Part shown: positions 1-64,000 of the stretch, one piece after another
How positions within the stretch are numbered: the stretch's first letter is position 1
How the letters are laid out: every line of letters starts with the position of its first letter
Source: Planctomycetota bacterium
Lineage (GTDB): Bacteria > Planctomycetota > B15-G4 > JADJEK01
Assembly (NCBI GenBank): GCA_044225365.1
Contig: JBGAIQ010000002.1
Coordinates: 192,001 to 256,000, forward strand
Length of the DNA stretch: 64,000 nucleotides
Reading direction: 5' to 3'
Notes under the pieces: model-generated
What the model was told of the DNA's origin: nothing
Databases searched by the model: none
The model's input: only the letters and a program-made list of their open reading frames with translations
Program-made: the position numbers and the translations under genes

Positions 1-1243
1 GCGATGTGCAGGTTGTAGGTGAGCTCGTCGGCTTCGATGCGGATCAAAGACGGGGCGACGACGTTCGCCGCGCGGTAGATCGCCTCGAGATCGACGTCGT
101 CGAGCGCGCCGTGGGCGCACTTCTTCAGGTCCTTCAGGAAATGGCGCCAGAAGGGTCGGCTGCGCGCGATCATGTTCTCCCAGAAACGGGATTGCGATTC
201 ATGCATTCCGTACGAAGCGGCCTCCGCGATCGGGGTCCGATCCCATTCGACCGGGAGACCCTGTTCGTAGATACCATGCCCCGCTTCGTGGACCACCGCG
301 AAGAAGCCGGGTCGCAGGTCGTCTTCCTGGAAGTGCCAGGTCAGACGAACGTCGCCGTGATGGATCTTCTGCGTGAACGGATGGGCCGAGACGTCGAGGC
401 GGCCGGATTCGAAATCGAATCCCATCTTCTTCGCGACCGCGAGCGTGAATTCCGCAGGTCGTCTTCCTGGAAGTGCCAGGTCAGACGAACGTCGCCGTGA
501 TGGATCTTCTGCGTGAACGGATGGGCCGAGACGTCGAGGCGGCCGGATTCGAAATCGAATCCCATCTTCTTCGCGACCGCGAGCGTGAATTCGCGCTGGT
601 TCTCGACCGCGATCTTGCGCTTCAGCGGGGAGGGATCGAGTCGGCGCGGACTCGCGACGATCCGCGCCACGAATTCGCGAAGGTCGGTCTCGAGTCCGGC
701 GAAGAGGCTCGCGAGCTTCTTCACGGTCATCCCGGGCTCGTAGTCCTCGAGCAGGGCATCGAGCGGGGACTCGACGTATCCGAGCTGTTCTGCGGCTTCG
801 CGTTTCAGGCGAAGGAGCTTCTCGAGGTGGGGCGCGAAGTCGGAGAAGCGATCCGCAGCGCGCGCTTCCGCCCACGCGGCCTGGCCGCGACTCGTCGCTT
901 CGGCGATCTCCCGAACGAGCCGGGCCTCGATGCGGAAGGATCGCGTGATGTCGCGGTGCGCGAGGCGGACCATCGCGCGTTCCTTCACCGAAAGGGACTC
1001 CGCCGCTTCCGGCTGCACGAGACGCGCGACGAGTTCACGCAGTTCCGGCGCCGTCGACCGGGCATGGACCGTACTCGCGAGCGTGGCGAGGACCGTCGCG
1101 CGCCCGGCGATGCCGAGAGATCCCTTCGGTTGGTACGTCTCTTGATCCCAATGCAGGAGGGCCGATGCGGACGCGAGGTCGGAGATCTCGGCAAGCGCGT
1201 CCCGCAGGCGGGAGAATTCCTGTCGCCAGTTGGTCGGGCCCAA
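1..1243 (-). pseudogene. Carboxypeptidase M32 (Taq/thermostable carboxypeptidase 1 family); runs off the window edge and is frameshifted by a 140-bp tandem duplication (real lesion or assembly artefact)
   Basis: N-terminal ALLHWDQETY motif and GRLDVSAHPFT. In the shifted frame past the duplication: VVHEAGHG (HExxH), GMHESQSRFWEN and IRIEADELTYNLHI. Probable TTG start at 1243 with GGAG upstream. Confidence 0.88.
313..592. repeat. Exact 140-bp tandem duplication (313-452 = 453-592)
   Basis: The sequence cgcaggtcgtcttcctggaag...gcgagcgtgaattc occurs twice head-to-tail. 140 is not a multiple of 3. Confidence 0.95.
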
Positions 1244-1319
1244 GACGTATCTCCAGAAGTGCCGGGCGGGCGTGGCGAGCCTACGGAAGTTCGCCCGTAC
1301 ACCGTTCGAGAAATGAACA

Positions 1320-1350
1320 CAGGCGATGCGCGGCTTCGGCGCATCGCCTG
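1320..1350 (-). terminator. Hairpin downstream of tRNA-Trp (probable terminator or processing stem)
   Basis: Perfect 12-bp inverted repeat caggcgatgcgc / gcgcatcgcctg with a 7-nt loop, followed on - by tgttcatttc. Confidence 0.6.
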
Positions 1351-1360
1351 CGTTCGTGTC

Positions 1361-1436
1361 TGGCAGGCCAAGAAGGACTTGAACCCTCAACCCCCTGATT
1401 TGGAATCAGGTGCTCTACCAATTGAGCTATTGGCCT
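1361..1436 (-). tRNA. trnW: tRNA-Trp (CCA)
   Basis: The reverse complement AGGCCAATAGCTCAATTGGTAGAGCACCTGATTCCAAATCAGGGGGTTGAGGGTTCAAGTCCTTCTTGGCCTGCCA folds as a cloverleaf with anticodon CCA and an encoded 3' CCA. Confidence 0.97.
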
Positions 1437-1511
1437 GTGTGAGGCGTGAAATCATAGCGGCCGGATCGTGAACGCGAAGGGGGTTCTTCTCAATCCGCAC
1501 TTCGACGACGG

Positions 1512-2915
1512 TCAGTCGCTGGCGTTGAGCTCGAGCAGGGCCCGGCGGGGAAGTTTCAGCTCCGAATCGAAGGTCCACGCAGCTTCTTCCCGCGGGTAGG
1601 CGCTCGTGGGAACCATCTGGCGGAGGGAGTGCCATTCGTTCAGGCTCGCCGCGATGCAATCCTCGGCGCGGTACAGGTGGGCGCGCAAGAATGCGATCGT
1701 TCGGGGGCTGGCATCGGCCGCCAGCGCGGTCATGTCGGCGATGCGCCGCTCGACGTAGGTGCGTTCGTCCTCGGACAGGATCGTGAATTGACCCTGGGCA
1801 CCGGAACGCGGGTGTTCCAGTGCGATGACGTACGAACTGCCTCGGGGAAGATCCTTGTCGAGGTCGACATGGAACTGATCGGCGGCGAGCACCTTCTCGA
1901 AGACCGTCCTGCCGCTCGCGATCTGGACGACGCGCAGCTTCACCTCGCCATGCAGGTCCGCGGACCGCCAAACGATTTGCGGCTTCGTATCGTCGATCCT
2001 CCCGAACGGCGACAGGATCTCGAGGAGCTGCGGTTCGAGTCGGCGCGCCCGCAGTTCGCGGATTCGCTGGATGCGGGCCTCGGGACGAACGGGTTCGAGC
2101 CGCTCTAGGCCGGGCGGCGGGTCGTCGACGAGCAGGCGTACTGCGTCGTCGAAGTGATCGGAGTTGATCGCCTCGGCGAGGCGCTGGACCGTCCGATCCG
2201 TGCGGTCGCTCGCGGGCTGATCGAGGATGTAGAACGTCGCGACCGTGATGACGATGAAGAAGACGAGGGCGAGAACGGCGGGGAGGTTCAGGATCCTCAC
2301 CGTCGCCGCGCGTTCGCGATCGCCGGGGCGCTGCCGCAGGAGTTGGTCGGCGAGTTCGAGCTTGCGGACCTCTGGCGGAACTTTGGCCTCGAGCGCGTGG
2401 CATTCGGCAAATCGCGGATCCGCGGGTGGAGATCCCGCCACGATCGAGCGGGCGATCGCCAGCGCGTCGAGTGGCGATTCGTTCGCGGGCCCGCTCCGCT
2501 TCTCGAGGATTCGTGTGTAAGCGTGAGCGCGGCAAAGATCGAAGATCGTGACGTCGCACGGCAGGTCCGTGATCCCGTCAGGACTTCGATTCGTCCGCGA
2601 GACGTAGAGGTAGCCGGTGATCGAATCGGTGAGCGCGACGGCTTCGCGCGGATCGGCGACGAGGGGTACGAGACTCGCGACGAGGCGCGGACGCACGACG
2701 TCGTGGTAGAGCGCCCACGCCGCCGGAGCGCCGTCCGCGAGCGCAGCGGCGAATCGGGCTTCACAGGAGTCGTCCGCGCCCGTGCCCCGATCACCCGCGA
2801 TGAGCCAATCGCGCAGTGACTCGATAGGGATCGTTGGAGGTGGGAGCGTCAACATGGCGACTGGATTCGAAAGCAGCGCAGCGGGGTCACTCGGCCGCTC
2901 GTTCGTAGGGAGCAC
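1512..2915 (-). CDS. Hypothetical single-pass membrane protein: weak sigma region-2-like N-terminus, TM helix, C-terminal DUF928-like/TPR-like extracytoplasmic domain
   Basis: 467-aa ORF. AWALYHDVVRPRLVASL..DPREAVALTDSI resembles ECF region 2; TM segment LPAVLALVFFIVITVATFYIL. Start may be 2854. Confidence 0.6.
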   Translation of the reverse strand: MLPTNERPSDPAALLSNPVAMLTLPPPTIPIESLRDWLIAGDRGTGADDSCEARFAAALADGAPAAWALYHDVVRPRLVASLVPLVADPREAVALTDSITGYLYVSRTNRSPDGITDLPCDVTIFDLCRAHAYTRILEKRSGPANESPLDALAIARSIVAGSPPADPRFAECHALEAKVPPEVRKLELADQLLRQRPGDRERAATVRILNLPAVLALVFFIVITVATFYILDQPASDRTDRTVQRLAEAINSDHFDDAVRLLVDDPPPGLERLEPVRPEARIQRIRELRARRLEPQLLEILSPFGRIDDTKPQIVWRSADLHGEVKLRVVQIASGRTVFEKVLAADQFHVDLDKDLPRGSSYVIALEHPRSGAQGQFTILSEDERTYVERRIADMTALAADASPRTIAFLRAHLYRAEDCIAASLNEWHSLRQMVPTSAYPREEAAWTFDSELKLPRRALLELNASD

Positions 2916-3001
2916 ACGTCGTTACGATTTGAACGGATTGCACTACCCGAAGGCCTGTCGTTCCGGGCAGTATCCGACGCCAGCGCTCGTCGCGGGCGAC
3001 G

Positions 3002-3631
3002 ATGCAAGGCCGAAGGATCGCCTCCATTGTGCCCGCGAAACGCAAGGAGACCCTGGTGTTTTTCTCTGTCGATGTCGAAGCGAGCGGAACGCTCCCCGGA
3101 TTCTACGACCTGCTCTCGATCGGAGCCGTTCCGGTCTACCGCCGGCACGGCGAGTACCAGATCGGCGAGGAGGAGTTCTACGTCGAGCTGAAACCAGTGC
3201 TCGGGACGTCGGATCCCGAATCGATGAAAGTGAACCGGCTCGATCTCTCGAAGCTCGCGCGGGACGGCGTCTCGCTGGTCGACGGCGCGCACCAATTCGC
3301 GAGGTTCGTGAAGACGCATACCCCGCGGCACGACGCTCCCGCGTTCGTCGGATACTGCGCGAACTTCGACTGGGCGTTCATCAACGACATGTTCAAGCGC
3401 GCCGGGATGGACAATCCCTTCGGCTACAAGGCGCTCGACATCCGTTCTCTGTCGTATGGGCTCTTCGAACTCGATTGGAGCCGGATCGGTCATACCCGGC
3501 TGCTGCAGCTGCTCGGCATGTCGCCGTTGTCGAAGGCCGAAGCCCACCATGCTCTCGCCGATGCGCGGCATCAGGCAGAGATGCTCGTCGGTCTCATCAA
3601 CCGGCGTGGAGAGATTCACCGCGCGCCGTAG
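3002..3631 (+). CDS. DEDDh 3'-5' exonuclease (DnaQ-like superfamily)
   Basis: ExoI SVDVEASG, ExoII NFDWAFI, ExoIII HHALADARHQ. Confidence 0.9.
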   Translation: MQGRRIASIVPAKRKETLVFFSVDVEASGTLPGFYDLLSIGAVPVYRRHGEYQIGEEEFYVELKPVLGTSDPESMKVNRLDLSKLARDGVSLVDGAHQFARFVKTHTPRHDAPAFVGYCANFDWAFINDMFKRAGMDNPFGYKALDIRSLSYGLFELDWSRIGHTRLLQLLGMSPLSKAEAHHALADARHQAEMLVGLINRRGEIHRAP

Positions 3632-5988
3632 CGTCCGTCCCCGTGCGCTTCGAACCGTGAACTGCCCTTGAGGACGCGGCGCAGCACCGCGCCTTCTGCC
3701 GGGGAGAGCTGGAGGCGGCGCATGATCGACGATGGGCGCATCGGTTCGCCGGCCTCGCGCAAGGTGGCGAGCGCTCGTTGCTCGAGGTCCTGATCGATGC
3801 GATCGTCGACGATTTGAATGAAGCCGCCGCTCACGAAGCGGAACCCACCGATTCGGCGCAGGAGATCGCCGAGGAGGACCGGATTGAAGACGAAGGGCGC
3901 CTCCGGGACGGCCGATCGGGCGACGTCGAGCAGATCGCCGAGCGCGGCGACACCGTGCGAAGCGAAGAGACTCGTTCGAATGCCTCCCGCGAGTCGGAGT
4001 CTGGCGTCGTCCGAAAGCGGATAGCGGCTCGCGAGATCGAACCACCCGCGAGCTACGCGGAGAAAGGTCTCGCGTCCGACGAGGGTCGCGGAGATCGCTC
4101 CATCCGATACGCGACGCTGCTCCTGGACGCGCTTTCGCAGGTCCGAGTAGGCGAGCGGTCCGTCGTGCGCGAGGAGGATCTTCTCGAGCAGGTCCGAGAC
4201 GTGCGCCAGATTCCCGTTCCCCATGTCGGCGAGTGCGAACGTGCCGCGACCGAGGTGGCGGAAGCGCGCGTCTTCGCGCATCACGGCGGCGACGACGAAT
4301 TCACTGACCTCGGAGAGTTCCTTCTCTTCGACGAGAATCTGATGCAGCAGCGACACGGACGTCGGTCTTCCGCTCTCCGAGAGTCGCACCGCAGCGCGTT
4401 CCGCGATCTTCGCGCACAATTCCTGGGGCACCGAGAATCGATGCGCGAGGTCGTAGACGCCGCGGCCGACGAGTACGAATCGTTCGTCGCGACACAGCCG
4501 AAGGCGGACCTTCTCCGCGTCCGCCGCCTCCCTGTCGCCCGCCGCTTCGAGGCGCGTCGCGATCTCCGTGAAGTGCAGCGGCTTCTTGGCGTTCACGAGC
4601 ACTGCGACCAGCGAGTCGCCGAGAGCTTGCGAGGGAGTGCGTACCCGTGCCGACCCCTCTTCGTCCTCGGTCACCTCGCGGTGGAAGACGTTTTCGCACA
4701 GGGCGCGAACGAGGGTCGCGCCATTCTCACCGAGGTCGAGCCCGCGGCCAGTCTCGGCGATCAGCGCCGCGAGTTCCTGCGAGCCACCACCGCGGCGAAG
4801 TCGCTTGCGAAGTCGCGCGGTCAGGGTGCACAGCGTCGCGGCGGGAACCGCGGCGAGCCGGCCGTCGGCGAGCCGTCCGACGTGATGCGGGAGCAGTTTC
4901 GCGAGGATGCGACCGAGATAGGAGGGAGGCATTTCGCTCACGGCGAAGAGTTCGTGCTGAACGAGCGCTTCGGGGCCGGCGAGCCCGCCATGGCGGAGCA
5001 GCGTCTGCGTCACGGCGTCGGCAATCGGTTCGATGTGCCCGGTCGCGAACCGGCGCAGTTTCGCCCATGCGCTGTGCTCGATCTGACAGGCTCGCGATTC
5101 GGTGATCTCGAGGATTGCGCCGACTTCGCCCAGCGTCTTCGGCGCTGCGCCGCTCCCGCCTTCCCGGAGCTCGACGAGCCGCCGCTCCTTGTCCTGCAGG
5201 CGGGCAAGGAGCGTCGCGAGCACGCCGTCGAATCCCGATCGGGAGTCCGCGGGCAGTGCGAGGAATCGTTCGACCTCCCGTTGGATGCGACGCAGCGTCG
5301 CCTGACCGAAGTTCTTGCGCACGAGAAGCGCATTCATGTCGAGGCCGGCGAAATCGCGCAGCGTTCGAATCCCGAGTTCCACGCACGCGCGTCGCGCGCG
5401 CCGCGGCAAATCGAGCGCGGCGATGGAGACGCGCGAGAGATCCGCGTCGTCGCTCGCCTCGCCCTGCATGCGCGGGACTTGCAGCAGCGGAGTCAGTCGA
5501 TTCTTCTCGCCGAGGGCGCTCGCGGCTGCGTGGATCGCACGGTTCACATCGGCGAGAGTCACCGCGCCGAAGTTCTTGTAGGCGAGGATCGTCTCGGGAC
5601 CGATCTTCATGTAGTCGCGAACCGTGAGGATGTGTTCACGCTGGAAGATGCTGCGTGCACGATTGGGAATGGGCAGGTCGACGAGGCGAAGGTCCTTGAT
5701 CGAGTCCGGCAGGTCACGGGGGAACGCCGCCGATGAATCATCGACGAGGCAATCGGTGCCCGAGGCCCGATAGACCTGGAGCACGGCCCGGACCTCTCGC
5801 AGACACGTGTGGCCAAAACCCGGAACTCGCAGCAAGTCCTCGTCGCTGCGAGCGATCAGGTCCCCGACGAGGGCAATCCCGCCCTCTTGTAGACGCCGGA
5901 GCGTCCGATTCGACAACGGCAGTGAGTCGATGGGAGTCTCGAGGTCGTCTCGCGACTGCCGATCGAGCGTTCGCTCCGTGCGCTGCAT
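3616..5988 (-). CDS. Protein with 3 RNA polymerase alpha-CTD-like repeats, a sigma70 region-4 HTH and multiple HARE-HTH-like winged helices
   Basis: Three IxxLxLxxR...GI..V.D......LL...NFG...L..I repeats (e.g. IDSLPLSNRTLRRLQEGGIALVGDLIARSDEDLLRVPGFGHTCLREV). Sigma4 motif KTLGEVGAILEITESRACQIEHSAWAKLR. Repeated ...F...G.G.(Y/F).L wing motifs. Confidence 0.85.
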   Translation of the reverse strand: MQRTERTLDRQSRDDLETPIDSLPLSNRTLRRLQEGGIALVGDLIARSDEDLLRVPGFGHTCLREVRAVLQVYRASGTDCLVDDSSAAFPRDLPDSIKDLRLVDLPIPNRARSIFQREHILTVRDYMKIGPETILAYKNFGAVTLADVNRAIHAAASALGEKNRLTPLLQVPRMQGEASDDADLSRVSIAALDLPRRARRACVELGIRTLRDFAGLDMNALLVRKNFGQATLRRIQREVERFLALPADSRSGFDGVLATLLARLQDKERRLVELREGGSGAAPKTLGEVGAILEITESRACQIEHSAWAKLRRFATGHIEPIADAVTQTLLRHGGLAGPEALVQHELFAVSEMPPSYLGRILAKLLPHHVGRLADGRLAAVPAATLCTLTARLRKRLRRGGGSQELAALIAETGRGLDLGENGATLVRALCENVFHREVTEDEEGSARVRTPSQALGDSLVAVLVNAKKPLHFTEIATRLEAAGDREAADAEKVRLRLCRDERFVLVGRGVYDLAHRFSVPQELCAKIAERAAVRLSESGRPTSVSLLHQILVEEKELSEVSEFVVAAVMREDARFRHLGRGTFALADMGNGNLAHVSDLLEKILLAHDGPLAYSDLRKRVQEQRRVSDGAISATLVGRETFLRVARGWFDLASRYPLSDDARLRLAGGIRTSLFASHGVAALGDLLDVARSAVPEAPFVFNPVLLGDLLRRIGGFRFVSGGFIQIVDDRIDQDLEQRALATLREAGEPMRPSSIMRRLQLSPAEGAVLRRVLKGSSRFEAHGDGRYGAR

Positions 5989-6086
5989 TCTCGCCTCTCC
6001 AAAAGGCGGCGATCCGATCGATCACCTACCCGGATCCCTTATCGAGCACCCCGGGTCGAAAAATGAAGCGACTGCGAAGAGGCTCG

Positions 6087-6133
6087 AAAAGCGCGAGGGA
6101 CGGCGCCCCGGTGTGGGGGAGCCGTCCCTCGCG
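6087..6133 (-). terminator. Intrinsic terminator downstream of bcp
   Basis: 13-bp stem cgcgagggacggc / gccgtccctcgcg, followed on - by a short T run. Confidence 0.65.
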
Positions 6134-6206
6134 TTCACGAGCGTCGAGGAGAGGTTGCCCTCTCGCTCTACGATCGCCCGATACGAGATCGATCTTCGAC
6201 TACGAG

Positions 6207-6719
6207 TCAGTCCTCGCCGCGGAGATAGGCGAGCACTTCATCGGCGTGCCCATCGACCTTGACCTTCGGGAACACCTTCTTGATGATTCCCTTGGGATCG
6301 ATGATGAACGTCGAACGAATGATGCCCATCGTCCGCTTGCCGTACTGAACCTTCTCGCCCCAGGCGCCGTATTGCTCGGCAACCTTGTGGTCGGGGTCCG
6401 ACAGGAGCGTGAACTGCAGCTGGAACTTCAGATCGAAGTTGCAGTGCGAACTCACGTCGTCGGGGCTGATCCCCACGATCTCCGCCTTGAGCGCCTTGAA
6501 CTCCGCGAGCTTCTTCTTGAACTCGACGGCTTCCGTGGTGCAGCCCGGGGTGAGATCCTTCGGGTAGAAGTACAGCACGACCGTCTTGCCCTTGAACTTG
6601 GACAACTTCACGGTTCGACCGTTCTGGTCGGCCATGGAGAAGTCGGGGGCCTTCTTGCCCTCCGCGACCGCGCCGGTGGTCGCGTTCTTTTCGGGGACGG
6701 CTTGGGTCATTGTGTTCAA
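6207..6719 (-). CDS. bcp: Peroxiredoxin BCP/PrxQ
   Basis: VVLYFYPKDLTPGCTTEA, GIIRSTFIID, VKVDGHADEVL; a second Cys in SHCNF. Confidence 0.95.
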   Translation of the reverse strand: MNTMTQAVPEKNATTGAVAEGKKAPDFSMADQNGRTVKLSKFKGKTVVLYFYPKDLTPGCTTEAVEFKKKLAEFKALKAEIVGISPDDVSSHCNFDLKFQLQFTLLSDPDHKVAEQYGAWGEKVQYGKRTMGIIRSTFIIDPKGIIKKVFPKVKVDGHADEVLAYLRGED

Positions 6720-7041
6720 CTCTTTCGAGATGGATCGAACGAAAAGATCAGCCTCGGCCGGACGCCATCTAACATCCGACGCTGCAGCAGCTTCGCGAAA
6801 CCGGAAAGGATCCGATCTTCCGCTGAGCTACTCCGCAGTCGCTGCTTTCAACGGATGAACTCGGTACGAGTCCCACGTGAGGTACGTTATCAGTTTGACG
6901 GCGCGGGATCAAGTTGTCTGATAGGCGCCGTTTTGGGTCCAGACGTTCGAAAACGAGACGAATGGCCCAGCCGCGACCGCGAACGACGTCCGACGAAATT
7001 CGTGAAGGACCCCGCTCACCTTTTTGGAGCTCGCGCCGACC

Positions 7042-8028
7042 ATGCCGCAACGACCCGCGATCGCATCGAACATCCTCGAACTCATCGGGAACACGCCGCT
7101 CGTCCGCATTCGCAAGATGACGGGGCCGGGATCCGCCGAGGTCCTCGTGAAGCTCGAGTCCTTCAACCCGATGTGGAGCGTCAAAGATCGAATCGGCGCC
7201 GCGATGATCGCCGCCGCCGAGCGCGACGGGAAGATCGCTCCCGGCAAGACGGTCGTCATCGAGCCGACATCGGGCAACACGGGCATCGGCCTCGCGATGG
7301 CGTGCGCCGTGAAGGGCTACACGGCGATCTTCACGATGCCGGAGTCCGCGACGGTGGAGCGTCGGCACGTGCTCCTCGCGTTCGGGGCGAAGGTCGTGCT
7401 CACGCCGAAAGCGAAGGGCATGAAGGGCGCGATCGCGAAGGCCGAGCAACTCGTGAAGGCGACGGCCGGCGGCTGGATGCCGTCGCAGTTCGACAATCCC
7501 GCGAACCCCGCGATCCACAAGTGCACGACGGCGATCGAGATCCTCGAAGCCACGTCCGCGCAACTCGACGCCTTCGTCGCCGGTGTCGGCACGGGCGGCA
7601 CCTTGTCGGGTACGGGATCGGTATTGAAGGAGCGTCTGCGCGACGTGAAGGTGATCGCCGTCGAGTCCGCGGATGCTCCCGTGCTCTCGGGCAAGCCGGT
7701 CGAGCGACCGAATCGGATCCAGGGGATCAGCGCAGGCTTCGTGCCCGGCAACTACGAGAAAGGCGTCGTCGACTCGATCGAGGTCGTGAGCTACGACGAT
7801 GCGATCGCGACCTCGCGTCGACTCTGTCGTGAAGAAGGAATCTTCGTGGGAATCTCGTCGGGTGCGGTTGCGGCGGGAGCGCTGCGCGTGGCGGAGCGAC
7901 TCGGCAACGGAAAACGCGTCGTCGCAATCCTCGCCGATCTCGGCGAGCGCTACCTCAGTCACGAGCTGTACGCGACGATCGCGAACTCCGACAACCTCAT
8001 CGACGCGACCCAGGAAACGCTCGTCTGA
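7042..8028 (+). CDS. cysK: Cysteine synthase A (O-acetylserine sulfhydrylase)
   Basis: IGNTPLV, KLESFNP..SVKDRI (PLP lysine), IEPTSGNTGIGLA, GVGTGGT, GERYLS. Confidence 0.95.
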   Translation: MPQRPAIASNILELIGNTPLVRIRKMTGPGSAEVLVKLESFNPMWSVKDRIGAAMIAAAERDGKIAPGKTVVIEPTSGNTGIGLAMACAVKGYTAIFTMPESATVERRHVLLAFGAKVVLTPKAKGMKGAIAKAEQLVKATAGGWMPSQFDNPANPAIHKCTTAIEILEATSAQLDAFVAGVGTGGTLSGTGSVLKERLRDVKVIAVESADAPVLSGKPVERPNRIQGISAGFVPGNYEKGVVDSIEVVSYDDAIATSRRLCREEGIFVGISSGAVAAGALRVAERLGNGKRVVAILADLGERYLSHELYATIANSDNLIDATQETLV

Positions 8029-8145
8029 GCCGCGTCCCGTAGTTCGCGCAAGATTCTCACAGGGACCCGATTCGAGCCCGTATGCGGCGTCGAATCGGGT
8101 CCCTTGCGTTCTTTCACGATTGCAAAAAATCCTGCAGAAAGACTT

Positions 8146-8171
8146 GGAACCCTGCGCGACGACCAACGTAA
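8146..8171 (+). promoter_or_regulatory. Putative ECF-sigma promoter
   Basis: GGAAC-N16-CGTAA, resembling GGAAC/CGT ECF promoter consensus, with an A-rich tract upstream (ttgcaaaaaat). Inference only. Confidence 0.45.
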
Positions 8172-8174
8172 CTA

Positions 8175-8310
8175 AGGCCGATCCATCGAACATCAAAGGG
8201 CTCGGCGTTCGGGCCCCACCGGCGTGGGCGTTGGCAGCGGCCGCCTGCGCTGGTGCTTACAAAAGAGCGCGCGGTCCCGAGTCTCGGGGCCGCGCGCTTT
8301 TCTTATTTTC
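8175..8310 (+). ncRNA. Candidate structured small RNA
   Basis: Intergenic between convergent cysK and S9 genes. Hairpins at 8198-8216 and 8217-8255 (14-bp stem with G-U pairs valid only on +), then a terminator. Confidence 0.5.
8261..8310 (+). terminator. Rho-independent terminator, possibly bidirectional
   Basis: aaaagagcgcgcggtcccga-gtc-tcggggccgcgcgcttttcttatttt: long stem with a U tail on + and an A run on the other side. Confidence 0.8.
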
Positions 8311-8421
8311 GCCGTCCGCGAGCGGCATCGCACGGACTAAGCATTCACCAGGCCAAAGAACTTGGTGGCGAAAAGTCTCGGGCCGCAGAACGCCCATTCG
8401 GCGACCATGTTCTTCGCCGCG

Positions 8422-10473
8422 TCACGGGTGCAGGTGGCGATCGAGGAAGTCGAAGAACACGCGTTGCCAGAGCACGCCGTTCTGCGGCTTGTTGATCCAG
8501 TGCCCTTCGTCCGGGAAGAACAGGAACTGTGCATCGCACCCGCGCAGCTTCGCGGCGGTGAAGGCCTGCATCCCCTCGGTGGACGGGACTCGGAAGTCCT
8601 TGTCGCCGTGGATCACGAGCAATGGCGTGTGCCAGTGGTCGATGAACCGGTTCGGTGAGTTCTTGTCGTACTCCGCCTTCAGTTCCTTGCTCTCCCAGTA
8701 CGGGCCGCCGATGTCGTGATCGGGGAACCACAGTTCCTCGGTGCCGCCGTAGAAGCTCTCGAGGTTGAAGAGGCCGGCGTGGGCGATCATGCAGGCGTAG
8801 CGGTCGTCGTCGTTGTGGCCCATCAGCCAGTAGACCGAGTAGCCGCCGAAGCTCGCGCCAACGGCGCCCACTCGCTTCGAGTCGATGTAAGGCTCCGCCG
8901 TGAGCGCATCGGTCGCGGTGAAGTAGTCCGCCATCGCGCCGCCGCCCCAGTCCTTGCTGATCGCGTCGTTCCACGCCTGTCCGAAACCGGGCAAGCCGCG
9001 TCGATTCGGAGCGACGACGACGTATCCCTTCGCGGCCATCAGGTGGAAGTTCCACCGCGCGGAGAAGAACTGGCTCACGGGACTCTGAGGGCCACCTTGG
9101 CAGTAGGTCAGCAGCGGGTACTTCTTCGTCTTGTCGAAGTTCGGCGGGAAGATCACCCAGCAGTGGAGGTCCTTCCCGTCTTTCGCCTTGACCCAGCGCT
9201 CCTCGACCGTCGGAAGATCCAGCTTCTTGTACGCCTCGCCGTTGATGTCCGTGAGGTGCTTCAGTTGGCCGCCGGCGGTGGGCAGCGCGACGATCTCCGG
9301 GGGGCGCAGCCACGAGGTCTGCGTCGCGTAGAGCATCGAATTCGCCTTGTCGACGACGACGCCCTCGATGTTGTGGAAGCCCGCCGTCAGCGCATCGACC
9401 TTGCCCTTGAGGTCGATCTTGAACAACTGCTCGGCGCCGCGCACGACGGAACAGAAGTAGAGGCCTTGCGAATCGGGTTGCCAGCAGGTGTCGCCAACCC
9501 AGTTGTCGAAGTCCTTCGAGAGATCGGTCACCGTGCCCGTCGCACGCTCGAACAGCATGAGGCGGATGCGATCCGACTCGAAGGCGGGAGTGGCCATGCT
9601 GAGGAACGCGATCCACTTGCCGTCGGGCGAGTAGAGCGGAGCTCGGTCGAGTCCGTCCATCCCTTCCGTGATGCACTTCGCGGCGCCGCCGTGGACGGAG
9701 ACGACGTAGAGATCGGCATCGGTCGATCGCGCCTGATTCGGGCCCTTCTTCGCCGTGTAGCAGAGTTCGGAACCGTCCGGTGACCACGCGATCTCCTCGG
9801 CGCCGCCGGTCGGCACGAGCGGAGAATCGAATCGCTCACCCGCCATGAGGTCCATCGCGTCGCCGCCGGCGAGGCTCTGCACGAACAGGTGCGAGTACGT
9901 CCCGTCGCTCCATTCGGTCCAGTGTCGGTACAGGAGATCGTCGTAGAGCTTCGCATCGACCTTGTTGAGGTCGGGGTAGATCTCCTTCAGGCTTTTGTCG
10001 ACGCGGACGGACGACGTGAACGAGAGATGAGACCCGTCGGGCGACCACGCGAAGTTGTCGACGCCGCTCGCGACGTTCGTCAGTTTCGTCGCTTCACCGC
10101 CTCCGATCGGAATCGCATACACCTGCGGGGCGCCGTCGCGGCTCGAGACGAAGCCGATGCGTTTCCCATCCGGCGACCAGCGCGGTCCCGTGTCGGACTT
10201 CGGACTGGTCGTGAGGCGGGTGAGTGGGGGAGGGAGTTCGGGCGTATGCGCTGCGACGAGGTCGAGGAGGTACAGATCCGCGTCGGATCGGTTCTCCGCG
10301 AAGTCGTAGCGGGTCACCTCGAAGCAGAGCTTCGTGCCATCGGGCGAGAGCTGCGGCTTGCCGCAGCGGGCGAGTTTCCAAAGGGCTTCGGGCGTCAGGC
10401 GCTCGCCGGCCAGCGACCTCGACGATTCGAGGCCCACCACGAGCACGAGTGCAACGCCAAGCGCAATTCGCAT
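8422..10473 (-). CDS. S9 family peptidase (dipeptidyl/acylaminoacyl peptidase) with N-terminal PD40 propeller, secreted
   Basis: Signal peptide; WSPDG repeats; GASFGG nucleophile elbow; HGDKDFRV; FPDEGHW. Confidence 0.93.
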   Translation of the reverse strand: MRIALGVALVLVVGLESSRSLAGERLTPEALWKLARCGKPQLSPDGTKLCFEVTRYDFAENRSDADLYLLDLVAAHTPELPPPLTRLTTSPKSDTGPRWSPDGKRIGFVSSRDGAPQVYAIPIGGGEATKLTNVASGVDNFAWSPDGSHLSFTSSVRVDKSLKEIYPDLNKVDAKLYDDLLYRHWTEWSDGTYSHLFVQSLAGGDAMDLMAGERFDSPLVPTGGAEEIAWSPDGSELCYTAKKGPNQARSTDADLYVVSVHGGAAKCITEGMDGLDRAPLYSPDGKWIAFLSMATPAFESDRIRLMLFERATGTVTDLSKDFDNWVGDTCWQPDSQGLYFCSVVRGAEQLFKIDLKGKVDALTAGFHNIEGVVVDKANSMLYATQTSWLRPPEIVALPTAGGQLKHLTDINGEAYKKLDLPTVEERWVKAKDGKDLHCWVIFPPNFDKTKKYPLLTYCQGGPQSPVSQFFSARWNFHLMAAKGYVVVAPNRRGLPGFGQAWNDAISKDWGGGAMADYFTATDALTAEPYIDSKRVGAVGASFGGYSVYWLMGHNDDDRYACMIAHAGLFNLESFYGGTEELWFPDHDIGGPYWESKELKAEYDKNSPNRFIDHWHTPLLVIHGDKDFRVPSTEGMQAFTAAKLRGCDAQFLFFPDEGHWINKPQNGVLWQRVFFDFLDRHLHP

Positions 10474-10507
10474 CGAAGTCCTCCGCAGTCGAACCGAGAG
10501 ATCGAGA

Positions 10508-12049
10508 TCAATCCAATGAACCCGCCGCGCGTTCGACCATCGCGACGAGCGAGCCGTCGTCGATCAGCGCGACGACCTTTTCGAGATCCGGGGCGACCTC
10601 GCGGTCACGCATCATCGGCTTCACGACGCGACGGATCGCGCGATATGCGGCGGCGGCGCCGCGCCCAGGCTCGAGCCACGGCTTGCCCTGAAGGTCGATC
10701 GCCTGCGCCGCGGCGACGAGTTCGATCGCGAGCACGCGCTTCACGTTCGCGGTCACCTCGAGCAGCTTTCGACCGGCCCACGTCGCCATCGACACATGGT
10801 CTTCCTTGCCCGCCGAGGTCGGAATGGAATCCACCGATGCCGGATGGCACAGCGTCTTGTTCTCCGATACCAGCGCGGCCGCGGTCACCTGCGCGATCAT
10901 GAAGCCCGAGTTCAGGCCCGGGTCCTTCGCGAGGAACGCGGAGAGCCCCGACAGATCCGGATTCACGAGATTCTCGATACGACGCTCGGAGATGTTTGCG
11001 AGTTCGGCAACGGCGATCGCCGCGAAATCCGCCGCGAACGCGACGGGCTCGGCGTGGAAGTTGCCGCCGTTCAGGATCGTCGCGGTGTCGGGGAACAGGA
11101 GCGGATTGTCCGTCGCGCTGTTCATCTCGCGCTCGAGGACGAGCGTGACGTGACCGAGCGTGTCGCGTACCGCGCCATGGACCTGCGGCGCACAGCGCAA
11201 CGAGTAGGGGTCCTGGACCTTTCCGCAGTTCGCATGCGAGGGCAGGATCTCGCTCTTCTCGAGCAACTGGTTCACGTTCTTCGAGACCGCCATCTGCCCC
11301 GGATGCGGGCGCACTTGCTGGATGCGCGGATCGAACGCCCGCACGCTGCCGCGCAAGGCTTCGAGCGTGAGGGCGACGGCAATGTCCGCGGTCTTCGCGA
11401 GATTGCGTGCCTCGATCGTGCCCGCGACCGCGAGCGCCGTCGAGATCTGCGTTCCGTTGATGAGCGCGAGCCCTTCCTTCGGTCCGAGGGCCAGCGGCTC
11501 GACCTTCAGTGCCTTCAGCAGGTCCTTCCCGCTCATGCGCTTCGTCTGATACCAGGCTTCGCCGCGACCGAGGAGGAGGAGCGCGAGATGCGCGAGCGGC
11601 GCGAGATCGCCCGACGCGCCGACCGATCCCTTGGCAGGCAGGACGGGGGCGACGCCCTTCCGGAACAGGAAGAGCAGGCGATCGACGACCTCGCGCCGGA
11701 CGCCGCTGTTGCCCCGCGCGAGCGCGTTGGCGCGCAGGAGCAGGGCGAGGCGCGCGACGTTCGGCGGTAGGGGATCGCCCATTCCGCAGGCGTGGGAGAG
11801 GATCAGGTTCTCTTGGAGTTGCTCGAGATCGGCGTCGTCGATGCGGACCTTCGACAACTTGCCGAACCCGGTATTGATGCCGTAGAGGGCTTCGCCGCTC
11901 TTCAGGTGTTTGACGACGAGGGCGCGCGCCGAAGCGATCGCCTTCTTGGCGCGGGGGGTGAGGACAACGGTGATCGCCTGCCCGCGCAGGACCTTTTCCG
12001 CGGAGAACAACGTAATGGAGCGACCATCGAGCGGAAGCGCGCGACGCAA
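10508..12049 (-). CDS. hutH: Histidine ammonia-lyase
   Basis: YGINTGFG, MIO motif GSVGASGDLAPL, KEGLALING, QDPYSLRC, GGNFH, EDHVSM. Confidence 0.96.
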   Translation of the reverse strand: MRRALPLDGRSITLFSAEKVLRGQAITVVLTPRAKKAIASARALVVKHLKSGEALYGINTGFGKLSKVRIDDADLEQLQENLILSHACGMGDPLPPNVARLALLLRANALARGNSGVRREVVDRLLFLFRKGVAPVLPAKGSVGASGDLAPLAHLALLLLGRGEAWYQTKRMSGKDLLKALKVEPLALGPKEGLALINGTQISTALAVAGTIEARNLAKTADIAVALTLEALRGSVRAFDPRIQQVRPHPGQMAVSKNVNQLLEKSEILPSHANCGKVQDPYSLRCAPQVHGAVRDTLGHVTLVLEREMNSATDNPLLFPDTATILNGGNFHAEPVAFAADFAAIAVAELANISERRIENLVNPDLSGLSAFLAKDPGLNSGFMIAQVTAAALVSENKTLCHPASVDSIPTSAGKEDHVSMATWAGRKLLEVTANVKRVLAIELVAAAQAIDLQGKPWLEPGRGAAAAYRAIRRVVKPMMRDREVAPDLEKVVALIDDGSLVAMVERAAGSLD

Positions 12050-12258
12050 GGCAGACCTCGAGGATTGTGCGAACGGAAGGGATACCGGACCGCGGCTCTC
12101 CCGCGACCGCGCCGAAGGGCGAGCATCCTACCGTGGAGCTTCGATCGTGGGGAGTTTTCGTCGAGGAGTGCTTGGGGTCGTGCCTGGAATCGCGGAGCGC
12201 GAGGTCCGTTCTGACGAAGACGGAGGAGGCGCCGCGCACCTACGGGGAACGAACCGAA

Positions 12259-12455
12259 GTTTTCCACGGAGGGCCACGGAGGTCAGAGGAGGCTCACGGA
12301 GGGCAGGAAATAGGAAAGGGGGCCGTCTCGGCGGTCCTGACGAATGCTGGCGCCAAGGAAATCGCGTCGCGTGCGGCGGACAGCCCCTTTGAAAGTTCCG
12401 CTCTTCTCCGACCTCCGTGGTCCTCCTCTGACCTCCGTGGTCCTCCGTGTGAAAT
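12259..12455. repeat. Palindromic MITE/REP-like element, copy 1
   Basis: About 38-bp imperfect terminal inverted repeats (cacggagggccacggaggtcagaggagg... / ...cctcctctgacctccgtggtcctccgtg) and an inner IR aaagggggccgtc / gacagccccttt. Confidence 0.8.
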
Positions 12456-12531
12456 GAACGACTCCGTCCGCACGGACGGCCGGGCCGCGTGCGTCTGCAT
12501 TCCCGCGTGTACTGTCCGGGACTGATCCGGA

Positions 12532-12728
12532 GTTTGCCACGGAGGTTCACGGAGGAAAGAGGAGGCCCACGGAGGGCAGGAAGTAGGAAAGGGGGCCGTC
12601 TCGGCGGTCCTGACGAATGCTGGCGCCAAGGAAATCGCGTCGCGTGCGGCGGACAGCCCCTTTGAAACTTCCGATCTTCTCCGACCTCCGTGGTCCTCCT
12701 CTAACCTCCGTGGCTCTCTGCGGCAAAC
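12532..12728. repeat. Palindromic MITE/REP-like element, copy 2
   Basis: Core of about 150 bp nearly identical to copy 1, about 273 bp downstream. Closing stem gtttgcc...ggcaaac. Confidence 0.8.
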
Positions 12729-12781
12729 CACCGCTGTGTCTCACCGTGACTTGGCGATCCCGAAAATCGCGGAGCGCTCCG

Positions 12782-14467
12782 TCAGCGCTGGTCGATCCGA
12801 ACGGCGTGGACCGAGGTGAGGAGGCCGCCCGTGGTCATGGCGTTCAGCGGGTGGAAGTCGAACTGCGTCACGAGGCGCGCGATTGCGGGGCCGGAGCTCA
12901 CGCCGTTCGACGCCGCGAGGAAGATCACGCGCTTTCCTGCCAGGACGAGATCGCGAACGGCCGCGAACTCGGCTTCGTCGATCGCGCCCTTGCGGGCGAG
13001 GGCGCGAACTTCTGCGCGACGGCCGTCGCGGCCGTGCAGGTCGTGATCGAGGACGCGGGCATAGTGATAGGGGGCAACCGTGTCGAGGTCGGAGAGGACG
13101 ATCGGGGTTCCATCGGTCGTCGCGCGACGCGCGAGCGAGGGATCGAAGTCGACGAGCACGAGGTCGGCGTGTTCGAGCTGCGGCCGCAGATTCGCGAGGT
13201 CTTCGAGCAACGGTCGCGTCTCGCTGTGGAGCGAGATTCCGGCGTGCGAGCCGCGCATCGCGAAGAAGGTCGCGACGCAGAACAGCGCGACGAAGATCGT
13301 CGCTGGTGCGCGCGCATCATCCTTGGATCGGAGCAGACGCGCACATCCCGCCGTGACCAGGCCCACTCCTGAAGCCGCGAGCGCGGCGACGAGGGGCACG
13401 AGGGGTTCGAGGAAACGCGTGTCCTGCCAGGCGTAGACGAGGTAGAAGCCGACGATCGCAGGCATCGTGAGGACACTCGCGGCGACGAGCGTCGCGGCGA
13501 CCGGGCAACGCCTGCAGATCGCAAGGGCGCGAACGAGGCCGATCAGCGCGAGGATCGCCACCGGCCACGCGTACAGCACACCGCTCAGGCCGCCGAGAGC
13601 CGCGCCGTACGCCGCGAGATTGCCGGTCGGGAAGAGGCCCGCGAGCGGTTTCACGAGGTAGGCGAGTGCGAACGTCCTTCCGCTCGCGTAGAGCTCGGGG
13701 ACCCAGAAGCGGTAGCCGTCGTGCAGGGGATTGCCGAACAGCGATGCGTTGCGCGCGCCGAGCACGACGAGCGCGAGCACGGCAGGCGCGATCGCGATCG
13801 CGGCGAGCTTCGCGCTTCGCCGGCCCTGATCGTCGCGTCGCAGCGCGAGCAACACGAGGGGCAGCGCGAACGCGAGGTTCGTATAGCGAACGAGGTTGGC
13901 GATCCCGACGAAGACCGCTCCGAGGACGAACAACCCGCGCCGCGGCCGCGCTGTTCGCCAGCGCAGCAGCGTCGCGGCGAGCAATACGATCACGAGGCAG
14001 AGCTGCGAAGTCGTCTCGCTCATCGCGAGGAACGACGACTGCACGCTTGCCGGCGAGGTCGCGACGATCATGCCCGCGATGAAACCGCCGAGCGTTCCCG
14101 CAACGAGTCGTCCGAGCAAGGCTGTCAGCAGAACGGCGAGGATCCCATTCACCGTGGCGGCGAGCCACGCGTGCTCGATGCCGAAGATCGCAACGTACGG
14201 CGCGACGATCGCGGAGAATCCGGGCGGGTAGCGCGAGGGATAGCTCACCCCTGCGATGTCGATCCGGAACTCGCCGTGCTGGACGAACGACTCCGCGGCG
14301 AGCGCGTATTCGAGCGCGTCGGGCCGCGGCTCGAGGTCGGGGCCCTCGTGCGCGCCGCCGAAGTACATCTGCCGTGCGAGCAGCGTGAGAAGGAGGAGTG
14401 CGCCGAGGACGTAGTCGAGCGCGCGGCCGCGATCTCGCTTCGCCTGCGAGAACTCCGCCTCCGTCAT
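12782..14467 (-). CDS. GT-C fold membrane glycosyltransferase (ArnT/PMT-like)
   Basis: True start MTEAEF at 14467 (ATGA overlap with the upstream stop). PDALEY, SRYPPGFS, MSET, RYTN, DTRFLEP motifs; many TM helices. Confidence 0.8.
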   Translation of the reverse strand: MTEAEFSQAKRDRGRALDYVLGALLLLTLLARQMYFGGAHEGPDLEPRPDALEYALAAESFVQHGEFRIDIAGVSYPSRYPPGFSAIVAPYVAIFGIEHAWLAATVNGILAVLLTALLGRLVAGTLGGFIAGMIVATSPASVQSSFLAMSETTSQLCLVIVLLAATLLRWRTARPRRGLFVLGAVFVGIANLVRYTNLAFALPLVLLALRRDDQGRRSAKLAAIAIAPAVLALVVLGARNASLFGNPLHDGYRFWVPELYASGRTFALAYLVKPLAGLFPTGNLAAYGAALGGLSGVLYAWPVAILALIGLVRALAICRRCPVAATLVAASVLTMPAIVGFYLVYAWQDTRFLEPLVPLVAALAASGVGLVTAGCARLLRSKDDARAPATIFVALFCVATFFAMRGSHAGISLHSETRPLLEDLANLRPQLEHADLVLVDFDPSLARRATTDGTPIVLSDLDTVAPYHYARVLDHDLHGRDGRRAEVRALARKGAIDEAEFAAVRDLVLAGKRVIFLAASNGVSSGPAIARLVTQFDFHPLNAMTTGGLLTSVHAVRIDQR

Positions 14468-15678
14468 TTCTTCTTCTTCTCGTTCCGCAGATCGCCGTAG
14501 ACGTAGTTGCTGAAGTCCTCGTCGAGCGCGGCCCAGTCGTCGTCGTTGTCGATGACGAGGAGTTTCGCGAACTTCTCCGGCCCGCCTTCGCCCGTCATCT
14601 CGGCCTTCAGGAAGGAGCGGAACTGCCCCTGATAGTGGCCGTTGTCGAACTGGTTCAGGAACTTCACGAGCGCCCAGCCTTCGGCGTAGACGGCGCCGAA
14701 GGTCTGCGCCGCGGCGGGATTCACGTACGCCGCTTGCTGCAATCCGAAGAACTCGGGCGCGCCCATCTGCACCATGCGTTTCAACGACAGGCGCACTTCG
14801 GGATTCTGCATCACGTCCTGCAGTTGGCGATAGCGTCCGTCGACGAATTGCCCGAGGGTGAAGTTGCGCACGAATCGCTTCGCCGTTTCCGAGTACTTGC
14901 GGTCGACCTTGTAGCCATTTGCGTACTCCGCCATGCCCTCCATGAGCCACGGCGACATCGAGAACAGCGCCTGCTGGTGCGTCGCGGCCGCCCAGTCCTC
15001 GAGTTGATGGCAACCTTCATGGAACAGCACGTTCAGGATCTGCATGTCCTGTCCGCCGCGCCACTGATGCAGCCGCCGATTGCCGGGGCTGTAGAACCCC
15101 GCCATGATCGCGGGGTCGGGCAGGCCGAGTCCGGGCTTCTTCTTGCGCACCGCGTTGAAGCTGTCGACCGAGTCGAACACGAGGACGACGAGCGGGTGCT
15201 CCACGTCGGTGATCCCGAGCAGCGAGCCGTACTCCGCCATGAAGAACTTGTAGAGCGCGCCGAGCGTCTCCGCGTACTCGAGCTTCACGACCTCGGGATC
15301 GAGGCTCGGCTTCTTCTCCGACGCGAGGAGGTAGGGGCGGGGAACGATTCCGTCGTCGTAGAAGTACTCGAAGAAGCCCGCGTCGTACTCGTGATCGAGC
15401 TTCTCGGTCTCGATGCGCACCCGATCCTTGAACGTGACGAGAGGTTCGTCCGCGGCCTTCGCGCCGGTGTCGTCGTCCTTCGGCTTCGTGTCCGCCGGCG
15501 GCGTCTTGGGAGTCGTCGCTTTCGGGTCCGACTTGGAGGCAGGGGCGGGCGCCGGAACCGGTTTCTTGTCGTCGGCGAAGCCGAAGAGACAGAGTCCGGC
15601 GACAGCGCTCGTCGCGAGCAGGGCAATCCGGTTCGTGCGACCCATCCGGTCCTTCCGGTTCATGCGGTCCATGTTCAC
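14464..15678 (-). CDS. DUF1570-like secreted zinc metallopeptidase (clan MA), paralog A
   Basis: Signal peptide; AGFY, LFHEGCHQL (HExxH), PWLMEGMAEY, VYAEGWALVKFL. Confidence 0.8.
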   Translation of the reverse strand: MNMDRMNRKDRMGRTNRIALLATSAVAGLCLFGFADDKKPVPAPAPASKSDPKATTPKTPPADTKPKDDDTGAKAADEPLVTFKDRVRIETEKLDHEYDAGFFEYFYDDGIVPRPYLLASEKKPSLDPEVVKLEYAETLGALYKFFMAEYGSLLGITDVEHPLVVLVFDSVDSFNAVRKKKPGLGLPDPAIMAGFYSPGNRRLHQWRGGQDMQILNVLFHEGCHQLEDWAAATHQQALFSMSPWLMEGMAEYANGYKVDRKYSETAKRFVRNFTLGQFVDGRYRQLQDVMQNPEVRLSLKRMVQMGAPEFFGLQQAAYVNPAAAQTFGAVYAEGWALVKFLNQFDNGHYQGQFRSFLKAEMTGEGGPEKFAKLLVIDNDDDWAALDEDFSNYVYGDLRNEKKKK

Positions 15679-15727
15679 TCCCTCGTGCGGTTTCCGTGAG
15701 ACACAGAATCGGCGGCGGCTCGTGAAT

Positions 15728-16855
15728 TCACGATCCCTTCTTCTTCGGCTTCTGGCCGCGCAGGTCTCCGTAGACCCAATCGCGGAATTCCTTCTCGAGG
15801 TCGGCCCAGTCCTCGTCGGTCTCGAGGCTCATGATCTTGGCGAACGAATCGCCGCCGCCCTTGCCCTGGCATTCCGCCTGGAAGAACTGGTTGAAGTAGG
15901 CACGGTATTTTCCGCCGTCGTACTCGTGGAGGAACTTCACGAACGCCCAGCCTTCCGCGTACACCGCACCCGTGATCGACTGATTCTCGGAGCTGCCCGA
16001 CTGGTTGTTCTGGGCTTGCTTGAACTTGAAGAAGTCGAGGTAGCAGAGTTCCTTCAGCGAGAGGACGTTCCGCTCGATGTCCGACTGCAGCGCCGAATAA
16101 CGCCCCTGGATGTACTGACCGAGCTTGAACTCGATCACGAACTTGTTCTTCTCCTTGTCGAACGTCGTCTTCCGGGTGTGGCCGCCCATGTAGTCCGCGA
16201 TGCCTTCGGAGAACCAGGGCGTGGTCTGCAGTGCCGACGGGCCCCATTTCTTCGTGGCGTGATGCACCAACTGGTGCGTGCCCTCGTGGAACATCACTTC
16301 CCAGAGATCCTCCTGCCGCCACTGGTAGAGCATCTCGTTGTCGGGGCGGAAGTATCCCGCCATGAACTCGGGATCGGCGAGTGCGAGATCCTTGCGCTCC
16401 TTGAAGAGCTTCTCGTACGACTCCTTGCTGTCGAACACGATCGCGACGACCGGCTCGGTGATCTCCTTCGCGCCGACGAGCGGACCGTACTCGCGGAAGA
16501 ACTCCTGGTAGAGATACCCGAAGATCTCCGAGTACTCCTTCTCGAGCGTCGTGGTGTCGACGTTCTTGGATCGCTCGGCGGCCACCATGTACGGCCGCGG
16601 CATCACGCCATCGTTCGTGAAGTACCAGAAGAAGTCCTTACCGAACATCTCATCGAGCACCGCCATCTTCTGACGCGCGGTCTCCATGAACGCATCGTCC
16701 TGCGGCGGGGCCGCGGGCTTTCCGACATCGTCACCGCCTGGGGAAGTCGCCTTCGCCGGCGCCTGCGCGGGCACGGTGGACGAGTTCGCGAGACCGAGGA
16801 GGGATGCGGCAAGGACGGCAAAGACGGCAAGGATTCGATCGCGAGACGGGATCAC
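15728..16855 (-). CDS. DUF1570-like secreted zinc metallopeptidase, paralog B
   Basis: Signal peptide; AGYF, MFHEGTHQL, PWFSEGIADY, VYAEGWAFVKFL. Confidence 0.8.
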   Translation of the reverse strand: MIPSRDRILAVFAVLAASLLGLANSSTVPAQAPAKATSPGGDDVGKPAAPPQDDAFMETARQKMAVLDEMFGKDFFWYFTNDGVMPRPYMVAAERSKNVDTTTLEKEYSEIFGYLYQEFFREYGPLVGAKEITEPVVAIVFDSKESYEKLFKERKDLALADPEFMAGYFRPDNEMLYQWRQEDLWEVMFHEGTHQLVHHATKKWGPSALQTTPWFSEGIADYMGGHTRKTTFDKEKNKFVIEFKLGQYIQGRYSALQSDIERNVLSLKELCYLDFFKFKQAQNNQSGSSENQSITGAVYAEGWAFVKFLHEYDGGKYRAYFNQFFQAECQGKGGGDSFAKIMSLETDEDWADLEKEFRDWVYGDLRGQKPKKKGS

Positions 16856-16980
16856 GGCAACTCCGGGATCGGGACCAACGGTTCGACCAACGATTCGATG
16901 AGCGGCTCGGGCAGTATACCGTTTGAGCGCGACCAGCGAATTGGCTCGCCCGCACCGAGATGCACTGAGATCGTTGGCGA

Positions 16981-18204
16981 CTACTTCGGTTCCGATTCGA
17001 CTCGACGTGAATGCGCCATGTCTCGCAGGTCGGAGTACACGTAGCGCATGAACTCGTCGTCGAGATCCTCCCAGTCCGCATCGTTCTCGAGGCGGTAGAT
17101 CCGCGCGAAGGCCGTCGCGTCGCCCTCTCCCGCGAAGGCGAGCTTCGCGAACTGCCGGAACAAACCGAGGTACTTCCCTTCATTCGCTTCCACCAGGAAG
17201 TGCACGAAGGCCCAGCCCTCGGAGTCGACGACGTCGAACCGTCGGTTCGAGATTTCGCCGGAGCCGATGAGCGAGGTGCCGCGGAGACCGTCGTCGCTGA
17301 CTTCGAGGAGCGATCGAATCGAGAACGCCTCTCCGGTCTCGATCGCTGCGGTGAGCATGCGGTACGAATCGCCCACGATGCCGCCGAAGCGGTACTCGGC
17401 GACGAACTCGTCCGCAGCCGGCTTCTTCACCGTTCTCTTGAGGTATCCGCTGAAGTAGCGCGCGATGCCGCGAGTGAACCAGAGCGGAATCGCTTTCGTA
17501 TCGCTCCCGCGTGCATGAACGAGCTGGGTGGACAGTTGTCTCGCCGCCGCGAACAGGAGGTGCGTCGGGAGGTCTTCGCGTCGCCACACGAATACCGAGT
17601 CCACGTTCCGCGCGTAGTAACCGTCCGTCTCGTCGGGCGGCAAGAGCCCGAGCGCTCCGATCTTGTCGCGCGGTAGGGATCGGTAGGCCCGATCGAACGC
17701 TTCCTCGCTGGCGAAGGCGTATACGACCCGAGGCGTGTTCGACGGCAGGACCTCCGGCGCGCTGGCGAAGAGCTCGAAGTAGCCCCGTTGGAATGCGGTG
17801 AGCAGGCCGGCGTATTCGCGTTCGATCACCTCTCGATCCGCTCGTTCGTCCTTCTCGGCTGCGACGAAGTAGGGATTCGGCATCACCCCGTCGTTGGCGA
17901 AGTACCAGAACGACGTCGGCGCGAATTCGCGCGTCACGTAATCGCTCTGGCGCGAGACGTTCTCGGTGAACGAGAGGTCCTTCGACCACGGCAGGTCGAT
18001 CGGTTTCTCGCGTTGCTTCCGGGGTCGATCGGGAAGCGCTGGCGGGGGGGACGTGCTCGACGGAACGATCTTCTCGCTCCCGCGCCCGGATGGACTCGCG
18101 ACCGGACGACCGCCAGATCGATAGCAGGCCGCGAGCGCGAGGCACCCCAAGGTCGTCGCCGACGCCAATGCCCATCCCCGTCCGCGTCGTAAAATCGACC
18201 GCAT
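16981..18204 (-). CDS. DUF1570-like lipoprotein, paralog C, lacking the zinc motif (pseudo-peptidase)
   Basis: Lipobox LAAC. Aligns with A and B (NDGVMPNPYFVAAE, EGWAFVHFL, DWEDLDDEF), but HExxH is replaced by FAAARQL and the EG glutamate by TRG. Confidence 0.78.
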   Translation of the reverse strand: MRSILRRGRGWALASATTLGCLALAACYRSGGRPVASPSGRGSEKIVPSSTSPPPALPDRPRKQREKPIDLPWSKDLSFTENVSRQSDYVTREFAPTSFWYFANDGVMPNPYFVAAEKDERADREVIEREYAGLLTAFQRGYFELFASAPEVLPSNTPRVVYAFASEEAFDRAYRSLPRDKIGALGLLPPDETDGYYARNVDSVFVWRREDLPTHLLFAAARQLSTQLVHARGSDTKAIPLWFTRGIARYFSGYLKRTVKKPAADEFVAEYRFGGIVGDSYRMLTAAIETGEAFSIRSLLEVSDDGLRGTSLIGSGEISNRRFDVVDSEGWAFVHFLVEANEGKYLGLFRQFAKLAFAGEGDATAFARIYRLENDADWEDLDDEFMRYVYSDLRDMAHSRRVESEPK

Positions 18205-18290
18205 GCGACCACCTCTCCAGAGTCGTCGGTTCCGCTTTCGATGGATCGAACTACCGTGCCGCGCGCGAGCGGTAACCCGGGTAGGGTCGC

Positions 18291-19658
18291 TCAGCCGGCA
18301 TGGCTCGGGCTGTAGACGTTCGTCGCGCCCTTCAGTTCACGCGAAAGTATGGATTGGATGCGATGGATCGCGTTCGCGTCGTGCTCGGAAGTGAGGACGT
18401 AGAACTTCCAGAGATTCCGATACGAGGCCTCGAGGTCTTTGAGACGCGGTACACGATCGGAGAAATCGGAGAGGGGACGAACGGAGGACTCGCCCGGGAA
18501 TCGCACGTGGATGCGAGCTTCTTTCAACTGCATGCGGCGCGCGGGGCAGTAGATCAGGATGTCGACGTCACGATCGAGCGTCGCGGACGCCTCGCGCTCG
18601 ATGCGTCGTTCGGCCTCGAGGCGCGTCGTGTGGCAGCCCTTGGCGAAGAAGCGGTCGAGCAGTTCCTGCTGCACGGTGGCGTTGACGTAGAGCGGATACA
18701 CCCCGGCGCGCTTCATCAGCTTTCGCGCGCGGAAGCGGGCGAGCAGTCGCCGGGCGCGAGCCTTCAGCTCGCCGCCGTCGTACTCGCAGGCTTCGAGGAA
18801 CGCGACGAGCGAGTCGTCCGTCTTGTCGTAGAAGTCTTCCTCCTTCGCGGCGCCGGAGACGATCGAGTACTCGACGGCCTTGGCGATGAGCGCGCCCGCG
18901 GCGATCTTCGCGTGGTGATAGTAGACGCGCTCGCTGAAGTAGTAGCGCGCTTCGAGCATGCGGACGATCTCGGAGAGCACGTCCTCGCGAACGAGTCCGC
19001 GCTTGCTGACGTCGATGAACAGATTGCCGCTCGCGCGGTCGACGCGGAACGATTCGATGAGTCGCGGGTCGTAGGCGAGCTGCAAGCCCGTGTAGTAAGC
19101 GTCGCGCTTCAGATAGTCGAAGATGTCGGAACAGATCGTGTCGCTGATGATCTGCTTCCACGAGACCGGAACCTTGTCGGCGAGCGGGCCGGCCTCGAGG
19201 ATGCCGAGGACTTCGTCGCGCACTCGCAGCTCCGAGAGCCGTTTTCCCAGCTCGCCGATCGTGAGGCCGAGTTCGATCCGTCGCGGAGTGTCGTGTCGCT
19301 CGAACAGGCCGGTCTGATCCTCGATGTTGTGCCCGAACGGGATGTGCGTCACGTCGTGCAGCAGCGCCGCGAAGCGAATGATTCGCTCCTCGTCGCGGTT
19401 GATGCCGACGTAGTTCGCGGGATCGAACGCTCGATTGCGCTCGATGGCTTCGATCATCCGGCTCGCCATGTGGCACGAGCCGATCATGTGCTCGAAACGC
19501 GTGTGGTGCGCGCCGGGGAACACGAGGTACGCCGTGCCGAGTTGCCGCACGCCCCGCGTGCGTTGGAACTCGGGAGTGTCGATCAGCGACAGCTCTTCGC
19601 CGGTGAGGCGGATGTCGCCGTGGACGGGATCACGGATGACCGAGGACTTGCGGACCAT
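18291..19658 (-). CDS. HD-domain phosphohydrolase, YdhJ/SAMHD1-like putative dNTP triphosphohydrolase
   Basis: Start MVRKSS at 19658. RDPVHG, IDTPEFQR..VRQLG, HTRFEH, LLHDVTHIPFGH, DIFDYLKRD, VYYHH. Confidence 0.9.
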   Translation of the reverse strand: MVRKSSVIRDPVHGDIRLTGEELSLIDTPEFQRTRGVRQLGTAYLVFPGAHHTRFEHMIGSCHMASRMIEAIERNRAFDPANYVGINRDEERIIRFAALLHDVTHIPFGHNIEDQTGLFERHDTPRRIELGLTIGELGKRLSELRVRDEVLGILEAGPLADKVPVSWKQIISDTICSDIFDYLKRDAYYTGLQLAYDPRLIESFRVDRASGNLFIDVSKRGLVREDVLSEIVRMLEARYYFSERVYYHHAKIAAGALIAKAVEYSIVSGAAKEEDFYDKTDDSLVAFLEACEYDGGELKARARRLLARFRARKLMKRAGVYPLYVNATVQQELLDRFFAKGCHTTRLEAERRIEREASATLDRDVDILIYCPARRMQLKEARIHVRFPGESSVRPLSDFSDRVPRLKDLEASYRNLWKFYVLTSEHDANAIHRIQSILSRELKGATNVYSPSHAG

Positions 19659-19710
19659 GTGGGGAGGATACGAAGGCGATGGGCGAATGGCGATCGGCAG
19701 GTCGCGGCGG

Positions 19711-20685
19711 TCACCAATTTCGCGCCAGGCTCCGGCGCAGGTCCTCGCGGGGCATGTTGGCGAAATCGGGTTCGATCGCGGCAATTCGGGATTCGACGGC
19801 GTGGCGCACTCGCGCGCTCGCGTGATCGAGCAGGTAGAAGAACGTGAGCGACGCGCGGGGACGGCGCGGAGAGAGGAGGATCGCGATCTCGGAGTCGCTC
19901 GGCTCTTTCGCGCCGTCGATCGAGAGGACGATCTTCTTGAACTCCTCGGGATCGTCGGACCAGAACGGGGTACTCGGGCCGCGGCTCGGGGTCGCAATGC
20001 ACTCCGCGCCAGCCGGAACGTGGACCTTGCGTCCCGCGGATTCGAACGAGACGGCGCCGATGTCGACCGCGAGGAGCGTCGATCCGTCATCGCGGACGGT
20101 GGCTTCGTAGATGCAGCCGAGATCGACGGCGATGCCCGATGGTGTGCCGACCTGGAAGAGTCGGGGCGCCGCAAAGATGGACGCGCGCAGCTTGCCCTTC
20201 TCGAGGTGGACGAGGTAGCCCGAAGCGTCGTCCTGCCGATCCGATTCGTCGATGCGCATCTGTGCGCCGCTCTCGAGGACGACGGAGCCGAGGCCCGACA
20301 CGCGCACGCGGGCCCGTCCATTGGATTGGCAAAGTACTTTGCTGCCGGGAGGAAGCATCTCGGAATCGAGATCACCGTCGATCGAGCGCCCATCGCGATC
20401 GACGACCGCGACCTGGCCTTCGAGGCGCTCGAGGGAGTAGGGGGACGTCGCGATCCGCTGCGTTCGCGGTGGATCGATTCGCGAATCCGGCGCGAACTCG
20501 TAGAGACCGAGGACGCCGAGGAGGAGCACGGCCGCGGCCGCGAGGAGCGGGAGCACTTTCGGTTGGCGACGGAACTGGCGATCACGGATGCGCCGGCGAT
20601 GCGGCGAAAGCAGCGTCTCCAGGCGCTCGATCTCGGGATCCGGTTCGCCGCTCTTGCTCCAGAGATAGTCGTCGTTCATGTCCAT
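19711..20685 (-). CDS. FecR-domain anti-sigma factor
   Basis: DDYLW...PDPEI N-terminus, TM helix, FecR-like LEKGKL..FQVGTPSG.AVDLG. Overlaps the ECF gene stop. Confidence 0.8.
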   Translation of the reverse strand: MDMNDDYLWSKSGEPDPEIERLETLLSPHRRRIRDRQFRRQPKVLPLLAAAAVLLLGVLGLYEFAPDSRIDPPRTQRIATSPYSLERLEGQVAVVDRDGRSIDGDLDSEMLPPGSKVLCQSNGRARVRVSGLGSVVLESGAQMRIDESDRQDDASGYLVHLEKGKLRASIFAAPRLFQVGTPSGIAVDLGCIYEATVRDDGSTLLAVDIGAVSFESAGRKVHVPAGAECIATPSRGPSTPFWSDDPEEFKKIVLSIDGAKEPSDSEIAILLSPRRPRASLTFFYLLDHASARVRHAVESRIAAIEPDFANMPREDLRRSLARNW

Positions 20686-21314
20686 CCTCGCTCACGCAAG
20701 GCGTTGCGAAGGAGTTCCATTCCGCGCGTGAGGTTGACGCGTACCGAGCCATGCGTGAGGCCGGTCAGCGCCGCGATCTCCGGTCCAGAGAGGCCTTCGA
20801 CGAGACGGAGCGCGAGCGTCTCGCGATACGCCTCCGGCAACGACTCGAGGACGCGAAGGACATCGCTCGTCGTCGCCGCGCACGACGCGCCGCAGTCGTG
20901 GGCGACGACATCGTGCTCGAGAACCGCCGTGCGGCTTCGTGTCCTCGCCGCCATCGCGACGCGCGCGGCGCGGTGGCGCGCGATCTGAGCGATCCAGCCG
21001 CCGAAGTGTTCGTCGGACCGCAGGCTTTTTAGACTCCTGAATGCCGCGAGGAACACCTCTTGCTCCACGTCGTCCGCTTCGCGGGCGGCGCCGTGGGCCA
21101 CCGCGAGCGCGTGGACGAGCCGGCAGTACTTGGCATGCAATGCGGTGAAGGCGCGCTCGTCGCCATGGCGCGCCCGCGCGACGAGTGCTTCGTCCTCGAA
21201 TGCGCGATCGCTCTGCGCCACGGGAGTGGCGCTAGGTTCGCGGATCTCCAAGCGCGCGATGCCTTCCACGTTCACGATCGGCTCAGGTGAGTTCGTCCGA
21301 CCGAAAGAGTCCAC
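20676..21314 (-). CDS. ECF RNA polymerase sigma-70 factor
   Basis: Region 2 GDERAF..ADDVEQEVF...GWIAQIARH; region 4 LPEAYRETLALR..EGLSGPEIA...GSVRVNLTRG. Confidence 0.92.
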   Translation of the reverse strand: MDSFGRTNSPEPIVNVEGIARLEIREPSATPVAQSDRAFEDEALVARARHGDERAFTALHAKYCRLVHALAVAHGAAREADDVEQEVFLAAFRSLKSLRSDEHFGGWIAQIARHRAARVAMAARTRSRTAVLEHDVVAHDCGASCAATTSDVLRVLESLPEAYRETLALRLVEGLSGPEIAALTGLTHGSVRVNLTRGMELLRNALRERGWT

Positions 21315-21404
21315 CGGTTCTTCCGATGTTAACAGCGCTCCGAAGAACTCGGGCGGGGGTGCTTGGCGCCTCTCCGGCTCACACCGTGACGTCCCACCGG
21401 GACC

Positions 21405-21511
21405 TGGCGGCGGCGGACGCGGTCCAAAACCGCCAAAATGGTTGTCGGCGGCGGACGCGGTCCAAAACCGCCAAAAGGTTGGCGGCGGCGGACGCGGTCC
21501 GAGTCCGCCAA
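21405..21511. repeat. Three tandem 37-38-bp hairpin-forming units
   Basis: (t)tg(g/t)cggcggcggacgcggtcc(aaaa/gagt)ccgccaa occurs three times, starting near 21405, 21442 and 21479. Confidence 0.85.
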
Positions 21512-21656
21512 GTCTCCCGATCGAAACCCAACCGCGCCGGGAGCCTCCTTGCGAGAGGCGCCGGCGCGGTTGAGTACATCGTTCTCCGTCCTTCTTGGGG
21601 ACGTTCTTCTAGGAGGCCTCCGGGTTTCGGCCCCTTGGCCGTGAGGCTCTTCTATT

Positions 21657-22013
21657 TCAGGCCGTGAGTTCCGCGATCTTCTCGGTGACGCGTACGACGC
21701 GACCGTTCGCGAAACTCAGAGTCGTGACGTAGAGACAGGGCGCGTTGTTCACGTCCATGCCCTTGCGTCCGAACTGCCATTCGACGTGATCATCCGGACC
21801 GAACAGGATGCACTCGGGCTGTCCTGCGCAGGCCCGCACTTCGCCCGGCGTCATGCCAAGGCGTGCTGCAGGCGCCGCAAAACGGCCATTCTTCTTCGTT
21901 GGAGCAGTCATCGCCGCAGGCTTGCGGAGCTTGCTGGTCTCGCGACCATCGTCTCCGCCCGCCTGTCTGGCGCGGCCCGCCGCCGTCGTGCGCTTCGCCA
22001 AACGAACTACCAT
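21657..22013 (-). CDS. Small hypothetical protein, possible SmpA/BamE-like fold
   Basis: LGMTPGEVRACAGQP...EWQF...LSFANGRV pattern; GGAG RBS upstream; no signal peptide. Confidence 0.5.
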   Translation of the reverse strand: MVVRLAKRTTAAGRARQAGGDDGRETSKLRKPAAMTAPTKKNGRFAAPAARLGMTPGEVRACAGQPECILFGPDDHVEWQFGRKGMDVNNAPCLYVTTLSFANGRVVRVTEKIAELTA

Positions 22014-22175
22014 GGGTCAACTCCCAACCGAGAACTTGGTCGAATTCGACCGCCACTCTCATCGGACACGTGGACCTTCGAGCTTTAGTCGTTCCCGGAC
22101 AATCCTCGAATCGGGATAATGCTCCCTTCGAATTCGAACCCACTATCGCTCGTCAAGAAGCCCGTGAAGTCCCCT

Positions 22176-23825
22176 ATGACCTCTCGCAAGATCCAAGCAC
22201 CTCGTGGCCCGAAGCTGTCGTGCGCGAATTGGCAGATCGAAGCGCCGATGCGCATGCTCATGAACAACCTCGATCCCGAGGTCGCGGAGGATCCCGCCAA
22301 TCTCGTCGTTTATGGAGGATCGGGGAGAGCCGCACGGAACTGGGCCTGCTTCGATGCGATTGTCGCCGCGCTGAAGAAGCTCGCGCCCGACGAGACGCTC
22401 CTCGTGCAATCCGGCAAGCCCGTCGGCGTGCTGCGCACGCACACCGACGCTCCGCGTGTGCTGATCGCGAATTCGAACCTCGTGCCGCACTGGGCGAGCT
22501 TCCAGTACTTCAACGAGCTGGAGAAGAAGGGCCTCATCATGTACGGCCAGATGACGGCCGGGTCCTGGATCTACATCGGGAGCCAGGGGATCGTCCAAGG
22601 CACGTACGAGACCTTCGCCGAGGCGGCGCGGCAGCACTTCGGAGGAAGCCTGGCCGGGCGACTCGTCGTCACGGGCGGACTCGGCGGGATGGGCGGCGCC
22701 CAACCGCTCGCCGCGGTGATGGCGGGTGCGACGTTCCTTTCGGCGGAGGTCGATCCGAAGCGTAGTCAGAAGCGGATCGACACGCGCTACCTCGATCACC
22801 TCGAGAGCGATCTCGACAAGGCGATCGCGATGGCGCAGGACTTCAAGGCGAAGAAGCTCGCGAAGTCCGTCGGCTGGACCGGCAACATCGTCGACCTGCT
22901 CCACGAGCTGATCCGCCGCAAGATCGTTCCGGATCTGCTCACGGATCAAACGAGCGCGCACGATCCGTTGAACGGTTATCTGCCGAGGGGCATGACGCTC
23001 GAGACCGGCGCCGCGCTGCGCAAGGACGATCCGAAGGCGTACATCGAGCGCGCGAAGGACTCGATGGCCGACCACATCCGCGCGATGCTCGAGCTCAAGA
23101 AGATGGGCGCGGTGGTGTTCGATTACGGCAACAACCTCCGCGGCCAGGCGCTCGAGCGCGGCGTGACGAACGCCTTCGACTTCCCCGGCTTCGTGCCGGC
23201 CTACATCCGCCCGTTGTTCTGCGAGGGCAAGGGGCCGTTCCGCTGGGCCGCGCTCTCCGGCGATCCCGCCGACATCGCCGCGACGGACGAAGCCGTGCTC
23301 GAGCTGTTCCCGCACGACACGATGCTCGCCAATTGGCTGCGTCTCGCGAAGGAGCGTATCGCGTTCCAAGGCCTTCCGGCGCGCATCTGCTGGCTCGGAC
23401 AGGGCGATCGCGCGAGGGCGGGGCTGAAGTTCAACGAGATGGTGAAGCAGGGCCGATTGAAAGCCCCGATCGTGATCGGCCGCGATCATCTCGACACGGG
23501 TTCGGTGGCGTCACCCAACCGCGAGACCGAGGCGATGAAGGACGGCTCGGACGCGATCGCGGACTGGCCGATCCTCAACGCGATGGTCAACGTCGCGTCC
23601 GGCGCGACGTGGGTGTCGTTCCATCACGGCGGCGGAGTCGGCATCGGCTACTCGCTGCATGCCGGTCAGGTGATCTGCGTCGACGGCACCGACGCCGCGG
23701 CGCGGCGCATCGAGCGCGTCCTCACCAACGACCCGGCGATGGGCGTGCTGCGTCACGCCGATGCCGGGTACGAGACGGCCGTCGCGGTCGCGAAGGCGAA
23801 GGGGATCGAGCGGCCAATGGCGTGA
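22176..23825 (+). CDS. hutU: Urocanate hydratase
   Basis: [66 protein letters not shown]. Confidence 0.97.
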
Positions 23826-23849
23826 AGACGTCTGCCACTCGTCGCTTCG

Positions 23850-26381
23850 TCAGCGGTGGAGAAGGACTCCGATCGAATTGTGGGCGTCGATGTTCGGCGC
23901 GATCAGGTCGTCCTTCTCGTCGCCATCGAGGTCGCGAGCGATCACGAAGGATGGATCGAGTCCGAAGTCGAACGAGAAGAGCGGGCCGAGCGTTCCTGCC
24001 CCAGTTCCAAGTCGGGCGAAGATCTGGCCGTTGTGGGCGACGATGCTCCCTCCAAGGAGATCGGATCGCGAGTCGCCGTCGATGTCGCTGACCGCAACGA
24101 AGCTGGCGTTGGTGCCGAACAGGTAGGCGTGTTTGACGGGGAAGGCGCCGCTGCCGTTGTTGATCAGGACCGTCGCAGTGCCCCCGTTGCTATTCGCGAC
24201 AGCGAGGTCCGGAATCCCGTCGCCGTTGAATTCCGCGGGCGTCACGTAGAGAGGCCCGGTGCCGACCAGGGAATTCGTCGGCGCGAGGAATCCGCCCACG
24301 CCGTTGCCGAGGCGGACCGTCACGGTGTTCGCCGCGCGATTCGCAGTGACCGCGTCGAGCTTCCCATCGCTGTCGAGATCCAAGAGCGTGACGCAGTACG
24401 GTTGGGTTCCGACCGAATACGTCGACTGCGCGGCGAATCCGCCCGCGCCATTCCCGAGCAGCACGCTGATCGAGTTCGCGCCGGCGTTCGAGGCCGTGAG
24501 GTCGAGCTTCCCGTCGTTGTTCAGGTCGCCGACTGCGACGCTCGTAGCCTGAGGCCCGACCGGGAACGCGACGAGGGGTGAAAAACCGCCGAGGCCGTTC
24601 CCGAGCAGGACCGTGACGTCGCCCGCCCCGAAATTCGCCGTGACGACGTCGAGCTTCTGATCGCCATTGAGATCGGCGGCGGCGATCGAATTCGGCTGTG
24701 CGTGGACGGGGGCGGGCGATTTGGGACCGAACGCCCCGTGTCCATCGCCGCGCAGGATCGTGATCGTGTTGGAAGTCTGGTTCGCCGTGACGACGTCGAC
24801 CTTGCCGTCGGCATCGAAGTCACCGGCCACGGCGGAGAACGGCGTCGCGCCCGTGGAGTAGGTCTTCAATCGAAGACTGCCGAGGCCGTCACCGAGCACG
24901 ATGAGAGCGCCGTTCCCCCGCGATGCCACGAGGTCGACCGCTCCATCGGCGTCCATGTCGACGAGCCTCGTCTCGGTGGCGCTACCACCGACAGTGAGCA
25001 CGCTCTGCGGAGCGAACGTACCGACGCCGGCCGTCGACGTGTTGATGTAGAGCGAGGTGTCGCCCGAGCCTTGATTCGTCGCCGCGAGATCGAGGCGGCC
25101 GTCGCCGTCGAGATCGCCCATCGCCAGTCGGAAGGGGCCCGTACCGGCGGCGAGGATCTGCGGCGAAGAGAAGTTCCCGAGACCATCGCCGTACTCGACG
25201 ACGATCGTGTTGCCGCCGTAGTTCGCGGCCGCGAGATCGAGCTTGCCGTCCCCGTTCAGGTCGCCGGTGCGCACTGCGTACTGACCCGTTCCGCTCGGAA
25301 GGGTGTTCAGTCCCGTGAATCCTCCGGCGCCGTTGCCAAAGGCGACGACCACTTTGTTGCCCGTGAAGCTCGACGAAGCGATGTCGCGCTGGTTGTCGCC
25401 ATTGAAGTCGCCGATCGCGAGAGAATTGGGAGCCGTGCCCAACTGGATCCCGGGCTGTGCGGTGAAACCGCCGACGCCGTTGCCGAGGAAGATGGTCGCG
25501 ACCCCGTTGATGCCGAGCACCACGAGATCGTTCTTGCCGTCGGAATTCATGTCGTCGATGGCGACCGCCGTCGCGACCGATGAGATGGCGTAGTTCGTCG
25601 GCGACGAGAAGCCGCCGATGCCGTCGCCGATCAGAACGCTTGCGAAGCTCGTGCCCGAGAAGTTCTGGTTCACCGTGACGAGGTCGGGATGGTTGTCGCC
25701 ATTGAGATCGCCCGCTGCCATCGCGGAGATGCCGGGCTGCGTATGGACGATCGTCGGCGCGAGCAAGCCGCCGTTGCCATCGCCGAAGAGCAGATACGCG
25801 TTGCCCGTCGTGCCGCTGTCGCCGAGCGCGACGTCGAGGAACGTGTCCCCGTTGAGATCGCCGATCGCGAGGCTGTTCGAGGATCCATCGATCGGAGTTC
25901 CCGCCGTCGGGTAGTAAGGTCCGAGTGTCGGTTCGATCGCGACGCCGGCGGTCGCGGCGAACGTGCCGTTCGGCGCGAGCGCGTCCGATTCGAACGCCTG
26001 CATTGTGAACAGCGGAGGAAGTGGCGACGGCAGCAGTGTGGCGAATTGCAGGTCGCCGTTCGCATCGAGCGGGAACGGCCCGATCGGAATGGGCAGCATC
26101 GAGCCGAGGTTCAACGTGCATCCTGTACCCGGCATGGGGATCGCCGCCTTGGCAAGTCCGGCGAAGAGCAGCACGAACGACGAGGGAGCCGCGCCGTCGA
26201 AGTGGAGCGACATCTGCGTGCCGGGATTGGAGAAACCGAGCAGGGCGAGTGTCGGCGGCGAGCCCCCTCGATCGGGACATCCCGTGCCGTAGGTCGTGTA
26301 CCCAGCGCGCGCGCCCGACGCGAATGTGGCGATCGCCGTGACGGCGAGGGCGGCTCGTCGGAGGAAGAAGACGTAGTCCAT
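23850..26381 (-). CDS. Secreted FG-GAP/VCBS repeat protein (14 repeats)
   Basis: Start MDYVFF with signal peptide ending ARA; 14 DxxxD...D repeats (GDLNGDG.LD type). Confidence 0.9.
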   Translation of the reverse strand: MDYVFFLRRAALAVTAIATFASGARAGYTTYGTGCPDRGGSPPTLALLGFSNPGTQMSLHFDGAAPSSFVLLFAGLAKAAIPMPGTGCTLNLGSMLPIPIGPFPLDANGDLQFATLLPSPLPPLFTMQAFESDALAPNGTFAATAGVAIEPTLGPYYPTAGTPIDGSSNSLAIGDLNGDTFLDVALGDSGTTGNAYLLFGDGNGGLLAPTIVHTQPGISAMAAGDLNGDNHPDLVTVNQNFSGTSFASVLIGDGIGGFSSPTNYAISSVATAVAIDDMNSDGKNDLVVLGINGVATIFLGNGVGGFTAQPGIQLGTAPNSLAIGDFNGDNQRDIASSSFTGNKVVVAFGNGAGGFTGLNTLPSGTGQYAVRTGDLNGDGKLDLAAANYGGNTIVVEYGDGLGNFSSPQILAAGTGPFRLAMGDLDGDGRLDLAATNQGSGDTSLYINTSTAGVGTFAPQSVLTVGGSATETRLVDMDADGAVDLVASRGNGALIVLGDGLGSLRLKTYSTGATPFSAVAGDFDADGKVDVVTANQTSNTITILRGDGHGAFGPKSPAPVHAQPNSIAAADLNGDQKLDVVTANFGAGDVTVLLGNGLGGFSPLVAFPVGPQATSVAVGDLNNDGKLDLTASNAGANSISVLLGNGAGGFAAQSTYSVGTQPYCVTLLDLDSDGKLDAVTANRAANTVTVRLGNGVGGFLAPTNSLVGTGPLYVTPAEFNGDGIPDLAVANSNGGTATVLINNGSGAFPVKHAYLFGTNASFVAVSDIDGDSRSDLLGGSIVAHNGQIFARLGTGAGTLGPLFSFDFGLDPSFVIARDLDGDEKDDLIAPNIDAHNSIGVLLHR

Positions 26382-26597
26382 GGCGCTACCGCGACGGCGG
26401 AGACTTTGTCCGCGCCGGCGTGAAGGATCACGAGGAGGAGGTAAGAAGGAGAACGACGAATCCGCGATCTTGCTCGTGTGCGCCATGGCGCCCGACTCCG
26501 AAGACCGCTCAGCGAGGGTCAAGGTACCACGAGAACGAGTGGACGCAAGGAAGGTCTCGCCGTCCTTACGCGCCGTGCACGCTCTTCATCCCAGGGA

Positions 26598-28139
26598 TCA
26601 CGGTTCGAGCGTGAGCGTATTCCAGATCGAGACCGACTTGCGAGGACCGTAGTCGCCGGCCGAGCCGTTCCACACCGCGCAGCAGAATTCGCTCGTGCCG
26701 CCCGGCGTGAACGTGATGTCTTCCTTCGCCTTGCCCTTCAGCGAGCGGCGAACGATCACTTGCCATTCGCCCTCGACGTGGGTCGGGAGAACTTCGATTC
26801 CGGAGTCGCCGCGATTCGCCGAAGCGGTGCCGGGCCCGACGACGCTCGACGACGTCGCTTTGGTCTCGGGCTGCAGCAGACCGGCCGGCGGTTTCGTGTT
26901 GGGAGCGCCGCTGACGCTGCCCGCGAAATCGCGCGGGTAGCCTTCGTCGTGGAGCAGGTCGAAGAAGGTCGCGATCCGGTCGGGGTGGAACGCCTTCCAA
27001 TGCCATTGATTCAACGGCTGGTGGAGCGAACCCATGCCGAAGAGAGGCGGATTCGATTCGCTCGAGAACTGGAGGGCGACGCCATCGGGGAGTTTCGACT
27101 TGCCGAGCGCGCGATCGTCCCGCGTCTCGTCGTGCCAGCGCAGGCGGAACGCGATCGATTTGCCGTCGTGGAGGGCCGCGACCTTCAGTTCCATGACTGC
27201 GTCGGCGCGACTCGCGAGGGGGGACAGGACGAGGCGAACTTCGCGCGCGCTCTTCCATGCGGCGTCGTCGTTCGCCGGCAGCTCCTTCACTCGCTTCGCG
27301 TCGAGTGTGAGATGCGTCTGCGTGTAGCGCTGCTCGGCTCCCTCGGGAAGGAGAGTATGGACGAAGACGGCGAGCGCCTCGGTCTCACCCGCGGCCAGTT
27401 GGGTGGGGGGCATGCCGCGACCCGGCATGCCCGCACGGATCCGCCGCGCGAGGTCTTCCACCGAGCTGCCGCCCTTCAAGATGCCTTTCCTGAGATCGCG
27501 CGCGGCGAACAGGTCGCCGTCGCGCCATCCCGGGACGACCGCGCGCCCCTCGCCGAGCACGCCGTGGCAGGCGGCGCAGCGTTCGAGGTAGATGCGCCGT
27601 CCCGTGGCGAGCGTCGATTCGTTGGCGGTCGGAAAGGCCGCGAACGGCGCGGGAATCTCCGGCGTCATCTCCCATTCCGCGAGCTTCAGCGCTTCCTGGC
27701 GATCCAATTGGTCGCCCCGCGCCTCGATCCCGCCCTGGATCCGTGTCGCGATCGCCTCGATCGAGAGTAGAGCGACGTGACTCGCGAGCAGAGTTCGATC
27801 GGCGGGAGCGAGGTTCGGGAACGCCGGCATCCCCGACCCCGGCAGGCCGTGCTCGATGACTCGTTCGATGTCGCTCGGAAGTGGGACGCCGTTGTCGCCG
27901 CTCGAGAGTTGGAAGAGGCCTTCACCGAAATCGCGAGGCGGGGGCACGAGGAGTCGCGCGATCGCGCCGCGGGCCCGGCCGTCGGCATCGTGGCAGAGCG
28001 CGCACTGCTTCGCGAACAACTCGACGGCGCGCTCGTTCGCTTTCAGGTCCTGCGCCCTCGCGCTCACCGCGAGGAAGGAACCGAGGAGAGCGAGGGAAAC
28101 CGAAACGACGGACGACGACGCGGATCTTCCGAGGTTCAT
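26598..28139 (-). CDS. Diheme cytochrome c fused to an ethylbenzene-dehydrogenase-gamma-like (DOMON heme-b) domain
   Basis: Signal peptide; CALCH and CAACH with PRDF and G.PG..MP motifs; C-terminal AFRLRWHD, DGVALQF, MGS....NQWHWKA, AVWNGS. Confidence 0.85.
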   Translation of the reverse strand: MNLGRSASSSVVSVSLALLGSFLAVSARAQDLKANERAVELFAKQCALCHDADGRARGAIARLLVPPPRDFGEGLFQLSSGDNGVPLPSDIERVIEHGLPGSGMPAFPNLAPADRTLLASHVALLSIEAIATRIQGGIEARGDQLDRQEALKLAEWEMTPEIPAPFAAFPTANESTLATGRRIYLERCAACHGVLGEGRAVVPGWRDGDLFAARDLRKGILKGGSSVEDLARRIRAGMPGRGMPPTQLAAGETEALAVFVHTLLPEGAEQRYTQTHLTLDAKRVKELPANDDAAWKSAREVRLVLSPLASRADAVMELKVAALHDGKSIAFRLRWHDETRDDRALGKSKLPDGVALQFSSESNPPLFGMGSLHQPLNQWHWKAFHPDRIATFFDLLHDEGYPRDFAGSVSGAPNTKPPAGLLQPETKATSSSVVGPGTASANRGDSGIEVLPTHVEGEWQVIVRRSLKGKAKEDITFTPGGTSEFCCAVWNGSAGDYGPRKSVSIWNTLTLEP

Positions 28140-28465
28140 GCCAACTCCAACGAGGCGATGTCGACCCGCGATGCCGGATCGTCCGAGCCACGCGCGGTCG
28201 TCGCGAACGTGCAAACGAGGGTCCGGCGTTTTCTTCGTCCTAAGGTCGCTCGATCGGAACGATAACGTCGAACCGCTCCGGCGATCGGCGCGTGATTTCC
28301 ACCTTCGCCGGGAACGCCTTCCCAGCGGCCGGCACGCCGCATCGGCCGCCGAGTTCGAGAGCGGTCGACGAGACCGCGAGGGAAAGGAAAGTCTCTCGAT
28401 CTTGTCCGGTTCGTCCCGGATTCGTCGCCGTTGGGGTCACACTCGTCCCGTCCAGGCGAATCGAC

Positions 28466-31380
28466 ATGCCGACGTCATCCCCACGTATCGTTGGAGCCTC
28501 CTGCTTCACGGGCATCGCTCGGGTCGCTGCGATCCTGTTCGGTTCTCTGGCTCCGGTGCTCGCCACGGAACCGGTGGTCGCGACGACTCTCGAATCGAGT
28601 CCGAAGGAATCGGCAGGCACCACTGCGCCCGCGCTGCGCGCATCGAACCACTGGGCGTTCACGGCTCCCGCGGTCCCCGCACTGCCCGTGGTCGTCCACA
28701 CGACCTGGCCGCGATCCGACCTCGATCGCTTCGTGCTCGCACGCCTCGAGGCCGAGAATTTGATCCCGAGCGACGAAGCGGACCGCGCCACGCTCCTGCG
28801 TCGTGTGACGTTCGATCTCACGGGATTGCCGCCGGCGCCCGAAGCGATCGAAGCGTTCGAACTCGACAGGCGCGACGATGCTTACGAGCGGGCCGTCGAC
28901 GGGCTCCTCGCGTCGCCGCACTTCGGCGAGCGCATGGCGTTGCCTTGGCTCGACCTCGCGCGTTACGCGGACTCGAATGGCTACGACTTCGACAACCCGC
29001 GCGAGATGTGGGCTTGGCGCGATTCCGTGATCGCCGCGTTCAATGCGAACCTGTCGTTCGATCGGTTCACGATCGAACAACTCGCGGGAGATCTGCTTCC
29101 GAACCCCACGCTCGATCAGTGCATCGCGAGCGGATTCCTGCGCAATCAGCCCCTCGCCTACGAAATGGCGGGGCAAGTTGGAGAGTACGAGCACCAATAC
29201 GTCTCCGATCGAGTGAGCACGTTCGCGACGACCTGGCTCGGCTTGACGATCGGCTGCGCGCAGTGCCACGATCACAAATTCGATCCGATCTCGCAGCGCG
29301 ACTACTATCGCCTCTACGCGATCTTCAACGACTGCGACGACGCCGGGATCCGCACCGATCTCGAGAACCCGGTTCCCTACATTCGCCTGCCTTCCAAGGA
29401 ACAGGCTACCCAGCTCGCGACGATGGAGGCGAAGATCGCGTCGATCCGGGACGCGGTGAACGCCGCCACGATCCCGTTCGAGTCGGAGTTCCGGCGATTC
29501 CTCGCGAGTGAGCGATCCCACGCGATCGGGGATGCGCCGCAACCCGACTTGCGATTCCCGCTCGATGAAGAGGTTCCTGGCGACGCCGTCCTCTCTGGAA
29601 TCGGCAAGGCGACCTGGATCCCTGGTGTCGAGATCCGCGGGAAGGCGGTTCTCCTCGATGGCAAGAACGAGTTCGTCGACTGCGGTGATCGCGGCGAATT
29701 CCATTCCGACGAGCCGTTCTCGATCGCGGCGTACGTGCGCGTCGAAGGGCGCGGCAATCGCGGCGATGCGACGATCGTCTGTCGCTCGGACGGCGGACAC
29801 GACGGGCGTGGCTATCGCCTGTCGCTCGCGCAGGGGAAGCCCGCGTTCCAGCTCGATGCGACGGCCGGCGACACGGGCATGGTCAAGATCATCGCTCGCG
29901 ACGCGCTCGACCTCGGCCGCTGGCATCACCTCGTCGCAACCTACGACGGATCGCGTCTTCGCACGGGCCTGAAGCTCTATGTCGACGGCGCGCCCGTGGA
30001 GCTCGCATCGATCCCGAAGGCATCGCCTGCTCCGAATTCGCGTCTGGTGGGAGAGATCTGCGAGCGTGGCGACCGGGTGCCGCTCCTCATCGGATGTGGG
30101 GATGGAACTCCCTACGAGGGAGCGATCGACGATGTGCGCATGTACCGTCGCGAGCTCGATTCCGCCGCCGTCGAAGCGGTCGTCCATGAACAGGCTCACG
30201 CGCTTGCGAGTCTCGACGAGCGAAACGTCGATCAGGATCTCTGGCTGAGGGAGTGGTTCGCCGTTCGGCGATCCGCGGTGATGAAGCCGCTGCGCGACGA
30301 ACTCGTCGCGTGGTCCGCGCGCCGCGACGAGGTGCTCGCGGCGACTCCCGTGACGTCGGTGAGCGAGCGTCTCGCGAGTCCTCCCGCGACGCACCTCCTC
30401 GTGCGCGGCGATTACACGAATCCCGGCGAGGTCGTCGAGGGCGGCACCCCGAGCGTGCTTCCGCAGCTCCCCAAAGGCGTGCGCGCGGACCGACTCGCTC
30501 TCGCGCATTGGCTCGTCGCGAAGGAGAATCCACTCTTCTCGCGCGTCGCGGTGAATCGCTTCTGGAAGTCGTTCTTCGGACGTGGACTCGTTTCGACGAG
30601 CGACGACTTCGGACTGCGCGGGGAGGCGCCCACGAATCGCGAACTCCTCGACTTCCTGGCCTGTGAGTTCGTCGCTTCGGGATACGACGTGAAGGCGCTC
30701 GTTCGAACGATCGTCACGTCTGCGACGTACCGTCAGTCGAGCCACGTCGATCCGCGCGTCCTCGCGCTCGATCCCGAGAATCGATGGTTGTCGCGCGCAA
30801 CCCGCCTGCGACTCGATGCCGAGTTCCTGATGGACAACGCGCTCTCGATCGGGGGGCTGCTCGATCCCACGGTCTTCGGGAAATCGGTGCCGGCCTACGA
30901 CGAAGCCGCGGCGAACGCGGCGCTGTCGGGCACGCTCCTGCGCCGGGGCCTCTACGTCGAAGTGAAGCGCTCCAAGCCGAACCTCATGTTCGCGGCGTTC
31001 GACGCGTCGACTCGCGAAGTGTGCCGTGCGGACCGCGTGCGCACGACGACTCCGCTCCAAGCACTCGCGCTCCTCAACGAACCGACGAACGTGGCCGCGA
31101 GCAAGGGCCTCGCTCGAAGGTTGCTCGCGATCGCCGGGAACGACCGATCGCGGCTCGAATACGGCATGCGTTGCTGCGTGGGTCGCGCTCCCAGCGATCG
31201 CGAGATCGCAGTCCTCGTCAACCTCCTCGCGAAGATGCGTGCCGACCGAGCACCCCGTTCCGAACCGGCCAACGACTTCCTGGGCCCGCTCGATCGCGAT
31301 TCGAGGAATGCCGAATACTCCGCATGGGCGGACGTGGCGAGTGTGCTTCTCAATCTCGACGAGACGTCGACGCGAGGCTG

Positions 31381-31381
<1 letters not shown>
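28466..31381 (+). CDS. DUF1549/DUF1553 (PSCyt2/PSD1) planctomycete cytochrome-like protein with a LamG insert
   Basis: HWAF, LLRRVTFDLTGLPP, HFGERMA..WLDLARYADS, CAQCHDHKFDP, LamG WHHLVATYDG, RVAVNRFW..FGRGLV, TTPLQAL. Confidence 0.93.
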
Positions 31382-32823
<1,442 letters not shown>

Positions 32824-32847
32824 CGCTCCGGACGAATCACGCGCCCA

Positions 32848-35800
32848 TCAGCGCGAGGGCGCGTCGAGCGATCGGGCGAGGACGGCGAACGCCGCTCGCT
32901 CCTTCGCCGCGTCGGACTCGTACTCGGAGTGGATCGCCGCGATCACGTCGTCGATCGCAGGGAGCTGCTCGCGGAGCTTCGACACTTTCGGTTCGACGTC
33001 CTGTTCGAGACGTCGCAACGCGACGAGCTGCGCGTAGCGCTCGGTTCGGGGAGTCGTGTCGAAGACGTGCAGGGACGAATCGGCGGCCGCGGACACGAGC
33101 TGACTGCCATCCGGGCTGAACACGAGGCTCGAAACGTACTTGAGGCTCCCGGGGAGATCGAGCAACGGTTCCAGCGTGTCGGCGTCGTAGACCCGCACGA
33201 GATTGTCGTTGCCGCCCGAGGCGAGGCGGGTGCCGTCGGGGGAATAGGCGAGGCACAAGACGCCGTCGGCGTGACACTTCGCGTCCGAGAGCTTCGCGTG
33301 CGTCTTCAAGTCGAAGATCGCGATTCGCCCGTCGTTCAAGCCGCAGGCGACTCGTCGCCCATCGGGGTGGAGAGCAACGGACCATGTATCGCGCTCGAGT
33401 GCGGCTTCGATCGCCCCCGTCCTCGAATCACGTACGATCGCCTGACACGGAAACAACTCCGCGCCGCTCGCCACATGGTGATTCTTCGAATCCTGGGCGA
33501 CCTTGCTGCCGAGTTGCGTCGGAGAGTCGTCGCGTTCTTGCCAGGATTGGAGGGGAGCTCCGGTCGTTCCGATGGAGAAGGGCACGGAACCGTAATGACT
33601 CGGTCCGAGCGCGCCGAAATCCCCGAGCCAGAACACGGTGACCTCGAGAGCATCGGCGAGGCTCGCAAGATCGGCTTCGAGTCGCCGCGACACGGCCCAG
33701 GGCGGCGAGAACTCGAGATGCGCCGGACGATCGGCCGCGGGAAGTTCGGCGACGAACCGGATCGAATCTCGGGGTTGTCCGGTGAACATCGCTTCGAGCT
33801 TCGGTCCACTCGCGCTGCGCCACACGACGACACGATTCTCCGAGTCGAACTGCAGGTACTCGCGCTCCGCGCGAAAGTGCGCGGCGAGTTCGGCGGATGC
33901 GATTGGGGGAAACGCCGCGGTCTGGCCCGCTCCTCGTGCCGCCAGGTAGCGCTCGATCGCGGCGTTCTCGTCTTGACGCAAGAGGCCGCGAAATACGATC
34001 AACTCGACCATCGTCCCGGAGAAGTCGTTCCCGGCGCCGATCTCCTCGCCGATCCAGAGCCGGGGATGAGGTCCCGCCGCTCCGCCGATCGCCGCTCGGC
34101 TCGCGCCGACCAGCACCTCGCCCGGCTGCACCGCGAGTTCCCTCGAATCGACGAAGGCTCGCGTGGCGTCGCGAGCGAATTCCGTGCGCCAGACGTGGCG
34201 GGCGGCCTTGTCCGATTCGCTCATGAGCGAAGAGCCCGTGGGAACGACGATGCGGCTCCCATTCGTCGCGGTCCATCCCAGCGACAGCGGTGGAGCGGCG
34301 CGAATCACTCGAGACTTTCCATCGACCCAGCGCACGAGCTCCGTGCCGCCCGATACCTCGCTGCCGATCCACTCGCCGAGACGATCGAATCCGTTCGCCG
34401 TCGAGACGGTCGACGGGAGCCGCTTCAAGACGGCGAGATCGAGTGGATTCCAGACGATTCGTTCGCCCCATCGTGAATTCGAGAGCAGAAGCGATCCGTC
34501 GCCGGAGAACTGCAGTTCGGCCGCGAGCGCGCCGCGGTCCTCGACCGTTCGCGATCGTTTCTCGGTGAGCGTCCAGTAGGCGAGCGACTGCGGCTCTCGC
34601 GTGACGATCCGATCGTTGCCACACAGCACGGCGCTCTGCGAATCGGGAGTAGAGAGAAGCGCGATCTCCTTCTTCCCGAACCCGTCCCACAGACGGACCG
34701 TCCCGTCCTTCGACGTCGAAACGATGCGACCGTCCGCCGTGAACTCCACGTCGGTGACCGCGTCCTGATGGCCGTAGAGGACTGCCGTGCGTTCGAGCGA
34801 TTCGAGATCGAAGACCATCACCTCGTGCTTCTCGCAGCCGGTCGCGAACCGTTTGCCGTCCGCGGAGACGGCGAGGACGCGTGGAATCTGCGGAAGCGAG
34901 AGGGGAGTCGCCAGTTTGGGTGCGAGCGTCGAGGAATCATAGATCGCGAGCGAGTCCTCGCCGGTCGGTGTGTACATCACGAGGATCCGTGAGCCGTCCG
35001 CGTCGAATTCGATCACGGGCTCGCGGACCATCATTGGCAGCGGCGTGTCGACGAAATGGCCCTCGGTGCCGGAATGAAGACGGCTGCCAGCCGTGAACGC
35101 CACCCGGCTCCCCGATCGATCGATCGCGATCGCGGTGATCGGAAGGTCGCTCTTGGTCCAGGTGGCGAACGCACCACTCGCTCGACGATCGGCGACGACG
35201 ACGCGCGAGTCGGAGAGCACGGCGACCACCGCGGACCCGTCGGGAGTCGCGGCCCAGTGCACGATGTCGCGCGGTGCGTCGAACGTCGCTCTCGATTCGC
35301 CGATCGTCGGGTCCCAGAGTGTGATCGAACGAGGCGTGGACTGTGCGGCGACCAGCGAGCCGTTCGCGACCGCCACCAAGCGAGAATCGCCGGCGACCGT
35401 CCCGAACCGCAGGAGGAGCCCGGAGAGCTGCGCCGACAAGTACCTCCACTCCCAGCCGCGCAGCGCTTCCGGAACGGCGTCCAGCGAGCGTCTTGCCGCT
35501 CGCGGATCCCGGTCGAAATTCGCCGAGGCCGCGGCCAGATTCGCACGGTAGGCCTCTCGCGACTCGCGGAGGGCGGACCGCTGCGCGTCGTCGGCGCTCT
35601 GTTTCGCGCGGAGCGCGAACATGACCGCGAACACGAGTCCGATCGTGAGCGCGGTGATCGTCGCCACCACGCCCGCGACGAGCGCCCGGTGACGCTGTGT
35701 GAATCGTCGAAGTCGGTACCACGAACTCGGCGCACGGGCGACGATCGGCTCTCCCGCAAGATGGTGCGCGAGATCGGCCGAGAGATCCCGAACGCTGGCG

Positions 35801-36831
35801 TAGCGCCGCTCGGGTTCCTTCTCGAGGCACTTGCGGAGGATGGCCTCGAGAGCACCGCGAAAGCCCGAGTTCACGACCGAGATGGGAGTGGGATCGGTGT
35901 TGCGGATGATCTCGATGGCATCGGGGAGCGAACGCCCACGGACGTCGTAGGGCATGCGGTGCGTGAGCAATTCGTAGAGGACGACCCCGAGCGAGTAGAT
36001 GTCGCTCGCTGTAGAGATCTGCGAGTTCCGACCCGCGGCCTGCTCCGGACTCATGTACGGCAGCGAGCCCATCACCTGGCCGGTGCCCGTCATGATCGTC
36101 CCGTGGAAGTCGTTGTCGCTAAGTCGAGCGATTCCGAAGTCGAGGACCTTCGGCTCCGGAATGGGCGCATCCTTCGAGCCGGAATCTGCGACCTTCACGA
36201 CGAGGATGTTGTCCGGCTTGATGTCGCGGTGGATGATGCCCTGCTCGTGCGCGTATTGAATCGCGTCACAGACCTTGAGGAAGATCTGCAGGCGAGCCGT
36301 CGTGCCCAGCGCTTCCTCGCGTGCGTAGCGCACGAGGGAGACTCCATCGACGAACTCCATCGCGATGTACGGCATCACCGCGGAGTCCTGCTCGAACTCG
36401 CCGGACTCGAAGATCTGAGCGATCCCGGGGTGACGCAGCCGCCGCAGGATCTCCGCTTCCCGACGGAAGCGGCGCACGAGTTCGGGTCGCAGCGTCGCCG
36501 CCTGGATCACCTTGAGGGCGACGCGTCGGTTCGTCGAATCCTCGATGGCGTCGTACACGATGCCCATTCCGCCGACACCGCAGATGCCGGTGATGCGGAA
36601 GTTGCCGATCGCTTCGGGGTGACGCCGCTGGAAGCGCGTCACGGACGGGCTCGCGAGCGCCGTCGAACTCGGCGCATCGCCGTCCGACGCCAGAAGAAGA
36701 TGCTCGATCTCCACGCGCAATTCGAGATCCCCGGCGCAAACGCGTGAGAGGAATTCCTCGCGCGAGCCCTTCGTCTTCTCCTGCGCTTGCAGGAAGAGCG
36801 CTTTCACCAGCTGGTAGCGCTCGGGGTCCAT
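32848..36831 (-). CDS. Hanks-type Ser/Thr kinase with TM helix and WD40 repeats
   Basis: GVGGMGIVY, VALKVI, HRDIKPDN, DFGIA, YMSPEQ, DIYSLG; WD40 GHQDAVTDVEF..TVRLWD. Start MDPERY. Confidence 0.95.
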   Translation of the reverse strand: MDPERYQLVKALFLQAQEKTKGSREEFLSRVCAGDLELRVEIEHLLLASDGDAPSSTALASPSVTRFQRRHPEAIGNFRITGICGVGGMGIVYDAIEDSTNRRVALKVIQAATLRPELVRRFRREAEILRRLRHPGIAQIFESGEFEQDSAVMPYIAMEFVDGVSLVRYAREEALGTTARLQIFLKVCDAIQYAHEQGIIHRDIKPDNILVVKVADSGSKDAPIPEPKVLDFGIARLSDNDFHGTIMTGTGQVMGSLPYMSPEQAAGRNSQISTASDIYSLGVVLYELLTHRMPYDVRGRSLPDAIEIIRNTDPTPISVVNSGFRGALEAILRKCLEKEPERRYASVRDLSADLAHHLAGEPIVARAPSSWYRLRRFTQRHRALVAGVVATITALTIGLVFAVMFALRAKQSADDAQRSALRESREAYRANLAAASANFDRDPRAARRSLDAVPEALRGWEWRYLSAQLSGLLLRFGTVAGDSRLVAVANGSLVAAQSTPRSITLWDPTIGESRATFDAPRDIVHWAATPDGSAVVAVLSDSRVVVADRRASGAFATWTKSDLPITAIAIDRSGSRVAFTAGSRLHSGTEGHFVDTPLPMMVREPVIEFDADGSRILVMYTPTGEDSLAIYDSSTLAPKLATPLSLPQIPRVLAVSADGKRFATGCEKHEVMVFDLESLERTAVLYGHQDAVTDVEFTADGRIVSTSKDGTVRLWDGFGKKEIALLSTPDSQSAVLCGNDRIVTREPQSLAYWTLTEKRSRTVEDRGALAAELQFSGDGSLLLSNSRWGERIVWNPLDLAVLKRLPSTVSTANGFDRLGEWIGSEVSGGTELVRWVDGKSRVIRAAPPLSLGWTATNGSRIVVPTGSSLMSESDKAARHVWRTEFARDATRAFVDSRELAVQPGEVLVGASRAAIGGAAGPHPRLWIGEEIGAGNDFSGTMVELIVFRGLLRQDENAAIERYLAARGAGQTAAFPPIASAELAAHFRAEREYLQFDSENRVVVWRSASGPKLEAMFTGQPRDSIRFVAELPAADRPAHLEFSPPWAVSRRLEADLASLADALEVTVFWLGDFGALGPSHYGSVPFSIGTTGAPLQSWQERDDSPTQLGSKVAQDSKNHHVASGAELFPCQAIVRDSRTGAIEAALERDTWSVALHPDGRRVACGLNDGRIAIFDLKTHAKLSDAKCHADGVLCLAYSPDGTRLASGGNDNLVRVYDADTLEPLLDLPGSLKYVSSLVFSPDGSQLVSAAADSSLHVFDTTPRTERYAQLVALRRLEQDVEPKVSKLREQLPAIDDVIAAIHSEYESDAAKERAAFAVLARSLDAPSR

Positions 36832-36971
36832 CGAAGTACGGAGCCTCCAGATCCAAGGCGTTCGCATGGCGCCGCGCCCGCTGCCGGCGTTCTCGCGATG
36901 ATCCCCTCAGGATAAGCAATCGCGGCGCGATGGAGCGGGTTCCCGCCAGCGAGTCGCGGAATTCCCGACCC

Positions 36972-37502
36972 TCATTTCTGGGCGATGAACCGTTGCAGCC
37001 ACGCTCGAGCGAAGGCCCATTCGCGACGCACGGTGCGCTCGTTCACTCCGAGCAAGGCGCCGATCTCCTGTTCGGTGAGGCCGGCATGGATCTTCAACTT
37101 CACGACCTTTCCGAGTCGCGGGTCGATCGCTTCGAGATCCGTGATCGCATCGTCGATCTGCGCGATGCCGTCGATGTCGCCCCGCGTGGCGAGATCGACC
37201 ACCGAGATGTCTTCGCGACGTCCTTCGCCGCCACGCTTCACGCGGCCCTTGCTTCGCGCATGATCGATGAGGATTCGCCGCATGGCGTCGGCGGCCGCGC
37301 CGAGGAATCGGGAGTCCTCCGCGCCGGCGAGTTCGCGCTCGCGCGAGAGTTTCAGGTACGCCTCGTTCACGAGAGCCGTGGGTTGCAACGTGTGGCCCGC
37401 TCGCTCGTCCTTCAGTTGACGCGCCGCGATGGCGCGCAATTCCGACTGGAGCTGCGCGAAGAGTCGGTCGAGTGCCGGGTCGGAAACGTCATCCTCCGCC
37501 AT
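36972..37502 (-). CDS. ECF sigma factor of the kinase-associated TIGR02999/ECF43 type
   Basis: GHTLQPTALVNEAYLKL, AMRRILIDHAR, RTVRREWAFARAWL. Directly upstream of the kinase. Confidence 0.92.
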   Translation of the reverse strand: MAEDDVSDPALDRLFAQLQSELRAIAARQLKDERAGHTLQPTALVNEAYLKLSRERELAGAEDSRFLGAAADAMRRILIDHARSKGRVKRGGEGRREDISVVDLATRGDIDGIAQIDDAITDLEAIDPRLGKVVKLKIHAGLTEQEIGALLGVNERTVRREWAFARAWLQRFIAQK

Positions 37503-37544
37503 CGACCATTGCTTCCTAATGCGCGGCCACGGAGGGAATCGCGA

Positions 37545-38036
37545 CTACTGCGGTTTCTCGGGATCGAACGGGATGGCGATGCGATCCCCGGAAAGGAACC
37601 GCGGCGTGAACACCGAGAGCGCAATCGTACCGTGCGGATCCTTGTTGATGTAGGCGTGCGGAGTGTTCCGCGGGATGTGGACCATCATCCCTGCCTTCAC
37701 CGAGCGCCATTCGCGTTCGATCAAGAGGTCACCGCTACCTTGGAGGATGTACACCGTCTCCTCCGATCGTTCGTGGAGGTGTGGGTCGATCCGTCCCGCG
37801 ACGCGCACGAGGTTCACGCTGAGGTCGTCGCGATCCGCGAGCAGGGGCACGAGCCATGGATCGGCCGGCGGCGTTGCGGAGATGAACTCGTTGGCGTCGA
37901 CGAGGATCGGCAACTTCGGCGGCGGCTCGGGCTTGATCAGCGAGAATCCGGGGAACAGCGTCTCGCAGCCGGGCAGCGCGAACGCAAGCGCGATCAGCGT
38001 CGATGGGATCCGGATCGCTCGGCGGGGCCGTTTCAT
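37545..38036 (-). CDS. Cupin-domain lipoprotein
   Basis: Lipobox LPGC; HLHERSEETVYILQG, GMMVHIPRNTPH. ATGA overlap with the sulfatase-like gene. Confidence 0.85.
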   Translation of the reverse strand: MKRPRRAIRIPSTLIALAFALPGCETLFPGFSLIKPEPPPKLPILVDANEFISATPPADPWLVPLLADRDDLSVNLVRVAGRIDPHLHERSEETVYILQGSGDLLIEREWRSVKAGMMVHIPRNTPHAYINKDPHGTIALSVFTPRFLSGDRIAIPFDPEKPQ

Positions 38037-39553
38037 TTGTCTTCTCCGCATTCGATTCGCGGGAGTTCGGACGAGGCGTGGCCCACGTACCCGAGTTCGC
38101 GCAACGCGGCGTCCTCGGTCGACGTGCTCACCGCGGTTCGGTGCGCGGGATCGGAGAGGAATCGTTCGAGGACGGCTTTCAACCGCCGCGCCTCGGGGTG
38201 TCCTTTCCGGTACTCGTCGTTCTGCTCCAACGGATCCAAGCCGACGTTGTACAACTCGCGACAGCGGTAGGGGAAGCCGATTCCTGGAGTGGCGTCGAAC
38301 GGTGGATTGCGTGGCTGATATCCGCCGGGATCGTCGATCAGCTTCCAAGAGCCGTCGGACGCGGAGAAGATCAGGTCTTCCCATTCGGCGATCACGAATT
38401 CGCGACCCGTCGCTCCGGATTCGCCTCGAACGAGGGGCATCAGGTCGAGCGCTTCGACGCCACTCGGCAGGTCGCCCGCTCGCAGTCCGGCGGCGTCGAG
38501 GATCGTCGCGAAGACATCGAAGTTCTGAACCAGAGCCGAGACCCGGCGACCTTTCGCCATCGCGCCGGGACCGGCGATGACGAGAGGGACGTGCAGCGAA
38601 GTGTCGTAGATCGAATTGCCGTGGCCGAAGTAGCGGTGATGCTCGCCGAGATCCTCGCCATGATCCGCCGAGTAGATCCGCAACGCCCCTTCGAGCCGGC
38701 CCTTCTTCGCGAGTGCGTCCGCGATCCGCTGGAGCTTCGAATCGCAACCCTTGACGCTCGCGAGGTAGAGATCGCGAACGTGCGCGATGTCGGCGCTCTT
38801 CAGCGCTTGCGTGCCGAGGGTGTAGGCGCGCAGCTTCGGCGCGTTTCCGGCACCCGGATTCGCGGGATCGGAACGCAGGATGCCGTCGTACTCATCGTCG
38901 CGATACTTCGCGGCATCGCTCGGGTCGGGCGTGTACGGCTCGTGGGCGTCGAAGAGATGCACCCAGAGGAAGAGCGGCGCATCGCCGTCGCGATGGGCCG
39001 GCAGGCTCGCGATGAACCGCTCGCACGCGGCGGTGGCGCGTTCATCCCACTCGCGTTGTCCCTCGGGCCGTCGGGCCTCCGCGAGGAAGTCGTTCCCAGT
39101 TCCATCCTCGGCGATGTCGAAGCCGCGTTGCCAGAAGGGAAAGCGCGCGCGATCGAGCCCTGAGCAGAAGGCGGCGGTGCGATACCCGGCGCGCTTGAGG
39201 AGCACCGGCAACGGCGTCTCTTCGGCGCGCAGCGGCATCCCGTTGCGCCGCAGTCCGTGCGCGGCCGGGTACTTTCCGGTGAGGATCGATGCGAGCGATG
39301 GGTGAGTCTGGCCGCGCGGCGCATAGGCGCGCTCGAAGAGCACGCCCTCGCTCGCCCAGGAATCGGCGAGGGGGGTCGGCGATGTGCGTCCCACCCAACT
39401 CGCAGCAGGCGCGCCGACGACGTCGGCCCGCAAAGTATCGATCGTGAACAAAATGACGTCGGGCGCCCGCTCATGACGTGAGCAGGCGCCCGTCGCTGGA
39501 ATCGCAATCAGGATCGCGCCGACGAGCAGCCGGCGGAATCGATTCGCCGTCAC
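38033..39553 (-). CDS. Sulfatase-like hydrolase with non-canonical active-site motif
   Basis: ILFTIDTLRAD, QTHPSLASILTG, LWVHLFDAHEPY, ADHGE, HVPL, ELYNVGLDPLE. GTG start overlaps the upstream stop. Confidence 0.88.
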   Translation of the reverse strand: MTANRFRRLLVGAILIAIPATGACSRHERAPDVILFTIDTLRADVVGAPAASWVGRTSPTPLADSWASEGVLFERAYAPRGQTHPSLASILTGKYPAAHGLRRNGMPLRAEETPLPVLLKRAGYRTAAFCSGLDRARFPFWQRGFDIAEDGTGNDFLAEARRPEGQREWDERATAACERFIASLPAHRDGDAPLFLWVHLFDAHEPYTPDPSDAAKYRDDEYDGILRSDPANPGAGNAPKLRAYTLGTQALKSADIAHVRDLYLASVKGCDSKLQRIADALAKKGRLEGALRIYSADHGEDLGEHHRYFGHGNSIYDTSLHVPLVIAGPGAMAKGRRVSALVQNFDVFATILDAAGLRAGDLPSGVEALDLMPLVRGESGATGREFVIAEWEDLIFSASDGSWKLIDDPGGYQPRNPPFDATPGIGFPYRCRELYNVGLDPLEQNDEYRKGHPEARRLKAVLERFLSDPAHRTAVSTSTEDAALRELGYVGHASSELPRIECGEDK

Positions 39554-40647
39554 TCGATGTAGCGCGGTGCCTTGGTCTCGAACTTGGTGATCACCCAATG
39601 ACTGTCCTCGAGCCGCAGCGTGAGGAAGAGGTCGTACATCGAGCGACGATAGTGATGCAGCAGCGTCAGGTGGTATTCGAATTCCGCCGGTACGCCCCAA
39701 CGCAGCGTCGCGCCTTCGCAGCGGATCTGCACGTCGAGGTTGCCGTTGCCGTCGCGGAAATCCTGGGGCCGGAGCTGGTAGCCGTCGATCGTGACGTAAC
39801 CGCCCGACTTGTTCGCGGCGGCACCCGTGGGCGCACTTCCGCCCGAGTTGCCCGAAGCTCCCGACGCGCTGATCGAGGTCTTGCGCCAGAGTTCCTTCGA
39901 GAGCGTGTTCTTGAGGTCCTGCTCGTTCAACTCGTCGAGGGCGTTGACGAAGATGTCGACGATGTTGCCCTGCGGTTCGTAGTTCGCGAGCGGATAGTGC
40001 CGCAGGCCGAAATCGTCCTGCGCGGGATCGTCGGCCCAGAGGCCCACGATTGCGTCGTACACCTCGTAGGGTCGCACGAGGGCATCGGCGCCGATCAGGA
40101 AGTGAACCGTCGCGCCGACATCGAAGAGATTCTTCTCGATCTCCTTCACGGCCGCCTTGCCCTCGACGATCGGGGCTTCGTGCGGCAGGAAGTTCTTGAG
40201 CGCGAACTTCGGAATGCGACAGGCGGCGGCGTTCTTGCCGTACCACTCGGCGAGGTGCCAGTCGTTGATCCGCCAGCGGTTGTATTGGCCGTCCTCGTAC
40301 ACGCCGAGCGTGCGACCGTCGAAGCCGAGTCGCCAACTGCGGTAGTTGAGGTAGCTGACCCAGATCGCTTTCGTGACGTAGACCTCGACGCCGATACCCG
40401 GGCCCACTCCGATCGAGAGCTTGCCGACGTCGAGGCAGTCGAGCAATCGATTGGGGATGTACCACAGGATCCGCTGCTGCATCGGGACGTAGTCCGGCAT
40501 CTTCGCAGCCTTCTCGTTCGCAGCTTCGAGGCGTGGTCTCACGACCTCGATCGACTGACAATCGGGAGGCTTGGGAGAGAAGACGGAGCAGCCCTGGAAC
40601 GCAACACCTAGGACGGCAGCGGCGAGCAGCTGCACGCGGGGACGCAT
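39550..40647 (-). CDS. Hypothetical lipoprotein
   Basis: Lipobox FQGC; typical coding composition; translationally coupled to the sulfatase-like gene. Confidence 0.75.
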   Translation of the reverse strand: MRPRVQLLAAAVLGVAFQGCSVFSPKPPDCQSIEVVRPRLEAANEKAAKMPDYVPMQQRILWYIPNRLLDCLDVGKLSIGVGPGIGVEVYVTKAIWVSYLNYRSWRLGFDGRTLGVYEDGQYNRWRINDWHLAEWYGKNAAACRIPKFALKNFLPHEAPIVEGKAAVKEIEKNLFDVGATVHFLIGADALVRPYEVYDAIVGLWADDPAQDDFGLRHYPLANYEPQGNIVDIFVNALDELNEQDLKNTLSKELWRKTSISASGASGNSGGSAPTGAAANKSGGYVTIDGYQLRPQDFRDGNGNLDVQIRCEGATLRWGVPAEFEYHLTLLHHYRRSMYDLFLTLRLEDSHWVITKFETKAPRYIE

Positions 40648-40783
40648 GACGATTCTCCGGACTCGGTTCGGCAACCGTGTCATACCGGTGCAGAGATGCG
40701 GAATCAATCGCGCGTACCCTCCGAATCCGAGGGATGCAGACTTCTCTCCAGTTTTCGAAGCGCAGCGAGTAGAACGCGAGGGA

Positions 40784-41530
40784 ATGCGAGTCAAAGTCGT
40801 CATACCGGCGCTCGACGAAGAGGACGCGATCGGTCTCGTGCTCGAGGCACTTCCTCGCGGTCGTCTCGAGGTGGGAGGGCGGAGCGTCGAGATCGCGGAG
40901 GTGATCGTCGTCGACAACGGGAGTCGAGACGCGACCGCCGCCGTCGCTCGCCGTCATGGTGCGCGGGTCGTCGCGGAGCCGCGGCGCGGCTACGGCTCGG
41001 CCTGCCTCGCCGGGATCGAGGCCGCCGGAGACTGCGACGTGATCGCCTTCCTCGACGCCGATTTCTCGGATCATCCCGAGGAGATCGTTCGACTGCTCGA
41101 ACCGCTCGTGCGAGGCGAGGCCGATCTCGTCATCGGTTCGCGAATGCTCGACGCGGCGAGTCGCCGCGCGCTGTTTCCACAGGCGCGGTTCGGCAATTGG
41201 CTCGCATCACGCCTGCTTCGTCTCGTCTACGGTGTCGAAGTCTCCGACCTCGGACCGTTCCGCGCGGTCCGGGTGGAGGCTCTGCGCCGAATCGGAATGC
41301 GCGATCGCGACTACGGTTGGACCGTCGAGATGCAGGCCCGCGCCTTCGCGCTGGGGTTGCGGGTCGTCGAGGTCAAGGTGAGCTACCGCAACCGGATCGG
41401 GGCCTCCAAGATCGCGGGAACCGTGAAGGGCACTTTGCGCGCCGGCACGAAGATCCTCTACACGATCGCGCGCGAATGGCTCACTTTCGCGCGCTCGCGA
41501 CGCCGTCGTCCGCCTTCGACTCCAGCTTGA
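40784..41530 (+). CDS. Glycosyltransferase family 2 (DPM1-like)
   Basis: VVIPALDEE, VVDNGSRDAT, RRGYGSAC, FLDAD, DLGPFRA, YGWTVEMQ. Confidence 0.93.
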   Translation: MRVKVVIPALDEEDAIGLVLEALPRGRLEVGGRSVEIAEVIVVDNGSRDATAAVARRHGARVVAEPRRGYGSACLAGIEAAGDCDVIAFLDADFSDHPEEIVRLLEPLVRGEADLVIGSRMLDAASRRALFPQARFGNWLASRLLRLVYGVEVSDLGPFRAVRVEALRRIGMRDRDYGWTVEMQARAFALGLRVVEVKVSYRNRIGASKIAGTVKGTLRAGTKILYTIAREWLTFARSRRRRPPSTPA

Positions 41531-42845
41531 GTTGGTGGCGAGTGCGGGTCACGACGATCTCGTCGGAGGATCCGACGAATACTCGCGGCACGACCAGCAC
41601 CGGCAGCCCCGGGCAGGTCACGTGCAGGTCGACGACCGACGGCTCGGGCATGCGCAGCACGAAGGAACCGTTCTCATCGGGAGTCGCTCGGACGGGGGCG
41701 AGATAGGGATCGATGCCGCTGCGCGAATCATGGGTGTCGCGGGTCTTCACGACTTCGACCGCGACGCCGTCGATACCGAAACCGTCTGGATCCGCGATCC
41801 GGCCGTGGATCGCGTGGCCTTCCGCGAGGCTGATTTCGGCGGGTAGGAATTCACCGTCGCGCAGGATCGCGAGGATCGAACTCGTCGCCCGAGCGAAGCC
41901 TTCGCTCTCGGCGACGATGAGATAGTGCGCGGCATTGAGGCCTTCGAAACGGAAGAGACCCTCTTGCCCGGTGATCAGCCAGCGCGCTTCGACGCCGTAG
42001 CCCTGCGCTTCCGTCGCGCGCGGCAGCACGATCCAGGAATCGTGTTTCGGCTGCGTCTCGAGGAGGAGGAGGGAGACACGAGTGTTCGCGGCGGGTCGCC
42101 CGTCCGGGCGCAGCACACGGCCCGTGATCGCGGCGCCGCGATGCAGCGTCACCTCGACGAGCGCGGTCCCGCCAGCAGGGGCGAAGATTCCCGACACGGT
42201 CGTGTCGTGATACGCGGCGAGACCGCCGACGCGGAGCGACGTCGCGATCTCCGGGAGCACGGGGCAGAGTCGGAACTTGCCATGTTCGTCGGTGAGCGCG
42301 AGTTTCAGAGGGAGCCGCGGATAGCTCGCACCCTCGGGGAGCTTCATCGCGAGACCGGTGTCGTAGTCGGTCATCACGACTGGCGTGACGGTCTTGCCCT
42401 GCAGGCCTCCGTCGCCCACGGCGACCCCGACGCCCTGCAGCGGTCTTCCCTGCTCGTCGCAAACGACGCCCTCGACGGCCGACGCTGGCGTGAGCGCGAG
42501 CGACGCGCTCTCGACGACGAGCCGCGCGGGCGTGATGACGAGTCGGATGGGTGACGCGAGATATCGCTCGTGATCGCGGGCATCGAGCAGCCAGGTGGAC
42601 GTCGCCACCTTCTCGAAGCGGAACGAGCCATCCTTCTGGGTGAGTGTCGAACGCATGCTGCTGTACGACAGCGGGCCGAGGTCGCGATCGAGCCGCGTGA
42701 GCCGCACGTCGGCGCCGTCGATCGGAGTGCCCTGGAGATCCGTGACCCGACCCGCGATCACTCCGGGATCGACGTTCTCGGGTTCACCCGCGCCCGCGAA
42801 GGACGCCGCCACCGCCGCAAGGACGAAGCATGCGAAGAAGCGCAT
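41481..42845 (-). CDS. Secreted protein with carboxypeptidase-regulatory-like (CarboxypepD_reg) repeats
   Basis: Signal peptide MRFFACFVLAAVAASFAGA; four GRV.D..G.P....V ... T...G.F repeats. Confidence 0.82.
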   Translation of the reverse strand: MRFFACFVLAAVAASFAGAGEPENVDPGVIAGRVTDLQGTPIDGADVRLTRLDRDLGPLSYSSMRSTLTQKDGSFRFEKVATSTWLLDARDHERYLASPIRLVITPARLVVESASLALTPASAVEGVVCDEQGRPLQGVGVAVGDGGLQGKTVTPVVMTDYDTGLAMKLPEGASYPRLPLKLALTDEHGKFRLCPVLPEIATSLRVGGLAAYHDTTVSGIFAPAGGTALVEVTLHRGAAITGRVLRPDGRPAANTRVSLLLLETQPKHDSWIVLPRATEAQGYGVEARWLITGQEGLFRFEGLNAAHYLIVAESEGFARATSSILAILRDGEFLPAEISLAEGHAIHGRIADPDGFGIDGVAVEVVKTRDTHDSRSGIDPYLAPVRATPDENGSFVLRMPEPSVVDLHVTCPGLPVLVVPRVFVGSSDEIVVTRTRHQLKLESKADDGVASARK

Positions 42846-42927
42846 GTCCTGCGTATCGGTTTCGAGGAGGGGCGAATGAAGGGAAAAGAACGGGCCTTCG
42901 CGCGGACTTCGTTCCGGCCGCGAAGGA

Positions 42928-43120
42928 TCAGGTATCGAAGCTTTGCCGAGCCTGCCCTTCGGCAGCGAGGCGGCTCGCGAATGTCGAGAGATCGACGGAG
43001 TGAATCGCCGCGACGAGGAGTCGGTCGAGTGTTTCGATGTGGTCGATCCGCGAAAGACCGTCCTCGACCTCGGGCGGGACTGCGTGGAATCGAGCGCGCA
43101 GGAGTTGCTCGATTTCGAGC
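42928..43120 (-). pseudogene. Remnant C-terminus of an Rpn/PD-(D/E)xK (DUF4351-like) putative transposase
   Basis: EQLLRARFHAVPPEVEDGLSRIDHIETLDRLLVAAIHSVDLSTF with no in-frame start codon in the intergenic gap. Confidence 0.55.
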
Positions 43121-43250
43121 GAGTCGAATGGTGAGCCCGCGATGAGACGAAGCGCGTTCCTCGTTCGGATTCGCCGCGCGTTCGTCGCGGCGTATGGGTG
43201 TGCGTGGCAGCGGGCGTCACGCCCAATACGCAGGTCGGGTTGGCCGGGCC

Positions 43251-43949
43251 TCAGTGCTCTTCTTGCATCAGGGCCGCGGGGATCCGCGTCGGTTTGATGT
43301 TCAGTCCGCCGGCGTCGTCGAGCGTCAGTTCGTACAACATCCCCTTCTCCATGCGGGTGTAGACGGCTTCGCCTTGAGCGATGCGGACGCCTTCCTGCTT
43401 TGCGAGTTCGGGGTTGTTCGCGAGCTGCCAGAAGCGTTCCCACAGCGCCCGTTCGGCGTCGGTCACGGTCTCGCGCGACCGATACGCGCGGGGGACCGCG
43501 TCGTCCTCGGCCGGATCGAGGGGCTTGCCTTCGCTCGGTTTCTGATGCTCCCCGTACATGCGGCGGAACAACAGGACGCTGCGGCCCTTCACGGGATCGC
43601 CGGCCTCGACCAGTTCGGGTTCGAACTTCAGGACGAGACCATCGAAGTAGACGACCTCGCCCTCGACGTCGGTCTCCACCGTGTGGACGGGCTTGCCGGC
43701 TTCGTCGACTTCGACGAAGCGGACTTTCGACCACACCTTCTGGGTCTTCTCGTCGGTCCATCTCCGGGCTACGACCGCCTGCGCGACGCGGCGTGTGCGA
43801 ATGAGTCGGCCGATCGCGGCGCGCTGCGCTTCGATCTCTCGCGTCTTCTCCGCCAGTTCCTGGTCGTGCGCGTGCACCATGCGCCAGCCGACGAAGCCGA
43901 AGGTGGCGAGCAGCGAGAGGAAGAGGAGCAGGATGAGATTGCGGAGCAT
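43251..43949 (-). CDS. Hypothetical protein with N-terminal membrane anchor and coiled coil
   Basis: GGAGG RBS; hydrophobic N-terminus; 232 aa. Confidence 0.8.
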   Translation of the reverse strand: MLRNLILLLFLSLLATFGFVGWRMVHAHDQELAEKTREIEAQRAAIGRLIRTRRVAQAVVARRWTDEKTQKVWSKVRFVEVDEAGKPVHTVETDVEGEVVYFDGLVLKFEPELVEAGDPVKGRSVLLFRRMYGEHQKPSEGKPLDPAEDDAVPRAYRSRETVTDAERALWERFWQLANNPELAKQEGVRIAQGEAVYTRMEKGMLYELTLDDAGGLNIKPTRIPAALMQEEH

Positions 43950-44020
43950 GTTCCGCCTCCGAAGGGAATCGTACTCCTACGGCGTGTGAAACGAATCGTT
44001 CGAACGAAATGCCGTGGTCG

Positions 44021-44431
44021 TCAGGATCGCCGATCGACGATCGCCCACGTGCCCTGGGCGCGTGCGACGAGGGTTCCATCGTCGCGAACGCACTCTCCCT
44101 CGACGAATGCGACCCGTTTCCCGCGCTTACTGACCCTTGCGAGCGCCGTGAGGCGCCCTTGGGCCTGGGCGAGGAACTGCACCGAGAGTTGAACGGTCGC
44201 CGTGAGCTGACCCGCTTCGAGCGTGCGAGCGCAACAGCGGCCCATCGCACCGTCGAGCAACATCATCGGCAGTGCTCCATGCACGATGCCGACCTCGTTG
44301 AGGTGCGACTCGTCCGTGTCGATCGAGAGTCGGACGCGTCCATCCGCGAGATCCTCCGTGCGGATGCCGAGCTTCTGATTGAAAGGCGAGTTCGGGACCG
44401 GATTCGACACGCGATTCTCCCTCGTCCGCAC
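44021..44431 (-). CDS. PaaI-family hotdog-fold thioesterase
   Basis: HLNEVGIVHGA...LLDGAMG, TVQLSVQFL, GKRVAF. Confidence 0.9.
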   Translation of the reverse strand: MRTRENRVSNPVPNSPFNQKLGIRTEDLADGRVRLSIDTDESHLNEVGIVHGALPMMLLDGAMGRCCARTLEAGQLTATVQLSVQFLAQAQGRLTALARVSKRGKRVAFVEGECVRDDGTLVARAQGTWAIVDRRS

Positions 44432-44450
44432 GCGCGGGACGCATGAAGGA

Positions 44451-45494
44451 CTACTGAACGATGACGACGCGACAGTTTCGGCACGCGACGGCGCCGTGCG
44501 CCTCCATCGCCGCCAGCGGGTTCATCTGACCACACGATCCGCACCGCAGACTGCGTCCGCCGCGCTCGCTCTCGAACTTCACGTGCCCACAGCGGATGCA
44601 CGACGCTTCGTCGAGCGCGGTGAACTTCCGACAGTTCGGGCAACGCGCGGTTCGTGGTCGGCCCTCGGTGTCCGACGTCGACTGGAGCGCTTCGACGATG
44701 CGATCGTACGCGCCCTGGATCGACTTGAACTTCTCCGCGGCCACGTCGGCGAACTCCTTGCCGAGGTGCTCGTAGCGATCGGGATGATAGGTCTTCACGT
44801 AATCGCGGTATCGCTCCCGTACGACCTTCTCCGGAGCGCCGGGCGGAAGATCGAGCACGCGGTAGTCGGCCTCGCTCGCGCGGCCACGCACGGTCACGAT
44901 GAAGTCGGCGCGGATGCCATCGTAGTCCGCCTGTGTGAGGTCGAGCCCGGCTGCGGCCTCCGTGAGACCGCGTTCGCGGTCGTACGTCAGCGGTCGAGTG
45001 AGAGCGACGCGGAACAACGAGAAGAGGATCTGGATGCGATCCTTGCGCGACGACTTCGCCATGGCAACGAGACGAGTCGCGGCTTGCCGCGCGGGCTCGG
45101 ATCCGCGCTTCGCTTCGGCGTTCAGCAGCGCGTCGATCGAGGCGATCTCCGCCGCACCGGCGCGTTGATCGACGACGAACCACGAGCGAGCTGCGACCCG
45201 AGCGACCTCGTCGAACTCACCGCCCTCGCGAGCCACGGCACCGAACAGTCGCACGTGCGCTTCGATGTGACGCATGCGCCACGCCGAGCCAGCGCCGCTC
45301 GGCACCGCGCCCCGCGGCGAAGGACCTCTCGAAGGACGCTGGCCGCTTCGATCGAGGACGCGCCGGCCAACGAGGACCCCGGCGAACGCGCAGATCAATG
45401 CCATGGGCATTCGCTTGAACAACACGATTCCGACCGCGGCGCCAACGACGGCGGCGAGCACATCGGCATCCCGAATCCACGCCTTCTTCTTCAC
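44451..45494 (-). CDS. DjlA-like membrane co-chaperone: TerB-like region, J-domain and C-terminal zinc ribbons
   Basis: N-terminal TMs; J-domain DYRVLDL...YHPDRY...KFKSIQGAY; CPNC, CIRC, CGSC, CRNC. GTG start overlaps the upstream stop. Confidence 0.82.
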   Translation of the reverse strand: MKKKAWIRDADVLAAVVGAAVGIVLFKRMPMALICAFAGVLVGRRVLDRSGQRPSRGPSPRGAVPSGAGSAWRMRHIEAHVRLFGAVAREGGEFDEVARVAARSWFVVDQRAGAAEIASIDALLNAEAKRGSEPARQAATRLVAMAKSSRKDRIQILFSLFRVALTRPLTYDRERGLTEAAAGLDLTQADYDGIRADFIVTVRGRASEADYRVLDLPPGAPEKVVRERYRDYVKTYHPDRYEHLGKEFADVAAEKFKSIQGAYDRIVEALQSTSDTEGRPRTARCPNCRKFTALDEASCIRCGHVKFESERGGRSLRCGSCGQMNPLAAMEAHGAVACRNCRVVIVQ

Positions 45495-47088
45495 TGCGTC
45501 GATGCCGGTTCGAGCTCGTGCGCCGCGCCGTCCACAGGGCAGGTCGGAGGGACGTGGAGGAGCTGGGCGATCGTGGGTGCGAGGTCGACGGACGAGAAGC
45601 GCTCGGTGCGCGTCGCGCGCGCCATGCCGGAGCGCAGGAACAGCATGGGAATGTGCTGGTCGTATTCGTGATGCGTGGAGTGATTCGTCTTCACGTAGCC
45701 GACGGTGTCGAGATAGTCGAGCTGCCAGTTCGGCTTGAACGCCAGGACGACATCGCCGCTGCGATCCGCGTTGAACGAACGGCGGAACGGGTCGGGCGCT
45801 ACCGGAACCGCGCGCGTCATCTGATCGCGAGTCCACGCATCCTCGATGCCCGGCAAGGTGCGCACGACTCGCGCCGCCGCCTCCTCGATCTCGCTCGCGC
45901 GGTGTCCGGAGTTCGTGATCGCGGCGCGATTCAGGTACACGTCGGGCAGCACTCCGTCCACCCAGTTCGATGCCCCGAACTCGCGATCGAGCGAATCGTC
46001 GATCGCGCGCGTCACCTTGGCGATCTGCAAACGACCGGCATCGAGTCCCTGCTGGACCAGGTGTTCGACGACCGGGCTCACGCCGTGATCGGCGGAGAAG
46101 GCGAACAAGACCGCGCCCTTCTCGCGCCGACTCTCGACCTCACGCAGGAAGCGTCCGAGCGTGCCATCGAGCCGCGCGTAGTAATCGGCGAGCTCTCGCG
46201 ACTCCGGCCCGTAGGCGTGACCGATGTAGTCGGACGCGGAGAGCCCGACGCAGAGCAGATCGGGCGCGTCGTCCTTGCCGAGATCCATTGCATCGATCGC
46301 GCGCAGCGCGAGTTCGAGAGTACGCTCGTCGCCGAGCGGGAAGAATGTGAAGTCCGCCGGTGATCTCACCACGTGGGGGAAGGTCGTGTCCTTCGTGGTC
46401 GCGAGCCCGTAGCGCCCTTCGTAGGCCATCGCATCCGCCGTCGCGCCGACCGCATCGAACTGGGCGTCGTCGAGGATCGGAGTCCAGCTCTTGCCGAACT
46501 CGGCTTCGGGCGGACGTTCGTCGTTGAAGCGTGCGACGAACGGCGGCAAGGTCGATGCGTACCAGGTGGAGGTCACGTAGCGGCCCGATTTGTCGTCCAG
46601 GAAGCAGCAGATGTCGGGATGCTGGCCACCGAGCAATGCCGCCGAACGATTCTTCAAGCCGAGCGCGACGACTCGTGATTCCTTGTTCTTCGCCTTCATC
46701 CAATCGCCTAGCGCCGGCACCAGGAGATCTCGCGAGGACGAGCCCGTTCCCTCACCGCCGACGAGCTTCGTCTGATCGTCGACGGCGGCGAGCTTGAACT
46801 TTCCTGGAGTCGAGGCCGGGATCTGGTTCGCGATCATCCCATTCCGCGCGGGGTTGCATCCCGTGATGAGCGTCGCGTGCCCTGGCGAAGTCGCAGTCAC
46901 TGCGTGTTCATGAAAGGCACGGGTGAAGCGAATGCTCTCGTCGCGCACTCGGCGCAGACCATCGGTGAGGACGGGTGAGAAGCGATCGAGGTAGTCCGCG
47001 CGCATCTGATCGATGACGACGAGGACGACGAGGCGCGGCGGCGCCTGTCGTTCGACCGAGCACAACGAAGCGAGCAGGAACAGCGAGT

Positions 47089-47101
<13 letters not shown>
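45491..47101 (-). CDS. Alkaline phosphatase family protein (PafA/PhoK, NPP-like)
   Basis: VVIDQMRADY, TATSPGHAT, SASDYIGHAYGP, SADHG, HSTHHEYDQHIP. Confidence 0.92.
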
Positions 47102-49314
<2,213 letters not shown>

Positions 49315-49328
49315 CGTTGGCCTCGTCC

Positions 49329-50393
49329 TCAAACCGTCGACTCGTCGTCGACGACGGCATAGCTCTGCGAACGCCCCCGCGGGCCCCGCGGTTGCGGTGC
49401 GTCGACCACCGGACTCCTGGCGTACACCAGTTCGGGATCGCGCTCGGTGCGGGGCGTCGTCGTCGCTCGGTAGATCGCGACGAGTCCGGCGCAGCGCGCG
49501 ACGATCAGCGCCATGAGGAGCCACAGCGCGAGTTGGAAGATCGTGATATGGAGTCCGATCGGGGAGAGGTGGAAGTCGAGCGCCCTTCCTTCGTCACCGA
49601 AGATCCCGCTGAGTGGCGCCCAGTCGCGATCGAGTGGGATGCGACGCATGAATTCGTCGACGCCGAAGAAGACAGCGAGGATGCAGGCGCCGTGGAACGC
49701 GGAGAACAAGAGCATCGTGAACGGGCGACGCAGGCACAGGTGGAGTCCCTGGAAGTAGCCGCGCAGCATCGAGCGATCGTCGTCGACGACCGCTCGGACG
49801 CGAGCGATCGAAGTCGGCATCAGGACGAGGAGCAGGAAGAGCGCGAGGAAGAGCACGGTCTTTCCGGCGAGCGCGTAACCGAGTAGCGATGCTGAAGCCG
49901 AACCGTCTCTCACTTCGTCGAAGTACCAGGTGAGCAGCGAACTCGCCTGCGCGTTGAGTTCGGCGAGGATCCACGTCGCAATCGCCGCGGGAACGAGTCC
50001 GCGCAGGAACGCGAAGAAGTTGCGGCCACAGGCCGCGAAGAATCCCGTGAGCGTCAGTTTGCGAGTCGGCTCGGCGAGCGCCGCGAGTGCGCCCCCTTCG
50101 ACGAAGATCCAGATCAGGAACCATGCGATCGACGCGACGGCGAGCGTCGCCGCGAGCGAGCCGAACGTCGCCGAATGGACTCGCATGAAATCGCCGACGA
50201 ATGCGCCGTCGTAGTGATCGAACAACTCGCGGGTCGAGGGCGAGGACGCGAGCTGAGTCTTGAACGTCTCGTAGATCGGCACGGCCACACAGGCCGAGAG
50301 AACGAGATTGGGCAGGTAAAGGAAGAACACGCTTCGCACGCTGAACAGCGCACGGGCGAGTCCTTTCACGGTCGCTTCGATCGCGAGCAGCAT
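49329..50393 (-). CDS. Polytopic membrane protein
   Basis: About 6 hydrophobic helices; first gene of the M1 peptidase operon. Confidence 0.8.
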   Translation of the reverse strand: MLLAIEATVKGLARALFSVRSVFFLYLPNLVLSACVAVPIYETFKTQLASSPSTRELFDHYDGAFVGDFMRVHSATFGSLAATLAVASIAWFLIWIFVEGGALAALAEPTRKLTLTGFFAACGRNFFAFLRGLVPAAIATWILAELNAQASSLLTWYFDEVRDGSASASLLGYALAGKTVLFLALFLLLVLMPTSIARVRAVVDDDRSMLRGYFQGLHLCLRRPFTMLLFSAFHGACILAVFFGVDEFMRRIPLDRDWAPLSGIFGDEGRALDFHLSPIGLHITIFQLALWLLMALIVARCAGLVAIYRATTTPRTERDPELVYARSPVVDAPQPRGPRGRSQSYAVVDDESTV

Positions 50394-50719
50394 GGATGGG
50401 TTCCTGAGGTCTCACGCGGCGCATCGCCTGCGCGTCATGGGTCCGACCCCACTCTACCAGCCTGTTGAAGAACTGGGCTGGCGTTCGCCCGGCTGCGGAG
50501 CGCGTGAGCTTCGTCGGACATCGTCACCATGTCTTTCCATTGGCATCGGCGTCCGCGCACGAAGGACTTCTCGCCGTTCACGCCGATCGGGGACCCTTCG
50601 AATTCTGGCGGCGTCTTGTGGCGAGGGCCCGGATTCGTTACGAATTCCGCCGCGTGAACGTGAGGCGATCGTCAAGGCGTCTCGAGGAATCGTCGAGGTT
50701 TCGAGTTATCGAGGTACTC

Positions 50720-51073
50720 ATGATCTCCATGCGGATGAAGTTCCTGCGCGGCGCCCTGTCCCTGCTCCCTCTGGTCGTCTTCGCTGCGTGCGAAGCGGCG
50801 CCCCAGCCGAGCCGCGACGCAGCCAAGGCAATCAAAATCGATCGTCACGCCGATCCTCGCACGCTGGTGATGCGCGGATCGGTCAGCGTCACGGTCGAGG
50901 TTCCACAGGCCTCCCTCGATCACGCCGAGGACTACGCGCTCGAGGCGCTCAAGCTCGAGGCCCTGCGGAAGCACCCGAGCACGACGATCCTGTTCGGGGT
51001 TCGGGTCGCGCCGGGCTCGGATTCCGCGAGTTACGTCGTGTCGGGCATCTGCGCGGAGAGCCGGCCGGACTGA
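50720..51073 (+). CDS. Small hypothetical lipoprotein
   Basis: GAGG RBS; lipobox FAAC. Confidence 0.65.
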   Translation: MISMRMKFLRGALSLLPLVVFAACEAAPQPSRDAAKAIKIDRHADPRTLVMRGSVSVTVEVPQASLDHAEDYALEALKLEALRKHPSTTILFGVRVAPGSDSASYVVSGICAESRPD

Positions 51074-51194
51074 GCGGTCGCGGCGACGTCCGGCCGCGAG
51101 CAATCTCGAGTTCGGCGCTTCTTCCCTTGCGGCGACTCGCGGCTCATTTCCGGCTGCGACGAATTGCTCGTCAAGACGCCCCTTCCCGAAACCG

Positions 51195-52082
51195 ATGAAA
51201 CGGACCCGCGATCGCAAGCGCCGGCTTGCCGCGGGTCGTTTTCATGGGCTTGGGAATCGATCCGCGATGTCGGCAACCTGGTCAGCAGACCGCTCTACGC
51301 CCGCCACCCTTCGAACCCGCAGCCAGGTCGATCCGTCCGATTCGGGCGGCGCGCGGCCGGCGTCGCGCTCGAACTCGATGTTCGACGCGCTGTCGCACGA
51401 GGTGGGGGCACCGGGGCCGGCGATCCTGCGAACGATCCAGAGCGCGCTCGCGGCGCGGTCGGTCTTCTTTCGTCGCGAGTTGCAGCATTGCCTCCATCGA
51501 ACCGACCCGCGAGTCACCCTCGCAGTCCTCGGACTCGGCGGAGACGGCCGCGACCTCTTCCAGTTCGCGATGCGGGAGCGCTGGTCGTCGGCGATCGACG
51601 CCCTCCTCGTCAGTCGGAGCTGCGATCGCGATGTCCTGGTGGAAGCGAGCGGCTGGTCGCGCGACGTGCTCGAGGGAGATGAATCCCTCGCGCGCTTCGA
51701 GGTTCGTCAGCAGTGCGTGCACGACTACTTGATGGAGGCAACCGCTGGAAGTGTCGCGTTTCGCGACCTCGTGCTGTGCCCCGATCTGCTCGACGAACAG
51801 GACGACATCCCGGCGAGTGACGATCTGCGGCGCGCGATCGAGCTCGTGCGTCCCGGCGGAATCGTCCTCTGCGCGAGTTTCGACAGCGAATTGACGGATG
51901 CCGAACTCGAATCGGCGGTAACGCTCGAGATCTCACGCACCCGCCCCCGCGCGCGAAGTGCCGACGATCTCGATCGAATCGTGACCCTCGCCGATCCGTC
52001 GCAGCGCCATCGCACCACTCAACTCGAACGCGGTCCGAACCGCTACTTGCTCCTGCGTCGCGGTGGAACCCTCCCGGTCTGA
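51195..52082 (+). CDS. Divergent class I SAM-methyltransferase-like protein
   Basis: VLGLGGDG (motif I-like), DLVLCPDLLD, LVRPGGIVL. Start uncertain. Confidence 0.5.
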   Translation: MKRTRDRKRRLAAGRFHGLGNRSAMSATWSADRSTPATLRTRSQVDPSDSGGARPASRSNSMFDALSHEVGAPGPAILRTIQSALAARSVFFRRELQHCLHRTDPRVTLAVLGLGGDGRDLFQFAMRERWSSAIDALLVSRSCDRDVLVEASGWSRDVLEGDESLARFEVRQQCVHDYLMEATAGSVAFRDLVLCPDLLDEQDDIPASDDLRRAIELVRPGGIVLCASFDSELTDAELESAVTLEISRTRPRARSADDLDRIVTLADPSQRHRTTQLERGPNRYLLLRRGGTLPV

Positions 52083-52600
52083 TTCGTTCGCTTCTTTATC
52101 GTGAGCCTCGGGCGCGTTGGCCGCGTCGTCGAAGTCGCATCTTCCATCGCTCGCGCGAGTGCGCGCGTGAGTTCGCTGCGACGGATGTGGGGCGCGGTCC
52201 GCTCCATCTCGCTCCTCGTCGTGAGTTCCGCACTGCGCGCGCGCGCGCGGGCGAAGAGCTCTCTCGCGAGTGCGCAGGGACCGAACTGCACGATCTTCAA
52301 GTACCCCGCGGCGAGTTGAATCAGCGTTTGGAGGAGGGCTCGCTCGTACCCAGTGGCGTCGTGCCATCGTTCCTCCCACACCTCGTGCGCTTCCCAGTAG
52401 AACGCCCGATTGAAGAGGTCGACGCCGTGGAGGAGTGCGGCGGCCGCGCTGCGCTGGCTCGCGCCGGAGTTGCGCAGATGACCAAGAGGGTGTCGCAGCG
52501 GATGGGGCATCGCTCCCGGGACGTAGCGGTACGGAGGGAGTCGTACGTGCCGCGCATAGCGCGGCAGAGCGGCTGAGCTCGCTTCAGGGACTCTTCGCAT
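52043..52600 (-). CDS. DUF309 family protein
   Basis: GVDLFNRAFYWEAHEVWEERW, LQTLIQLAAG. Confidence 0.85.
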   Translation of the reverse strand: MRRVPEASSAALPRYARHVRLPPYRYVPGAMPHPLRHPLGHLRNSGASQRSAAAALLHGVDLFNRAFYWEAHEVWEERWHDATGYERALLQTLIQLAAGYLKIVQFGPCALARELFARARARSAELTTRSEMERTAPHIRRSELTRALARAMEDATSTTRPTRPRLTIKKRTNQTGRVPPRRRSK

Positions 52601-52667
52601 CGGTGTCGCAGTATCGCACGAAGTGGGCGCGATGCGATCGTTCGTCCGCGCGGCGGGTGACCTGGGA

Positions 52668-55600
52668 TCAACTGCCGACGATCGAGACTTCGCCCGACGA
52701 CGTCACCACGAGGACGCCTTCGGGGAGGACGAGCGGTTGAGCGAGTGCGGGCGCTCCGAGGGTGTGACGGAACAGGCGCAACTTCGAGTTGACGTCGAAG
52801 ACATCGAGCGCGCCCGAGCGATCGACGATGTAGAGCCGGCCACCGGCGATCGTGGGAGTTCCAGAGATCCAGTCCTTCGCTTCGGCGGCGAAACGCTGCG
52901 CGCCGCTGGTCGCGTCGAGGACGATCGCCTTCTTGCCCGAGGCGAAGACGAGCAGGCCATCGGAGACGGTCGGCGGCGCGGCAGCCGCGGCACCGGTATC
53001 GAGGTGCCATCCCGCGTCGCCACTCGCGGAATCGAAGGTGGTGAGGACTCCCGCATCGTCGGCGGCGACGAAGCGCGATCCCGCAGCGGCGAGTCCGGTG
53101 ATCGGCTGAGCCTTCTTCGGGGTGCGGAAGACCGATTGACCATCACGCAGATCGATCGCGATCACTTCGCCCGTCGTGCTGCCGACCGCGAGCGAATTGC
53201 CGATCACGACCGGGCCCGATCGCAACGGCACGTCGATCGCGGCGACCGAACGGACGTCACCGTTCGTCGGATCCACGGCGAAGATCCCGCCCTTCTCGGT
53301 CGCGCACAGCATGCGATTACCGTCTTGGATCGGGAGTCCGACGATGCGGGAATCGAGCGGCGAGGTCCAGTTCTCATGGAGCGTCTCGGAGTCGATGCTC
53401 GATACCGCGCCTTCGCCGAACGGTACGAGCACGTTCTTCCCGAAGACCATCGGCGGCGCGCAGACGCCCGACAACGACTTCGAGTGGACTTCGCCGGCGC
53501 GAGTTCCGTCGTTGCGATTGAGGCGGTACAGCACGCCGTCTCGGGCCCCCACGAAGACGTGGCGCGAAGTCGTGACCGCCGCGACCTCGACCTTGGCCTC
53601 GAGTGGCACCGTGAAGCGTGCCTCGCGTGGAAGGTCGATGGAATTGCGCGCCGGGGAGTCCGCCGTGAGCGTGATCTCCATATCGCGGAATCCAGCGCTC
53701 CGCAGCGTGAATCGGTTCTCCTTGGACGACTTGATCCAGACGCAGCAAGGAGTGTGGCCGAGCGATTCGTTCGCGACTCGCACGTCCGCGCCGACCGGAG
53801 TCGTTTCGATGCGCTGCGGCAACCCAATCGTCTCCGCGAGCCCGGCGTCGGGAGTCTCTTTGATGAGCGTCTTCATGCGCCGGAGTGCGTCTTCGGCTTC
53901 GCCCTTGTCGCACAGCGCGCGGATCTGGGTCATTTCCGATGCGATCTTCTCGGCGGCGGCGTGGCGCTTCGTGAAGTACGACGCAAGGTTGCCGTTTCCG
54001 TACTCGCGAAGGAGTCGCGCGTAACCGGCTTCGGCGGTCGTGTAGTCGCCTGCTTTCTCGGCGGCGAGGATCTGCTGATAGTCGTCGGAGAGCAGATTGA
54101 GTTCGACGTTGCGCGCGAGGCGCTCGCGGATCTCGGCGAGGCCGGGATACACGCTCGCGACCGCCGCTGCCCCGCGATCCGCGGCCGTGGCGAGCGGCGC
54201 CTTCAGGTCCTTCCATGCGCCATCGTCGTCGAGGTCATGGATCAAGGTCTTCAGGCTCGCGAAGTCGCTCTCGACCTCGGAGGAGAAATCCGGACTGAAC
54301 TCGTCGAGCACGCGCTTCAGATCCGCGTCCTCGTGCGGAATCTCGAATCGGTGCGCCTTGGTCTCGAGATCACTCGCCCGCTGCTCGATGGCATGCAGCA
54401 GGACCTTTCGCTTCGTGGCGAGCAGATTCTCGCGCGGAGAAGCCGCTTCCGCGGCACCGTTCGCGTTGCTCGCGCCCTTCTTTCCCAAGGTCGTGAGCAA
54501 CGAGAGCGCCTTGGCGTAGTGCTTCGCCTCGAGCTCGGTCTGGATCGCGCCGAGTTCGGTGCGCGCGTCGTTGACGTTCTGCGAACGCTTCTGTTCGTCG
54601 AGTTCTTCGAGCTTGTCGTGCGTGACCGCCGCGAGCCGGTCGACGGTCGCACGCATGTCGTCTTCGAGCTCCTCGCCGCCCAGGGAGGAGAGCGCGGCTT
54701 GCGCGGCCTTGAATTCACCGGCGCCGACCATGCGTTCGATCGCCTCCGCCTGTCCGCGCAAGCGTTCATGCTTGAAGCGGTCGTACACGTATCGCGCGAA
54801 GAGCCCGACGACAGGAAGCATGAGGAACGCGATCGAGACGACGATGATGCGGCCCTTGTGCTGCTTCGAATCGAGTTGCGCGAGTTGCTTGCGAACGTCG
54901 CTGCGCAGCGGATCGAGTGTGAGGATGCCGCGATAGAGGAGCGCGACGCGCGCCTTGTTCTCGCGCAGGCTCGCGGCGCGTGAGAGGACTTCGGCACCGA
55001 AGGCTGCGCGATTCGAATTCTGGCAGTAGATCACGAACGCGTGGTCGAGGAGCGGCGAGTCCGGCGCGAGCTGAGCGACGCGCGACGCGATCTCGACCGC
55101 GGCGTCGAAGCGCTTCTCCTGTGCCGACATCTCGGCGAGGACGGTCAGCAGCTTCACTTCGGCGTCTCGCTCGCCGCGCGATCGGTGGATGTCGGCGAGG
55201 AGCTCGATCACCTGCCGGCGATCTGGCATCAGCTCGCGAGCTCGGCGCGCCTCCGTGTAGGCGGCCTCGGGGTGTCCCTCGGCATGGAGTGCACGCGCAC
55301 GGCATACAAGGATGTCGACCGCCAATTCGCGTGCGTTGACGCGAATCGCGGCTTCCGCGGCCTCGTCGAGTCGGGCGTCGCTCTCATCGAGCATGGAAAC
55401 GGCGCGCCGCAGCAACTGCTCGGTCTTGTGCCGTGAGACGTGCGTCTCGGAGGTTGCGAACCGCAGGAGTTCATCCGTCGTCGCGGGTCGCAGCTTGTTG
55501 GACTCGAGGAGCTGCCAAACGATGCGCGAGACTTCGAAGCGCGAGACCAGCAATCGCTCGGAGATGTCGATCGGCGTGTTGGTGCCGTCGAGGAGCGCGA

Positions 55601-56183
55601 GGATCTCCTCGGCGCCGGGGAACGTGGCGTCGCTCGACACCACGTAGTAGCGATCACCGGAGCCGACGGTCTCGCGGATGCGACTCCATTCGTCGACTCG
55701 TCGCGCGGCTTCCATCACGACTTCTTCGGGACGGAAGTAGCACTCGCGAGGGATGCCTTCGATCGGCATCGACTCCTCGACGAATTCGAACTCCATCCGA
55801 TCGAAGCCGAAGACCTCGAAGAGTTCCTCGCGGACCTCGAGACGTAGGACGGCGACGCCGCGGCTCAATTCGAGATGCGAGTCTTCGTCGAGGACGACAA
55901 GGAGCTTGATGGAGGAGAAGGGATCCTCGCCGTGCTTCTCGATCTCGGCGATCGCGGAATCGACGGTCTTCGCTTCGATGAGACCGCTTGCGATGAAGAG
56001 ATGCCCGAGGCGGGCGGCCTGGAACGCCGTGGCGTCGAGCAACGTGACGCCATGGGACGAGAAGAGCACGCGCCGCTCGATCTCGCCGGAACGAAGATGT
56101 AGGACCCCGCTCTGCCCGTTCTGGAAGAGCGTTTGGAAGATGTCCGCGAGCAGCAGATTGCTGGTGTCGCCCTTGAGTGCCAT
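52668..56183 (-). CDS. DUF4388 (PatA-N-like), TPR, TM, PEGA-like and PQQ/BamB beta-propeller multidomain protein
   Basis: LKGD....LADIFQTL...QSGVL; MEAARRVDEW; TM IIVVSIAFLMLPVVGLFA; ETTPVGADV..LGHTP; BamB-like blades. Confidence 0.85.
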   Translation of the reverse strand: MALKGDTSNLLLADIFQTLFQNGQSGVLHLRSGEIERRVLFSSHGVTLLDATAFQAARLGHLFIASGLIEAKTVDSAIAEIEKHGEDPFSSIKLLVVLDEDSHLELSRGVAVLRLEVREELFEVFGFDRMEFEFVEESMPIEGIPRECYFRPEEVVMEAARRVDEWSRIRETVGSGDRYYVVSSDATFPGAEEILALLDGTNTPIDISERLLVSRFEVSRIVWQLLESNKLRPATTDELLRFATSETHVSRHKTEQLLRRAVSMLDESDARLDEAAEAAIRVNARELAVDILVCRARALHAEGHPEAAYTEARRARELMPDRRQVIELLADIHRSRGERDAEVKLLTVLAEMSAQEKRFDAAVEIASRVAQLAPDSPLLDHAFVIYCQNSNRAAFGAEVLSRAASLRENKARVALLYRGILTLDPLRSDVRKQLAQLDSKQHKGRIIVVSIAFLMLPVVGLFARYVYDRFKHERLRGQAEAIERMVGAGEFKAAQAALSSLGGEELEDDMRATVDRLAAVTHDKLEELDEQKRSQNVNDARTELGAIQTELEAKHYAKALSLLTTLGKKGASNANGAAEAASPRENLLATKRKVLLHAIEQRASDLETKAHRFEIPHEDADLKRVLDEFSPDFSSEVESDFASLKTLIHDLDDDGAWKDLKAPLATAADRGAAAVASVYPGLAEIRERLARNVELNLLSDDYQQILAAEKAGDYTTAEAGYARLLREYGNGNLASYFTKRHAAAEKIASEMTQIRALCDKGEAEDALRRMKTLIKETPDAGLAETIGLPQRIETTPVGADVRVANESLGHTPCCVWIKSSKENRFTLRSAGFRDMEITLTADSPARNSIDLPREARFTVPLEAKVEVAAVTTSRHVFVGARDGVLYRLNRNDGTRAGEVHSKSLSGVCAPPMVFGKNVLVPFGEGAVSSIDSETLHENWTSPLDSRIVGLPIQDGNRMLCATEKGGIFAVDPTNGDVRSVAAIDVPLRSGPVVIGNSLAVGSTTGEVIAIDLRDGQSVFRTPKKAQPITGLAAAGSRFVAADDAGVLTTFDSASGDAGWHLDTGAAAAAPPTVSDGLLVFASGKKAIVLDATSGAQRFAAEAKDWISGTPTIAGGRLYIVDRSGALDVFDVNSKLRLFRHTLGAPALAQPLVLPEGVLVVTSSGEVSIVGS

Positions 56184-56335
56184 TCCGCGCTGCCGGTTTG
56201 CGACCTAGGTGTGTCCGATCTCCGAGGCGGATTCTTATCGGCAGGTTCGGGCGAGAACCTGTAGCTCGCATGCAATGCCGCCGGGATCGCGTGCATCTTC
56301 ATCCGCGCCGATCCAGGGAAAACGGGTCGAGCGGG

Positions 56336-57301
56336 TCAGAAGAGGTATTCGTCGCCCACGAATGCTCGTTGCGTCGTGCCGGAGTAGGTTGGGGCGGGAT
56401 CGCTCGGGGGGCGACCGTCGAGCCCGACGAGTCGTAGCTTCGCGAGGATGTTCGGGCGCTGGGAGATGTCGAAGCCGAACAGACCCGCGTGGTGCGCTCC
56501 GTCGATGAACAGGAGATCCGCGTGCGCGGCGAGCGAGGCAATCTCCGGATTGCGATCCGCGTCGTCGATGAGACTCGGGGCGAACAGGAGCTTCCTCGTC
56601 GCGCCCTCGAGGAAGCAGAGGTAGACCGAGGAACTGTTGGAACCGCTCGTCCCCGGTACGAGCGGCACGATTCGCAGCGAGCACGAGTCCGCGACCCGCC
56701 ATACTTCACTCGCACCGAGGCGACGCAGGCTGGCGTGGTGCGCCGCGACCGCATCGCGGACGAGTGGGTCCTGCGCCAGGAGGTCGATCACTTCCGAGGG
56801 CCCGACCAGGACGGGTTCCGAGGTCGCCGCCTGCGATGCGACGAATTCGCGCGCCGCGGCGAGCGCCCGCGGCTGGGCGTCGAGGAAGACGGCGGCATCG
56901 ACCGCGATGGGGTCGGCCGAGTGGAACCAGTGGAGCAGTTCGTCGATCTCGGATCGCGGTCCGGGCGCGATCCAAAGGGTGTAGCGCCCTGCCGTCGACG
57001 TCCCTTTCGCCGGGTACGACGAGCCGCATTCGACGAGCGCCGAGGTCGGATGAATCTCCTGACCGACCGAGTTCCGGTTCGCCGACTGCTGGGTTGCGGG
57101 ATGCCCCACTCCGATGAGGGTGAACCGCGACGCACGGGCTGGAATGTTGAGGTGGAAGGACACCTGTCGACCCGGCTCCTCCGACGTGGTGCAACCGAGG
57201 GCGAGCCAAGGGAAGAGCCACGCACCGAGCCATCGCGCACGGGCCCCGATCGCGAAGGCTTTCCTACCGGGTCCGCCGTTTGCGTCTAGCGCGTCACACA
57301 T
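56336..57301 (-). CDS. Degenerate PqqB-like metallo-beta-lactamase-fold lipoprotein
   Basis: Lipobox LALGC; FTLIGVG, KLLFAPS, ADLLFIDG; the HxHxDH site is absent. Start uncertain. Confidence 0.5.
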   Translation of the reverse strand: MCDALDANGGPGRKAFAIGARARWLGAWLFPWLALGCTTSEEPGRQVSFHLNIPARASRFTLIGVGHPATQQSANRNSVGQEIHPTSALVECGSSYPAKGTSTAGRYTLWIAPGPRSEIDELLHWFHSADPIAVDAAVFLDAQPRALAAAREFVASQAATSEPVLVGPSEVIDLLAQDPLVRDAVAAHHASLRRLGASEVWRVADSCSLRIVPLVPGTSGSNSSSVYLCFLEGATRKLLFAPSLIDDADRNPEIASLAAHADLLFIDGAHHAGLFGFDISQRPNILAKLRLVGLDGRPPSDPAPTYSGTTQRAFVGDEYLF

Positions 57302-57446
57302 GCATGATTGTCGCAGTCGGGATGGATTTCGAGCGATCTGTCGCGACAAGACGATTGAACGGCGTCGATCTGGCGTGGTGGCTAGAATGTCCATCCCGGT
57401 GTCGACCGAATCGATCGCAGTCCATCGCTCGAGCTTTGTGAAGTTC

Positions 57447-58883
57447 ATGGCCACAGAAACCACCGTTCCGACCGCGTCGAGTGCATCTCAGGCCCGCGCG
57501 AATCTCCGCGTCGTCATGATCGAAGACGATCAGGCGCTTCGGGATTCGCTCGTCGAGTACCTGTCCGATCGCGGCTTCGCCGTCGTCGGGGCCGCCGACG
57601 GCGACGAGGGACTGAAACTCGTCGACGAAGATACCGCGGTCGTGGTCACCGACCTCAAGCTTCCCGGCATGTCGGGTCTCGAGGTCCTGAAGCGGGCCCG
57701 CCAGCAGGCGCCGCAGGTCCAGGTGATCATCGCGACCGGCTTCGCGACGGTCGACTCGGCGGTCGCGGCGATGCGAGAGGGTGCATTCCACTACGTGACG
57801 AAACCGATCAATCCGACGGTGCTCCACAAGCTCGTCGAGGAGATCGTCGAGCGGCGCAAGCTGCAGTCGGAAGTCGCTGAGCTGCGTCGGCGCGTCAACG
57901 AGCGCTACGGTGTCGAGCAGATCATCGGGCGCTCCCGATCGATGCTCGAAGTCTTCGACGTGATTCGGCACGTCGCCCCGACCCGCGCGACCGTACTCGT
58001 CACCGGGGAGAGCGGAACGGGCAAGGAACTGGTGGCTCGCGCGATCCATCAGCTCTCGCCTCGCCGCGATCGGCCCTTCATCGCTTTCAACTGCGCGGCG
58101 CTGCCGTCGAACCTCATCGAGAGCGAGTTGTTCGGCCACGAGAAAGGGGCGTTCACGGGCGCGCTCGCGCGCCGTCAGGGTCTCCTCGGTGCGGCTGACG
58201 GCGGAACGCTCTTCATCGACGAGGTCGCCGAGCTGGAGATCGGGCTGCAAGCCAAGTTGCTGCGTGCGTTCGAGGAGCGGACGTATACGCCGCTCGGCTC
58301 CACCCGCGAAGTGAAGGTCGACGTGCGGTTCATCGCGGCGACGAATCGCGACCTCGCTCAGTTCGTGAAGGAGGGAAAGTTCCGCGAGGACCTCTACTAC
58401 CGATTGAAGGTCGTACAGCTGCACCTGCCGCCGCTTCGCGATCGCCGCGACGATATCCCGGTCCTCGCCCGCCACTTCCTGGAGGCTGCGATCGAGGAGC
58501 ATGGCCTGCGCCCGCTCGAATTCGATGCGTCCGCGGTCCGCGCTCTGCAGGTCTATGGCTGGCCCGGCAACGTCCGCGAGCTGAAGAACTCCATCGAATC
58601 GGCGGCGGTGCTGGCGCGCGGCAATACGATCTCTGCGGAGAACCTGCCGGGCGCGGTGGCGCCGGTCGTCGCGACGCCCGGAAGTACCGAGACGGCCCTC
58701 TTCCACGTGGGGATGAAAATGGAGGAACTCGAGAAGGGCGCCATCCTCGGTTCGCTCGAAGCGACGCACGGAAATCGCACCAAGGCGGCGAAGATGCTCG
58801 GCATTTCGCTGCGGACGCTTCAGCGTAAGCTCAAGGATTACAAGCTCCCTGTGACGGAAGAGGGAGGTAGCGGGGAGGTCTGA
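57447..58883 (+). CDS. Sigma-54-dependent response regulator (NtrC/AtoC family)
   Basis: REC IEDD..TDLKLP; Walker A GESGTGKE; ESELFGHEKGAFTGA; FREDLYYRL; WPGNVREL; Fis HTH. Confidence 0.96.
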   Translation: MATETTVPTASSASQARANLRVVMIEDDQALRDSLVEYLSDRGFAVVGAADGDEGLKLVDEDTAVVVTDLKLPGMSGLEVLKRARQQAPQVQVIIATGFATVDSAVAAMREGAFHYVTKPINPTVLHKLVEEIVERRKLQSEVAELRRRVNERYGVEQIIGRSRSMLEVFDVIRHVAPTRATVLVTGESGTGKELVARAIHQLSPRRDRPFIAFNCAALPSNLIESELFGHEKGAFTGALARRQGLLGAADGGTLFIDEVAELEIGLQAKLLRAFEERTYTPLGSTREVKVDVRFIAATNRDLAQFVKEGKFREDLYYRLKVVQLHLPPLRDRRDDIPVLARHFLEAAIEEHGLRPLEFDASAVRALQVYGWPGNVRELKNSIESAAVLARGNTISAENLPGAVAPVVATPGSTETALFHVGMKMEELEKGAILGSLEATHGNRTKAAKMLGISLRTLQRKLKDYKLPVTEEGGSGEV

Positions 58884-59119
58884 GCGTGGAGCTTCGCGGC
58901 GGGTTCTCGCGACCGAAGTCCGACATTTGAACGGTCGATCCGACTCTCGACAGGCGTGCACATCCTTACAAAGCGTTGTTAAAAGTCGGTGGACAACATG
59001 GGGATTGGAGGTATTACTTTCGGCAATCCCTGGCAGACCGTGGGGTGTCGAAGCTAATCGGGGCGGTCACGGTTTTCGCCAGTCGGATGCGCTGCTGCGC
59101 GGAAAGTTGAGGTCGAGCC

Positions 59120-59584
59120 TTGTACTCCCGAAACAACCCGAAGCGAAAGCTGTACGGCGAGTTCCTGTTGCGAAGCGAGAATGCGCGGGGCGTTCCCCTC
59201 CAGATCCGATGGAACGCGACCGAGAGTCTCCACTACGGTGGCAATCTCGAGGTCCTCGATGGCGCGACCGGGATCCGCTCCCGCTTCGAACGGCGGATGA
59301 GCGATCTCTCCTGGATGCGCAACGACCCGAACAAGATCGCAGGCGGTCGTCCCTTCACCGAGAGTTTCTTCACGACCTACGCGGTGCTCGTGGCCTTCGC
59401 CGACGCCGAGCGCCTGTCGCTCGAAACCGTCCACTCGCCGGTCACGATGACCTCCGCTGCGCTGCGTAGCTCGATGGCCGGTCCGATGAGCGACGAAGCC
59501 GAGCCCGAGGCCGAACGCGCGTCGCACTTCGTGAATCCCGATCTAGGTTCGACGTCGCTGTCCGGTTCCATCAACGCCGGCTGA
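59120..59584 (+). CDS. Hypothetical protein
   Basis: 154-aa ORF with TTG start and GAGG RBS, filling the gap before a convergent gene. Confidence 0.6.
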   Translation: MYSRNNPKRKLYGEFLLRSENARGVPLQIRWNATESLHYGGNLEVLDGATGIRSRFERRMSDLSWMRNDPNKIAGGRPFTESFFTTYAVLVAFADAERLSLETVHSPVTMTSAALRSSMAGPMSDEAEPEAERASHFVNPDLGSTSLSGSINAG

Positions 59585-59589
59585 TCGCG

Positions 59590-61272
59590 TCAGCGCGACG
59601 CTTCGAACAACACGATTCCCTTGTCCTGGGGCGGGCCGAGCACCGAGTAATCGGGCACGGCGAACCGTCGTTTCGGCGTGAGGCCGAGGTTCATCGCGAG
59701 CAGGGAAAAGGTCTGCGCGCCCGCATCGGGATCGAGTAGGAAGAACGTCGCCGGGCGTCGCGCCGCGATGTAGCCGCCGACGTCGCCGCCGGCCATTCCG
59801 ATGCTCACGAGTTCGTGATCGTTGAGGCCGATGAGATCGAGCACCGGACGATTCGAGAAATATCGAACTGCGCCGGCGTCCTGCGCGGCGATCCACTTCT
59901 CCTTCGAGTCTCCCGATTCCGCGGCGAGCGCGATGGAGGCCGCGACGTTCGTGCGATCGACGTCGGCGACCTGCTTGCCGAAGCGTGCGATCGAAGCGCG
60001 CAGACCCTCCGATACCGCGCTGAACGGCAACGCGACGAGGACGAAGAGCAGCACCCCGAGGAGAGGCGCGGGCACGGTCATACCCGGCTCTTGAACTCCG
60101 GCCTTCTTGCGCGTCACGTCGATCATCGTCGCGAACGCACCCGCGATTCCGATCGCGAGGACGATGTCGATGAACGGAACCGCGGGAGTCATGTACCGCT
60201 GCCAGTAGAACGGCAACGGCTCGACGACGGGCAGGATGCGGGATGTCGCGACGCTGGCGATGAGCAGGAGAGGGAGGATCATGAGGACGAGGGCGCAGCG
60301 CGCGCCGCCGCGCGCGACGATCCCCACGATCGCGATCAACAACAGCAGGTACGTCGTCGGGACGCGGAAGAACACCGAATCGTTGAGGAGCACGAAGAAC
60401 GTCCGCGCCGTGGCGGTGATCGCCTCGCCGAGCGCCACGTGCTCCGCCTTCACGTAGTAGGTGTTCGGAAGCGGGCGACCGGACACGCGGTAGCAGAACA
60501 ACGCCCAAGCGAGTGCGCAGACGAAGCCAGGCAAGAGGATCTTGACCGCATCGTCGAGCCGCGATTTCGGTCCGCTCGTCCGATCGCGTCGTGGTAGGAG
60601 CGCGCCGACGGCGAGCAGGACGCTGATGACGATCCCCTCGGGTCTCGCGAGGATCGCGATTCCCGCGAGCATCCCCGCGACGAGCGGGGCGCGCCGGAGG
60701 TAGGCGACGGCGGCGAAGGCGACGAGCGCCGCGAACAGGAGCGGCTCCATGCCGGAGAACGCGGCGAAAGCGAGTTCGGGATCGAGGGCGACGAGGATCG
60801 CGGCGATGGCGCCCGCGACGCGCGGCGCCGGCGTCGGAATCGATCGCGCGAGGAACGCCGCGGCAAGAGCGAGCACGAACCAGACGACGGCGCCGACGGT
60901 GCGTGCGCTCGACACCACGGCGGCCGTCGACTCGATCGACGGCGGGCCTTCGTTCGCGCCGCGATGGGTCGGAGCGAGGAGCAGCGCCCACAAGGGACTG
61001 GTGAGGCCCACCTCGGCGGCGCCCGGGTTGTATTCGAACCGACCATGGAGCGCTATCGAACGCGCGTAGACCTGATGGATCCAGGCATCGTCGAGCGGGA
61101 ATCCCGCGGCTTCGTGCCGCGGGCTCTGCGCGCTCGCCGCCGCAGAGAACTGCGCGCGCGAGACGAAGATCACGACTCCGGCGAGCGCCAGGACGAAGAC
61201 GAACAGGATCTCGAACCTGCGGGGTACGGGCTCGGCGGGCGCTGATTCGACGACGGCGTTCGACTCGCTCAA
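59590..61272 (-). CDS. GT-C-like membrane glycosyltransferase
   Basis: LDDAWIH..YAR, TSPLW, SGME, LARPEG, LPNTYYVK, DAGA..Y, DLIGLND; many TMs. Confidence 0.85.
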   Translation of the reverse strand: MSESNAVVESAPAEPVPRRFEILFVFVLALAGVVIFVSRAQFSAAASAQSPRHEAAGFPLDDAWIHQVYARSIALHGRFEYNPGAAEVGLTSPLWALLLAPTHRGANEGPPSIESTAAVVSSARTVGAVVWFVLALAAAFLARSIPTPAPRVAGAIAAILVALDPELAFAAFSGMEPLLFAALVAFAAVAYLRRAPLVAGMLAGIAILARPEGIVISVLLAVGALLPRRDRTSGPKSRLDDAVKILLPGFVCALAWALFCYRVSGRPLPNTYYVKAEHVALGEAITATARTFFVLLNDSVFFRVPTTYLLLLIAIVGIVARGGARCALVLMILPLLLIASVATSRILPVVEPLPFYWQRYMTPAVPFIDIVLAIGIAGAFATMIDVTRKKAGVQEPGMTVPAPLLGVLLFVLVALPFSAVSEGLRASIARFGKQVADVDRTNVAASIALAAESGDSKEKWIAAQDAGAVRYFSNRPVLDLIGLNDHELVSIGMAGGDVGGYIAARRPATFFLLDPDAGAQTFSLLAMNLGLTPKRRFAVPDYSVLGPPQDKGIVLFEASR

Positions 61273-61372
61273 CTCGGAGATCTCGTTCGTGGAGGGTGGT
61301 GCGTCACGATAGCAGGAACCGATGCGACCGCGCGGATTCGAACTCGGCTCGAATGCGGTGCAGTGCGTACCG

Positions 61373-61401
61373 TTGCTTGCAGTCTCGCCGCCCGTTAGAG
61401 T
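61373..61401 (+). promoter_or_regulatory. Putative sigma70 promoter of tRNA-Thr
   Basis: TTGCTT-N17-TAGAGT, about 25 bp upstream of the tRNA. Confidence 0.5.
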
Positions 61402-61425
61402 TCCCGGCTTACGCGTTCGTCGCCA

Positions 61426-61500
<75 letters not shown>

Positions 61501-61532
61501 CGCGCTCGACGTTCGCGCCGGGATCCGCCCCT

Positions 61533-62792
61533 GTGTTCAAATCCGTCGTTGCTGGTCGCTCGTCGTCGTCGTGGGCGATCCTCCCGTTCCTTCGTGCATC
61601 GCTGATCGGGCTCTACTGCGGCGCGCTCGGAGGCTGCAGCCACGGGCCCGAGGGCAAGGTGATCTGCGAGGCCGTCGAGATCTACGTTGGCCCCGACGAT
61701 GCGGCACTCGTCGTCCGTACGCGAAACGGTCTTCTCCAGCGGATCGACGTCGCCGGAAAGATGCTGGGTGGAGCGATCGAGTGTGGGGAGGCTCCCTGCG
61801 ACGTGGTGGTGACGCCGAATGGCGACGCCTTCGTCCTCGGTCGTCGCGCCAGCGCAGAGGGCGGGATCGCCGTCGAACGTTGGAGGAGCGATGCCTCCGA
61901 TCCACACGGGGGCGTCACCGCGCTGCCCGGGATCGTGTCGGCCGCAGGCGGCTCGATCCGCGCGTGCCTCAACGGTACGCAGCGCAGCGGAGCGCTCTCG
62001 GCGGAAGTGCTCGCCTTACTCGTATTCGATCGCAGCGGCGTCCTCGTCGACGTGTTGCGACTCGACGTCGCGAACGGAACGGCGACGAGTTGGCCGAACA
62101 TCGCGACCGTTCTCGCCGAACTCGCGACGGATTCCCACGCCGATCCGATCGTGTCCGTGGCTCCGTCCGCGGACACGCTCGCGTTGTTCAGCGAACACGC
62201 GGGACGCAAGGAACTGCGGCTCTTCGATGCTGCGGGAGCGTTGCAGAAAGTGGTGGAGGGAGTCGATCTCGTGAAGCCCTACTGGCTCGCGAACCTCCGC
62301 GCGCTGCTCTTCGTGCGCACCGGCGGATCGATTGCGAGCCTTCTGCTGCCGAACGGAGAGCCCGTCTGGTTGGTGAACGGCTCCTTCACTTCGAGGATCG
62401 CACGTGCGGACGTCACGGCGCCGATCGCGGACAATCCGCGAGTGACCGTCGAGAAGTTGAACTTCGAAGGCTTCGTCCAGGTGTGCGAGTTGGCTCCGTT
62501 CGAGGCGGGGAAGGAACGCCAGCTCACCAACGGAAGCATCGATCATTTCGGATCGGCCTGGTCGCACGATCACCGGTTCCTCGCGTACCGCCAACGATCC
62601 TTGAAGGACACCGACGCACCCTCGGAGCGCGTCGTCGTCGTCGATACGCGGCGGGGTTACTCTGCTGATGTCGTCGCAACTCGCGAGTGTGAAAGCTCAT
62701 CGGATCGAGTCGGGCCCTGTTTCAGCGCCCGGCGGAATCGCATGTGGCTGATCCGGGACGGTCAGCTCCTCGCGGTGGATCTCGAGGATTGA
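61533..62792 (+). CDS. TolB-like beta-propeller lipoprotein
   Basis: Lipobox LGGC; RQLTNG, SAWSHDHRFLAY. Start uncertain. Confidence 0.65.
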   Translation: MFKSVVAGRSSSSWAILPFLRASLIGLYCGALGGCSHGPEGKVICEAVEIYVGPDDAALVVRTRNGLLQRIDVAGKMLGGAIECGEAPCDVVVTPNGDAFVLGRRASAEGGIAVERWRSDASDPHGGVTALPGIVSAAGGSIRACLNGTQRSGALSAEVLALLVFDRSGVLVDVLRLDVANGTATSWPNIATVLAELATDSHADPIVSVAPSADTLALFSEHAGRKELRLFDAAGALQKVVEGVDLVKPYWLANLRALLFVRTGGSIASLLLPNGEPVWLVNGSFTSRIARADVTAPIADNPRVTVEKLNFEGFVQVCELAPFEAGKERQLTNGSIDHFGSAWSHDHRFLAYRQRSLKDTDAPSERVVVVDTRRGYSADVVATRECESSSDRVGPCFSARRNRMWLIRDGQLLAVDLED

Positions 62793-62964
62793 CCGCCCGC
62801 GGCAGGGTTCGACGATCCTCCAACACAGAACAATTCTGATCGTTCTCTAGTCGCGGTGGGCTGAATCGCGATAAATTCTTGTGCCGCAAACGCACGCGCG
62901 GGGTGGGAACCGTTCGCCCCGGCGTCGTCCCTGCCCGCCGCTGATCGAACGCACCCAGGAACTC

Positions 62965-64000
62965 ATGGCGAACATCTCGCTGCGAATCGCAGGTCTCTGG
63001 TTCGGTCTCGCCGCCCTCGGCGCGAGCGCCGTACCCGAACTCGACTATCGCAATCCGATCGCGGGCGAGAAACTCGAGCTCTTCGTCGGTCACGCGACGC
63101 CGTACGCCTGGGTGGACATCGTCGTCCTCGTGAACGGCAATCCCATCGCTCCCGAAACCAAACTCACGGACGGTTCGGGATTCGCGCGGTTCGAATTGCC
63201 GCTCCCCGTGGATGCGGTCGACAAGCGCTTCACGATCACCGCACTCGAACGACGGACGCAGACGCCGAGCCGTTCGGTCGACATCGATATCGTCGCGCCC
63301 TCGCTGCTCATCTCGGGTCGCGAGAACGGTGAGGCCGTGCTGTATCGAATTCCGGTCGAACCGCGACTGGACGCGCAAGATGGCGCGAGTTCGCCATTGC
63401 GGATGGAGCGAATGACGAGGAAAGTCCTCGGCAGCGGGCAGCCCGGCGGCGCGGTGCGCGATGGACACTCGACGAAGACTTTCGTGATCGCCGATGCCGA
63501 GATCGGTCGCGTGCGCGTCCTCGAGGACGACGTCACGAAGGCCGAGATCACCCCGCTCGATCTCACGCCGGATCTTCGCGGGATCGCGATCTCACCGGAT
63601 GGTCGCACCGTGCTCGTCACCGCCGCGGGCGGGCGCAACGGGAACGGCGAACTGATCCTCATTCCGACGAGTGACCCCTCGGTGCGAACGCGCATCGATC
63701 TCGGATATCCCCTCGGAGTCGATGGCGGGCGCAACATCGTCGTCAGCGAAGACGGCACGCGCGCATTCGTCGCGCTCGACGGTGCGTTCCTTCGCGACGT
63801 CAATCTCGTCGCACTCGAGACCGGCTCCAAGCTATTCGCCGTCGGTACGCCCGGCCGCGATCACGTGCGCGATCTGCGAATCGTGGGGGATCAACTCGTC
63901 GCACTCACCGGGCATGCCGATCCCGCGGTGGCGAACGGCGCGTATTCCGGCGTCGACATCACGAATCCGCAGCGCACGGGTTACTACCGCACGTCTTCAC
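62965..64000 (+). CDS. Secreted YncE-like beta-propeller protein, truncated by the window end
   Basis: AGGA RBS, ATG at 62965 (MANISLRIAGLWFGLAALGASA); GIAISPDGRTVLV, IVVSEDGTRAFV; open to the end. Confidence 0.75.
   Translation, partial: MANISLRIAGLWFGLAALGASAVPELDYRNPIAGEKLELFVGHATPYAWVDIVVLVNGNPIAPETKLTDGSGFARFELPLPVDAVDKRFTITALERRTQTPSRSVDIDIVAPSLLISGRENGEAVLYRIPVEPRLDAQDGASSPLRMERMTRKVLGSGQPGGAVRDGHSTKTFVIADAEIGRVRVLEDDVTKAEITPLDLTPDLRGIAISPDGRTVLVTAAGGRNGNGELILIPTSDPSVRTRIDLGYPLGVDGGRNIVVSEDGTRAFVALDGAFLRDVNLVALETGSKLFAVGTPGRDHVRDLRIVGDQLVALTGHADPAVANGAYSGVDITNPQRTGYYRTSS

Follow-up and report, generated by a model that had tools for sequence, protein, structure and literature searches.

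A 790-amino acid protein encoded in the genomes of one uncultured family of Planctomycetota appears to be built entirely from modules that would either read the upstream half of a promoter or bind DNA. We tentatively interpret this protein, with somewhat less than an even chance of being right, as a non-enzymatic DNA-binding factor of the motility regulon that would occupy upstream promoter elements. The domain order, as predicted by sequence comparison, is three domains related to the C-terminal domain of the RNA polymerase alpha subunit (alphaCTD), a sigma factor region 4 (sigma4) and, toward the C-terminus, several consecutive winged helices. The gene lies in the window analyzed here, that is, a stretch of 64,000 nucleotides from a Planctomycetota genome.

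The target is a real gene. An open reading frame occupies exactly the coordinates given below, and the GC content of its three codon positions (0.74/0.47/0.79) follows the pattern typical of protein-coding sequence when the genome is GC-rich. There are 19 full-length homologues with 50–63% identity, the matches in the 12 genomes of the family contain no internal stops, and 34 of the 40 listed strain differences inside the gene fall in third codon positions (phase assigned by hand).

Domain architecture

The gene and the parts of its product are as follows.

3616..5988, minus strand: target gene including the stop codon (790 amino acids, protein P0001)
5764..5958, minus strand: alphaCTD repeat 1, residues 11-75 (best Pfam stretch 11-71; R28 and G59 invariant)
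5509..5706, minus strand: alphaCTD repeat 2, residues 95-160 (Pfam; 98.4% to repeat 1; R110 and G141 invariant)
5245..5436, minus strand: alphaCTD repeat 3, residues 185-248 (Pfam and profile-profile comparison; pI 11.5)
5035..5244, minus strand: sigma region 4, residues 249-318 (Pfam Sigma70_r4; recognition helix ITESRACQIEH, 295-305, invariant)
4633..5034, minus strand: middle region, residues 319-452 (contains the invariant DGRLAA)
4423..4632, minus strand: winged helix A (wA), residues 453-522 (HARE-HTH-like; VRLRLCRD invariant)
4213..4422, minus strand: winged helix B (wB), residues 523-592 (profile-profile comparison; aligns with the Pfam-positive HARE-HTH of P0033)
4015..4212, minus strand: winged helix C (wC), residues 593-658 (VSDGAISATLVGR invariant; aligns with the HARE-HTH segment of P0026)
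3793..4014, minus strand: putative winged helix D (wD; wing GFRFVSGGFIQI), residues 659-732 (least conserved, mean identity 0.42)
3619..3792, minus strand: winged helix E (wE), residues 733-790 (pI 11.1; 93-94% to wA and wB)

Three alphaCTD repeats and a sigma4 had been recognized in the preliminary description of this DNA, and both are borne out by Pfam: RNA_pol_A_CTD matches three stretches of the protein (E 3.5e-24; 84.8 bits against a cut-off of 23.8) and Sigma70_r4 matches residues 260-312 (E 3e-9; 36.7 bits against 24.1). When slices of the 20-sequence family alignment were compared with one another by profile-profile comparison (hhalign), the alphaCTD repeats matched each other at 96.6–98.4% probability, and the winged helices formed the pairs wA and wC, whose profiles cross-match (96.8%), wB and wE (94.3%), wA and wE (93.3%), and wA and wB (83.3%). 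Taken together, the Pfam and profile-profile results confirm the three alphaCTDs and the sigma4 and support four winged helices that are related to one another. The search of the whole protein against Pfam detected no enzymatic family, in agreement with the earlier view that a catalytic domain is lacking.

Residues 16-71, in the first alphaCTD repeat, align to residues 253-308 of Escherichia coli alpha, with R28 and G59 opposite R265 and G296, which we take to be DNA-determinant positions. The equivalent Arg and Gly are invariant across all three repeats and are the only part of the alphaCTD DNA determinant that is retained; repeat 1 has Thr and Cys in place of K298 and S299 of E. coli. The third repeat, which directly adjoins sigma4, contains 25 invariant residues, including LDLPRRARR. 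The repeats belong to the same fold family as the CTD of RpoA, in three copies joined by flexible linkers, but the target lacks the N-terminal assembly domain of alpha. It is not RpoA: the best rpoA equivalog model reaches 69.1 bits (cut-off 277), matching only across profile positions 244-311, with no N-terminal domain family, and the true rpoA of the genome is located elsewhere (G000:C93:48318).

The sequence TESRACQIEH is present in 13 of the 13 family rows shown, and the genome's own FliA-type sigma shares the signature TESRxCQI with the target. In this genome, which encodes three FliA/WhiG-like sigmas, [ST]ESRxxQ in a sigma4 context is found only in the target and the three best FliA_WhiG matches. 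Among distant homologues, 19 of 25 carry the RpoD-type xRERxRQ helix and none of the 25 carries the ESR type. In Pseudomonas aeruginosa sigma28, S224 and Q228 make base-specific contacts with the -35 element (PMC12784957). These two residues are the Ser and Gln of ESRxxQ, corresponding to S298 and Q302 of the target. Judged by its sequence, the recognition helix is of the FliA/sigma28 type and retains the Ser and Gln used in -35 recognition, an assignment that pertains to the helix alone. One such sigma4 is present at a fixed position in every member of the family.

The target is not a sigma factor given that, unlike FliA/sigma28, it lacks sigma regions 2 and 3, scores 25 bits with the FliA_WhiG model against a cut-off of 189.6, and has an inter-helix loop in sigma4 of the length seen in group 1 sigmas. 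Among the sigma-70 family domains, only Sigma70_r4 is detected, and the sigma factor models match with their last 55–60 positions, far below the cut-offs.

The HARE-HTH model (PF05066) matches residues 461-514 with a whole-protein score of 25.2 bits, just below the gathering cut-off of 25.9; the best single domain in the genome scan scores 17.4 bits, and 16 of the 20 full-length family rows have a PF05066 entry. WH_PARP12 matches residues 595-646 below threshold (E 0.0018). The Pfam HARE-HTH segments of distant homologues (whole-protein E 1e-21 to 3e-4, the former for P0026) align onto wA, wB and wC, and wE shows weak matches to IclR, MarR, Rok and HARE in some of the 10 members searched. Thus, of the five to seven winged helices originally proposed, four are supported as HARE-HTH-like, and a fifth and a possible sixth are weak: wD matches wB at 75.5% probability, with no winged-helix family among the sub-threshold Pfam matches of 10 members, and the middle region may hold a degenerate winged helix (70.2% to wD). 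The middle region matched no Pfam family and gave no meaningful match in a search of PDB sequences; PDB searches with the repeat profiles likewise yielded no meaningful match.

The longest near-invariant runs (at least 95% identity to P0001), namely LDLPRRARR, GQATLRRIQ, ITESRACQIEH, VRLRLCRD and VSDGAISATLVGR, fall in putative DNA-contact elements. The whole protein has a pI of 9.15.

Inheritance and promoter class

The target is present as a single, full-length copy in all 12 genomes of the family, with conserved synteny to genes for AhpC, a PLP enzyme, an S9 peptidase and a histidine/phenylalanine ammonia-lyase-type protein. No relatives were found in plasmids, phages or viral contigs. This combination is indicative of a chromosomal, vertically inherited gene with a housekeeping-type inheritance; of the two contexts that a neighborhood analysis could reveal, defense island or housekeeping, the family displays the latter. 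The protein is absent from the sister families of the same order, and therefore is not a general part of motility control. The gene is flanked by three features of interest.

6038..6068, minus strand: conserved promoter-like motif CTTCA-N19-CGATAAG (10 of 12 family genomes)
6087..6130, minus strand: GC-rich inverted repeat and short T run downstream of the AhpC gene (by eye; terminator-like)
3002..3631, plus strand: convergent gene for an Rv2179c-like DEDDh 3'-5' exonuclease, overlapping the 3' end of the target by 16 bp

The motif begins at 6068, 80 nt upstream of the start codon, and its CGATAAG block ends at 6038, 50 nt upstream. The pattern CT[TC][CA]A-N19-CGATAAG is found upstream of the target in 10 of the 12 family genomes; there is no match to this regular expression in the other two, for one of which only 122 nt of sequence was available. 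With identical N19 spacing, this bipartite motif also lies ahead of motA (11 of 11 genomes), the gene for a pilT-like ATPase (9 of 12) and pilM (8 of 11); the spacing of the flagellin-side motif is N17. Among shuffled 420-nt windows, 6 of 2000 contained a match. Genome-wide, 8 of the 6036 windows upstream of candidate ORFs match (7 sites), whereas shuffled sequence gave 2.2 on average and never more than 4. Chance alone would account for about 2 of the 7 sites, in a regulon that was delineated post hoc, starting from the target's own motif. Compared with published sigma28 promoter sequences, the -10 block agrees with the consensus GCCGATAA, but the -35 block, CTTCA or CTCAA, is unlike TCTAAAG, and two more bases separate it from CGATAA than in the fliC promoter of P. 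aeruginosa (hand count). At the sequence level, the motif upstream of the target is of the class found before flagellar-motor and pilus genes.

Given the terminator-like repeat behind the AhpC gene, the target would be a separate transcription unit. The terminator scanner does not report this repeat because the T run includes only four T.

Relatives and known systems

The target was initially put forward as a candidate for an undescribed system, which goes too far: the protein is not of a wholly undescribed kind. With its alphaCTD repeats, sigma4, winged helices and no catalytic domain, it belongs with the alphaCTD-sigma4-HARE-HTH fusions, a domain order that recurs widely. AlphaCTD, sigma4 and wHTH are all present in 42 of 147 distant representatives, collinear in this order in all 42; the architecture spans several phyla, and such proteins already have generic names at NCBI. 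Fusions of bacterial RNA polymerase alpha and sigma features with HARE-HTH were reportedly mentioned, on computational grounds, by Aravind and Iyer (Cell Cycle 2012). Our literature search found no function for any alphaCTD-sigma4-HARE-type fusion protein. The target family shares with this class the set and order of modules and the lack of an enzymatic domain, but differs in having three alphaCTDs and about five winged helices, as well as a sigma28-type helix, which none of the 25 distant homologues shares, and a motility-class promoter.

Two components of defense systems show local similarity to the target. PglW of BREX type 2 is similar in its alphaCTD-like segment (PADLOC E 1.6e-9, profile positions 802-863 of 1403 only), and MzaA in its sigma4 (E 0.0018, positions 646-703 of 726). 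According to a published description, PglW has an alphaCTD-like domain followed by wHTH modules (PMC12839542). The target is neither of these proteins: it scores 23.5 bits against 990 for PglW and lacks the kinase, nuclease and ATPase parts, and scores 24.1 bits against 800 for MzaA; there are no BREX partner genes and no MzaB-E near it. The delta subunit (RpoE) of Gram-positive bacteria resembles the target in its N-terminal HARE-HTH-type winged helix, but the target has four to five copies instead of one, fused to alphaCTD and sigma4, lacks the acidic C-terminal tail (its C-terminal domain has a pI of 11.1), and comes from Planctomycetota, not Bacillota. Domain content and the basic C-terminus indicate that the target is not the delta subunit.

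Possible modes of action

In the reading that we favor, two flexibly tethered alphaCTDs would precede a third that is fused directly to sigma4, with four to five HARE-type winged helices behind, and the third alphaCTD with sigma4 would copy the natural side-by-side placement of the proximal alphaCTD and sigma4 on UP-element/-35 DNA. Having neither sigma regions 2 and 3 nor an N-terminal domain of alpha, the target cannot form a holoenzyme or enter one by the usual route; ‘holoenzyme mimic', the label originally given to it, is an overstatement for a protein that contains only the parts that read the upstream promoter. Given the sigma28-type recognition helix, it should read a sigma28-type -35 element. 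Its gene would be driven by the promoter class of motA, the pilT-like gene and pilM, and from this shared class together with the helix type, co-production with the motility apparatus is proposed. The protein would then occupy the -35/upstream region of motility promoters, including its own, the extra alphaCTDs and winged helices would add affinity on flanking DNA, and the motility regulon would be tuned, shut off or marked. The domain content, conservation, synteny, sigma28-type helix and common promoter motif are observed; DNA binding, the target sites and the sign of regulation are all what we infer for this protein. Points against this reading are the incomplete alphaCTD DNA determinant, the divergent -35 block and longer spacing, the two family genomes with no motif match, the share of sites attributable to chance, the presence of three FliA/WhiG-like sigmas in the genome and the absence of the protein from sister families. 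A promoter-occluding regulator, one of the roles suggested at the outset, is compatible with the sigma28-type sigma4 and the motility-class promoter motif.

A more specific form of this proposal, which we consider quite unlikely, is that the target acts as a DNA-level feedback brake or bookmark of the sigma28-type motility regulon. If transcribed from a sigma28-type promoter, and with its sigma28-type sigma4 welded to an alphaCTD, the target would take the place of the holoenzyme at the -35/UP region of its own promoter and of those of motA and the pilus genes, as an ‘anti-sigma' acting on the promoter and not on the sigma. FlgM may be missing from the family, since its model has no match in the 94%-complete genome; for so small and divergent a protein, however, such a negative is weak evidence.

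The principal alternative is an accessory factor associated with RNA polymerase, with sigma4 on the beta flap tip, the HARE winged helices on the core, as in delta, and the alphaCTDs on DNA or activators, which would compete with sigma factors, possibly sigma28, or recycle the polymerase. We regard this as somewhat unlikely. The HARE-HTH of the delta subunit, a fold for which the Pfam family is named, binds the polymerase, and the winged helices of the target therefore could be protein-binding. Furthermore, a gapless alignment of 58 residues links sigma4 to region 4 of SigA in experimentally determined holoenzyme and flap-chimera structures, and this lineage has a highly conserved beta flap-tip helix (19 sequences, 89% mean column identity). 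In distant relatives, alphaCTD-sigma4 is fused to UvrD-like (P0053, P0181) or ResIII (P0122) helicases, which is reminiscent of polymerase-bound helicases such as HelD or UvrD. However, the most invariant stretch of the target is the DNA-recognition helix with the sigma28-type Ser and Gln, which would be needless for flap docking; there is no delta-like acidic tail, the C-terminal domain being strongly basic; and the target has no sigma region 2, on which core binding mainly depends.

Distinctly unlikely, in our assessment, is a general nucleoid-associated or architectural protein, a string of nine to ten DNA-binding domains that would bridge or coat DNA with low sequence specificity, for example, in chromosome compaction in the motile daughter cell. 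Many small basic modules on acidic, poorly conserved linkers (identity 0.22–0.34, pI 4.0–4.4) fit such a protein. Relatives carry anywhere between 0 and 11 alphaCTD copies, a variability more suggestive of avidity than of one fixed site. For a homologue with 52% identity, the Atlas model has low global (pTM 0.37) and moderate local (pLDDT 0.70) confidence, as expected for independent domains, and a motility-class promoter fits a cell-type-specific role. Conversely, near-invariant recognition runs of 8–13 residues in a family of about 50% identity suggest defined partners, and the single sigma28-type sigma4 in its fixed position in every member also speaks against a general architectural function.

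The weakest candidate is anti-phage defense, in which the target would sense foreign DNA or phage proteins that target alphaCTD or sigma4, with the DEDDh exonuclease, a neighbor possibly linked to it, as the effector. The exonuclease matches PADLOC PDLC00753 (‘Effector', described as an exonuclease; E 9.1e-44) and a CRISPR-associated DEDDh model (5e-14), shares the phyletic pattern of the target within the order (11 of 11 genomes of family f1, 0 of 29 in other families), and adjoins it in 10 of the 11 assessable family genomes; alphaCTD and sigma4 also occur in the defense proteins PglW and MzaA. Nevertheless, this decoy or sensor role, raised in the preliminary description, is very improbable, given the uniform single-copy presence, unlike the patchy spread of defense genes, the housekeeping synteny and the lack of mobile relatives; the PADLOC matches of the target itself cover only the shared PglW alphaCTD and MzaA sigma4, and the other neighbors have no PADLOC match. 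The two genes do not form an operon because they are convergent, with a tail-to-tail overlap, and their adjacency is not specific because the whole neighborhood is syntenic; in one family genome, they are 11.7 kb apart. In a phylum-wide sample, 37 of 301 genomes match the exonuclease, and the 31 that remain after subtraction of 6 from family f1 have no target match beyond the sigma4 region; 10 such loci show no target-like domains within about 1.5 kb.

The target family, with its sigma28-type helix and a small, well-conserved motility promoter class, provides a testable handle on this class of fusions. If the protein binds the polymerase instead of promoter DNA, it would be a new accessory subunit. 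If it competes with the holoenzyme for upstream elements, free-standing promoter-recognition modules acting as regulators would represent a new regulatory principle, and should it be a brake, this would be a new way to regulate a sigma regulon and the first function for an architecture found in many phyla. As a regulator, the protein would offer insight into cell-type-specific transcription in Planctomycetota, in which regulation is poorly known.

Domain organization and conservation of P0001

Two of the three Pfam families named in the preliminary description of P0001 (790 aa) are found well over their cut-offs, namely RNA_pol_A_CTD in three stretches (84.8 bits, cut-off 23.8) and Sigma70_r4 at residues 260–312 (36.7 bits, cut-off 24.1), so that the predicted three alphaCTD repeats and sigma70 region 4 (sigma4) are confirmed; the third, HARE-HTH, scores 25.2 bits against a cut-off of 25.9 (residues 461–514). 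WH_PARP12 gives a weak winged-helix match (residues 595–646, E = 0.0018), and no enzymatic Pfam family is detected in the protein, in agreement with the earlier reading that no catalytic domain is visible. When single pieces are searched against Pfam, the matches are weak only (HARE-HTH, 0.0019, for winged helix wA, residues 453–522, and WH_PARP12, 0.00089, for wC, residues 593–658), with none for the middle region (residues 319–452) or for the putative winged helix wD (residues 659–732). In NCBIfam, the matches are limited to C-terminal pieces of rpoA models and the last helices of sigma models, all far under the cut-offs, and in PADLOC to an alphaCTD-like segment in PglW and the MzaA sigma4.

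The internal repeats are apparent from profile–profile comparison of slices of A1, a 20-sequence alignment of the family (the uncultured Planctomycetota family of the source genome, G000). The alphaCTD repeats match one another with 96.6–98.4% probability. For the winged helices, the probabilities are 96.8% (wA and wC), 94.3% (wB and wE, residues 523–592 and 733–790), 93.3% (wA and wE), 83.3% (wA and wB) and 75.5% (wB and wD), and the first half of the middle region matches wD with 70.2%. The profiles of wA and wC each match the region of the other, and the HARE-HTH segments scored by Pfam in distant homologues (whole-protein E from 1e-21 to 3e-4) map onto wA, wB and wC in the alignment. Among 10 members, wE produces scattered sub-threshold matches to IclR, MarR, Rok and HARE, and wD matches no winged-helix family; used as queries against PDB sequences, the wA, wB, wC, wE and middle-region profiles return nothing meaningful. 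Given the repeat comparisons and the HARE-HTH mapping, with the family matches of wE and wD scattered or absent, the at least five clear and two weaker winged helices originally described are revised to four related ones that are supported at the sequence level, a fifth that is probable and a sixth that is a guess. The defining domains of both sigma factors and RpoA are missing from P0001, and it is therefore neither a true sigma factor nor a second RpoA.

The 790-codon ORF (3616–5988, reverse strand) has a GC content of 0.74, 0.47 and 0.79 at codon positions 1, 2 and 3, respectively. A word-indexed search retrieves 19 full-length homologues (780–813 aa, 50–63% identity over 97–99% of the query) and one further homologue, a 462-aa fragment; all named records come from Planctomycetota MAGs, a few or more carrying the label Phycisphaeraceae. 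Full-length matches free of stop codons are present in G000 and in all 11 other genomes of the family, and for four further families of the order the genome search detects alphaCTD or sigma4 pieces only, with no full-length match. Among 301 sampled genomes of the phylum, with four candidates scored in each, the region beyond sigma4 turned up solely in the family (G000 and 5 of 5) and in one distant 775-aa protein with 23% identity. On DNA contigs of three other studies, there are relatives about 95% identical across the whole stretch, and 34 of the 40 listed strain differences inside the gene fall in third codon positions (phase worked out by hand). A chance ORF is ruled out by the conservation, the codon-position composition and the third-position variation. 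In the one RNA run that covers part of the stretch, the contigs lie on the AhpC gene only, plus a single 24-base piece within the P0001 gene, which is neutral on expression.

Residues 16–71 align without gaps with residues 253–308 of the E. coli alpha subunit, so that R28 and G59 of P0001 occupy the positions of R265 and G296, two residues at the heart of the UP-element determinant. In A1, the corresponding Arg and Gly show no variation in any of the three alphaCTD repeats. The longest near-invariant runs are LDLPRRARR and GQATLRRIQ in alphaCTD3, ITESRACQIEH in the sigma4 recognition helix, VRLRLCRD in wA and VSDGAISATLVGR in wC. The junction between alphaCTD3 and sigma4 is almost linker-free, and the linkers of repeats 1 and 2 are acidic and poorly conserved. 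Four cysteines (C62, C202, C301 and C499) are invariant and C431 is conserved at 90% or more, at least C301 and C499 falling inside putative recognition helices; a redox link of these five residues is possible, the gene adjoining a peroxiredoxin gene.

A sigma28-type helix and a motif shared with motility genes

The sigma4 of P0001 aligns without gaps with region 4 of SigA, TRERIRQIE of SigA corresponding to TESRACQIE of the family. The TESRACQIE-type helix is found in all 13 family rows of A2, the alignment that also includes distant homologues, of which 19 of 25 have an RpoD-type helix and none the ESR type. Only four ORFs in the six-frame translation of G000 carry [ST]ESRxxQ within a sigma4 context, namely that of P0001 and those of the three best FliA_WhiG matches (254.6, 192.9 and 186.7 bits, cut-off 189.6). 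According to a structural study, S224 and Q228 in region 4.2 of P. aeruginosa sigma28 make base-specific −35 contacts, and changes at these residues impair transcription and flagellation (PMC12784957). In the aligned solved sigma28 chain, the sole Ser–Gln pair four residues apart is formed by the Ser and Gln of ESRVSQ, which correspond to S298 and Q302 of P0001. The genome as a whole contains about 90 Sigma70_r4 matches over several contigs, many of them in ORFs between about 750 and 1384 aa long, and three FliA/WhiG-type sigmas, one of them within a 677-aa ORF.

The upstream regions of the orthologues are unalignable apart from one common bipartite motif, CT[TC][CA]A-N19-CGATAAG, present 5′ of the gene in 10 of the 12 family genomes (one miss had just 122 nt to scan); the regulon is defined here from this motif of the P0001 gene itself. 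The strict pattern finds no match in the reversed control and three in the 6.5-Mb G000: at the P0001 gene, at a site beginning 109 nt 5′ of where a MotA_ExbB-family gene starts, and on contig C61 in coding-like sequence, where it is taken as chance. A MotB-like ORF comes after the motA-like gene, from which a flagellin gene is divergent, and the N19 motif lies 5′ of motA in 11 of 11 family genomes versus 6 of 2000 shuffled windows. Among the 6036 candidate ORFs of G000, 8 upstream windows match, which represent 7 sites (shuffles: mean 2.2, maximum 4; reversed control: 2). These sites precede P0001, motA, a PilT-like T2SSE ATPase, PilM, a protein judged by eye to have a receiver domain, and two unknown ORFs; among the family genomes, the motif is kept 5′ of the pilT-like gene in 9 of 12 and 5′ of pilM in 8 of 11, GCCGATAAG being a frequent form. 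In PMC12784957, the sigma28 −10 consensus is GCCGATAA, and the P. aeruginosa fliC promoter has a spacing, counted by hand, two bases shorter than that of the motif. The −35 block of the motif (CTCAAG or CTTCA) is similar, though not identical, to TCTAAAG. A looser promoter regex had 49 matches, mostly inside coding-like sequence and motA not among them, and was dropped as uninformative. The FlgM model has no match in G000, a result of little weight because FlgM is small and divergent.

The flagellin–motA intergenic region (G000:C95:324750-325060, and the orthologous loci L129–L139) contains two conserved divergent promoter-like motifs: CT[TC][CA]A-N19-CGA[TC][AC]A facing motA (11 of 11 genomes) and CTCAAG-N17-CGAACAA facing flagellin (a regex match in 5 of 11, variants being visible in the others). 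A second Flagellin_N-type ORF, on contig C70, lies immediately 3′ of another gene and so lacks a promoter of its own.

Relatives, neighbours and possible roles

An exhaustive profile-free search detects 1725 proteins at E ≤0.001, 187 at ≤1e-10 and just 4 at ≤1e-30.

Module combinations in 147 listed non-family representatives scanned with family-built profiles (all numbers are minimum values, the profiles being family-specific)
alphaCTD + sigma4 + wHTH: 42, all in that order
sigma4 + wHTH: 32
alphaCTD alone: 30
alphaCTD + sigma4: 22
alphaCTD + wHTH: 18
wHTH alone: 3

Example relatives contain 1 to 11 alphaCTD copies (Pfam). The Atlas clusters of such proteins, taken from the entry of the homologue P0015, are from Verrucomicrobiota, Pseudomonadota, Myxococcota, Kiritimatiellota, Planctomycetota, Bacillota and Saccharimonadota. 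The abstract of a 2012 paper on HARE-HTH reportedly mentions bacterial proteins that join alpha-subunit and sigma features; literature searches found no functional study of the alphaCTD–sigma4–wHTH architecture. Occasional fusions include a UvrD-like helicase, a ResIII helicase and a MerR-type HTH: alphaCTD–sigma4 is fused to the UvrD-like helicase in the homologues P0053 and P0181 (1595 and 1541 aa), and four alphaCTDs to the ResIII helicase in P0122 (1396 aa), and the search for longer fused forms yields a single protein, a UvrD-like helicase fusion. The helicase fusions lean toward a serious rival explanation, in which P0001 would bind the polymerase via its sigma4 and delta-like winged helices. 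Of the promoter-occluding or nucleoid regulator initially envisaged, the promoter part is compatible with the sigma28-type helix and the motility-gene motif, which sharpen it, and a general nucleoid role is possible.

The genes next to the 3′ end of the P0001 gene are the following:
3–1390, reverse strand: M32 carboxypeptidase in two overlapping frames (ORF 341–1390, profile 2–252; ORF 3–875, profile 204–354)
1512–2915, reverse strand: conserved unknown ORF, 467 aa, coding-like (GC3 0.80), without Pfam or PADLOC match
3002–3631, forward strand: Rv2179c-like DEDDh exonuclease, convergent, with a 16-bp overlap with the 3′ end of the P0001 gene

The same-strand upstream neighbour encodes an AhpC/TSA peroxiredoxin, and a PLP enzyme, an S9 peptidase and an aromatic amino-acid lyase are further neighbours, in an order conserved in six family genomes. 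The split of the M32 gene may reflect a frameshift, a sequencing error or a pseudogene; in two family genomes, the 467-aa ORF is conserved at 33–38% identity. By eye, AhpC is followed by a hairpin that is rich in GC and has a short T run, and GGAG stands a few bases 5′ of the P0001 ATG, so that the gene looks like a separate transcription unit. No relatives of P0001 were found in the plasmids, phages and viral contigs searched. A second alphaCTD protein of G000 (437 aa; G000:C95:121011-121433; L049:2976-4289, reverse strand) has TPR repeats and, after them, two alphaCTD repeats, and ORFs of ~460 aa that match the same residues are present in the other families of the order. A defence role of P0001 with the exonuclease, as well as the phage decoy of the preliminary description, is unlikely: although the neighbour fits the PADLOC ‘Effector/Exonuclease’ model (E = 9.1e-44) and has the same distribution as P0001 within the order (11 of 11 in the family, 0 of 29 in the other families), the pair is convergent and, elsewhere in the phylum, the exonuclease is present without P0001.

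Judged by its sequence, P0001 has the upstream promoter-reading parts of a sigma28 holoenzyme and none of those needed for transcribing, and it appears to be made together with the motility apparatus. In the most economical mechanism, P0001 would bind the −35/upstream region of the promoters of the motif class, its own included, with the extra domains contributing avidity, and through this occupancy would modulate the motility regulon.
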